This document shows, piece after piece, positions 1-64,000 of a DNA stretch of 64,000 bases; within the stretch, counting starts at the first letter, position 1, and every line of letters begins with the position of its first letter. The DNA lies in contig OZ024744.1 of NCBI GenBank assembly GCA_964016885.1, positions 85,560,001 to 85,624,000 on the forward strand, read 5' to 3'. The position numbers and the translations under genes were made by a program. A model generated the notes under the pieces. The model ran no database searches, had not been told where the DNA came from, and saw only the letters and a program-made list of their open reading frames with translations. The DNA is from Eledone cirrhosa. Its lineage: Eukaryota.

Positions 1-1249
1 ATCTGACTCGGCGTAACTTACAGACCTCGTTGGATTATTTATTAATAATGTACTGTATAGAAAAATGCCAGAGATGACGGGAGGTTTATATCGTCACGAT
101 ATGTTGCTTTTAATTGAAAACCATAGCAATAGTGATATTATTAGGAAAAGAAAATCCATAATACAATTTTTCAACAACTACAATCTTAAGTTAGAAATAG
201 AAAATAACTAGAAAATCGTTAACTTCTTAGATGTAACTTTAAACCTTAGCACCGGCCTTTACTATCCTTTCCATAAAATTAATGAAAATTTAAATTATGT
301 AAGTTTCAATTCCAAGCATCCTAGAAGTATTAAAAACACTATTGTCAATAGTGTCCAACAACGCATTTGACGAATCTCCGCTAATAAAAATACTTTTGAT
401 GATAAGGCAGAATATTATAATGAAGCCTTACACTGAGGAGGATACTCAAATAGAATTAAATACATAGATAACAATAACATGACATATCATCCTAGTATTC
501 CAAACAAAAAAACTAGAACTAGATATATTATTTGATACTCTCCCCATTCTCATTAAGCGTTAAAACACCTTTAGCAAAGCTATTCTTTAAAGCACTAGAT
601 AAATGTTTTCCTAAAACCCACAGATACCACTCTATTTTTAACAGACACACTATAAAACTATCCTACTCAACTACTATGAACATAGCACAAAATATAAATA
701 GAATTAATAATAGAAACTTAAATTTAAACCCTAACCAAACTAACCAAAATAGCAATATAATATTTCTAACAACAATACTCAGAATAATGGTACCGTTCTG
801 AACAACAATACCTCTAGTAATTGTAACTGTAGAATCAAATCAAACTGCCCTTTACAAAATAATTGTTTAGACAAAAACATAGTTTATAAATGCACAGTTA
901 AAACTAGCGACAAAATATTTAACTATGTTGGTGCCACTTCAACAAAATTTAAAGAACGCTTGAATAACCATAATCATACTCTTAGAAGATATGATAAAAA
1001 ATCTTCTACTTCACTTTCACATCTTATATGGGATTTAAAAGAAAATAATATAGAATATTCAATATCTTGGAGAAAGATTTCGAAGTACCTGCATACCGCA
1101 TTACGGCATTATCGAGATTCTGTAAATTGTGTATCGAAGAAATTTGTGATATAATTAACTGTCAAAACTCTATTAATCTCAGAACAGAATTATTTTCTTC
1201 TTGCAAACATCGCCAAAATTCCACGTTCAGAACTATTTTTAATTTATAA
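1..1249 (+). mobile_element. Decayed Penelope-like element: RT C-terminal part and GIY-YIG endonuclease (stops/frameshifts)
   Basis: Translatable fragments VNFLDVTLNL, HRYHSIFNRHTIKLSYSTT, CNCRIKSNCPLQNNCLDKNIVYKCTV, YVGATS..FKER..NH, CKLCIEE..LRTELFSSCKH are typical PLE motifs. Confidence 0.85.
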
Positions 1250-2298
1250 TATCCCTATAAACCTTCAAAATCTTAAAAAACTTAAAATGTAAATTTTTAA
1301 AAATATTTTTAATATTTTAATATTTTAATATTTTTAAATATTTTTAATATTTCAGAAATGTTTAATACCTCTAATATTTATAATATTTTTTATATATATA
1401 TTTAATATTTTAATTTCCTACATCATTTTAATTCTGGCATTATTTTTAATTCCGACATTATTTTTAATTCCGACATTATTTTTAATTCCGACATTCTTTT
1501 TGTAAGGACACCCCTATAAATATATTTTAGATGTAGATTGATAATCTTGAAATGACGTTCTGAAAATGTATCCTCTTTAAGATAGTTCTTCGAAAATCAC
1601 ATTACATTTTCCTCTCTCTTTTTGTTATCCAAACATTCACACATCTTTCGACTAAAATGATGGATCTCATACAAAATAATATATAATTTTTTTCTCTAAT
1701 TTTAATGGTTAACAAACAAAATTGCAGTTATCTTTCCTTTCTCAATCGTTACAAACATATTTCTCTCAATCGTGCAGTTTTTGAATCCACAAATGATTCT
1801 ACTCTCACAACTTGAACCACCTATTTTTTAAGTAAAATACAAATTTAAAATCCTTCGTAACTCATATTTGATATATAAACAATTAATACATACGCAATTT
1901 ATTAACATATATATAGATATCTATATACATATAATCTATCCAAATGTTAGAAGATAAAAATACTTACAACCATAATTCTTCATATAATCTAATTGATTAT
2001 ATATACAAAATATTATAAGTCATAATATATAAGTAACAAATCTTTTCCCCCAACGTAAATTCTAGCCCTTCCTTCTTTCTCTTCTTTCCTACGGTTACAA
2101 TAACTTATCATATTTAAGTTTTCCATAGCGTCTAAAATAACGTTTTTTTTTCAGCCATTTTACATAAACCTCATTTGCATACTCATCTTAATAATTTGAA
2201 ATATCTGACTTTTTTCTCTTCCCTTCACTTTCAAGGGATAACTTGAACCGTTAAGGTATATTATCCTTGGTTATGTCAAATATTTATAAAACATTTTG

Positions 2299-2359
2299 TA
2301 TTTTATCTGATGATAGCGTACCAAAATTTTGGTACCCTTGAAATATATATAATAGAATA
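2299..2359 (+). ncRNA. Minimal type I hammerhead ribozyme at the 3' pseudo-LTR of the PLE
   Basis: tattttat-CTGATGA-(gtaccaa/ttggtac stem II)-GAAA-tatata-TA-atagaata; stem I pairs with one G.U. Confidence 0.75.
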
Positions 2360-2811
2360 AATATGGTTTTATAAATATAGTTTCCATTTATTTAATATCA
2401 TTGTATATATATTTTTGTATTTTTTTTCTTATTTATTTATTAAGTTATTCTTGTTTCCTAACCACTGTCCATATTTGTGTGTACATTTTTGAGTGCATAT
2501 ATATCTTTGTATATGTATGTGTGTGTATTTATGTATATATCTGTGTATATGTATGTGTATGTATTTATGTTCCTGTCCGTATTTCTATGTAGACGTAAAT
2601 ACGCTTATGTGAGAAAGTATCCGTTTGCGAACCTTTTAGTATATGCGCGTAGTTGAGTGTGTGTATGTTTATGTTCTGGATATTTATTTTTATATATATT
2701 TTTTGTGTTTTTTAACCCTATTTCCTTTTTGCCCGTTTTTTTCAGCCTCACTTTCATATTTCCTAAATTTTGTTTTTAAATCCATATTTAATAAAAACAC
2801 CATGTTATTTA

Positions 2812-2872
2812 TTCATTCTGACGGCTGAAGACAGACATAACATCTACCTTCAGGAAACTACTGGTAAATGAA
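2812..2872 (+). ncRNA. Degenerate hammerhead motif (CTGACGG core)
   Basis: ttcatt-CTGACGG-ctgaag..cttcag-GAAA-ctactgg-TA-aatgaa; a related decayed copy with CTGATGA lies at 43000-43045. Confidence 0.55.
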
Positions 2873-2920
2873 ATAATTATCTTATGTTGTTTATTACATA
2901 ACTAAATAAATATATATATA

Positions 2921-3258
2921 GTTTTTCGAATATTAATAATAACATTCGATTCGTTCGCAATTTTGCAAACAAACCTCAATTTTATAGCCATGTCAGGAGA
3001 ATGAACACTTCATTCTTGGTCTTATGTGGGCATGCGAACAGAACTGCAGACACTAATGTTTCTGGGTATCACCCTTCATCAGTACAGCTCAGCCATTTAT
3101 CGCTCGTATACAGGAAACTGACTGGCCAGTCTGTTGATATGCAAGTCTGGCTGATCAGTGGATTTGCTAATATGCAGATCTGACTGATCAGCCAGTCTGC
3201 TAATATGCAAATCAAGCCGATCGGTCCCTGTGTATTTTTGAAAATAGCATATATTTTC
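2921..3258. mobile_element. Rearranged partial copy of the ~438-nt HHR (retrozyme-like) unit; 2921-3090 on minus, 3091-3258 on plus
   Basis: Sequence match to 27385-27843 and 51567-52008; HHR on minus strand at 3041-3090. Confidence 0.8.
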
Positions 3259-3343
3259 AAAATATATTTTACCTGGATAGACTAAAACTTGAACCGTTAA
3301 GGACTCATTCCTGGATATGTCAATATTTATAAAACAAACTTTG

Positions 3344-3404
3344 TATTTTATCTGATGAGTGCATTCCAATGTTTTGGTACGCTTGAAATATATATAATAG
3401 AATA
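3344..3404 (+). ncRNA. Minimal type I hammerhead in a solo PLE pseudo-LTR (same family as 2299)
   Basis: tattttat-CTGATGA..GAAA-tatata-TA-atagaata; flanks match about 2240-2400. Confidence 0.7.
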
Positions 3405-3573
3405 AATATGGTTTTATAAATATAGTTTCCATTTATTAATATCATTGATATTATACTCCAGAAAACCTGTCGAATGCTTCGAATCAGTTATAAATATATA
3501 TATTTGTTGAATTACCAACAAATTAAATATTCCTTTGCTTAGATGTATATATGTATATGTATATATATCTATT

Positions 3574-4056
3574 CTAGGGCGGGTAAAATTCTCGAGATCC
3601 ATGGACGAGTTCTCTCCAGCGGTCTCTGTCCCTCATTATCGCTGCCATGTCCTGCGTCTCCAACAGACCAGTGTCTGTCCTTAGGGCATCAACATACGTC
3701 AACCTTGGTCTTCCTCTCCCAGTATATCTATGTAGGGGCTCCCTCAGGGGCACTGAGTGCAATGTCATCTCTGGATGCCGGTGAGCATGTCCAGCTAACC
3801 TCAATCTCCTCTGTGTCACTTTTGAGCTGACTTTTGGGAGGCTCCATACAGCTCTGAGATTTTCATCCTCAGTGTATACTGATTAATGTTCAGAGCCATC
3901 ATTAGCATTCTCGTGTAGCACCCATCCACCATCTGAGTGAGTTTCTTGGTCAGTGTCCAAGTCTCAGAGCCGTACAGCAGCAAAGACTCCACTACAGCAA
4001 CGAAGAGGCGGATTTTCAGGTCTCTACGAAGGTCCGACTCCCACACCGATCTCAAG
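3574..4056 (-). mobile_element. RTE-clade LINE 3' fragment
   Basis: [56 protein letters not shown]; a second 3' fragment is at 46826-46958. Confidence 0.85.
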
Positions 4057-4085
4057 CTGAAATATATACACACACACACACACAC

Positions 4086-4145
<60 letters not shown>

Positions 4146-4151
<6 letters not shown>

Positions 4152-6870
4152 GCCTGCCCGTCCGACCAGTGGGATGGCGTCATCGTATGGCTAAAATACC
4201 AACGTGCTGTGACCAGCGGCGCCGAATGGCGGCTGACACACTGATCGATGAAGGTGATCAAGGTGATATATCTTGACTTCATGAATGAGTTTTTCTTGTC
4301 CCAACTTGTCCTTGCACCAACGAGACATCAGAAGAACATTCCGGATCTAGTGTTTAGTAACTACACTAACACTATACATAATATTACAGTGGAAAATACC
4401 CTTCTCTCAGACCATGACATGGTTCTTTGTAACCGGAGATTCCACCAGCCGAAAGCTAATCCCAGGGCCCTCTCTCCAGCCCACCCATTTGATAACATGG
4501 ATCTCCACAATGCCAACTGGGATGCAATTATGAACGAACTATCACATGTTGACTGGTCTTTAACACACGTGCACACTTCCACCAACATCAAAACATCTTG
4601 GCAGATCTTTGTAGACACTGTCACAAATATATGTACAAAATACACCCCGCCAAAACCTGTGAAAAAAACCAAGTGCGGTATCTCCCAAAACAAAAAAACA
4701 ATTATCAGAAAAAGAAAAAGAAAAGGAAAAAGAAAAAGAAAAAGAAAAAGAAAAAGAAAAAGAAAAAGAAAAAAGAAAAAGAAAAAGAAAAAGAAAAAGA
4801 AAAAGAAAAAGAAAAAGAAAAAACAAAAATTGTAATACACTAAAATACTGCCAACAGCAACACATACATTCAATGGCTATCACCCTGCTTGAGTCAAAAA
4901 TATAATCTCCAGCAATGTATGATGACCATCATCAATAACCAGAGAGTATCTGAAGAGAGGTGGGCCATTGAGAAAATCAAACTCAACCCCAAAGTGTTCT
5001 TCTCATTCGCTAAAAAACACAAGGTCACCGTCTCCACTGTTGGCCCCTAGTTGATGAAAATGGACTCTCCAGGACAATGCCAAAACCATGGGCGAGATAC
5101 TGCAGAAACAATACTGCTGTTTTCAGCAACCCTGATATGGCCGATCTGGGCCGTATCAGTGATATTAACCCCCAACACGCTATACCAGACATAACGTTTG
5201 GCGCCCCTGATGTCTTAGCGGCAATAAACGAAATTAAACACAATCCAGCAGTATGCGCCGACAGGTTCCCTGCTTGTATCCTGAAGGTGTGTCGACACCA
5301 ACTTGCAACTCCTCTTGCTAATCTGTGGAGGAACTCACTGGACACTGGCTATATTCCTGAAAACTTTCTGTTCAAGTCCGTTATCCCAGTCTTCAAAAAG
5401 GGAAATAAGTTCCTTGCAGTGAGCTACCGTTCGATCGCACTCACCTCTCGTATTATCAAGGTATTTGAGAGGGTGGTGAGATCACGAATAACCCACTTTC
5501 TTGAAAGCAACGGCCTGCTGAACTCCAACCTACATGGATTCCGTAATGGAAGGGACTGCCTAACGCAGCTCCTGCATCACTTTTACGATGTTTTGAGAGC
5601 CTTGGGAAACAGCTCCAACACTGATGTCATCTACCTTGATTTCAGCAAGGCCTTCGACAGGGTTGATCATAAGATTCTACTGAAAAAACTATCCAATGTT
5701 GGTGTCTCTGGAAGGTTACTACAGTGGATCAAATGTTTCCTGACAGGCAGAACCCAGCATGTTGTAGTCGAAGGAGTAAAATTAAGCCCTGCCAAAGTCA
5801 GCAGTGGCGTCCCACAAGGCACTGTGTTGGGCCCACTTCTTTTCATCATCTACATTAATGACATTACTGGCATCATCAAACACAGCAACATCAGAATCTT
5901 CGCAGATGATTCCAAGCTCCAAATGGTCATCAATGAGGTGGGTGACCGGACTTGCCTTCAGTCAGAACTACTGGCTGTTATCAAATGGGCAGAGATGAAT
6001 AATATGCTGTTGAATGAGGATAAATTTGAACTAATCCACTTTGGAAAAAAGGATGCCCTGAAACTACCATACTCTCTTCCTTCGGGTGTAACTCTAGTGG
6101 CTTCCAATAACATCAGAGACCTGGGAGTAATTGTGGACAACAATATAAGCTGGGCCACTCATATAAACAGCAAAGTTGATATGGCCCGCAGAATGTGTTC
6201 CTGGATTCTCAGAACTTTCCAGTCGAGAGATATCCATACTGTTGTCCTTCTCTTCTCCACTTTTGCCCGACCCCACCTTGAATACTGTTGTCCACTGTGG
6301 TCACCCCACACGAAGCAAAGTATCATGAAAGTTGAAGCACCCCAAAGGTCAATTACAAAAAAGATAGATGGCATGACAGGCCTTGACTATTGGGGTCGAT
6401 TAGAAAAGCTCAAACTTTATTCTCTTCAACGTCGCCGCGAGCGCTACATTATCTGTATGATGTGGAAAATATTCCATCAGCTTTGCCCAAATGATGTTGG
6501 CATCACCTTTAGTGTACACCCGCGGCTTGGGCCCCGTGCTATCCGCCCATGACAAAAATCTCACTCTCATCACATAACAATACAGCACAATTATTTCACC
6601 TCAATTGGACCTGCACTCTTTAACATTACACCAAGACACATCAAAGCAGAGACAGACCCCATCAAGTTCAAGAAGTCTTTGGATAAATTCCTTCAAGAAT
6701 TCCCGGATAAGCCTCCGATACCCGGATATGCCTCCGTAAACAATAACTCTCTGCTCGAGTGGGCCATGGTGCCCAAACACTAATTTGTAAGACTTCGCCA
6801 GGTGGTGCTATTAAGTTAGACATGGCCTCGGCCAATACTGGCCGAAACCTATCAAAGTTATCAAAGTTAT
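4146..6870 (+). mobile_element. CR1/L2-like (jockey-group) LINE ORF2, 5'-truncated, containing an (AAAAAG)n expansion
   Basis: Endonuclease tail (DLVFSN..LSDH); RT ORF downstream; 3' end repeat ..cctatcaaagttatcaaagtta before (AT)n. Confidence 0.85.
5077..6552 (+). pseudogene. Reverse transcriptase domain of a CR1/L2-like LINE
   Basis: YLDFSKAFDRVDH, SGVPQGTVLGPLLFIIYIND, FADDSKL, RPHLEYCCPLWSP, YSLQRRRER. Confidence 0.9.
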
Positions 6871-7384
6871 ATATATATATATATACAAATATACATACAT
6901 ATATACATACATATATATATACATATATATAAAAAATAATGTTTTCCAATTTTTCATGCATTACATTTTACATTGAGTAATATTGAAATGCAGAGTTTTT
7001 CTCCATAAATAGTAACAACAGTAATAATTCACATTCTGTCTTCGACAACATCCAAAACATAAACATACACATACCGACCATAATTAAATATGGAATGATA
7101 CGCGGTGCCAACACATACACACACAGCCCGGTGGTCAGAATGGAGAAGGAGAATCCCCAGAGGACGTCCAGGGAGACGCGCTGGAAAAGCCACTCCAAAT
7201 CTATGCACACTTCAATGACCGGGCCCCGGTCTATAACAATGGCAGACACAATCCAAAAGGGCCGATAAGCAGAGAGAAATGTCTAAGACCTGAAGGCGGC
7301 CAGATACACCAGTTGCCAGTCTGGATGACATTTCTGGATGACGGTTACTAGCCTTCGCTGCCGGTCACGTCCTGCACCACCGAC

Positions 7385-7960
7385 TTACCTTCTGGGTTCA
7401 AGAAGATGGTGAGATCCAAGCCTCTCCGAAAAATCACGGCAGCCCCCCCCCCCCCTCCCCCCCGATCCTGGACGGCTAGGAGATGCGTATACATCGTAGC
7501 CGCCGCCGAAGATCGGTGCGAAGGCTCGTGCTTCGAAGATTCTGGTTTCGCTGATGGCCACCATATCTATGTTTAGTGACCTGAGGTCGTTGAGCAGGTG
7601 ACCCTGCTTCCAAGATGACCACAGGCCACGTGTATTTACGCTGCCTATTCTAAGTGCGGCCATGTTGGATGAGGAACGGGGTAAGTGAGAAATTATCCCT
7701 TACCTTGATCGTGTGGAGATGGGACAGTAGAAACGCCCCCTCAGCTGGTCATGGGTATCGCCAAGGCGATAACTTTGTAGATTCTTTTGGAGAGTGACCC
7801 CCTGAAATCCCCAACGCAGTTGGGGAATTTTTGTTTTAATTGTTTATAGTTTTCGAGTTCAATATATACAATGTTAACATTTTGGTAATGTTCTTGGTGT
7901 TGGTGGGGTGTGTTAATTTACGTCTGAAATATCGGTGTGGTGTTTTATGTGTTCCATTAG
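7385..7960 (-). mobile_element. L1/Tx1-like fragment: ORF2 start (APE endonuclease N-terminus) and upstream sequence
   Basis: MAALRIGSVNTRGL..DMVAISETR matches the APE motif. Confidence 0.7.
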
Positions 7961-7981
7961 TCCTTTAATAATATTAATAAT

Positions 7982-10790
7982 AATGATTTCATTTATTGGC
8001 CACAAGATGTAGGGGACAATACAACGACAGGGACCGTGGGGGTTTACAATAAGGTCGAGTAAAAGTGCACAATGCCAAGACTAATTTAACAATTAAGATA
8101 TACGAATATAAAATAAACTATGTATAAATATACCAAAATAAATTCCCCGATAGGGGTGGACGACCCTGAACCACCCTGCGCTTCTAGGACACCCAGGGAG
8201 AGCACCCCTCTCCTCAAGTTAGCTAGCCTATAGGCGCATGGTCAGAGTAGGCCTATTCATACGTGCCATTCTCGTCACATTCACCCACCTTTTGGCAAAT
8301 GTACTGGGGGGCAGCACTTCTCTCTCCACCCTCACATTCCTTTCCAGGTGAAACTTGAAGAAGTTGATGAGGGATTGGCCGAAGAGAAAAGTGTCTGTCT
8401 TCACTCCTTTTAATCTGGTCCAGCATATAACCTCTTTCACAACTGTCACCAGACAGAGGAAAATTGCCTGCTCTTCCTGACCAAAGGAAGGCGGCGGGTC
8501 GATCTTCACTATGGACTCGGCCGATAGCCGGATTCGTGCCACACGCGACAGTAGCTGTTCGACATAACTCCACAAGTCAGTAATGCACGGACATTGGACA
8601 AGTGCGTACAGAATAGTTTCGTCGTTCTGTGCGCATCTTGGACAGGTCCGTCTGACAGCACTTCCGTGCCTGTAGAGTTTATCCCGAAGCGGCAGTACCC
8701 CCCCCCCCCCCTTCAGTAGCACTGCTAAGCGAGTGATTTCTGGAAATTGTCCATCGTCCCCGGCTCGAAAGTCCTCCGGTACAGACTGGTCAATTCAACT
8801 TCGTCAAAGCACAAAGCCTCTCCGAGTGCGTCATCGCACTTGCCCGCCAGTAATCCTCTATAGAACTCGAGAGTGGTAGTTCTACTGATCGCATTGCCCG
8901 TTTGGTAGAGGGCAGTGGGTGCCTGGCAACATTCCAGGTGCCAGTCACCCAGTCTCTGTCTCTTCTTGGCCCAGGACTGCAGCTCAGTCAAAGAAACCGA
9001 CTGCGGTAGGGCCCGTCTGATAAACGGCGACCACACCTATTCACCGTTTAGAATATCTGGAGATATCGCAGCCTCAGCGCATGTCTGCGCATCATTGGCC
9101 ACGTCATGCCCAGCCCTCCGCGTAGACGGTGCTGGCAGCAGATGGACCGCCTCACCAACGGAACTTGTCCCCTCCACAAGAATTTGAAGAGGAGCTGTTC
9201 TAACTTGAAGAGGCGCGGACCGGGGCAAAGCACGACGGTCAGGCGGTAGTAGATGACGGACGCGATGTAGGCATTCACCACCTCAGCACGACCTTTCAGT
9301 GATAGCATCCTCGCAGCCCGTTTTGAGGTGTGACTGGGAGACCCTGCTCGTTACCTCGTCCCAATTCTTATCCACCTGGAGGTCTGGCCCGAACCAAACC
9401 CCGAGCAACTTTGCCGGTCCGTCCGTCCAGCTTCCAACGACGTTCCCAACGACTTTCCTTATCAGCGTCACCACTCCCCCGCTCACAGAACTGGGAATAC
9501 TCCAATTCTGCTGCCAGTTTCAGTAGAGTGTTTCGAGGAGATTGGAGAACAAGTCTTGCATAATTACGTAAAGTTCGTAGGGCAGGCCATCCAAACTGGG
9601 TGACTTGCGTCTCATGCAGCCGACAAGGGAGTCCTGAATTTCGGCTGAAGTAATCGGCCTTTCGCAGCGCTCAGCGTCGACCGTCGAGGTACGCGGAAAG
9701 CCGTCAAGGTAGGGACTTAAATCCACTACTCTCTCTGACTCGCCACCTTCCCCGAACAACCGAGCAAAGTGCTGGCGAAAGGCATCACACATCCGCTTGG
9801 AATCGCTTATCTCGTGCCCGTCTCGGTCCGCCAAACACCGAATTGTGGTTTATTACCACGCTGCGCCTCCGCCACGCGGGCCCATCGAACAGCTTTAGTT
9901 CCCTCGTTTCTCAGCGCACGCGCCTTAGCTCTGACAATGCAACCTTCGTGTTTGGCATTGAAGAAAAGGTCTAATACCATTCTCGCCGCTAGCACGTCAG
10001 CTGCAATGCTACTAAAATTAGCCTCGTCTAACTTATTTACCAGCTCCCCCTCCTTTCTATTTTTCTCTAACGCTAGTTCTTTGCTGAACTCTATCGAAGT
10101 TACTCTAATCTCTCTTTTGAGAGCCCCCACCATATGTTGTTGATGATCCCTCCTGTCAACTTTTGCTTAACTAAATTGTTGACTCGGTCTCCGTAAGCCT
10201 TACGTGCCGGAAATGACAGGTTCAGCTTCCATTAACCCGGTCCCAAAGAACACGTATACAGATCACAAATTTGTGATCTGAATAGGCGACCGTTTTAAAA
10301 AGTGGGCAGACTACACTATTTCTTTTTATTTTCCTAATGAAGATCCTGTCTTTATACGATCTAGATGACTCCATGCGGTTTGTACATGTCCATACTGGCA
10401 CATTGGGGGAAATCTAGTCGATACCTGTCAGACAGTTGGAACTGGCTGAGTGGGTGCTTGAGGCTTTTGCACCCCCGCTCCTATCAGCTACACCCACACA
10501 ATCCCAGCGTGAGTCTAAGATGCTGTTCCAGTCCCCCGCTAGCAGTAAAGGGTGAGACGTACCCAGAAAGGTTTCCAGGCGTCTAAAGAAGTCCGGTCGT
10601 CCGGCCCCAGTAGAGGCGTAGACGGCCAGCAGTCTAAAAGCACCACCTTCGCTACTGCTCACATCCAGGACCACCAACTTACCGTCCGGGTCCCGGAAGA
10701 TCGACCTTATCTCGAGATCCAGTCCTTTCCTAAACGACACTGCCACTCCACCTCTCATTCCCGGCCTGCTAACAGATACGAAGATCTGAT
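7982..10790 (-). mobile_element. L1/Tx1-like LINE ORF2 (APE, RT partly deleted, C-terminal CxxC..H..C knuckle), decayed
   Basis: LLAGDWNSILD, KSPSLDGLPYELY, LSLKGRAEVVN, CPRCAQNDETILYALVQC; same family as 36430-38723. Confidence 0.88.
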
Positions 10791-10795
10791 AGTCA

Positions 10796-10988
10796 TAATA
10801 ATTGTTTCTACTTTTTGGCACAAGGCCAGCAAATTACCCAGTTTATTACTGATACTTTATTCTATCGACCCCGTAAGGATGAAAGGCAAAGTTAACCTCG
10901 GCGGGATTTGAACTCAGAATGGCAAGGGCCGTAACTCTATGCGTCAAAGCATGGCGTCCGACCCTCTACCGATACTGCCAATCCACCA
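10796..10988 (-). mobile_element. tRNA-derived SINE (family A)
   Basis: Minus strand reads ggtggattggcagtatcggtagag (A box)..gagttcaaatccc (B box)..gcctttcatccttacggggtcgat; many copies in the window. Confidence 0.85.
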
Positions 10989-10999
10989 ATAATATAAAT

Positions 11000-11999
<1,000 letters not shown>

Positions 12000-12101
12000 C
12001 TTAAAGTGTTAAAACCGCATTCTTCTATATATCCCAAACATGTAATACGATCAGGTTTTGTGTCTTCCTCTTTGGAACCATTTGTAACTAGATGACGATG
12101 A

Positions 12102-15100
12102 CTAACCAACACCAACACCAACACCACCACCAACACCACCAACACTGACACCACCAACACCAACACCACCACCAACACCACCAACACTGACACCACCAAC
12201 ACCAACACCACCACCAACACCACCAACACTGACACCACCAACACCAGCACCACCACCAACACCACCAACACCAACACCAACACTACCAACACTGACACCA
12301 ACACCAACAACAACATATTCACAACCACCAAGACTGATACCACCAACACCACCACCACCACCACCACCACCACCACCACCACCGACTCCAACACCGACAC
12401 CTTCACCACCACCAACATTGACACCACCAACAACACCATCACTAACACCAACACCAACACCAACATCACTAACAACACCACCAGCACCACCAACACCAAC
12501 GCAATCACCATCACCAACACCAACACCAACACCACCACCAACACCACCACCAACAACACCACCACCAACACCAACACCAACACCACCAACACTAACAACA
12601 CCACCACCACCAACAGAAACACCACCACCAACACCATCACCAACACCAACACCACCAATACCAACACCAACACCACCAACACTAACACCAACACTAACAC
12701 GACCAGCAACATCTTCACCACCACCAACACCAACACAAACACCACCAACACCAACACCACCAACACCACCAACATCACCACCACCAACACCAACACCAAC
12801 ACCACAACCAACATCACCACCAACACCACCAACATCACCACCACCAACACCAACACCAACACCACCAACACCACCAACAACAACACCACCACCAACATCA
12901 CCACCAACATCACCACCACCAACACCAACACCAACACCACCAACACCACCAACAACAACACCACCACCACCACCTTCACCACCACCACCACCACTACAAC
13001 CACCACAACAACTATCACCACCACTATAACCGCCACCACCACCAACACCACCACCACTACAACCACCACAACAACTATCACCACCACTATAACCGCCACC
13101 ATCACCACCACCACCACCATCGCCACCACCACCACCAACAACACCACCACTACAACTACCACAACCACTATCACCACCACCACCACTATCACCACCACAA
13201 CCACCATCACCACCACCACCATCGCCACCACCATCACCAACCCCACCACCACCACCACCACCACCACCACCCTCATCAACCCCCCACCCCAACCCCCACC
13301 AACACCACCAACACCAACATCGTCACCCCCCCCCACACGTCCACCACCAACATCGTCACCATCACCAACGCCATCACCATGTCCATCACAATCACATCTA
13401 ACATCTTCATAAACAGTGTCTAACAATAACTACTACCACCGCCACCACCACCACCACCACCACCACCACCATCACAACCACCACCACCACCACCACCACC
13501 ACCACCACCACCACCACCACCACCACCACCATCGCCACCATTGTCAACACTATTACCAACACTGTTGATATCACTGCCACGTACGCTATCTCTATTATCA
13601 CCAATGATAGCACGATGGATATCACCGTTACCACCACCACCACCACCACCACCTCCACTAATACCGCCACCACCACCACCACTGCTACTACCACCACCAT
13701 CACCACCACTAAAACCATCACCATCATCCCAAATTCCACCACTACCACCACCACTACCAACACCAACACCAACCACCAACCACTACCAGTACTACCTCCA
13801 TCATCGTCACCACCACCACCACCACCACCACCACCACCACCACCACCACCACCACCACCACCATCAACAATCCCCTCCTCCCACCACCACCACTATCAAT
13901 ATGTATCTATCAGAAACACATCGTAATCATCATCACCACATCCACTACCAACACCATCATCATCATCATCATCATCATCACCATCACCACCATCATCACC
14001 ATCACCACCATCATCATCGTCATCATCACTACCACCACCACCAACTTCACCACCACCACTACTACAACCCCCACTACAACTACCACAACCACTATCACCA
14101 CACCTACAACCACCAACTTTATCACCACTACCACCTCCATTACTACAACTAACACACAACCACCACCACCACTACAACTACCACAACCACTATCACCACC
14201 ACTACAACCACCACCTTCACCACCACTACCACTACAACTAACACAACCACCACCACCACTACAACTACCACCACCACTATCGCCACCACTACAACCACCA
14301 CCTTCACCACCACTACCACTACAACTACCACAACCACTATCACCACCACTACAACCACCACCACCACCACTACAACTACCACAACCATTATCACCACCAC
14401 TACAACCACCACCACTACCACTACAACTACCACAACCACTATCACCACCACTACAACCACCACCACCACCACTACAACTACCACAACCACTATCACCACC
14501 ACTACAACCACCACCACCACCACTACAACTACCACAACCACTATCACCACCACTACAACCACCACCTTTACCACCACTACCACTACAACTACCACAACCA
14601 CTATCACCACCACTACAACCACCACCACCACCACTACAACTACCACAACCACTATAACTACCACTACAACCACCACAACTATCATAACCACCACCACTAA
14701 TACAACTACCACCACCGTCCCCACCACTACTACCACCACAAATTTTATTCACCACCACTACCACCGCAACTACTACAACTACCACCACCGCCACCACCAC
14801 CATCGTCAGCAGCACCACCAACCCCCATCACCACCACTCCCATAATTGCTACCATCAATACCACTTATATCCACCATCAATACCAACTACCAATACCCCC
14901 GACACCACCATTACCACCAACACTGCTAACACCGCCATCACCACCACTGCCATCACGGCTACCACCAATGCCCCTACCGCCACTACTGCTTTTCCTATTA
15001 CTCTACCCCCTCCCCAAACACACACACACAGACACACATAACCACCAGCAACCACCACTTTCGCCGCCGCCGCCGCCGCCGCCACTACTACAACCATAAT

Positions 15101-15990
15101 CACCACCGCCAATAACACCAAAACCATCACCATTACCACCACCACCACCACCACCACCACCTGACACCACCACCACCAGCACTACCATTATAACCACCAC
15201 CACCACCACCATTACAACTATCACTTAAAGCATCAGCGCCACCACCATCACCACCACCACCAACATCACCACCACCACAATCACCACCACCACCACCACC
15301 ATTACAACTATCACTTAAGGCATCAGCGCCACCACCAACATCACCTCCACCACCTTTACAACCACCAGTTTTTACCACCACCAACATCACCACCATCACC
15401 TCCACCCATTTACAACCACCACCACCTTAACAACCACCACCATTACCTCCACCACTACCACCATTACATCCACTACTTAAATTATCACCGTCACCACCTT
15501 CACCACTACCACCACTACCATTATCGCCACGCCACCACCACCCCCAACTACCACCATTACCATTGCCACCATTTTCTATACCACCCACCACCACCACCAT
15601 TATCTCCACCAACACCATCACCACTACCACCACCATTAACTTCTCCACCACCACCACCACCACCACCACCACCACCACCACCACTACCACCATCACTCCA
15701 CTACCACCATTACCATTGCCACCATTTTCTATACCAGCCACCACCACCACCACCATCGCCACCTTTATCTCCACCAACACCATCACCACTACCACCACCA
15801 TTAACTTCTCCACCACCACCACCATCACTCCACCACCACCACTACCACCACCACCACCACCACCAGCACCACCACCACCAGCACCACCAGCACCAGCACC
15901 ACCACCACCAGCACCACCACCAGCACCAGCACCACCACCAGCACCACCACCAGCACCACCACCAGCACCACCACCACCACCACCACCATT
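12102..15990. repeat. Very long degenerate (ACC/AAC/ATC)n low-complexity tract
   Basis: Direct inspection; it generates the poly-V/G/P/T/H ORFs. Confidence 0.95.
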
Positions 15991-16479
15991 ACCAGATACC
16001 AGAACCCGAGACTTAGCAAAAACAAACATAAAACAAAAAAAAAACAAAAAAAAGGTGGGTGGAATCCGCCAAATTTACTATCAATGTTCGTTATCTCCCA
16101 CGCAACAATTACCGCCATATGAGTCATAGCCGTGGTAACGTTGTAACCATGTAAAAGGAGATCTCTAGTTCTGTTACATATACAGCTTCCCGTTCGGACG
16201 TCTGAAATATCTAGGTCGTCGTTCAGATGACACACGCATAGACATACATATGCATACACACACACACGCGCGCGCACGCACGCACACATCGACTCATATA
16301 CGCATATACATACAGGTGCATGCTGATACACATACATACATACATACATACATACATACATACATACATACATACATACATACATACATACATACATACA
16401 TACATACATTACATATCTTTATGTATATGCATATATATATAGAGAGAGAGAGAGAGTGAACAACACAAAATATAACTAC

Positions 16480-16548
16480 TCCATTACCAAAGGTTTCTGG
16501 ATCACAGACGATAATAATATATACGTCTGGTATCGGTCGTCAGACAGA
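16480..16548 (-). ncRNA. Type I hammerhead motif
   Basis: Minus: tctgt-CTGACGA-..cagacg/cgtctg..-GAAA-cctttgg-TA-atgga; a decayed copy (GAAA>GACA) is at 31630-31700 (+). Confidence 0.6.
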
Positions 16549-17284
16549 TGTTATAGATAAAAGATATGAAATGAGATTTAAAATCTGTTAAAAATTGGAA
16601 GTGAGGCTGGAAAAAATAACGGCATAAAAATAAAAACATAAAAATGAATAAATGACAATATATAGCAATATAGAGAAAGACATATGTGTACATATATATG
16701 CACACACGTACACACATTCAGATAAAAGGAAAATATATATATATATAGATGTATACATATATACATGCAAACACACACATATATATACACAAACATACAT
16801 GTACACGGACATATAATATACATATGCATATATGTACACACACACACACATATAAAAACATATACAGACATATGCAAATACTTATACACACTCACACATA
16901 TAACATAAATATATATATATACATATACATGCATATATACATATATATCATATATTGAGTTAGAAACTCAAAATAGTCTTTTACAATTAAATAGCTCAAA
17001 GAAGGGAATGTTTCCGAGCCGTGTAATATAATTGAATATATGAGAGGGATGAACACAGATACAAATATACATGTGTTCGTACTGTAAATGACCAACTTAG
17101 CTAGGTTGAGAAAATACTAATTTAAAACAATATGGTTTTCCTGCCACGATTTAAAGTAATAAATCAATAAAAATAACAAACCTATATTGGGCAACTGCCG
17201 TTTGATACCCGGACAGATATAAATCTGTTTCGCAACACGAACACACACACACATATGTCTGTATATAAACGAAAAACTTAATTA

Positions 17285-18400
17285 CATACACAAGGGCTCG
17301 TGCCACCCTCCTACTGGTTTTAGAAACTTCGTAAATAACATCAGTACTAGAATCTCTAACCTCTCCTCTAATAAGGCTATCTTTGAGAGAGCGGCACCCT
17401 ACTATAACACTGCGTTAGCTAACAGCGGCTTCTCGCAACCAATTACTTTCTTCCCGACTAACAACAACAACAATAAGAAAAGAAATTGTAACAATAAACA
17501 AACTATCTGGTTCTCTCCTCTCTTCTCACTCAACGTTAAAACTAATTTAGGAAGAAATGTTTTAGCCCTCTTAGATATACACTTTCCCATAGGTCACAAA
17601 TACTGCTCCATCTTTAACAGACACAGAGTAAAACTAAGGTACTCCTGCGCTAAGAATATGAAGGCCCACATTACCAACAGTCCTAAGTTCGGCATCCCAC
17701 CAGGATGCTCTTGCCGAAAGCCAGAAGCTTGTCTCCTTCAACAGCAATGCAACACACGCGCTGTAGTTTATGAAGTTGTGGTCACTTCCAACCGACCAAA
17801 TCAACCACAGAAGGTCAAATCCTATGTGGGTATGGCAGAGGGCCGGTTTGAGGAACGCTTCCTGAACCATCAATAGACCTTTAGGTACTCGGACAAACGA
17901 TCATCCACGAAACTCACGAGTCACTTATGGTCCCTGAAGGACTCAGGTATAGACTACTCCATTCAATGGAAAGCTATCACTAAGTCCAAGCCATACGCAA
18001 GGAGTAATCTGTCTTGTGGACTGTGTATTGAAGAAAGGATAAATATTCTAAGGAGATTACGCAATAACGATAGCCTAAATTCAAGGTTGATATCTTCACA
18101 CGTTGTCCACACGTCTGGAAACACCTCTTGCATAACTATAAAGCTCCGGATTGAATTAGAACAACATTATAATTTTCTAATCAACTCGAACATCTTTTCC
18201 GAACTTTCGCAGTTATCTCCCTTACACCTTTTGCCCGTGGTTATGTATCGCTTGAGTGAAGTGACCGTTTCTGCGCATGCGCGTTCATACGGTTATTCTT
18301 CCTGTTTCGTTTAACCATGACCAGTCCGAGCTGAAGATCCGCTAAGGTGAAATAATTGTTCTCGGTATGGTGAACTAACTGTTGTGTTACTACTTCTACC
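17285..18400 (+). mobile_element. Penelope-like element 3' fragment (GIY-YIG) with pseudo-LTR
   Basis: IWFSPLFSLNVKTNLG, CSCRKPEACLLQQQC..VVYEV..SYVGMAEGRFEERFLNH, CGLCIEE; HHR downstream. Confidence 0.85.
18326..18365 (+). ncRNA. Minimal type I hammerhead in PLE pseudo-LTR
   Basis: ccgag-CTGAAGA-tccgctaaggt-GAAA-taattg-TT-ctcgg. Confidence 0.75.
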
Positions 18401-18468
18401 AAACTCGTCCCATGGACTGAGTGCTCTACCACTACGGATATTACCTTCCAGTGTTCTAACCCCCCTCC

Positions 18469-18983
<515 letters not shown>

Positions 18984-19576
18984 GAAAATATAGAAATTAA
19001 TGTGAGCAAGAATCCAACAGTATTTCATAATATATAAGTGACTATAACGTCAAAATGGAAAATAATTAACGTAAAATATGGGGAAATAATTCAAACTCAA
19101 TTTAAAAAAACCAAGACAGATTTTATCCACAGATTTTGTGAAATCCAGGGAAAAAAAACTCAGAATAAAATAAAGTTTAAATACTCATCCTTCAATTTGG
19201 AAAAACTACAAATGCTCTATATAGTCTTAAAAAGACTATCTCACGAAACTTTTCAGTGGGATTAGTCACGGGAGGAGTCGTTCCTCAGTAGAGCTCTACG
19301 CGATAACCAAAGTACCACTGCCAAAATATGCCAAAAAGGGAATTTAAAAGCAGGCTAGTTCACCTCGTGCGAAATTATGAAAATAAACACACATGGAGAG
19401 ACATGGCTGGTGACGTCAGAATGAGACGAATATCTATTTACAAGAAACAGCAGTCAAAAACATTCCGAAAAAACTCTACAAAATGTAAGGAGTTCAGCAA
19501 AATAGCAATATTATCGCGGTTTTTTTTTTAAAAAACGCGATAATATATATCTATAAATTAACCGCGATAATATATA

Positions 19577-20270
19577 TATATCAACTAGAAATTGATTGCC
19601 ATATATGTATATCTAAAATAAACACATAACACAATCACAGGGGATAATTTGTACAGTGTGTAAGCACACACAGCTAAGTAGGTAACTAAATAATATGGCG
19701 CATGTCTCTCGGATATGACACCCTTAATTTAATTTTGGAAATATAAACGGCCTCTTAATTGTAGAGCTAACTCAGTTGAAAAGACTCGGCTGCTATTTCT
19801 AGTTGTCGATAGTCCTATTCACGCCACTGGGATGACGCTGGTACGATGCGTGTATTTTTTTAAAAATGTAACACGTGCTATGGGTCATTCGCAGATTTGC
19901 ATTTGCTGTATAAACACAGATAGTTAAATCTTATCCCTTGTTGAAAATCCGTATGTGACTGCTCTGATTTACCGATTACTGGTGAAATACATTTCTTTAA
20001 TGAAATATATACAAGGAAGATTAATCATTTTAAAAGGTATCTATATTTGAAGTTCTAGTTAAACTTTAATTAGTTAACTACCTAGCTGTGTGTGCTTACA
20101 CACTTTACAAATTATCCCCTGTGATTGTTTTATATGTTTGTTTTAGATATATATATATATGTCAATCAATCTCTAGTTGATATAAAATGCTCGGATCTAT
20201 TCATTGGAATCTTTGAGCATATTCTACAGTGGATATGTCTCTCGGACATGACACCCTTAATTTAATTTTG
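19577..20270. repeat. Non-coding element with ~110-bp inverted repeat (19577-19690 / 20070-20184) and ~36-bp direct repeat (19702 / 20235)
   Basis: aatcacaggggataatttgt..cacacagct vs its reverse complement; atgtctctcgga.atgacacccttaatttaattttg occurs twice. Confidence 0.7.
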
Positions 20271-20859
20271 TATATATATATATATGTGTGTGTATTTGTA
20301 AACGTTGGTCAATCAATGATAAACATTGATTGCCAGGTAAATTAACTATGGAGTTATAAAAGATACAGAAGCGAAAACCAATCCAGAGCAAACAGTGAGT
20401 GTGTTTTATTATTATCTCTGGACGCCTCCCAATTAACTGTATGGCTAACAGTTAAATTCGTATCTGCTTTGTGAAACTATCATTACAACAACAGTCCTCC
20501 TGAGACACTGACAGATTACAAAAGGCAACATGCACTTCACAACGGTCTATTCCCTATATCTGCCATCTTGAAAAAAATGATGATGAAACTTTGAATCTAC
20601 AGAATATTGCGTGGTTGACCACGCTCTGGTAGTCGGCCACAAACAATTTCCAACTTGATAGTAATAGTGAGATTCATGCAAGCAATCACAACAGGCAATC
20701 AACAGAAATAATTACTATTCGCTAACTTCATCATAGTTCTTAAAACAGTAAAACATTTTTTATATGGCAATGATGCATCATTTGTTTTGTATAGGACATT
20801 TTAAAAACCATTATAGTATAATATTAGTTTTCTCATAGTTATACAAGGAATGGGTTCCC

Positions 20860-21180
20860 TCCGAAAGGTCTTTGGGGCAACGTTACTTGATAGAGTGCGT
20901 AGCTCGGAGATGAGAGTGTCACTCCAAGTAGAACTGCTACTTCTCTGAATTAAAAGGTCAAAGCTCTGATACTTTGCGCATGTGGTTTGAACATCCCAGG
21001 AACAAAATCACTGGGCAGATTTTACGGGCAGGAACCAATTAGCAGGAAACCAAGAGGTAGACTCCGAGCAAGACGGTTGGATAACCAAGGCTTGTTTCGG
21101 GTGGGGATCTTGCCGGATCAGTTGGGGGTGGTTATTTCTGACAGAACCGGCTGGAAGGAATGTTTCAGGACTCTGCCCGC
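20860..21180 (+). mobile_element. RTE-like LINE 3' fragment followed by (AAC)n(GAA)n
   Basis: Decayed frame G.TLLDRVRSSE..L.VE.LLL..RKPRGRLRAR. Confidence 0.6.
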
Positions 21181-21258
21181 AACAACAACAACAACAACAA
21201 AGAAGAAGAAGAAGAAGAAGAAGAAGAAGAAGAAGAAGAAGAAGAAGAAGAAGAAGAA

Positions 21259-21302
<44 letters not shown>

Positions 21303-21389
21303 CGACGACGACGACGACGTTTTTTTCCCTCTGTATCACTAGAACATCCGGCTATCTGACGTACCGCTTCAGGATTATTACATTATAGG

Positions 21390-21578
21390 GTGGTGGATTG
21401 GCAAGTACCGGTAGAGGGTCGGACGCCATGCTTTGCAACAAAGAGTCACGGCCCTTTACGGTCTGAGTTCAAATCCCGCCGAGGTTAACTTTGCCTTTCA
21501 TCCTTACTGGGTCGATAAAATAAAGTACCAGTAATACACTGGGATAATTGCTGGCCTTGTGCCAAAAGTAGAAACAAT
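21390..21578 (+). mobile_element. tRNA-derived SINE (family A) with target-site duplication
   Basis: Full A/B boxes; ttacattataggg on both sides. Confidence 0.85.
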
Positions 21579-21832
21579 TATTTACATTATAGGGCCTGAT
21601 AAAATCAGGCATCTACAAACGTGATAGTCTGAAGAAAGTTCAACTCCTGAAAGATGGATCAAGTAAAACTATAGAATATCGATTAGGAGCAAAATAACAG
21701 CCAGAACTCAGGATATTTTGTACCGTTGTTATTGATAGGGGTTCTGATAATCCACATAAGGTTAGGTACCTTGTTCTTGTTAATCTTTCACCCCATCTTT
21801 CTATCCATCTCTCCATCGTTCTGATCCATTTT

Positions 21833-21923
<91 letters not shown>

Positions 21924-22152
21924 CTCCCTCAATTCTCATCTCTCTTTCTCTCCATCTCTCTCTCTCTCTTTATATATATATATATATATATATATTACCC
22001 ACTCTACTACCCTAAGTATTGAGTACTTTGGTGCGTTATGGTCCACATTTCCTTCGTTATATATATATATATATATATATATATACGTTATTCCGGGTTG
22101 AATCGGAGGTAACCACAGTAAGTAAGGTACTCAATACATAGCAGAGTATAAC

Positions 22153-22283
22153 AGTTTTAATATAGATGAGATTCTACAGGACTAGAACTGTTTCATTCAT
22201 TTGAAATCATCAGGAATCCCTGATTCCTGATGATTTCAAATGAATGAAACAGTTCTAGTCCTGTAGAATCTCATCTATATTAA

Positions 22284-22287
<4 letters not shown>
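22153..22287. repeat. Perfect 66-bp inverted repeat (3-nt spacer) with a hammerhead core in each arm
   Basis: Right arm gattc-CTGATGA-tttcaaatgaat-GAAA-cagttcta-GTC-ctgtagaatc; left arm is the exact reverse complement. Confidence 0.85.
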
Positions 22288-22315
<28 letters not shown>

Positions 22316-22321
<6 letters not shown>

Positions 22322-22820
22322 AATATGGGGAGAAGAATACTGCATGGTTGCACATTGATTACATATTATAAAATGAGTCACTCATCAGTGATTTGCCAAC
22401 GATCATTGGTATTTCATGACATTAAAAATCATATACCTCACGTTGGTGCGAGCAATAACTAAAATAAGGTATTGGGACAAGTGAAACGCGTAAAGCGAGT
22501 GAGACAAGTAAACAACACAGGAGAAAGCTAACCGAAGATGGAAAGAAAAACAAGCAACATGGTTATTCGGTCAGTATAAACTGGGTGAATTCATGAGCGT
22601 GTGAGAAACAGACCTTTCGCTAGAGAATTTGATGTGAGAAAGAAGGAAAATCGGATTCGTAGCGAACGGGAGGAAGTGAGAAGGGGAGAAACAGAGAGTG
22701 AGTGAGTGGAAGTGCGAGGAAGAGATCAGTAGAGAGAAAGTGTTAACTGACATGACAGAGGGGACGAAAGAAAGTAAGAGAAACAGAGAGAACGAGGGAG
22801 CAGTAAGGGAGAAAAAGAGA
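22316..22820. repeat. Unclassified ~510-bp interspersed repeat (second copy at 32180-32766)
   Basis: Shared sequence ggggaga..ctcatcagtgatttgcc..aaaatcatatacctcacg..gttaactgacatgacagaggggg. Confidence 0.7.
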
Positions 22821-22852
22821 ATATATAATTTCCTCGATTCTCATCGCTCTTT

Positions 22853-23013
<161 letters not shown>

Positions 23014-23462
23014 TCTCCAACTCCCTCAATTCTCATCTCTCTTTTTCTCCATCTCTCGTTCTCTCCATCTCTTCCTCTCCACACCTTTCTCTCTCACGCT
23101 CTTCGATTTGTGGTTATATCTTAAGCCAAAAATATTTTACTATACAAATAGTATACAGCTGTTAATGGCTACGAATATTCTTTAATTATATATTTACTTG
23201 TTTTTCTTTTTAATTTCTCACCAATATATATATACAGAGAGAGAGGTGGGAGGGGCAGATATAGAAATATCGAGAGAAAGGGGTAGAAAGAGCCGGTTTT
23301 AACACAAAAACTTTCATTGGAATTTTAGAAAATATGAAACAGGTAATTGTATACGTATAGCTGTATGCGTTTGTACATGTATACATATGGAGTTATTACA
23401 TGCTACCTTGTATATATGTATGTATGTATATATGTATGTATAATGGCCATTGAGTCTTTCTA

Positions 23463-24630
23463 ATGCGTGTACTGCATTGTACTGCATTGGGACTTACCAT
23501 AAGCCTGAAAAAGACTGTAGCCATGTACCAACCAGCCCCTGGGAAGCCATGTTGTGAGCCCAACATCTTGGTTTATGGTGAAAGGCTAAGGGTCGTTGGC
23601 AGTCTTGTATATCTTGGAAGCACTCTGAGTATGTCCTGCGATCTTGATGGGGAAATATCAAACAGGATACAGAAAGCCAGTGATGCTTTTGGAAAACTGA
23701 ACAAGCGTCTCTGGTCTCAACACGGAATTTCGGTAAAGACAAAGCTTAAAGTGTATCATGCGTGTGTGCTCACGGCACTTCTTTACGTTTGTGAGACGTG
23801 GGTGGTCTACCGTAGACAGATGATGCGACTTGAGGGGTTCCACCAGTACTGCTTACGTTGGATCCTCGGCCTAACTTGGCAAATGTTTGTCAGTGACGTC
23901 GAGGTTCTGGACAGAAGTGGTTGTGATAGTATCGAGACCTCGATTTTGAAACATCAGTTGCGCTGGACAGGCCATCTTGTAGGGATGAATGACAAGCGAA
24001 TGCCGATGCAGCTGCTTTATGGCGAGCTCCAAATGGGAAAAAGGAACGCGAGTAAACCCAAGATGCGTTTTAAGGACTGCATCAAGGGGGCGCTCAAAAA
24101 AAGTAACATCCCTTGTGAGCACTTGGAAGCATGCGCCAGCGACCGATCGCATTGGAGGAAAGCAGTGGCTAGTGGCAAGTGTCTATTTTAGGAAACAAGA
24201 AGAAGGCACGCGACACTAAAAAGAGATGTCCGGAAAGGAATCCATGTTGGCCTTCCCGAAGGCACTGACAGACGGCTTGATCTGACATGTAAGACCTGTA
24301 ATAGGGTTTGTCTGAGCATGGCAGGTCTAAAGAGTCACCTTGGAGTGCACAAGAACAGGGAAGCAGGCATCTGTAGAGCCATAAGTGTTCATCAGACGAC
24401 GACATGTAATGTTTGTGGAAGGGTATGCAGGTCGAGTAGTGATCTCACACGACATGGTACCATGGGCCCAGCACTAGGTGTCAATAATTGTCACAAGTGT
24501 AGTGTTTGTACCAGAGTTTTCAAGTCGCTGGCTGAACTGAAAAGCCACACTCATTCAGCGCATCGGTAGGGGTTCTCCTACATGGATATAAAGTAGTGGC
24601 CGTACTCGAAAACGAGTTGGCAGTCACCAT
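23463..24630 (+). mobile_element. RTE (BovB-like) LINE 3' part with three C-terminal C2H2-like fingers
   Basis: GLTISLKKT, YLGSTLS, TKLKVYHACVLTALLYVCETW, QLRWTGHL, QLLYGEL; 3' end duplicated at 25080-25258. Confidence 0.88.
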
Positions 24631-25274
24631 GTATGTATGTATATATATGTCAGGTCACCAGTTGGTGCTACTGGTAACATGTATCCCAGTACAATTTGTC
24701 TCATGGTCGGGTCGTTGGCAACTAAACTGGCAACCTCACCAAGGTTTCTTGGCGAGGAGGGTGAATTTGGACATCCTGTAGGACTAAAAATAAAACCTGT
24801 CAAAGGGCAAATGAGCTCTTAAGAGTCAATGGCCATCCAAAATCACCGGCAGAGATGACTCCTTAGCCTTTGTCAAGGCAGAATTCTAGGAGAAGGAAAA
24901 CTCTGATATAACACCTGCAACCCTGATGGTATCCAATGATGTTGACTTGTTCTTCTTTTTGGTAAATATCATCTTGGTTAAGAGAGTGGGACTGGCTTTG
25001 TGCAGTGCCTTTGCTCACTATAAAAGCTTCACGGCACAGGCATTGCTTTATATCTGGAGATCTCTCTGCACTTGTCGTCACATGGTACCATAGGCCCAGC
25101 ACTATGTGTCAATAATTGTCACAAGTGTAGTGTTTGTACCAGAGTTTTCAAGTCGCTGGCTGGACTAAAAAGTCACACTCGTTCAGCGCATCGGTAGGGT
25201 TTCTCCTACATGGATATAAAGTAGTGGCCGTACTCGAAAACGAGTTGGCAGCCACCATATATATATATATATAT

Positions 25275-25406
25275 ATATTGTTATACTTTGGGAGGGTCAT
25301 GTTGCCAATAAGAAACACACGGCAACATGACCCTCCCAAAGTATAACAATATCGGTTTCAACACACGATTTCAGATAAAGAATCTTGCTAAACAAATTCA
25401 GAAACG

Positions 25407-25410
<4 letters not shown>
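25275..25410. repeat. Fold-back PLE terminal sequence
   Basis: atattgttatactttgggagggtcatgttgcc..ggcaacatgaccctcccaaagtataacaatat; identical to the ends of the PLE at 59045-60800; also at 47315-47433. Confidence 0.75.
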
Positions 25411-25486
<76 letters not shown>

Positions 25487-25490
<4 letters not shown>

Positions 25491-25668
25491 GTTTCTACTT
25501 TTGGCATAAGGCCAGCCATTACCCAGTGCATTACTGGTACTTTATTTTATCAACCCCGTAATGATGAAGGGCAAACTTAACCCGACGGGATTTGAAATCA
25601 GAATGGCAAGGGCCGTAACTCTATGCGTCAAAGCATGGCGTTCGACCCTCTACCGATACTGTCAATCC
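25487..25668 (-). mobile_element. tRNA-derived SINE (family A)
   Basis: Match to 10796-10988. Confidence 0.85.
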
Positions 25669-25942
25669 AAGTGTTTTTGTACAAAGGATGAGATCTCAAT
25701 AAATATTTGTTTTAGGAGTGCTTAAATCCTGTTATAATTGTGTTGCTTAAGCGAATTCTTTCTCCATATTTAAATAGTTCAAAAGTAACCGAAATACAAC
25801 TGTCAAGTCATGGAGGCCTACCTAAGGAAAGGAACTACTTTCATAATATACCTCCTCTAAAATCATATTATTTGTCTATTTAAGACTAACAGAAATATAT
25901 TCAAAGACCGCGTGTACCAATACAATGTCTTTTCCGCAACAG

Positions 25943-26057
25943 GAACTGGACTAAAACCACAATGTTATCCAAACACATATTCGTATAAAATGATACAGGA
26001 AAACGGCACAAATGTCACAGTGGCAATGATAGAACCACATCATATAATTGGATCCAG
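25943..26057 (+). other. Candidate host exon (TGLKPQCYPNTYSYKMIQENGTNVTVAMIEPHHIIGS)
   Basis: Acceptor tcttttccgcaacag, donor CAG|gtattg, open frame, non-repetitive sequence. Confidence 0.3.
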
Positions 26058-26265
26058 GTATTGTGACTTCTGCTTCACTAACGAACTCGAAATTATCTAT
26101 GTATTCCACAAAAAACTACACAAGATCCGATATTATCTCCATTTGTCACGACATTCAACCATTTCCTGCGGACCAGATGTATTACCAGGCAGATGTATTA
26201 CTAGACATCTGACGGAAAGCAAGAAAACGTTCATTCAGATGTCTAATTGTTAGAGACTAATTAAC

Positions 26266-26323
<58 letters not shown>

Positions 26324-26359
26324 ATTCACAAGAATCAAAGCTATGTTCAAAGCATTTAT

Positions 26360-26408
26360 TCACTTACAATTGTTTCATCCAAACCTAGGCTTAGGGTCTT
26401 CGGAGTAT
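26360..26408 (-). ncRNA. Hammerhead-like motif with CCGAAGA core
   Basis: Minus: atact-CCGAAGA-c(ctaagcc ta ggtttgg)at-GAAA-caattg-TA-agtga; related copy at 56562-56610. Confidence 0.55.
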
Positions 26409-27384
26409 TTTTCAATGCCTGTACATATAATTGACCTCCTATCCAACGCAAGAGACATACAGATACATATATATATGTGGAGTGGAGTGACATATATTAT
26501 ACTATACTATATTTGTATAGCAATTCAAATTTAAAATCAAAATTAAAATTAAAATTAAGATACATGCGGCAGATAACACAAATAATGCAAGAGGATAGTT
26601 CGATAATCAGATCTAGTAGATAGTGTATGCATTAGTCATACATGGAGCATGCAAGTGCGTCTCATTTATATACGAGTATTGTGTGGCAAGGTATTACATG
26701 TAATACAAGCACTTTAAGCGGGTAAGCAAGAGTATTATGGTGGTTGTAGTGAGAGGGTATTTTTTGTATAGATCAAAAAAGTATGTGTGCAGACAAAGAA
26801 AAAGAAAAAGAAAAAAAAAAAAAGAAAAAGAAAAAGAAAAAGAAAAAGAAAAAGAAAAAGAAAAAGAAAAAGAAAGTTATAGTTTTCGCATCCACCACCA
26901 TTTTCACATTCAGAAATATGTTACGATGAATTCGTATTGAATGTTTGATGTAGTAAATGATTGTAACGTATTGAGGCTCAGTGTTATTTAATCCATATTT
27001 ATAGAATAGGTTCTTTCTGCTGCGAGAATTTACAGAGGTTTATTATCCGGAAGTAGGTGTGTAATTAAGGGGAGTTAATGCATAAGGGGAGGTAACTAGC
27101 TGATTCTCATAACTAAAATCATTGTTCTAACATCGTGAATAAACGCTTTGAACATAGCTTTGATTCTTGTGAATTCTATATAACTGCTCTGTAGAATAAC
27201 TGATGTTATTACATTGAGCTATTTATCTTACTGGTAATAAGGTAGTAAGAAATTACTGACCTGCCCTGTTTAGGGTTTAAAATATACATAACTATAAATA
27301 GTATCCTTAATATTATATATATATATATGAATGAAAGTGTTCTTACTTTCCGTCAGATGTCTAGTAATACATCTGCCTGGAGGT

Positions 27385-27843
27385 TGCCAACACAAGAGCA
27401 AGAATGTAGTGTTCATTCTACTGACATGGCTATAAAATTGAGGCTTGTTTGCATAATTGCAAACGAATCGAATGTTATTATTAATATTCGATAAACTCAG
27501 ATTACATTTAGTGTATTCAGCCATGTAGAGCGAACATTTTCTTTATTATTTGAATTTGGCAAAGCCGGCCATTTATCGGTCGTATACAGGAAACTAACTG
27601 GCCAGTCTGCTGATATGCAAATCTGGCTGATCAGTGGATCTGCTAATATGCAGATCTGACTGATCAGCCAGTCTGCTAATGTACAAATCAGGCCGATCAG
27701 TCACTGTGTATTTTTGAAAATAGCATATATTTTCACTAGCTCTGAGAGTTTGGCATGTGAACAGTGAGCTGTACTGATGAAGGGTGATACCCAGAAACAT
27801 TAGTGTCAGCAGTTCTGTTCATATGCCAACACAAGAGCAAGAA
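27385..27843 (+). mobile_element. Terminally redundant 439-nt HHR-containing non-coding unit (retrozyme-like)
   Basis: tgccaacacaagagcaagaa at both 27385 and 27824; HHR at 27766-27815. Confidence 0.8.
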
Positions 27844-27984
27844 AAGGGAAGTAATGTTCTATACAAAACAGTGGTTATAGAGAAAAGGTAAAATTGGAAA
27901 TACCACGGAAAATATATTTAAGAGTCTGTTTTTCTTGTTTTTTCCATTCTTTCATTAATCAAAGTGACATTATTAAAAGATCTG

Positions 27985-28170
27985 GTTGATTGGCAGTTTT
28001 GGTAGAGGGTCAGACGCCATGCTTTGCAGCACATTTAGGTCCCGTTACGGGCTGAGTTCAAATCCCCCCAAGGTTAACTTTGCCTTTCATCTTTACGGGG
28101 TCGATAAAATAAAGTACCAGTAATGTACTAGGTAAGTACCAGTAATGTACTAGGTAATTACTAGGTAATT
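27985..28170 (+). mobile_element. tRNA-derived SINE (family A)
   Basis: gattggcagttttggtagagggtcagacgcc..gagttcaaatccc..ggggtcgataaaataaagtaccag. Confidence 0.8.
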
Positions 28171-28173
28171 ACT

Positions 28174-29942
28174 AGAATTAATAACAGAACACACTCACTG
28201 TTTGGTTGGTTTTCGCTTTTCGCTTCTGTGTCTTTTATATCGGTAATCTAATTTATTCGGTCCTCAATGTTGCCATTGACTAACCAACGGTCAAAAATAA
28301 TACAGATACAATATAGACACAAACACATATATATATTTTATCATAAATCTTTCGTTGCACATCTGCAACATCGTCAGTGGTGCTATTGTTTCCTCCCGTT
28401 GCATTGTATGTCTACGCCATTTTTATTTAATCTTGTCTATATACTTATTTATTTATTTGCTTGTTTGTTTATTTTATTTTGTCTTCTTTGCGCATGCGTT
28501 TGCGTGTGTGTATAGTGTTTTGTTTGATGTGTGTTCGTGATTGGGTGACTAGTGTGTGTTTATATGTGTTTGTTGTTATTGTGCTTGTGTATGTATTTAT
28601 TTATTTATTTATCTATTTATTTATTTATTTATACTTCTCTTAGGTCAGTGTTGTTTGTTGGGGTGTTGTTGTTATTCCATTCATTTTTTCTGTTTAGTCT
28701 TGGCCTTCTAAGTTCTATTTCACTGGCCTCTCTGATTTGCCTATCTGCTGGGTCATTTCTATGTTTAGATATTATTCTAATTTCTATGTTGTCTATGTTA
28801 CCATCGTATTGTTGTCTGGCATGTTCGTATAGTACTGACCCGTTTTTTCGTCCTTTTAGTTCCTCCCAGTGTTGGTCTATCCTTTCACCTATGCTACGAG
28901 CTGTCTCACCTATGTATGTTGTTGTCATGTTTCTGCAAGTACCCTCTGTACATCTTATGCTATAGACTACGTTTCTAGTTTTACAGTTAATCCGGGGGTT
29001 TACCTTACATATGATACATTTCCTATTAGTACAGTGGGTTTTCTTAAAAGGGTAGGTTTTGCTGATCAGGGATTTTATGGTGGTTCCTGGCTTTTCTACC
29101 ACCTTAATCTTTAAGTGGGTGTTTCTCAGGGTCTTTCTACACTGGTTAGCTAGTTTCCCTCCAGGGGTAGCGCCCACAAACATGACACTCTGGTATCTCT
29201 GGTTGTCGTACCATGAGGTGGCTTTCCCTATCTTATGTCTAGCCCTATCTAAGCTATTCCATGATTTTCTACTGTATAATGGGCAAATTCCTTTCATGTC
29301 CAGTTCTATGAGGGTCTTATACTTCTCCATGGCTCCTTCATATACTCTGACTCTGTCTCTTTGGTTGTAGCCAGAGAACTGCATGCGGTTGATGAAATGT
29401 TGGATGTGTCTTTCCATTTCTGTTGGATCGCACATGCGGGACACATTCTTCATCACTCGTACCAAATCTGCGATCAGAATATTAAACTTAGCACTACTGG
29501 ACATTGCTGAGTTTTTGAGTATAAGGTATTTGGAGGCCATGGGTTTAGCATAGTGTGAGTGGAGAATTTGGGCTCTCTCGTCTATAGTGTTAATCCAGAG
29601 TTCCGTGTCTAATACAGGTAGTCTATAAATAAATAAATATATAGACAAGATTAAATAAAAATGGCGTAGACATACAATGCAACGGGAGGAAACAATAGCA
29701 CCACTGACGATGTTGCAGATGTGCAACGAAAGATTTATGATAAACTATATATATGTGTTTGTGTCTATATTGTATCTGTATTATTTTTGACCGTCGATCA
29801 GTCAATGGCAACATTGAGGACCGAATAAATTAGATTACCGATATAAAAGACACAGAAGCGAAAAGCGAAAACCAACCAAACAGTGAGTGTGTTCTGTTAT
29901 TAATTCTGGCAATATTACACAAATATTTCCCTCCCCAAGTAT

Positions 29943-29950
<8 letters not shown>
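28174..29950 (-). mobile_element. 5'-truncated Penelope-like element with inverted pseudo-LTRs (28174-28456 / 29626-29907)
   Basis: ORF 28629-29625: LPVLDTELW, HYAKPMAS, CTNRKCIIC..CKTRNVVYSIRC..YIGETARSIGERIDQH (GIY-YIG); HHR CTGACGA-tgttgcagatgtgcaac-GAAA at 28340-28381 (-) and 29700-29741 (+). Confidence 0.92.
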
Positions 29951-29984
<34 letters not shown>

Positions 29985-29996
<12 letters not shown>

Positions 29997-31423
29997 ATGT
30001 AAATATAATGTATTTTGCAATACACTTTATGCTTAATTAAAAGCATTTTGAAGACCGTAAGCTATTGTTTTAAAGTAGTGACAAATTCACTCACTTCGAT
30101 CTCAGCAAACAGGAGGAGATAAGCCGACATGACATGTTTCGCTTTTGTTGAAGCTTATCAAGGCCAACTACCCCGCCCGTCTGCTGAGATCAATGATGTT
30201 ATATTCTTATAGAAATCTAGTATATAATCAGGAGCTGATTATGCAGAGCGGTTGTTGGTCAGGCAGAAATTAAAAATTAGAATTGTAGCTCTGAAATAGC
30301 AATATATATATGGATGTAAATATAATGTATTTTGCAATACACTTTATGCTTAATTAAAAGCATTTTGAAGACCGTAAGCTATTGTTTTAAAGTAGTGACA
30401 AATTCACTCACTTCGATCTCAGCAAACAGGAGGAGATAAGCCGACATGACATGTTTCGCTTTTGTTGAAGCTTATCAAGGCCAACTACCCCGCCCGTCTG
30501 CTGAGATCAATGATGTTATATTCTTATAGAAATCTAGTATATAATCAGGAGCTGATTATGCAGAGCGGTTGTTGGTCAGGCAGAAATTAAAAATTAGAAT
30601 TGTAGCTCTGAAATAGCAATATATATATGGATGTAAATATAATGTATTTTGCAATACACTTTATGCTTAATTAAAAGCATTTTGAAGACCGTAAGCTATT
30701 GTTTTAAAGTAGTGACAAATTCACTCACTTCGATCTCAGCAAACAGGAGGAGATAAGCCGACATGACATGTTTCGCTTTTGTTGAAGCTTATCAAGGCCA
30801 ACTACCCCGCCCGTCTGCTGAGATCAATGATGTTATATTCTTATAGAAATCTAGTATATAATCAGGAGCTGATTATGCAGAGCGGTTGTTGGTCAGGCAG
30901 AAATTAAAAATTAGAATTGTAGCTCTGAAATAGCAATATATATATGGATGTAAATATAATGTATTTTAAATGTAAATATAATGTACTTTAAAACAATAGC
31001 TTACGGTCTTCAAAATGCTTTTAATTAAGCATAAAGTGTATTACAAAATACATTATATTTACATCCATATATATATTGCTATTTCAGAGCTACAATTCTA
31101 ATTTTTAATTTCTGCCTGACCAACAACCGCTCTGCATAATCAGCTCCTGATTATATACTAGATTTCTATAAGAATATAACATCATTGATCTCAGCAGACG
31201 GGCGGGGTAGTTGGCCTTGATAAGCTTCAACAAAAGCGAAACATGTCATGTCGGCTTATCTCCTCCTGTTTGCTGAGATCGAAGTGAGTGAATTTGTCAC
31301 TACTTTAAAACAATAGCTTACGGTCTTCAAAATGCTTTTAATTAAGCATAAAGTGTATTGCAAAATACATTATATTTACATCCATATATATATTGCTATT
31401 TCAGAGCTACAATTCTAATTTTT
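29985..31423. repeat. Tandem array of a 317-bp HHR unit (3 copies plus a partial), then ~1.4 inverted copies; non-LTR retrozyme-like
   Basis: aaatataatg recurs at 30001, 30318, 30635 and 30952; orientation flips at about 30984. Confidence 0.92.
31187..31280 (+). ncRNA. Type I hammerhead ribozyme, U3-A8 core variant (minus-strand copies at 30098-30191, 30415-30508, 30732-30825)
   Basis: gatctcagcagacggg..ggcc-TTGATAA-gctt caacaa aagc-GAAA-catgtcatg-TC-ggct..cctgtttgctgagatc. Confidence 0.85.
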
Positions 31424-31463
31424 TATATATATATATATATATATATGTGTATGTATGTATGTA

Positions 31464-31548
<85 letters not shown>

Positions 31549-31952
31549 TAGGTAATTCCGAAGGAAAAGCAAAGGAAAAAAGAGCGATTTATGTACAGAA
31601 CAGAGGTATTTAGTTAGAAAAATATAACATCTGTCTGACGACCGATCCAGAGGTATATTATATTATTATCGTCTGTGATCCAGACATCTTTGGTAATGGA
31701 GTAGTTATATTTGTTGTTCACTTTCTAATTATATATATATATAATGTAGGAGTTTTATTGTTATACAATAAAGCAATGCAGATATCGCATAAGAATATCC
31801 ATTCTTTACTCTCATCTCCTCCTCTTTTTTATCCTCCCCCCCTCCCTTATTTTTTTCCCAATATCACACATCAATCTAAAACTACGTTTCATATGTTGAT
31901 TTAAAACTGCACCATTCACAAGTGTTTTTTTAACCTTCATATCATGTCTCCC

Positions 31953-32023
31953 TATTTTATCTGATGAAAACGCAAATGTCATTGCATGATGATATTTGTT
32001 TTTGAAATGCGCATAATAAAATA
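31953..32023 (+). ncRNA. Minimal type I hammerhead
   Basis: tattttat-CTGATGA-long stem II-GAAA-tgcgca-TA-ataaaata; perfect 8-bp stem I and palindromic stem III. Confidence 0.8.
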
Positions 32024-32097
32024 CATGGAACTTTTTTAACCATCTTTTGATCTTATATATTATATATATATATATATATTATATATATATATATATA

Positions 32098-32183
<86 letters not shown>

Positions 32184-32764
32184 AAAATGGGGAGAAAAAT
32201 ACTGCTGGTAGCACATGGATAACATGTAATAAAATAAGTCCCTCATCAGTGATTTGCCGACGATCATAGATATTTCATTGCATTAAAAATCATATACCTC
32301 ACGTCGGTGCAATAATAACTAAATTAAGTTATTAGGACAATTAAAACGCGTAAAGCGAGTGAGACAGGAAAACAACAAAGAGTAGAGCTAACCGTAGAAG
32401 GAAGGAAACAAGCTTCATAGTTATTCTGTTAGTATAAGCTAGGTGAATATATGAGCGCTTAGAAAAAAGACCTTTCGCGAACGAATGCAATGTGAGAAAG
32501 AGAGAAATTGCTTTCGTCGCGAACGGGGTGAAGTGAGGAGAGGAGAAACAGTGAGTGAGTGAGTGGAAGTGTGAGGAAGAGTTAACTGACATGACAGAGG
32601 GGGCGAAAGAAAGTAGGAGAAACAGGGAGAATGAGGGAGAAGTAAGAGAGAGAGAGAGAAAAAAACAGAATCGCAGTTTAGGTAAATATATGTGATAAAA
32701 TGGGGAGAAAAATACTGCTGGTAGCACATGGATAACATGTAATAAAATAAGTCCCTCATCAGTG

Positions 32765-32873
<109 letters not shown>

Positions 32874-32969
32874 GCAATAGCCGTGATACCTGGACAAATA
32901 TAAATTTTAAATTTCAAATTTGTTTCGCAACAATTAAGTGAAAGTTCCTATTTCTGTCCACTTCTGCAG

Positions 32970-32983
32970 GTATCCAGAAATTG
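32970..32983 (+). other. Candidate 14-nt micro-exon
   Basis: tttctgtccacttctgcag|GTATCCAGAAATTG|gtaagt: strong acceptor and donor, phase-compatible with 25943-26057. Confidence 0.3.
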
Positions 32984-33314
32984 GTAAGTTTCACTTCAAA
33001 ATACTTAAGAAGACAGAGAAATGTGTTGTAAGGATGTAATTTTCTTTGATCATTTGCTGTAGGAATTTGTTGAGAGCTCTAAATCAGCTATAAATATTTA
33101 TACCCTTTTCTAATTATTTATTTATTTATTATTTGTCGTATTCCCAACTATTTGTTTACCCCTTTCAATGTGGGAAATGAAATATCGTTTCATTTTTTCG
33201 TTTATCGTTTTCGGTGCACCCGGCCCATTACCCACTCGATATGCATATTGGGCTACTCAGCCGTTAATAATGCATAAGGTAAGTATATACGTTCAACAAT
33301 CTGGAAGGAAGGTA

Positions 33315-33359
33315 AACGTTGCTGACGATAGCTAACAAGCTTGAAACTAGTGCAGCGTT
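33315..33359 (+). ncRNA. Hammerhead motif with non-cleavable GUG triplet, inside a 420-bp terminally redundant unit (33170-33625)
   Basis: aacgttg-CTGACGA-tagctaacaagctt-GAAA-ctag-TG-cagcgtt. Confidence 0.6.
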
Positions 33360-33697
33360 CCTTTGTCAGTGTTGAACAAACGAGCAACGATGGTTGCTAG
33401 ACACTACGGCTTAATACGGGATGTTTGTTTACAAACACACCGAGCATCATAATAAATGTTCGGTGAATCCATACGTGCATATATATATATGTGTGCATGT
33501 ATGTATATATATATACATACTACTGTACGTCTGTATACATATATGTATGTACGTGTACATACTTATATTAAGTAACAGCCGTACTAAGAGTGGGAAATGA
33601 AATATCGTTTCATTTTTCCGTTTATATATATACGTATATATATGTATATATATATACGATATTAAATAAATGGAAACTATATTTATAAAACCATATT

Positions 33698-33763
33698 TAT
33701 TTCATTATATATATTTCAGGGATATCATATTAACAATATGTTATGCCTTCTTCAGACAAAATA
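33698..33763 (-). ncRNA. Minimal type I hammerhead in a solo pseudo-LTR (2299 family)
   Basis: Minus: tattttgt-CTGAAGA-..catattgttaatatg..-GAAA-tatata-TA-atgaaata. Confidence 0.7.
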
Positions 33764-34040
33764 CAATATAGACAGTTTTATAAATAAATAGATTTGACAT
33801 ACCGTTCAACATCGACTTGTATTTGAAAAGTTGATTTGGCAGTGATTTGCTTTTATATCAGTTATAAATATTTACTAGTTGTAACCCAACAATTTAAATA
33901 TAACTTTCCATGTATATATATATATATATATATTTAAGAGTTAAACAAGGTTCAATGAATACATCTAAGAATGAGTTTTACACACATACATGTGTGTGTA
34001 TGTATTTAGGTGTATATGTGTGTGTGTATATGTATGTATA

Positions 34041-34085
<45 letters not shown>

Positions 34086-35711
34086 ACGTATAAGTGTATG
34101 TGTATGTATGTGTATATGTATATGTATAAGTGTGTGTGTGTATGTATTTATTTTTATGTATGTATGTGTATGTGCAATTGTGTGTATTGCTTACCACGTG
34201 TGTTTGTTCATTTATTTGTTGCCTGTATCGCTGTCAACTTCATAATAATTTTTACATTTATATTTATACTTATGTGACGCTATTTTTATTATTATATTTT
34301 TTTCTTATAATTAATTGTGTGTGCGTATATAGGTGTGTACATCTATCTATATTTGTGTATGCGTATGTATGCGTGTATATATGAGTGTATATATGTGTGT
34401 GTATGTACGTGTATATATATGTATGATTATGTGTATGTATATATATATATATATAGATGTATATATATATATATATATATATATACATGTGTGTGTGTGT
34501 GTGTGTGTTTGTGTATTTGTGTGTATGTATGGATATGTTGATATATGTGTGTATGTATGTATATGTATATGCATGTGTATTTGTACGTGTATGTATATAT
34601 GTATGTATGTATGTATATATATATATATATATATGTGTATATATATATATATATACATACATACACATATACATACACGTACAAATACACATACATATAC
34701 ATATACATACATACATATCAATATATCCATACATACACATACACACATATACACAAACACACACACACACTCACACACACACACACATGTATATATATAT
34801 ATACATACACATAATCATACATATATACACACGTACATACACACACATATATACACACATATATACACGCATACATACGCATACACAAATATAGATATAT
34901 GTACACACACCTACATACGTATATATGTGTATATGTATGTATATATATGTGTGTATGTATATATGTGTATGGAAGTTACACAAATATTTTAGTATATTTT
35001 AGCAGAGCAATCCTTATTTATATCTTACATTTTACATTTACTTACATCTCAATATAACATGGCTAAAATTCAAATTTTGCAAAGAGAAGAAAACGGTCAA
35101 ATGAACTAGATACATCTCACTGTCCCCACCACCACAATAACGTCTACACTCTCTCCCCACCATCACATGTCATTACCCTATCTAGACTAAAGTCATCGAC
35201 CTGTTGTCAAACTCTCTACTCTCTGTTGAATGTGTATATATATTAGTTTATTTCATTAATAGCTAACTTTGTCTGTTACAATGCAAACACGTTTTGTGTT
35301 TATCATATATTTTAATGTATTTAACTGCTCGGAAATGCCCCTTTTCTTGGAGCTGGATTATTGTAAACGACTGAGAGTTTATTCTCAAAATATAATATAG
35401 TATATATATATATATATGTATGTATATGTGTGTATATACATCACTCAGTCAAACGACCAGACTTCAACCCCAACATCTACAACAACAACACCGGCACTAA
35501 TGTTTACAGCAACAACAGCTTCAGAATGAACTGAAATGAACATTTACAACAACACCAGCGGCATCAAACGATGAAAAAAAAACCCACAAACAAAAAAACT
35601 CAAAATAACGAAACACACACACACGCGCACGAAACACAACAACATCAACTGCCACCACCGCCGCCATCACCATCACCAGCGACCGGGCCTAGAGAAAACA
35701 ACTTTAATAAT

Positions 35712-35865
35712 AATAATTTTTCTGCTTTTGGCACGGATCCAGCGACTGGTCCAGCGCATTACTGGTACTCTCTTTTGTTGACTCCGTGTGGATGAAAGGC
35801 AAGGTTGACCTCGGCGGGATTTAAGCTCAGAGCGTGGAGAGCCATAGCTCTATGCTGTAAAGCAA
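35712..35865 (-). mobile_element. Diverged SINE related to family A
   Basis: ggatgaaaggcaaggttgacctcggcgggatttaagctcag. Confidence 0.65.
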
Positions 35866-36429
35866 TTATAATACTGGACTGTAATACGAACGGCTTCAAC
35901 TATACGAACTCTTGAAAGTCAGCAGTTGACATAATCTTGTAATCTTGTATCAATAATGACGGTAATATATATATATATATGTGTGTCTGTGTGTAAGTGA
36001 GTAGCGTGTGTGTTTGTTTGTATGTATGAATGTTGCTGTGTGCGCGCGTATGTATGCGCGTGTGTGTATGTCGTATGTATAAATGTCAATAAGTGAGTTT
36101 TTTTTTTTTTTTTTTTTTTTCGCGGGGACATAGAAATAATCGGGCTGGATGCCCGATCGCGCAGTTAAACCACTGGGAGTGAAGAACCCCTAGCCCTTGT
36201 CAGGGCATTTTTCTAGAAGGCATCTCAGGAAACTGGGTTAACTCCGACATAACACCTGCGGCTCAGTAGTTACCGATGATCTTTTCTTCTTTTCGGGTTA
36301 TAGCTACTGTCGCTCAGAGAGTGGGATTGGCTCAGTGCACAGTATTTCCTCACTTTAAAAATATTCGTCACGCACAGGCATTGCATGAGTGCATTAATAA
36401 TTATTAATAGTGTATTATTATTGTCACTC

Positions 36430-38723
36430 GGTTTGGATGGCCTGCCCTACGAGCTTTACGTAAATATGCCAGACTTGTTCCCCGAACTCCTCGAAGCACT
36501 CTACTGCAACTGGCAGCAGAATGGGAGTATTCCCAGTTCTGTGAGCAGGGGAGTGGTGACGCTGATAAGGAAAGACGAGAACAAGAGGGATACATTAGAC
36601 AACTTCAGGTCCATAACTCTGCTCAACACAGAGTTTAAGATTTTGGCCAAGGTGTTAGCAAAGAGATTGGCGCTTGTCGTCAAGGATTTGGTTGGGGAGG
36701 CGCAAACTTGCGCAATCCCAGCCAGGTCCATACACGACAATCTCCACCTCATGCGATACATCATAGAGAGGGTAGGGTGTAAACCTGGCTTCGGTGGGGC
36801 ACTGATCAATTTAGTCAATCGAAAGCATTCGATAGGGTCGACCATCGGTATCTGGAGTTTGTCCTCAAAGCAGCTAGCTTCGGCCCTGTCTTTAGAAGCT
36901 AGATCGCTGCAATGCACAGCGGCGCACACTCGGTGGTCAAGGTTAATGGCCACCTCTCGGAACCATTTCGGCTGTCCCGATCGGTCCGTCAAGGGTGCCC
37001 TCTCTCTTCCCTTCTGTACGTATTGACTCTGGAGCCTTTACTGCGGAAGCTGGAGCTGTTGCAGGGCATACCGCTCGAACCGGGGCGTGGAAAGGCGGTG
37101 TCGGCTTATGCGGATGACATCACCGTGATGGTGTCGAACACCTCAGAAATTGAGGTGATCGGCACCTTATTGAAGGAATATGAAAGGTTAACAGGAGCCA
37201 AACTTAACCCGGAAAAGTCGGTGGGCTTGCAGCTCGGAACCTGGAGAGGCAAGCCCATGTCGTCCAACAGCGTCGTGGGGCGCTGGACGGACGGACGGAC
37301 CGGTAAAGTTGTCGGGGTTTGGTTCGGACCAAACCTCCAGGTGGAAAAGAATTGGGACGAGGTAACGAGCAGAGTAGCCAGTCTCACCCAAAAATGGGCT
37401 GGGAGGAAGCTATCACTGAAAGGTCGCACGGAGGTGGCGAATGCGTACATCGCGTCCGTCATCTGCTACCGCCTGACCGTCGTGCCTTGCCCCCGTCCGC
37501 GCCTCGTCAAGTTGGAACGGCTCCTCTTCAAATTTTTGTGGAGGGGACAAGTTCCGTTGGTGAGGCGGTCCATCTGCTGCCAGCACCCTCTACGCGGAGG
37601 GCTGGGCCTGCCGTGGCTAATGATGCGCAGACATGCGTTGAGGCTGCGACATCTCCAAATATTCTGCCTCAACGGTGAACAGGTGTGGTCGCCGTTTATC
37701 AGACGGGCCTTTCCGCAGCTCATTTCTTTGACTGGGTTGCAGTCCTAGGTCAAGAAGAGACCGAGATTGGGTGACTGGCACCTGGAATGTTGCCAGGCAC
37801 TCACTGCCCTCTACCAAACGGGCAATTCGATCAGTAGAACTTCCACTCTCGAGTTTTATAGAGGATTATTGGTGGGCAAGTGCGATGACGCACTCGGAGA
37901 AGCTTTGGGCCTCGACGAAGTCGAACTGACCAGTCTGTACCGGAGGACTTTTGAGCCGGGGACGATGGACAATTATTCCTCGCTTGGACAATTATCCTTC
38001 ACTTGGCAGTGCTACCGGGGGGGGGGGGGGGGGGGGGCACTGCCGGTTCGGGATAAACTCTACAGGCACGGAAGTGCTGTCAGACGGACCTGTCCAAGAT
38101 GCGCACAGAACGACGAAACCGTTCTGCACGCACTTGTCCAATGTCCGTGCATTACTGACTTGTGGAGATATGTCGAACAGCTACTGTTGCGTGTGGAACG
38201 AGTCCGGCTATCGGCCGAGTCCATAGTGAAGATCGATCCACCGCCTTCCTTAGGTCAGGAAGAGCAGGAAATGTTCCTCTGTCTGGTGGCAGTTGCGAAA
38301 GAGGTTATATGGTGGACCAGGTTAAAAGGACTGAAGACAGACACTTTTCTCTTCGGCCAATCCCTCATCAACTTCTTCAAGTTTCACCTGGAAAGGAGGG
38401 TGAGGGTGGAGAGAGAAGTGCTGCCCCCCCCCCAGTACATTTGCCAAAAAGTGGATGAATGTGGCGAGAATGGCTCGTGTGAATGGGCCTACTCTGACCA
38501 TGCGCCTATAGGCTAGCCAACTTGAGGAGATGGGGTGCTCTCTCTGGGTTTCCTAGAAGCGCAGGGTGGTTCAGGATTGGTGGGGTACTCGAGTCACCCC
38601 AGGGTCGTCCACCCCCTATCGGGGAATTTATTTTATTATATTTATGCATAGTTTATTTTATATTTTTATATTTTCATTGTCTTTGTATTGTCCCCTACAT
38701 GTCGGCCCTTGTGGCTAATAAAT
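36430..38723 (+). mobile_element. 5'-truncated L1/Tx1-like LINE ORF2 (RT and C-terminal zinc knuckle), frameshifted
   Basis: GLDGLPYELY, NFRSITLLNTEFKILAK, SVRQGCPLSSLLY, AYADDITV, CPRCAQNDETVLHALVQC; aataaa at the 3' end. Confidence 0.92.
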
Positions 38724-38905
38724 GATTGGCAGTATCGGTAGAGGGTCGGACGCCATGCTTTCCAGCATAGTTACGTCCCTTTACGATCTGAGTTCAAATC
38801 CCGCCGAGCTTGACTTTGCCTTTCATCCTTACGGGGTCGATAAAATAAAGTACCAGTAATGCACTGGGTAATTGCTGGCCTTGTGCCTAAAGTAGAAACA
38901 ATTAT
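38724..38905 (+). mobile_element. tRNA-derived SINE (family A)
   Basis: gattggcagtatcggtagagggtcggacgcc..gagttcaaatcccgccgag. Confidence 0.85.
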
Positions 38906-38999
38906 TATTATTATTATTATTGTTACTATTATTATTACTTTTTTTTTTTTTTTTTTTTTTCCAATTCAATGATGTTCCAGAACAATATAAAAGAGATAA

Positions 39000-41900
39000 T
39001 TGGCAATTTAGGTTCTGGAACAAAAAATATAATTGGCAATAAGGGCAGGGGCCCCAGGTTATCACAGCCTGGGCCCGCTCGTCATTGTGCCATTGTAATA
39101 GAGCCAAACAAGGCATTTAGTCTTGGCTGCTGGAACGTACGGACGCTGCTTGACAGGGATTCCTTGGAGCGTCCTGAACGAAGGACCGCTCTTGTTACAA
39201 AGGAGCTTCGACGTTACGATCTTGACTTCGTGGCTTTATCTGAGACGAGGTTAGCTGGAGATGGTCATCTTACAGAATTTTGTGGAGAATATACATTCTT
39301 GTGGAAAGGAAGAGATGAAGGAACCAGAAGAGAGGCTGGGGTAGGATTTGCTGCTAAGACTGTTCTTGTGAATAAATTAGAAGAATTCCCAGTAGGGATT
39401 AGTGAGCGTCTTATGTCCATGAGAATTCCGCTGGACAAAGGAAGATATGCGACCCTGGTGAGTGTGTATGCTCCAACTATGAATTCTGTCGATGAAGAAA
39501 GTGTCCTTTTACCATGCCTTGAAAGGTGTTTTAAGAAATATCCCTCAGGCAGACAAAGTCATCGCGCTTGGTGACTTTAATGCTAGAGTGGGTAGAGATT
39601 TTAACACATGGAATGTAATTGGAAGGCATGGGGTGGGAAAGTGTAACAACAATGGTATGCTCCTGCTGCAGATGTGTGAGGAGCTGGATCTGTGTGTTAC
39701 CAACACCATGTTCCAACAAAAAAACAAATTCAAGACCACATGGATGCATCCTGCATCTAAGGAATGGCATCTTTTGGACTACATCCTAGTCAGGTAGCGT
39801 GACAGGAAGGATGTGCAGTGTGTTCGTGTTATTCGTGGAGCTGAGTGCTGGACGGACCACCGCCTGGTACGCGCAAAAGTGAAACTAATCACTAAACGTA
39901 AAATCCAGGCTCCTGGTGTTGCCCTGCCCAAAAGATTGAATGCTGCACGTCTTAAGGATAAAATGTGAAGAGGACATTGGAAGAAGAGATGCAGGCTGCA
40001 GTTCTTGGTGAGGATTGGCCGACCCTTAAAAATTCGGTTTATGATGTAGGCAGGCGTGTTCTGGGATTGGTGCAGAGAAAACATCAGGACTGGTTTAATG
40101 AGAATGATGTACATATAGAAGACTTGTTGGCTGATAAGGGGCGTGCTCTGTCACGCTACTTGACGGCAAAACCACAGGAGAGGAATACGTTGCATGAGGA
40201 ACTCAAGAATGTAAAATCACGTGTTAGGCGGAGTCTTTCTCAGATGAAGGATCAGTGGTGGAGTGAGAAGGCTGGTGAGATACAAACTGCGTCAGATTCC
40301 AATAACACAAAGCTGTTGTACAGTCTCTTGCGTGAAGTTTATGGACCGTCTTCTTCTCTGGTGACAGCGCTTCACAGCAGGGATGGCAAAGAACTTCTTT
40401 GTGACTCACAAGGAATTCTACGAAGGTGGAGAGAGCACTTTGATGATCTTTTGAATCAGCCGTCTGTCGTCAGTGAAGATTTCCTCAATCTCATTCCAGA
40501 AAGTCCTGTGAAAGTAGCTCTTGCAGAACCTCCGACGCTTGAGGAGGTTGCAGTAGCTATCCCGAAGCTGAACAGTGGAAGGTCACCAGGTATGGATGGG
40601 ATACATGCTGAGCTCCTACAATATGGTGGTGAGAGACTTCTCCAACATCTACACTTGGCAGGACCACGTTTGGCAGGATATGGGCTAATGAATCCGTACC
40701 TGAGGACTGGAGACATGCAGTAATGGTGGTCTTGTACAAGGGAAAAGGTAACAGGAATGATTGTTGGAACTACAGAGGTATATCATTGCTTTCTGTCGTA
40801 GGGAAAGTTTTATGTAGGGTGCTTCTGGACCGTCTGCTGACACACATTGCAGATTGTGTTCTTCCTGGAAGTCAATCTGGTTTTTGTGCTGGACGCGGCA
40901 CTACTGATATGATCTTCTCAGCTAGACAGCTCCAGGAGAAGTGCATGAAACAAGGTTTGGATCTGTATCAGGTTTTTGTCGATCTGACAAAAGCTTTCGA
41001 TACTGTTAACAGATATGCATTATGGAAGGTTCTCGAGAAACTTGGTTGCCCTGATAAGTTCCTTGCTTTAGTTAGGTCTTTCCATGACGACATGAAGGCT
41101 TGGGTTAATGTCGGAGGTAACATGTCAGAGCCTATCTTAGTAAAAAATGGAGTGAAACAGGGGGATATTCCAGCACCGACCCTGTTTGCCATATACTTTG
41201 CAATGGTTTTCTGTATTGCATTCAGGAATTGCGAGCATGGTGTTTACATCCGATATCGAACCTCAGGCAGCATATTTAACATCAGGTGCTTTGCTGCAAA
41301 GACAAAAGTATTTACATCAATCATAAGAGACCTCTAGTATGCAGATGATTGCGATCTTGTAGCGCACACAGAGAGTGATATGCAGCACATTTTGAATGCA
41401 TTTTCTGACGCTTGCACTGCCCTAGGCTTGACTGTCAGTCTCAAAAAAACCGTCGTCATGTACCAACCTGCCCCTGGTAAGCAGTACACTGAACCAAATA
41501 TCTATGTGTATGGTAAACGACTTGGAGTGGTTGATCAGTGTGTCTATCTGGGAAGCACTGTCAATCGATACAGCAACCTTGACAGTGAAATCTCACTAAG
41601 GATTAGGAAAGCAAGTGATGCTTTCGGAAAGCTAGAAAGGCGACTCTGGGGTCGGCGAGACATATGCAGGAGGACAAAGGTAAAGGTGTACAAGGCATGT
41701 GTGCTCTCTTGTCTTCTTTATGCCTGCGAGACCTGGGTCACATATCGACACCATCTTAAGCAATTGGAGCGTTTCCATCAGATGTGTCTCAGACAGATCC
41801 ATGGCGTTCACTGGAGGGACCACATCAGTTGGTGTCGAGATTTTGGAAAACTCTATGTGTGACAGTATAGAAGCTCTTGTGCTTAAGCAACGACTCCGTT

Positions 41901-42625
41901 GGAGTGGTCACCTTGCAAGGATGAAGGATTCTAGAATACCAAAACAACTCTTTTATGGAGAGTTGCTTAAAGGAAAACGACCGCCACATAAACCAAAAAA
42001 GAAGTATAAGGATTCCTTGAAAGCCTCTTTGAAAGACGCTAACATCTCTGCTGATATATGGGAAAATATTGCTGCTGAATGTAATAAATGGAGAAAGACT
42101 GTATATGAAGGAAAAGTTGCCTTCGAGGCATCTCGAATCGCATACGAGAAAGTAAAGCGGGATGTGAGGAAGGGCATTGCTGTTGCACTTCCAGACAGCG
42201 AGGGTCCTCCTATAGTGCTGCCATGCAGCGTCTGTGCGAGACTCTGCCTAAGCAAAGCTGGACTCGAAAGTCATCTTCGCAGTCATAAAGTAAGACCAGT
42301 GGTTGACTACCAGGCTGCTGTTGGAGATGCTACTCATCATGCTTGCCAAACATGTGGTAGAGAATGTAAATCAGCAGGAGGGCTCAAGCGACATGCAAAA
42401 GTACATGAACTCCAACCACAGCCGGCTATTCCCAGTGAATATTTTGGTTGCCGACCCTGTGCAAGACATTTTAGATCATTGGCTGGGCTAAAAAGCCACA
42501 TTCGACGGCAGCGCTGTTAGTTGTTATCGTGTGTGTGTGTATAGATATGTTTATTTGTGCGCGTGTGTGTGTATATATATATGTATATTATTATTGTTGT
42601 TGTTGTCATTATTATTATTGTTGTA

Positions 42626-42685
<60 letters not shown>

Positions 42686-42731
42686 GTTATTAATGTATAT
42701 GTGTGTATGTATATATATATGTGTGTATATA

Positions 42732-42762
<31 letters not shown>

Positions 42763-42850
42763 TTATTTTTTTATTTTTTATTTATTTATTAATTTTTTTT
42801 TTCCTCCTCGTACAATGGCCATACTTGATAACGAGGGGGCAGCCATCATG
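39000..42850 (+). mobile_element. Near full-length RTE (BovB-like) LINE pseudogene: APE endonuclease, RT and three C2H2-like fingers
   Basis: WNVRTLLD..ALSETRL, SVYAPT, GDFNARVG, WHLLDYILV, ECWTDHRLV, NYRGISLLS, FVDLTKAFDTV, GVKQGD, YADD after an in-frame stop at 41335; several frameshifts. Confidence 0.93.
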
Positions 42851-43141
42851 TGTATGTATATATGTGTGTGTATGTAATTGTGTGTGTGTGTGCGCATGTG
42901 TGTTTATTTTTCCTTTCCTTCTTCCTTTTCCAGCCACACTTTCATATAGATTATATTTTTGTTTTTAAAATCCAATGTCAATAACTACACCAGGATTTTT
43001 TCATTCTGATGATTGAAAACAAAATTTGTTTGCTTTCAAGAAATAAAATAATTGTCTTATGTTGTTTATTACATAACTATTAAGCTCTGTAACCTACATA
43101 GAGCACTCTTTTTTCCTGGACCTTTCCGACGGAATTACTTC

Positions 43142-43331
<190 letters not shown>

Positions 43332-43778
43332 TAAAGGTTAACAAATATATACATATACATATATGATTGCAATACCTTATAGTCCTATTTTCAATATAGG
43401 ATATAGGAGTGCTGGATATATTTCTGTTCTGATGTAGAATTACCTGTTATGACCGTATTTTTATATCTATAGTTATCTTACTATCTGACAGAGTATTAAC
43501 ACATTATCCCTATAGCTGCCTCTTTAGTTACCTTTACAAAAGGAAACGTGTATGTTCACGCACGCGCATGTGTGCAAAACGTGATGTCATCATTGGTTTT
43601 GATGAACTGTGCATTGGGTAGTTCACAGAAATACGCCTGCGGTCAGATGTTTCCAACAACGTCGTCGTAGCGGGGGGTAGTGAAATCATCACAGTTCAGT
43701 TCAAAGAATATCAATATTAATATTAGCTTATATACATATATAGGTATACATAAGTAAACATATACATATACGTATATA

Positions 43779-43812
<34 letters not shown>

Positions 43813-43866
43813 CATTCATATATACATTCATATATGTAAATGTATATATATAGATATATATATATT

Positions 43867-43897
<31 letters not shown>

Positions 43898-43949
43898 GTA
43901 TATATATGTATATATATACATATGTATATATATACATATATGTGTATAC

Positions 43950-44039
<90 letters not shown>

Positions 44040-44120
44040 GATATATATATAAGATAATATATATATAATATATATATATATGTATATATATACATATGTA
44101 TATATATATATATATATATG

Positions 44121-44182
<62 letters not shown>

Positions 44183-44673
44183 TAGATGTTTATATATATA
44201 TACACACTCACACACACGCGCACACACACACTCACACACGCACACACACACACATATATATGTATATACATAGATGTTTATATATACACACACCCTCACA
44301 CACACTCACACACACACATACACACACACATATATATAGCTTTCTCTCTTACAAATATAATAATGATATATAAAGAAATCGTTATAGAAAAAAATAAAAA
44401 GACTCAAATAAAATTGTAATAATTTGAAATGTCACAAGTTAATTGCAGTTCGTGTATGGTTAGTGAATAAATGATATAAAACAAAATGGAGAAATGAAAT
44501 ATATAGACATTAAAATGTAGATGAATGAGTTTCGATAAAATCAAAAATTCTGGAGAGATAGAAAGAAAGAAAGAGGGTGAGAGAGAGGGGGAGTGAAACG
44601 GTGATATAGTGAAGGTATATTTATTCATGAATCTCTCTCTCTCTTTCTCTGTATATATATGTATATGTATATA

Positions 44674-44712
<39 letters not shown>

Positions 44713-44715
44713 TCA

Positions 44716-44795
<80 letters not shown>

Positions 44796-44833
44796 TTATT
44801 TTTATTTATGTAATAAACAACATAAGACAATTA

Positions 44834-44906
44834 TTCCATTTACCAAAGGTTTCACGAAGACAGACGAGCTCAACAGAGACGTCTGAAATCGCTCATCAGA
44901 ATGAAA
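44834..44906 (-). ncRNA. Type I hammerhead motif
   Basis: Minus: ttcatt-CTGATGA-gcg..cagacg/cgtctg..cgt-GAAA-cctttgg-TA-aatgga. Confidence 0.7.
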
Positions 44907-44984
44907 ATTTAATATATAAAAGTAAATAACAACAACAAGGACTACAGTTACGAACGGTCTGTCTGTTTGTCTATCTACCTGTCT

Positions 44985-46540
44985 AGGTTTCGTCTAGTGT
45001 TGGCCCAGGCCATGTCTAACTTAATAGCACCACCTGGCGAAGTCTTTCAAATCAGGATTTGGACACCATGGCCCACTCAAGTAGAGAGTCATTGTTTACG
45101 GAGACATATTCGAGTGTAGGAGGTTTATCCGGGATTTCTTGAAGGAATTTGTCCAAAGACTTCTGGAAATTTATGGGGTCTATTTTCGTTATAATGTATT
45201 TTGGTGTAATGTTAAAGAAAGGCTGGCCAATTGAGGTGAAATAATTGTACCGTATTGTTATGAGATGGAGTGAGATTTTTGTCGTGGGTGGATAACACGG
45301 GGCCCATACCTTGTGTGTAGCTTGCAGGTGATGCCAACATCATTTGGGCAATGCTGATGGAATATGTTCCACATCATGCAAATAATGCAGCACTCACGGC
45401 GACGTTGAAGAGAATAAAGTTTGAGCTTTTCTAATCGACTCCAATAGTCAAGGTCTGACATGCCATCTATCTTTTTTGTAATTGACCTTTGAGGTGCTTC
45501 ATCATTCATGATACTTTGTTTCGTGTGGGGGAGATCACAGTGGACAACGGTATTCAAGGTGGGGTCGGTCAAAAGTGGAGAAGAGAAGGATAACAGTGTG
45601 GATATCTCTCGACTGGAAGGTTCTGAGAATCCAGGAACACATTCTGCGCGCCATGTTAACTTTTCTGTTTATATGAGTGGCCCAGTTTATGTTGTTGTCC
45701 ACAATTACTCCCAAGTCTCTGATGTTGTTGGATGCCACGAGAGTTTCACCTGAAGGAAGGAAGTATGGGGAGGTTCAGGGCATACTCTTTTCCAAAGTGG
45801 ATAAACTATAATGTATCCTCATTCAGCAGCATACTGTTCTTTTCCGCCCATTGGATAGCAGCCATTAGGTCTGACTGAAAGCATGTCCGGTCGCTTACTT
45901 CTTTGATGACCTTCTGAAGCTTGGAATCATCTGCAAATATTCTTATGTTGCTGTGCTTGATTATGTCAGTAATGTCATTAATATAGATGATGAAAAGAAG
46001 TGAGTCCAACACAGTGCCTTGTGGGACGCCACTGCTAACTTTAGCTGGGCTTGATATTACTCCTTCGACTACATGTTGGGCTCTGTATGCCAGGAAACAT
46101 TTGATACACTGTAGTAACTTTCCAAACACACCAATGTTGGATAGATTTTCAGTAGAATATTATGATCAACCCTATCAAAGGCCTTACTGAAATGATGACA
46201 TCAGTGTTGGAGCCCTCTCCCATAGCTCTCAAAACATCATCAAAGTGATGCAGGGGCTGCGTTAAGCAGTCTCTTCCATTACGGAACCGATGGTGGCTAG
46301 AGTTCAGCAGCCTGTTGCTTTCAAGAAAGTGGGTTATTCGTGATATCACCACCTCCTCAAATACTTTGATGATATCAGAGGTGAGTGGGATCGAACTGGA
46401 AGGGACTTGTTTCGCTTTTTGAAAACTGGGACAACAGACTGGGACAGAAAGTTTTCAGGAATATAGTCAGCATCCAATGAGTTCGTCCACAGATTAACAA
46501 GAAGAGATGCAAGACGGTATCGACACACCTTCAGGACACT
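44985..46540 (-). mobile_element. Decayed CR1/L2-like LINE, same family as 4146-6870
   Basis: SGVPQGTVLD..IYIND, FADDSKL, YSLQRRRE; matching 3' UTR. Confidence 0.9.
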
Positions 46541-46562
46541 AGCATATATATATATATATATA

Positions 46563-46601
<39 letters not shown>

Positions 46602-46959
46602 CCCGAATTACTTGATCGTTATTTTGGGCTATACAATTATTGTTTAACCATCGTCTCAGTGTGTTTGGCCTTTAACGTTTGTTATAGCTCTGGTTCATCT
46701 AAATCATTGAGCACTTGCCGCACATCTCGGAGGTTGTTTTTCGTTATTTCGTGGGCCGAAATTCGAATCTCGATAATTTATGTTTATATATATATATATA
46801 TATATATAGCTATATACATATCTATCTAAGGCGGGTAAAATTCCCGAGATCCATGGACGAGTTCTCTCCAGCGGTCTCTGTCCCTCATTATCGCTGCCAT
46901 ATCCTGCATCTCCAACAGACCAGTGTCTGTCCTTAGGGCATCAACATATGTTAACCTTG

Positions 46960-47082
<123 letters not shown>

Positions 47083-47120
47083 TATATACATATATACATA
47101 TGTTATATATATATATATAT

Positions 47121-47163
<43 letters not shown>

Positions 47164-47426
47164 TACATATATATATACATATATATATTTATATACATAT
47201 ATATATACATATATACATATATATATATACATATATATATACATATATACTTATATATATACATATATATATATGTATATACATATATATATACATATAT
47301 ATATATACATGTATATATTTCGTTTTTGAATTTATTTTGCAAGATTTCTTATCTAAAATCGCGTGTTGAAACATATTGTTATACTTTGGGAGGGTCATGT
47401 AGCCAATATTGGCTCTTCCAAAGTAT

Positions 47427-47455
<29 letters not shown>

Positions 47456-47458
<3 letters not shown>

Positions 47459-47650
47459 GGAAGGATATGTGGTAAGGAACCAGGTGGACCATAACGCACC
47501 AAAGTACTCAATACTTAGGGTAGTAGAGTGGGTAATAGGAACGAGTAGGACCCCGACGGCTGAGCTCAAGCCGTTTCGACGGCTAATCTGGACTGAATTA
47601 GCCGTCGAAACGGCTTGAGTTCAGCCGTCGGGGTCCTACTCGTTCCTATA
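47456..47650. repeat. Short repeat ending in a fold-back hairpin (47535-47650) with the 3' half of an HHR
   Basis: ataggaacgagtaggaccccgacggc..gccgtcggggtcctactcgttcctat; GAAA-cggc..gccg-TC; related copies at 21995-22060 and 56372-56490. Confidence 0.7.
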
Positions 47651-48674
47651 TATATATATATATATATATAGTAATAATAAATATAAAGACCAAAATCCGA
47701 AGAGGGCTCGATAAGGATTGTATATATGCATAAGTACATATAAACCTGCAGAACAAGTAGTTATTATTAGTACAGATTAAATTTTAAGGGAAGTATTTAT
47801 GCTTTCACCCTATACGGGATCTTCTGAAATACAGTTTCAGAAGATTTAGTATAGGGTGAAAGCAGAAATTCTTTGCTTAAACTTTAATTCATACAAGTAA
47901 AAAAAAAAATATATATATATATATACACATATATATATATATATATATATATAAACAAATAGTAGAAAGGAAAAAGATAGTCAGTAGAAAACATCGAAGA
48001 TATTTTTTCAGTGAAATATCAAAACATTAATTTATTTACAATACCGGTTTCAGCATTATATGCATTGTCATTTGCGGATATGCAGAATATTGTTAAGTTG
48101 CATATTTGTTCAAATAGTGATAATAATAATAAAAAAATCTAAAAATGAGAAGAAAAATTAATTTTCACATACATGTTCATTCAGAGAAGAGAGTTTATTT
48201 CTCTGTCCATCTCTGCTAATAGCTTGGTTGTGACTGGAGAGGGTAGAAGAAGGGAGGGGAGAAGGATGAGGCAGGGTATAGTAGTGGTAGCAGAGTGCTG
48301 TGAGAGACCCTTTGAAGAGCTGATACAAGGTTTGGCTGGGATTGGTTTGAAAGGGCAGGTGACCTTAGAGTTGACCGGCGGTGGGTTGGGGGGGGGGTAT
48401 TGCTTCTAAAACTATCTATCTTGGTATTTTTTTTAGAAGAAATCATCAACATTGACCTTGTTTTTTGGCCTCAAAGAAGATTCAGATTTATTAAAATACT
48501 AATTCCATCCCTAGCAGAAATTGCAGATTTAGCGGAATGGGGAAAATTTTGCCACAAAGAGGGGTTCAGAACCACTGGAATTAATTTTCAGCAGAAACAT
48601 CCAGATTTAAGGGAATGTAAAGTATTTAGTTTGACACCTGAATGCTTCCATTTATCCGATATATATATATATAT

Positions 48675-50043
48675 ATATATATATGAATGTATATATAGTG
48701 TATTTGCAATACACTGTATGTTTAATTAAAAGCATTTCGAAGACCTTACGCTATTGTTTTAGAGTAGTGACAGTTTCACTTACTTTAAATTTTCAGAAAA
48801 CAGGGGAGATAAAGCTGACAGAGCTCTGTTTCGTACTGATTGGTACTTATGAAAACCAAGTACTCAACCTGTTTGCTGAAAATCATGAATGTTAGATTCT
48901 TATAGAATTCTAGTAATAATCAGGAACTGATTATACAGAGTGGTTGCCGGTCAAGCAGATATTGAAAATTAGAATTGGTGCTCTGAAATATATATATCGC
49001 TATATATATATGAATGTATATATAGTGTATTTTGTAATACACTGTATGCTTAATTAAAAGCATTTCGAAGACTTTACGCTATTGTTTTAGAGTAGTGACA
49101 GTCTCACTTACTTTAAATTTTCAGCAAACAGGGGAGATAAAGCTGACAGAGCTCTGTTTCATACTGATTGGTACTTATCAAAGTCAAGTACTCCACCTGT
49201 TTGCTGAAAATCATGAATGTTTTATTCTTATAGAATTCTAGTAATAATCAGGAATTGCTTATACAGAGCGGCTGCCGGTCAAGCAGAAATTGAAAATTAG
49301 AATTGGTGCTCTGAAATAGCGATATATATATGAATGTATATATATTGTATTTTGCAATACACTGTATGCTTACTTAAAAGCATTTCGAAGACCTTACGCT
49401 ATTGTTTTAGTGTAGTGACAGTCTCACTTACTTTAAATTTTCAGCAAACAGGGGAGATAAAGCTGACAGAGCTCTGTTTCGTACTGATTGGTACTTATCA
49501 AAGCCAAGTACTCCACCTGTTTGCTGAAAATCATGAATCTTTTATTCTTATAGAATTCAAGTAATAATCAGGAATTGCTTATACAGAGCGGTTGCCGGTC
49601 AAGCAGAAATTGAAAATTAGAATTGGTGCTCTGAAATAGCGATCTAGAATACTTGGCTTTGATAAGTACCAATCAGTACGCAACAGAGCTCTGTCAGCTT
49701 TTCTCCCCTGTTTGCTGAAAATTTAAAGTAAGTGAGACTGTCACTACACTAAAACAATAGCGTAAGGTCTTCGAAATGTTTTTAAGTAAGCATACAGTGT
49801 ATTTCAAAATACACTATATATACATTCATATATATATCGCTATTTCAGAGCACCAATTCTAATTTTCAATATCTGCTTGACCGGCAACCGCTCTGTACAA
49901 TCAGTTCCTGGTTATTACTAGAATTCTATAAGAATCAAACATTCATGATTTTCAGCAAACTGGTGGAGTACTTGGCTTTGATAAGTACCAATCAGTACGA
50001 AACAGAGCTCTGTCAGCTTTATCTCCCCTGTTCGCTGAAAATT
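48675..50043. repeat. Second tandem array (320-327 bp unit, 3 copies plus ~1.2 inverted) of the U3-A8 HHR family, diverged from 29985-31423
   Basis: tgaatgtata recurs at 48684, 49011 and 49331; inversion at about 49648; shared blocks such as aattaaaagcattt.gaagacc and aaattagaattg..gctctgaaatagc. Confidence 0.9.
49949..50041 (+). ncRNA. Type I hammerhead, U3-A8 variant (minus copies 49438-49530 and 49118-49210 keep the core; 48790-48882 and the ~49650 copy are mutated)
   Basis: ttttcagcaaac..ggct-TTGATAA-gtac caatca gtac-GAAA-cagagctctg-TC-agct..gctgaaaa. Confidence 0.85.
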
Positions 50044-50545
50044 TCGTTTGGAATCATCGGATCATTAGCAATGTTTGTACATATAATTAACCTCCTATAT
50101 TATACGAGAATTGTACAATAATTAAAATTAAAATTAAAAGCACAGAGTGGAATACAGGCAACAGATAATACAAGGGAATAGTCTAATAATTAAAGAGGCA
50201 TTGAGAAAGAATGAAGACACTAGCAGTATATATTCAAGCGTGTAGAGAGTGCACTTGTATTAGTCATATATATGAGAAGGAAAAAAGCAAAGGTATTAGG
50301 CATATATAAATACTGTATGACATAAAATACAAGCACTTTAAGCGAATATGTTAGTGTATTAAAATTAAGGTGGATGTAATGTAATGATTGTTTCTGTAGT
50401 GATCAAATGTGTATGTGTTGAGAGTATCAAAGTTATTAACTTTTCCATTACATATGTTAAATTATATTTTAGTTAATGTTTATGTTGAATGTTTTTAGTT
50501 AGTTATAGCAATGGATTGTAAATTGGTCTTATTATATTCTTATCC

Positions 50546-50618
50546 ATGGATTAGAGTTGTTCTACGGCGAGTTTTTCTAACGGTTAGAAAAACTCGCCGT
50601 AGAACAACTCTAATCCAT
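50546..50618. repeat. Perfect palindrome with 36-bp arms and a 1-nt spacer
   Basis: atggattagagttgttctacggcgagtttttctaac-g-gttagaaaaactcgccgtagaacaactctaatccat. Confidence 0.85.
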
Positions 50619-50701
50619 CGAAGAAACGATTGTCAGCAATAAAATGATTTGAACATAACATTGATAATTGTGTAATTTATATGTATATATATATATATAT
50701 A

Positions 50702-51449
50702 TATGCTAATTGGGAGAGGAAATGGAGTGTATATCTTATCAAATGATTCTATGGACATAATTTATAGTATATTGCTCTGGTTATTTAATTTATTAATTCA
50801 TCATTGAGCCACATCGTGAATGTTTGCCATAAACATATCTATGACTTTGTCTAGTTTGTGTATATGTAAATCTTTATATTTGATAATCTCCCATAAGGTT
50901 GAGATGCAATTTAGGCAATATTAGGCTGCGCTTTCTAGCAACCAGCCCACTAGTCGTAAGGCACCAATCACATTCTTTCTGACTTGACCACTGCCACGTC
51001 ACGGTTCTTAGCTATTTTGAATTCGTTTCTGGCGGGGATCATTTAAGAAAAATCTTTGTCCAAGTGAGTTTGTTTCCTGATGAGTTCGAAGCTCGAGAAT
51101 TTATCCTTGATAGGATATTTCCCAAAGCGAACGTAACCCTAAGGGGTAGAAACGTAATCCTGGTATGTGTATATGCATTTTTTCTTCTAACTTTAATTTT
51201 ATACCTAATTGTGTATGGTTGACGATATAGTTAATCGATTTCCACGTGCTATTGAAATGCTGGGTAAATATTCTCTAGCTGTTGATCGCGAATAGATGGC
51301 TGTCGCTTATTTATCTATTATTTCTTCATAGGTTCCTTTTAATCTTATAGCCTTGTTTAATTGGGGTTTTTTTGTGTAGTTGATTATGCTAATTGGGAGA
51401 GGAAATGGAATATATATATTATCAAATAATTCTATGGACATAATTTATA

Positions 51450-51452
<3 letters not shown>
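50702..51452 (+). mobile_element. Terminally redundant 683-bp non-coding unit with a decayed HHR at 51072-51153
   Basis: tatgctaattgggagaggaaatgga.. at 50702 and 51385; gtttc-CTGATGA-gttcg..cgaac-GTAA-ccctaagggg-TA-gaaac. Confidence 0.6.
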
Positions 51453-51480
<28 letters not shown>

Positions 51481-51483
<3 letters not shown>

Positions 51484-52008
51484 AAAATTTTGCTTCACAT
51501 GGCTGAATACAATAAATCTAATCTGAGTTTTTCGATTATTAATAATAATCAAACTGTCAGAGCTAGTGCATAATTTCAAACGAATCGAATGATATTATTA
51601 ATATTCGAAAAACTCAGATTACATTTATTGTATTCAGCCATGTAAAGCGAAATTTTCTTTTTTATTTGAATTTGGCTAGCCGGCCATTTATCGCTCGTAT
51701 ACAGGAGACTGACTGGACAGTCTGCTGATATGCAAATCTGGCTGACCAGTGGATCTGCTAATATGCAGATCTGACTGATCAGCCAGTCTGCTAATATGCA
51801 AATCAGGCCGATCAGTCACTGGGTATTTTTGAAAATAGCATATATTTTCACTAGCTCTGAGAGTTTGGCAGGTGAACAGTGAGCTGTACTGATGAAGGGT
51901 GATACCCAGAAACATTAGTGTCTGCAGTTCTGTTCGCATGCCAACACAGGAGCAAGAATGAAGTGATCATTCTACTGACAAGGCTATAAAATTGAGGCTT
52001 GTTTGCAT
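51481..52008 (+). mobile_element. 437-nt HHR unit (different permutation of 27385-27843) with an inverted 5' segment (51481-51566)
   Basis: Unit runs from tgcat (51567) to tgcat (52004); HHR at 51881-51930: gagctgta-CTGATGA-agggtgataccca-GAAA-cattagtg-TC-tgcagttc. Confidence 0.82.
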
Positions 52009-52009
52009 T

Positions 52010-53330
52010 GAAACTATTAGCCTCCAGCTAAATGAAAAGAATATTCTTGAAAGTTCTATAAAAGTCTCATATTTCAGAGCGTAACAGATTTTCTGGTGTA
52101 TTGTTTTTCAGAAGACAAGCAAATTGTTTGCTGTCACGATATTCCAGGCATTCTCTATAGAATCGAGATTATTTTCGGATAGTTCTTCATTATGGCAGTG
52201 AAGGCGTATGACTTTGTGGTTAGGGTATTCAGCTCACAATCGTGAGGTCGTGAGTTCGATTCCCGGTGGTGTGTTGTGTCCTTGAGCAAGACCCTTTATT
52301 TCTCGTTGCTCAGTTGGCAAAAAAATGAGTTTACTTGTAATTCAAAGCACCAGTTTTGCCACATTCTGTGTCACACTGATTCTCCCTGAGAATTACGCTA
52401 AGGGTATGCGTGTCTGTAGAAAGCTCGGCCACTTGCACGTTAAGTTCACGAGCAGGCTGTTCCATTGATTCCTATCGGAACACTCGTCGTCGCAACCGAC
52501 GGAGTGCCAGTAAATCATTATGGCAATGTTTTTATGCAATCCCAGTTAGTTACCCATGACAACATAAAAATGATCATTGACTTACACAAATATCACGAGA
52601 ACAACTTCCTCCTAGGGCAACAGAAACAATTTCACTAATTTTCCATGAGGGACAGTCCAGCTCGAGGCAAACACTGAACTCAGAAGGAATGGCCTCCTCC
52701 GTGAAACTCTGAAAGTAGGCATGCCAAATATTGTGAATGACATGGTTGTAACAGAGAGAAGATTATTCCCCCACCCCACCCCGCTCTATCTTAAATTTGT
52801 TGATGCAGTTTGTCAAGGCATTGAATCATAACAATGTATGCTTTCAGCACATAGTTCTGCTTTTCCTGCTTTGTTTTACCAGTAAATCAAACCGGGTAGA
52901 TTTGATGGACCCCAAATTCGTACACTTGTACATGATGAGGAAGTTATTAGAAAAATGAATGACAAGAAAAAGACAACATGGCTGTCGTTTGAGGCGGTTA
53001 CAAAAACATTCTAGGTAAGAAAAAAGCAGATAACTATGAGATTCAGTTTACTAAAATGTTGTTGGCTTTTCGTGATCTTGGATGTAACGTGAGTGCGAAG
53101 CTTCATTTCCTGAATAGTGACCTTCATCATTTCCCCAAGAACCTTGAAGCTGCGATGGACAGGGAGATTGCTTCATGGTGTTAGATTTTATGATCTTAGA
53201 AGAGCATTATCAAAGGCGTCGGAATAGACATATGAAACCGGACTGCTGCTGGAGTATCATTAGAGATTTCACTGACAAAGTCTATAACGAAAATTCTTGC
53301 CAGACTAAGAACAAACTTTACTACGTATTG
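52010..53330 (+). mobile_element. Decayed DNA-transposon transposase (Chapaev3/CMC-like)
   Basis: Fragments PLYLK..MQFVKAL, FDGPQIRTLVHDEE, WLSFEAVTK, LGCNVSAKLHFLNS..FPKNL, DCCWSIIRD; family name from memory of these motifs. Confidence 0.65.
52198..52514 (+). mobile_element. tRNA-derived SINE (family B) inserted in the transposase
   Basis: A box tgactttgtggtt, B box gagttcgattccc, tgtgtccttgagcaag; TSD tcattatggca at 52187 and 52515. Confidence 0.8.
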
Positions 53331-53353
53331 TGATGAATTTAAACGCTCCTGAG

Positions 53354-53550
<197 letters not shown>

Positions 53551-54150
53551 GCGCACGCACGTATTATATATATATATCCTCCACTTCCACCAAGTGTGAA
53601 GCTTATATCTCTGTAAAAAATTGCCTCTCGCGTTTTGTTTGTTTCATTATCAACGCTGCCGACGACTGTACGTTTTGCTCACAATGTTGATGTGCTGTAC
53701 GTTCGGACGAATTTGCTGTACGTTTTAGTGATCTTGCCATCGGTTTATAAAATTCAAGTTTTGACGCATTGATTGAATGCATTTTCACATACTCGCGTTT
53801 CGGAGCTTCAGAAAAATAAAAGCACGTGAGAATTCAAACGAGTCTTGTGCATGCAAGACTTATGAGGTCAAAGGCGTCTGTAAATTTTGGGGAAATATAT
53901 GTCCAGTTTACCACGCCATATCTATCATAACGGAGGAATTTTTCTCACAAAATGGTGTAAAAGGTGCGTGAATTTTTTTTCAAAAGTTTGATAGATTAGA
54001 TTAAATTTTAGAGAGCTAATTTATACAACCACGCCGTATCAGTCTGAACACAAAAGCAGAATTCTTATAACCTACAGTGTAAACGGTATGTAATTTTTTT
54101 TATAGGTTAATTAATTCAAATAAATCTTATAGAACTAACTTGAACCAGAT

Positions 54151-55545
54151 ATGAGTGATAGAATTGTGAAACGAGAACATTCTTCAGATAATTGTTTCTA
54201 CGTTAGGCACAATGCCAGCAATTACCCAGTGCATTACTGGTACTTTATTTTATCGACCCCGTAAGGATGAAAGGCAAAGTTAACCTTGGCGGGATTTGAA
54301 CTCAGAATGGCAAGGGCCGTAACTCTATACCTCAAAGCATGGCGTCCGACCCTCTACCAATACTGCCAATCCACCGAACATTCTTCAGATAATGAACGTA
54401 AAGCAGCAGATGAGAAGAAGGTTAGATGGGCATCGTATGAAAGGAAGCTTCCGTCCAAATTGTTGTACGATGAAAAATGTTCTTCTTGGTTGGAAGTGGG
54501 AAAGAACGATACAACTAAAGGCAAATGCATATTTTGCAAATGTGAAATTGCCGGCAGTTTGAGTCAAATTTTACGACATGAGCAGACAGAAAAGCACCGC
54601 AAGAATGCAAAAGAAGCGAACAAAGCAACGAAATTGACAAATTTTATCCAAGCCTCTTTGTTTTCTTCACACTCCAGGAAAGTAGTATCTGCTGAATTAA
54701 AGTACTGTGCATTTGTTGCTGAGCATAATCTACCCATCTCTATTTTGGGCCACTTGCTTGGCCTTGTTGTAAACGCCTGTCCTGATTCTAAAATCGCCCA
54801 GGAACCAAATTCCGTGGAAGAATTGACAAGAAGTATTTATGCATACTTTAGTCACAGTCCTAAGCGGATCAATGAATACAAAGGTCTGCAGAAAATAGCT
54901 TCAATTGATCCTCACCAAATCCTGCATGCAAGCTGCACAAGGTGGCTGTCTCTCAAGCAATTTGTGGAGCGTATTTTACCCAAGCAACATTAGAGGATGG
55001 GTGCCCGTCTACGGCTCGAAGAATTCTCACTGAAATGAAGAATCCTCTTTCAAAGATGTATTTTGCATTTCTATCTTTTATTTTAAACGACGTCAACAAC
55101 CTTAATCTGGAATTCCAGGCCGAAAGCTATCAGATGCATAAACTCAAAAGAGCAATCAACACTGGAATGAAGGGAATTTTGAGCAATTTCATTAAACCTG
55201 ATTTACTTTCTGTCATCAATGTATGTGAGATTTATGTCAACGATTCAACGGCACATCAACCATTAGATCGTATCTACTTTGGTGCTGTAGCTGAGAGCAT
55301 TTTACACTACAATTCTACCACCATTGCCCTTGATGAATTGCTGACTTTCCAACAGAATATACTACGATTCTTTGTTTGTCTTTCAAACCAAATGCTAATG
55401 CGGTTTTTGTCTTGCAATATGTAGAACAATTTGGAACTACTTGAGGCGTTAGACCCAACCAACGTGATGGGGGGAAGGCCGAGGTCAATAATTCCACTTG
55501 TTATGTGATTTCCAAGTTTTTGTGATGAGAAAGATTGGAGGGTAT
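54151..55545 (+). pseudogene. hAT-like transposase pseudogene (BED-type finger, internal deletion), interrupted by a SINE
   Basis: ATG at 54151 (MSDRIVKREHSSDN); WLE..CIFCKC..LRHEQTEKH; FVAEHNLP; IYAYFSHSPKR; CTRWLS; NLNLEFQ. Confidence 0.75.
54193..54375 (-). mobile_element. tRNA-derived SINE (family A) with an 18-bp TSD
   Basis: gaacattcttcagataat at 54175 and 54376. Confidence 0.9.
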
Positions 55546-56018
55546 AATTTTTTAATAGTTTTTATTAAGTTCCTTAAGAAGGAAAAAGTTGTAAGTTTCA
55601 GGAGTCATGGTGTATAGATTTTTAGTTTTGTCAGACATAACATGTCAAAGGTGGCTATCTTTAATTTTTGCTATAGTTGTTGCTAATTTAGTGAGGAAAT
55701 TATTCTTGTGTCTATAATGCTTTTTGAATTTAATGCTCCTGACGAAGTTGAATAGATCTTTCTCAAAAGGGTCCAGCAGGATGTTGTGTGGGGGGTTCTT
55801 GCAGGTGGTAAATCCATATCTATTTGCTGTACTTCCGGCGTCAGAAGGCTTTCTATCTTATTCTTCGGATGAAAGAGTTGACACTCTGTATTAGGAGTTT
55901 GAGGTATGTCTTCCTGTCCTTTATAGGTATGGACTTAAGTGAGATTCTGAGTTCCTGCTTGCTCAACATGGTGACTTATAACAGTAAATAGCTCAATTAC
56001 GGGAGCTCAAGTATACAC

Positions 56019-56356
56019 AGTTCAAGAGTAACCAATCTTAAAGAGAGAGATGGAGATAGGAAAGGAGATATGAGAGGAGAGATTCGTGAATTAGTTAGAA
56101 GCCAAAGCGTAAAGACATGTTCTCAATGTGCAATATGCAGTAGAAAGCAGCTAGGTGGCTGGATTCATGCAGAAGTTAGGCGCGCAGAGCTGGAAATATT
56201 CATTAGTTAAGCAAAACAAGACCACAAATTTCACATGCATATTGCACATTGAGCACATGCCTTTACGCTTTGGCTTCTAACTAATTCACCAATCTCTCCT
56301 CTCATATCTCCTCTCATATCTCCATCCCTCTCTTTAAGATTGGTTACTCTTGAACT
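56019..56356. repeat. Inverted repeat with ~120-bp arms and ~96-bp spacer
   Basis: 56019-56139 is the near reverse complement of 56236-56356. Confidence 0.8.
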
Positions 56357-56487
56357 ATATATATATATATATAACGAAGGAAATGTGGTAAGGAACCAGG
56401 TGGACCATAACGCACCAAAGTACTCAATACTTGGGGTAGTAGAGTGTGTAATAGGAACCAGTAAGACCCCGAGGTCTTACTGGTTCC

Positions 56488-56525
<38 letters not shown>

Positions 56526-56561
56526 AATTACATGAATCAAAGTTCTTTTTAAACCATTTAT

Positions 56562-56610
56562 TCGCTTACAATTGTTTCTTCCAAACCGAGGTTTGAAGTC
56601 TTCGGAGCAA
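56562..56610 (-). ncRNA. Hammerhead-like motif with CCGAAGA core
   Basis: Minus: ttgct-CCGAAGA-c(ttcaaacc tc ggtttgga)a-GAAA-caattg-TA-agcga. Confidence 0.6.
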
Positions 56611-57727
56611 TTTTTCAATGATTGTTTACATACATGACCTCCTTTTCAACACAAGAGACATACAGAAACATATGTATATATTGACGCACAGTGGGTTGAC
56701 ATCCATTATAATATTTTAGCATGGCAATTTACATTCAAAGATTAAAGTCATATCAAAAGAAAACATTTTATTACATTGAGCTATTTATCTTACTGGTAAT
56801 AAGGTAGTAATAAATTACTTTCTTTCACTATTTAGGTTTAAAATATATATAACTATAAAAGGTTTTAGTATATACATAACCATAAATAGTATCCTTAATA
56901 CTATATATATATGCCTAAGTGGTCGTTTCAAGTCCAAATTTAAGATGGCGTAGCCATCTCAGATTCTCAGATAAAATGTGGATTTATGCAAAAGGTGTCG
57001 AAATTTCGAAAAGTGGAATTGCAAAATATCTGTAGTTTATAGGGAAAATCTGACTTCAGATTTGAATTCAGCACACCCAATTAAGGTAAGCACAAGTACA
57101 AGTATCAATGCAAGAACAGTTTTCTGTCCCTCAGTTATATCCTTCAAAATCTCAAATCGATTTAATTTTTTACTTTTAAGAAAAATAACTTTCCTCTGAC
57201 TTCATACAAAAATTTTGGGCTTAAATAAATGTTGATGTTCACAATACTGTTTATATGAAGAAGATTTAATGAAGTAGGTTGGGCTTATTCAATGTGGTCT
57301 GAGTCAGACTGACAATGTATAGAAAGGCTACAAAAAATTCTGTTCAGAAGTTTCCGAAAATGAAAACGTTTGAAAAATCGCTTTTGATCTATCGTTGCAA
57401 TCACAAGTAACAGTAAAGAAAACGTATACACACATGCACACACTCACACTCACACACACACCCGCACACACACACACACCCGCACACTCACACACACACA
57501 CGCACGAACGCACACACACACACACACCCGCACACTTACACACACACGCACGAACGCACACACGCGCGCATGCACACACACCCCACGCGTACAGACACAA
57601 AAACAAATTCAGTGTTGCCGTCTATACTACTACGCATGTGTACAAATCCGCAGTAAATGAATTCCGAGATATGTACAATGATAATTACTTTGAAAAGTGT
57701 TAGTCAATCCATACAATCTATACTATA

Positions 57728-58185
57728 ATTGTTTCTACTTTAGGCACAAGGCCTGCAAAAACCCAGTGCATTACTGGTACTTTATTTTATCGACCCCGTA
57801 AGGATGAAAGGCAATGTCAATCTATACTATAATAAAGGGAGAAGTCCCGGACTGTGTCATATTTATTTATTTGTATCCCGTTAGTAAAATAAGTTGGATT
57901 ACTATGAATAAATAATTATTTCTATATTTGGCACAAGGCCAGCAATTTATCAGTGCATTACTGGTACTTTATTACTATGAATAAATAATTGTTTCTACTT
58001 GTTTGGTACAAGGCCAGCAATTATCCAAGTGTATTACTGGTACTTTTATTTTATCGACCCCATAGGGATGAAAGGCAAAGTTAATCTCGGCGGGATTTGA
58101 GCTCAGACCATAAAGGGCCGTAACTCTTTGTTGCAAAGCATGGCGTCCGACCCTCTACCGATACTGCCAATCCACCCACCGCCCT
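57728..58185 (-). mobile_element. Cluster of family A SINEs (two truncated, one full-length)
   Basis: Duplications caatctatactataat (57714/57818) and ctatgaataaataat (three copies) at the junctions. Confidence 0.8.
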
Positions 58186-58447
58186 ATGAATAAATAATGA
58201 ATGAATACTATATAATTTATGTATATGTACTAAATTTCATGACATTTGATTAAACATAAATAATATTATGTACAATTTATTAATTATTTCAAGATTCACT
58301 TCTGTTAATAGTTTCAAGTTTCAACACTTCCGTTATATCGCCAACACCACCACAACTACTTATATATATATAGACAGAGCGAGAAAGAGAGGCAGATAGA
58401 TTGAGTGTATATGAAAAAAGAGATACAGATAGATAGAGTGGAAATGT

Positions 58448-58576
<129 letters not shown>

Positions 58577-58681
58577 TGGTTCATGTACAGGTAAAATTTT
58601 GGCCTCATTCGATCCTGTGCTAGCTAGCAGATGGCAATATATTTTGCCGTTCCTGGGACTTTTTGTCCTAGGAAAGGAAAA

Positions 58682-58765
58682 TGCTCTCTGATGATCTTGA
58701 CTTTTCCATTGGAGGTCCCCATGGATTTCTAATGTTTTGTGAAGTGAAACCGATCGGTAAAAGCA
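58682..58765 (+). ncRNA. Type I hammerhead motif with palindromic stem III
   Basis: tgctct-CTGATGA-long stem II-GAAA-ccgatcgg-TA-aaagca. Confidence 0.7.
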
Positions 58766-58844
58766 ACGGTGTAGGTAAATATTTAAATTATATTTTTTAA
58801 TTTATTTTAAAAAATTGTTTGAATTTTGCTTGTTCTGCTTATCT

Positions 58845-58961
<117 letters not shown>

Positions 58962-58968
58962 CATATAT

Positions 58969-59044
<76 letters not shown>

Positions 59045-59052
<8 letters not shown>

Positions 59053-60794
59053 ATACTTTGGGAGGGTCATGTTGCCAATAAGAAACACACGCACCAGTTG
59101 CTTTCACTTCAATTTATTATATATTTATAAATTTATAAATTTACAAATCTACAAACTTATAAATTTCTGGTTGGTTGGTTGGTTCCACAACCAGATAGTT
59201 GTTTATATATATAGTCATAGTCCTTTCGTCACACACTCTGTGACCTCTTCAGTGACTGGGGATTCCTTTCTTCGTTTCTGTGCCTTTTCTTTCTTCTATC
59301 CTACGCCATTTTGTTTCTGTGTGTGTGTTGTGTGCTCAGTTTGCGCATTATGCCAAACCCATGACTTCCAAACATCTGATCCACCGAAACTCGGCCATTT
59401 CGGACCATACCAAAATCAACATACTGATTGCGGATTTGGTACGGGTGATGAGAAATGTGTCCCGCATGTGCAACCCCGAAGAACTAGAGAGACACATACA
59501 ACACTTCATCTACCGTATGCAGTTCTCTGGCTACAATCAGAGAGATAGAATCAGAGTGTATAAAGGAGCCAGAACCAAATGGGAAAAAATGGTAAATAAT
59601 GACATAAATGGGACCTGCCCCTTGTATAGGAGCAAATTTTGGAATAGAATAGAAAGAACTAGGAACAAGGCCAATAAAATAAACTCATGGTATGATAGCA
59701 ATAAATACCAGAGTGTAATGTTCATCAATACAACCCCTAGAGGCGAACTAGCCTACAAATTTAGAAGGGCCCTAAATAAACATAACCTCAATATTAAGAT
59801 AGTAGAAAGACCTGGTACCTCCGTAAAAACACTTATTAGCAAGACATACCCGTTCCAAAGACCCTCATGTATAGATAAGAAATGTATAACTTGTAAAATA
59901 AGCCCCCATATTAACTGTAAAACTAGAAATGTAATGTATAGCATAAGATGTACTGAAGGACAATGTAGAAACAAAAATATAGTGTACATAGGTGAGACAG
60001 CTCGTAGTATAGGGGAACGAATAAATGAACACTGGCGAGACCTCCAAGATAATAAAGAATCATCTGTGCTCTACCAACATGCTAAGATAGAACACAGGGG
60101 TAGATTAGAGAGCATAGAAATAAAAATAGAATCCACGCACAGAAAAGACGCAATGTTTAGGCAAATTACAGAGGCAGTAAGCATAAAAGAATTAAAACCA
60201 AAATTAAATAGAAAATATGAGTGGAACAGCAACATCAGAACTTACAATTAAGGACAAAATGAAAACACACACACACATAGAACAAACAACTTACAATTGA
60301 AAACACACACAAAATGAAAACACACACAGGACAAAATGTAAACACACACACACATAGAACAAACAACCAACCAACAATAAATAAATAAACAAATAGAAAA
60401 ATGAACACAAACACACACAGACACCCGGATGTGGCACATGCGCAAACTGAGCACACAACACACACAGAGAAACAAAATGGCGTAGGATAGAAGAAAGAAA
60501 AGGCACAGAAACGAAGAAAGGAATCCCCAGTCACTGAAGAGGTCACAGAGTGTGTGACGAAAGGACTATGACTATATATATAAACAACTATCTGGTTGTG
60601 GAACCAACCAACCAACCAGAAATTTATAAGTTTGTAGATTTGTAAATTTATAAACTTATAAATATATAATAAATTGAAGTGAAAGCAACTGGTGCGTGTG
60701 TTTCTTATTGGCAACATGACCCTCCCAAAGTATAACAATATCGGTTTCAACACACGATTTCAGATAAAGAATCTTGCTAAACAAATTCAGAAAC

Positions 60795-60800
<6 letters not shown>
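59045..60800 (+). mobile_element. 5'-truncated Penelope-like element with inverted pseudo-LTRs (59045-59348 / 60438-60741)
   Basis: Open frame ~59346-60251: [58 protein letters not shown]; flanked by (AT)n. Confidence 0.93.
60529..60573 (+). ncRNA. Minimal type I hammerhead in PLE pseudo-LTR (inverted copy at 59213-59257)
   Basis: agtca-CTGAAGA-g(gtcaca gagtg tgtgac)-GAAA-ggac-TA-tgact. Confidence 0.82.
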
Positions 60801-60867
<67 letters not shown>

Positions 60868-60979
60868 CAAATAAAACCAAAGATTAATATGGTTCGTCGA
60901 TTACTCAATGAATACAAGTTTACAATAAGTTAACAGCACTCAAGAAAAAAGTTTTCCTGGAGTTTTTATTATTCGAAAT

Positions 60980-62880
60980 ATTAACAAATGAAGGCTATTC
61001 ACATAATCAAAATATATGCTTTATTATATATATTTCAAAGGTACTATGTTTTTTTTCAGTACGTCTTCATCAGACAAAATATATGATTTGATATATGACA
61101 TACCGCTACGATCTTGATTGTTCAATTCCAGTATTGGCAGTGATTTATTTCATCAAATCTCAATGTTTATATACCACAAATAATACGATAAACTTAAAGA
61201 AGAAAAGGACGTAGAGCAAATTAGAGATATGAGAGAGGGAGTAAAGAAGAGAAAAGGCAAGAAAAATATATAAAAACATACATAAATACATACATAAATA
61301 GATAAATGAATAAATGAATAAAGAAGCCAAATTAAAAAAGCCAATTCCTATCAGAACATTTCTATTTCGCCAAATTGCCATCTTTGTAATTTCGAGACTC
61401 TACAGATAATTACAAATTATGACAATTTAATAAACAAAAAAAAAACAAAAAAACGAGTTATTCAGTAGTTGTCACCATAAAATTGGTTAAATTTCCAAGC
61501 ATTGTACAAGTTTCTAAAAAATATTGACAATTAATAATTTAATATATATATATGTTTTTGCCTTATTGTGGTAATAATTTATTCATATTTATATGTATTA
61601 GAATTATTTTATTAAGAGTCTCGTTATCCTATGTTTTGATTAGCACAGTTCAATATCTAACTAGACATCTTTTATGATATTTCCAATAGATGATTTATGG
61701 TTTTCGAAATATCGCGGAATATGTTATAAATGTTTGTATATGGTGAATGAGTTATCTTCCTTTTGTTTACATTGTCCGTAAAATTTCCTTCCTTTTGTCT
61801 AGCTTGCTGAATTATATTAGTTTTGAAATATGTAGACTAATAATATACAGACTATCATTAAAATGAAACTATATAAATAAGTAAATACAGAAGTAAATAT
61901 AACCTTTCATTAAATTAATGAAATTAAACTTTTGAGAGTAAATATAACTGCAGTTTAATTTTAGAAATTAAATGAAAATTAAAGAATAGTGAAGATTTTA
62001 TAAAGAGAATATCATAATTAAATAATTTGAGTAATATATGATCTAAATATATTATATGTATTGATGGTGACTTATGCATGGTATTAGATTTTAATACATA
62101 TTTAATAATTATTTAAATACGCTTTAAAGATTAATTCTTTTAAAGATGTAACTAAATATTTATAGAATATCTTACCTTAAAATTAAAAATAATAATCTAT
62201 AATGAGTTAAATTAAAGTATATAAATTTTAATTAAACTATATACGTGATTGCTATAGAAAATAATCTATACTGATTAATTTTGATATAATATATAAGTAT
62301 AATTAGCTAAAGCATAATCAAATACTAAAGATATTCAATTGTTTAGTTGAATTGATTGGATGTCCTATTGATCCAGTATTTGAAAACAACGGTTTTTTTC
62401 TATATCCCCCTCTATTTGATGTTTCCTTTATTTTCTTTATTTTCTTTACCCTCTTCTGTTCCCCTTACTTTCCTTACACCTTCCCTCTTTTGTCGTTATT
62501 CCTCAATTCTTTTTTATATATTTCTTTTGGTCATTCATCCTTTTATTTTTTATTTTTTATTCATTTATCTATTTATGTATGTATTTATGTATGAATTTAT
62601 TTATTTTTTCTTGCCTTTCCTCTTCTTTACTCCCTCTCTCATATCTCTAATTTGCTCTACGTCCTTTTCTTCTTTAAGTTTATCATATTATTTGTGGTAT
62701 ATAAACATTGAGATTTAATGAAATTAATCACTGCCATTACTGGAATTGTATGTCATATATCAAATCATATATTTTATCTGAAGAAAACGTACTGAAAAAA
62801 CAACACAGTACCTTTGAAAAATATATAATAAAGTACATATTTTGATTATGAGAATATTTTTCATTTGTTAATATTTTGAA
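60980..62880 (+). mobile_element. Heavily truncated PLE: GIY-YIG C-terminal tail, long AT-rich 3' region, inverted pseudo-LTRs (~60980-61322 / 62560-62880) each with an HHR
   Basis: NCHLCNFETLQII..NELFSSCHHK at ~61370-61480; HHR cores at 61018-61080 (-) and 62771-62833 (+). Confidence 0.7.
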
Positions 62881-63483
62881 TAATATATGTATATATATAT
62901 ATAACACGCTGACGCGTATGTGTGTGTGCGTGTGTGTATGTGCATATACATACATTTATATGTATGAGTATATGACTATATACTCATATATATGTGCCGT
63001 TAATCCTGTTGTCCGATGCCCTACCGACACTGTCAATCCTTCACCATCACAATTTACTTAACAATGCATACTTTGTCGAGGTACAATTCGGAATATGCCA
63101 ATTACGATTATCGCAAAAAAAAAAAAAAAAATACCATGATGGAGAAATATATCGAATTTAAGTTAACATAGTTACAAATACAGATCGAAGGTATATAGTA
63201 ATGAAAGCATTAACAAACTGCAGTATTCAATAATAAGACAGGAAATACATTTTTTTTAAAATTTCATCTCTGTAATTTTATGAGATGATGAAGCGAAAAG
63301 ATAAATATATAGTGGATGAATTACGCGGAGTAAATAAAGCGTGGATAAATAAATAAATAAATAAAGAAATAGTAATAACCGGAGAATTTTATCTAATGTT
63401 TAAATTTGATTAAATGTTTAATTTATTAATTAAATTATTGAGATCTATAAATTAAAAATTGAGATCTATATATTATTAAAAGA

Positions 63484-63568
<85 letters not shown>

Positions 63569-63865
63569 CAAAAAATATTATTAAAATATGTTATTATTAC
63601 ATAACCATATATAAATTTATTATTAATCATCAACCAACAATTAATTATTAATTTTTCAATTAATTAACAATAAAAATTATAAGAAATAATAAAAATAAAA
63701 AAAGTTATATATATTTATAAATATAGTTTATAAAATTTTATATATATTTATAAATATAGTTTCCATTTGTTAATATATTGTATTTTTACTCCAAAGATTT
63801 GTTGAGTGCTTTATATTAGTTATAAAAATATTTGCTTGTTGTATCCCAACAAATTAAATATAACT

Positions 63866-63938
<73 letters not shown>

Positions 63939-64000
63939 GTAAGGAAAAGCAATCGAAAATGCAACTGGAGTCTTTTAAGAATATTTATTTGTTTCTTTTA

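Follow-up and report, generated by a model that had tools for sequence, protein, structure and literature searches.

U3-A8 hammerhead arrays of a probable non-LTR retrozyme in Eledone cirrhosa: likely core-pair exchange and insertion anatomy

We analysed a 64,000-nucleotide stretch of the Eledone cirrhosa genome (the window) and found that one of its repeat arrays, array B (48675-50044; three units in tandem followed by an inverted arm), is very probably a single insertion of a non-LTR retrozyme, i.e., a non-coding Penelope-like element. Its hammerhead ribozymes have a U3-A8 core pair. U3-A8 is a tolerated, pairing-selected state of lineages, fixed subfamily by subfamily. From comparison of related units, it would be a working alternative to C3-G8, and the core pair has likely been exchanged two to three times within the superfamily. 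The element class, the U3-A8 variant and dimer-competent stems are already in print, and array B is a fresh example of them. What we add is the switching of the core within one family and the anatomy of its insertions.

Two related arrays in the window

Arrays A and B both have a direct and an inverted arm. A descriptor scan for UUGAUAA, GAAA and GUC placed the hammerhead on the minus strand in direct units and on the plus strand in inverted arms. The features are as follows.

48659..48697, unstranded: (TA)n target of array B, on the side of its short 3′ end
48675..49646, minus strand: direct arm of array B, a tandem of 3.0 units, each of about 320 nt; successive units start at intervals of 327 and 320 nt
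48813..48857, minus strand: hammerhead of array B unit 1, core broken to UUCAUAA (G5 lost)
49141..49185, minus strand: hammerhead of array B unit 2, core kept, with a stem I mismatch and G-U at the stem II base
49438..49530, minus strand: predicted long distal helix with the unit 3 hammerhead at its tip
49461..49505, minus strand: intact type I hammerhead of array B unit 3, with U3 at 49501 and A8 at 49496; cleavage is predicted after C17 (49465)
49647..50044, plus strand: inverted arm of array B, 1.2 units
49655..49699, plus strand: hammerhead of the first inverted copy of array B, GCAA in place of GAAA
49974..50018, plus strand: intact type I hammerhead of the array B inverted arm
29985..30967, minus strand: direct arm of array A (subfamily A1), 3.1 identical 317-nt units, U3-A8
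30984..31426, plus strand: inverted arm of array A, 1.4 units, ending in a tail of about 30 nt and then (TA)n

The array B direct arm has its RNA-sense 3′ end at 48675, next to (TA)n and about 143 nt past the cleavage site. The inverted arm stops 30 nt past the cleavage site, and the usual tail and (TA)n are missing there. No open reading frame of 120 aa was found within array B. An earlier note on this DNA had described the core as unchanged throughout the array. This is true of three of the five ribozyme copies and fails in unit 1 and the first inverted copy. Two copies (49461-49505 on the minus strand and 49974-50018 on the plus strand) match the subfamily consensus ribozyme. The type I arrangement (Y3-U4-G5-A6-N7-R8-A9 and G12-A13-A14, A15.1-U16.1 and H17, with three helices of which helix I is open) was found in three of the five copies and in all 13 subfamily consensuses described below.

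Units of 48675-50044 and 29985-31426 share 81% identity, array B being the diverged homolog of array A that the same note described. The copies within array A (29985-31426) are identical to one another. Reading both arrays bore out the differences listed for the paired regions: GGCC/GGCU versus GGCU/AGCU in stem I, GCUU/AAGC versus GUAC/GUAC in stem II, CAUG-U-CAUG (array A) versus CAGAGCUCUG (array B) in stem III, and CAACAA versus CAAUCA in loop II. Between the A1 and B1 consensuses, 5 of 12 stem pairs are altered on both sides and all 12 still pair.

Rfam returned no match at gathering thresholds across the 64-kb window. Hammerhead_HH9 (RF02275) aligns with the unit 3 hammerhead over the whole model and shares a CAAAAA-like loop II, but this alignment is weak and below threshold (17.8 bits, E 0.17; gathering 52). 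Given also its shorter proximal stem I and U3-A8 core, the Eledone ribozyme is not a member of that family. Loop II, which in canonical metazoan motifs makes a tertiary contact with loop 1, stays CAA-rich in the arrays.

The palindromic stem III of array B had been proposed to allow cleavage as a dimer. A self-complementary helix does make a dimer possible, but this is not special to array B: the stem III of array A is likewise palindromic apart from one central U, and helix III is self-complementary in 13 of 13 subfamily consensuses. The helix could thus act in a monomer or in a dimer. Predicted monomer and dimer energies are -1.8 and -20.1 kcal/mol for B1, +1.0 and -10.5 for A1, and +6.0 and -7.5 for G. 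The B monomer hairpin is among the more stable ones predicted (-1.8 versus +1.0 kcal/mol in A), and folding suggests that B likely forms helix III alone and that G likely cannot. When 49438-49530 is folded in isolation, the lowest-energy structure is predicted to be inactive (-39.6 versus -37.0 kcal/mol, tertiary contacts being outside the model). The palindrome and the dimer model have already been described for this class (PMC4209133, PMC3088659, PMC7229834). Ribozyme prediction is no guarantee of activity, as only one of nine Xenopus retrozyme dimers is reported to be cleaved in vitro (Li et al. 2026, bioRxiv 10.64898/2026.07.22.740005).

Some further observations concern the window and the array B family. 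A dispersed 33-nt triple repeat at 3125-3213, 27606-27703 and 51721-51818 contains ATGCAAAT, which we take to be the octamer motif, and the same 8-mer lies in a 12-nt insert in subfamily D. The array B family is present in contigs of two of four sequencing runs from one study, which has no bearing on expression. For window positions 49433-49530, run X4 gave one B5-like ribozyme contig with a depth of about 400, at least 10 times that of the other listed pieces; we attach no biological meaning to this depth.

Core pairing across the superfamily

Searches seeded with diverged units showed that the unit belongs to a wider superfamily, with at least 20,954 members in the 3.0-Gb genome (conserved-block matches; control 0). 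The units are dispersed, non-coding and 310-327 nt long. Two other genome searches gave 1,605 and 910 candidates, of which 40 each were scored, yielding 78 and 176 scored matches. From 265 distinct units we built 13 subfamily consensuses, with 14 units unassigned and one singleton dropped. The samples are top-scoring or first-listed matches and do not amount to a census, and it was a U3-A8 pattern that recovered the small A and B subfamilies.

Ten subfamilies have U3-A8 (A1, A2, A4, B1-B5, D and E) and three have C3-G8 (C1, C2 and G). Positions 3 and 8 are Watson-Crick paired in all 13 consensuses and mismatched in none. The earlier note had set its reading against a family-wide C3-G8 consensus with U3-A8 only sporadic; U3-A8 is instead fixed in 10 of the 13, though not family-wide. 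A B-type pattern with positions 3 and 8 left free had 2,235 matches, and the first 100 listed comprise 96 with U3-A8, four with a single change and none with C3-G8. The G pattern had 4,517 matches, the first 100 listed all being C3-G8, and G accounts for 77 of the first 100 superfamily units listed. Each core state has a young subfamily, A1 (U-A) and G (C-G) both lying 0.6% from consensus. A, B, D and E all have U3-A8 while sharing only 58-84% identity outside the ribozyme.

Across the genome, the U3-A8 pattern had 5,712 matches (177 for the reversed control) and the same pattern with C3-G8 had 32,611 (control 50). The abundant C3-G8 families behind the latter were considered as kin of the array B unit and rejected, as none of 30 sampled ribozyme regions was homologous. 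At loci L091-L120, an unrelated and far commoner C3-G8 hammerhead family, which dominates the 32,611 matches, often occurs as inverted pairs 40-50 nt apart.

Individual subfamilies have features of their own. Subfamily G (loci L139 and L231-L290) forms long two-armed arrays of near-identical 308-311-nt copies. Its ribozyme has a minimal helix III (CGCG), a GUA cleavage triplet and U-U at the helix II base, and is predicted to be an obligate dimer. C2 (L144, L113 and other loci) has a GUU triplet, and position 7 varies, being G in C1 and mostly U in C2. One of 25 C1 copies (locus L166, about 1180-1480, minus strand) has U3 plus A8 inside this C3-G8 subfamily.

The earlier note proposed examining covariation across aligned copies. 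By tree simulation, with unconstrained change simulated on the tree of the remainder of the unit, and by pair counts, it is significant. Five or more double-sided stem changes between A1 and B1 arose in none of 20,000 simulations. Among the 13 consensuses, 160 of 162 counted cells are paired. With five omitted II.1 cells restored, six are unpaired against a simulated mean of 29 (P = 0.0008 for six or fewer, 0.003 for eight or fewer); four of these six are the helix II base in C2, D, E and G, which the 160/162 count excludes. Simulation also gave P = 0.0007 for the invariance of seven core nucleotides and P = 0.004 for a 3-8 pair that is Watson-Crick in every tip yet switched. Among ten real copies, double-sided changes affect 7 of 13 pairs, the 3-8 pair being one of them. 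This was matched in 0 of 500 shuffles, a test inflated by kinship, and slid controls had zero or one double-sided change.

The evidence from the A/B clade alone is modest. Retention of 12 of 12 pairs there has P = 0.03 (0.054 for A1 versus B1), and U3-A8 shared by the two arrays is uninformative by itself, because an unconstrained pair would survive the A-B distance with P = 0.74. The earlier argument from two arrays that U3-A8 is a selected family trait and not decay is therefore weak as framed, and the trait holds only per subfamily, C1, C2 and G being C3-G8. The part that rejects decay stands, given the 96 U3-A8 cores among the first 100 listed and the covariation controls, which were passed. 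Broken cores in two of five array B copies are what one would expect if U3-A8 were decaying in a satellite that is inactive and spreads through unequal crossing over, but we consider this origin very improbable. The dispersed insertions have fixed ends and tails, the U3-A8 subfamily A1 is young at 0.6% divergence, and covariation and core conservation, like the 96 cores and the simulations, already contradict it. Selection would act on replicating lineages and not on every genomic copy, which is why consensus stems covary while single copies decay. We are thus confident, from these comparisons, that the ribozyme is maintained by selection and predict that it cleaves. Selection acts on the 3-8 pairing; a preference for U-A is not demonstrated.

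How often the core changed depends on the tree. A tree of 61 ribozyme-masked copies has three core-state changes and rejects a C-G clade (p-AU 0.004). In a tree of the 13 consensuses, a single switch is not rejected (p-AU 0.19), and the long branches of D and G may attract. Trees of the half-units upstream and downstream of the ribozyme disagree with each other, and each needs at least two changes. This disagreement, the single switch allowed at the consensus level, and the presence in C of a B-like stem I within a backbone 88-90% like E could all reflect one switch followed by recombination (template switching) in which either the ribozyme or just its 5′ strand passed from one subfamily to another. 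We regard that account as doubtful, since two or more changes are needed in both half-trees, and stem I types do not travel with core states: B-like stem I occurs in A and B (U-A) and in C (C-G), and D-like stem I in D and E (U-A) and in G (C-G). Less likely still is an advantage of U3-A8 as such, which is one way to read the selected trait of the earlier note; a slower core might, for instance, protect the circle or prevent misfolding. The pair is kept across A, B, D and E despite their low identity elsewhere, and in B1, B2, B4 and B5 folding is predicted to become 2.3-3.0 kcal/mol less favourable with a C3-G8 core, but C3-G8 subfamilies thrive, with G both young and the commonest unit sampled. 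A general role of misfolding in U3-A8 finds no support: with a margin of more than 1 kcal/mol, five of the 13 subfamilies are predicted to fold better with the native core and four with the swapped one.

Insertion anatomy and the RNA template

In two-armed insertions the RNA-sense 3′ ends point outward into (TA)n. These ends fall at two fixed points, about 141-143 nt or 167-174 nt past the cleavage site and thus 26-33 nt apart. Fixed end points were found for 35 of 38 ends in A (22 loci) and 38 of 42 in B (27 loci). A short end is paired with a long one in 13 of the 14 two-armed insertions of A and in 10 of the 15 of B. The 5′ junctions are spread over the unit, and just 3 of 40 arms (A) and 2 of 42 (B) have theirs near the cut site. 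No LTR was found in the insertion maps.

Arms read through the cleavage site repeatedly; the template was therefore a circle or an uncleaved multimer. In seven G arrays, window array A and locus L068, private variants are common to all copies in both arms (permutation p = 1e-4). These shared variants favour one monomer circle as the template, and a circular template seems to us the better-founded choice, held with moderate confidence. Copying from uncleaved linear multimer transcripts of tandem donors, with the ribozyme active but the circle not the template, is fairly unlikely. A homogeneous donor array would likewise yield identical copies, but private sets, common to all copies in both arms, differ between insertions, and arms run to more than six units, with starts anywhere in the unit. 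In published retrozymes, moreover, circles are given as the main RNA form (PMC7229834). Array B itself offers a point in favour of linear templates. It is older, and its copies share variants pairwise (units 2 and 3, unit 1 and the inverted copy, unit 3 and the inverted copy), so a lone circular template does not explain it and later conversion or a mixed template is needed.

Under the circle-based reading, the ribozyme strand would be transcribed and cut after GUC into monomers, which would be ligated into circles. Target-primed reverse transcription would then run round the circle from both target ends, the copying into (TA)n microsatellites being carried out by the reverse transcriptase and GIY-YIG endonuclease of an autonomous Penelope-like partner. 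Cleavage, circles and RtcB ligation are reported for retrozymes of other animals (PMC7229834), and Penelope-like enzymes have been proposed to copy retrozymes from circles (PMC7229834; Li et al. 2026, bioRxiv 10.64898/2026.07.22.740005). The explanation as a whole, a non-coding hammerhead-bearing retrozyme circularised and copied into (TA)n by Penelope-like enzymes, we consider probable.

Penelope-like elements also occur in the window.

59050..60810: 5′-truncated copy of a young Penelope-like family (family at 59256-60251; other copy at L321, C1:301388500-301397000)
28185..29945: second truncated Penelope-like copy, with an inverted arm, an endonuclease frame at 28629-29744 on the minus strand and 60% aa identity to the young family

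By eye, both copies contain a minimal C3-G8 hammerhead, the first at about 60534-60570 and the second at about 29704-29743, and array A sits in (TA)n at the end of the second copy. Further Penelope-like endonuclease frame fragments lie at 753-1154 and 17223-18314, and Pfam made no call on the endonuclease fragments. LINE reverse transcriptase remnants are at 5014-6552 (RVT_1) and 36304-42520.

The young family, which is active and very abundant, is autonomous, with frames to 1,280 aa. It had 39,383 candidates, and the 140 scored have 97-99% aa identity. Its insertions in (TA)n likewise have short and long ends (17 and 16 of 33). The tail measures about 55 nt, versus 26-33 nt in the retrozyme, and corresponds to the first part of the family's own open frame. 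A profile of the unit had no match in six near-full-length copies of this family. As no detectable sequence is shared with the unit, the family represents a candidate class of helper and not an identified partner. No homologous autonomous element or pLTR was found in the flanks of sampled units, and the flanks of the listed D, C and E copies held only further units. Widely spaced ribozyme pairs, considered as candidates for an autonomous element, turned out to belong to long arrays in which the intervening copies have decayed.

A bolder reading joins core and insertion history. Three separate crossings of a fitness valley between C3-G8 and U3-A8, with no wobble or mismatched subfamily fixed, would be combined with insertions that record twin-primed reverse transcription round one RNA circle, the enzyme being Penelope-like, targeted to (TA)n and under no need to have the terminal sequence of the retrozyme. 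We offer this only tentatively and think it improbable in its entirety.

Relation to known elements and implications

Non-LTR retrozymes of animals are described as non-coding tandem repeats of 150-450 bp with low GC and one type I hammerhead per unit, which live beside Penelope-like elements (Cervera and de la Pena 2020, PMC7229834; Li et al. 2026, bioRxiv 10.64898/2026.07.22.740005). The Eledone units are likewise dispersed, non-coding tandem repeats in the 150-450-bp range with a type I hammerhead per unit and GC below 50%. The U3-A8 core with its exchange among subfamilies, and the two-armed anatomy of short end and tail in (TA)n, were not found in those reports, whose supplements may list such variants. 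Expression and cleavage are reported there; in the Eledone family both are predicted. The 2026 preprint ties retrozymes to pLTRs (Li et al., bioRxiv 10.64898/2026.07.22.740005), and none homologous to the Eledone unit was found in the six Penelope-like copies or the sampled flanks.

The minimal Penelope-like hammerheads of Cervera and de la Pena (2014, PMC4209133) share the U3-A8 covariation, the palindromic helix III region, the dimer model and consensus families rich in compensatory changes; about 1,300 matches to U3-A8 Penelope-type motifs are given for Schistosoma mansoni (PMC4209133). That motif has a helix II of 7-8 bp and occurs mostly as single copies, in contrast to the 4-bp helix II, 4-bp helix III and tandem multimers of the Eledone unit. 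Perreault et al. (2011, PMC3088659) describe several natural ribozymes in which C3-G8 covaries to U3-A8, and they state that cores of this kind are active in vitro; these are scattered examples, unlike the within-family series here. EN+ Penelope-like elements (Craig et al. 2021, PMC8557442) share partial tandems, an inverted 5′-truncated copy, a 30-40-bp tail at one end and a microsatellite bias, but encode a reverse transcriptase and a GIY-YIG endonuclease, whereas the Eledone unit encodes nothing. A literature search of article texts found no paper on repeated C3-G8/U3-A8 exchange within one family, and among papers on twin priming and circular RNA none describes the two-armed anatomy in its title or the start of its abstract.

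Descriptors restricted to C3-G8 would miss about 5,500 motifs in the Eledone genome (5,712 minus the control). With a young subfamily for each core state, A1 with U-A and G with C-G, the cost of U3-A8 can be tested in natural backgrounds. Genomic support for the hypothetical circle-templated mobilisation by Penelope-like enzymes comes from the two fixed 3′ end points, short and long, and from variants common to both arms. Should three crossings and twin-primed copying of a circle both prove true, the superfamily would be a natural series for the evolution of a ribozyme core and for the movement of retrozymes.
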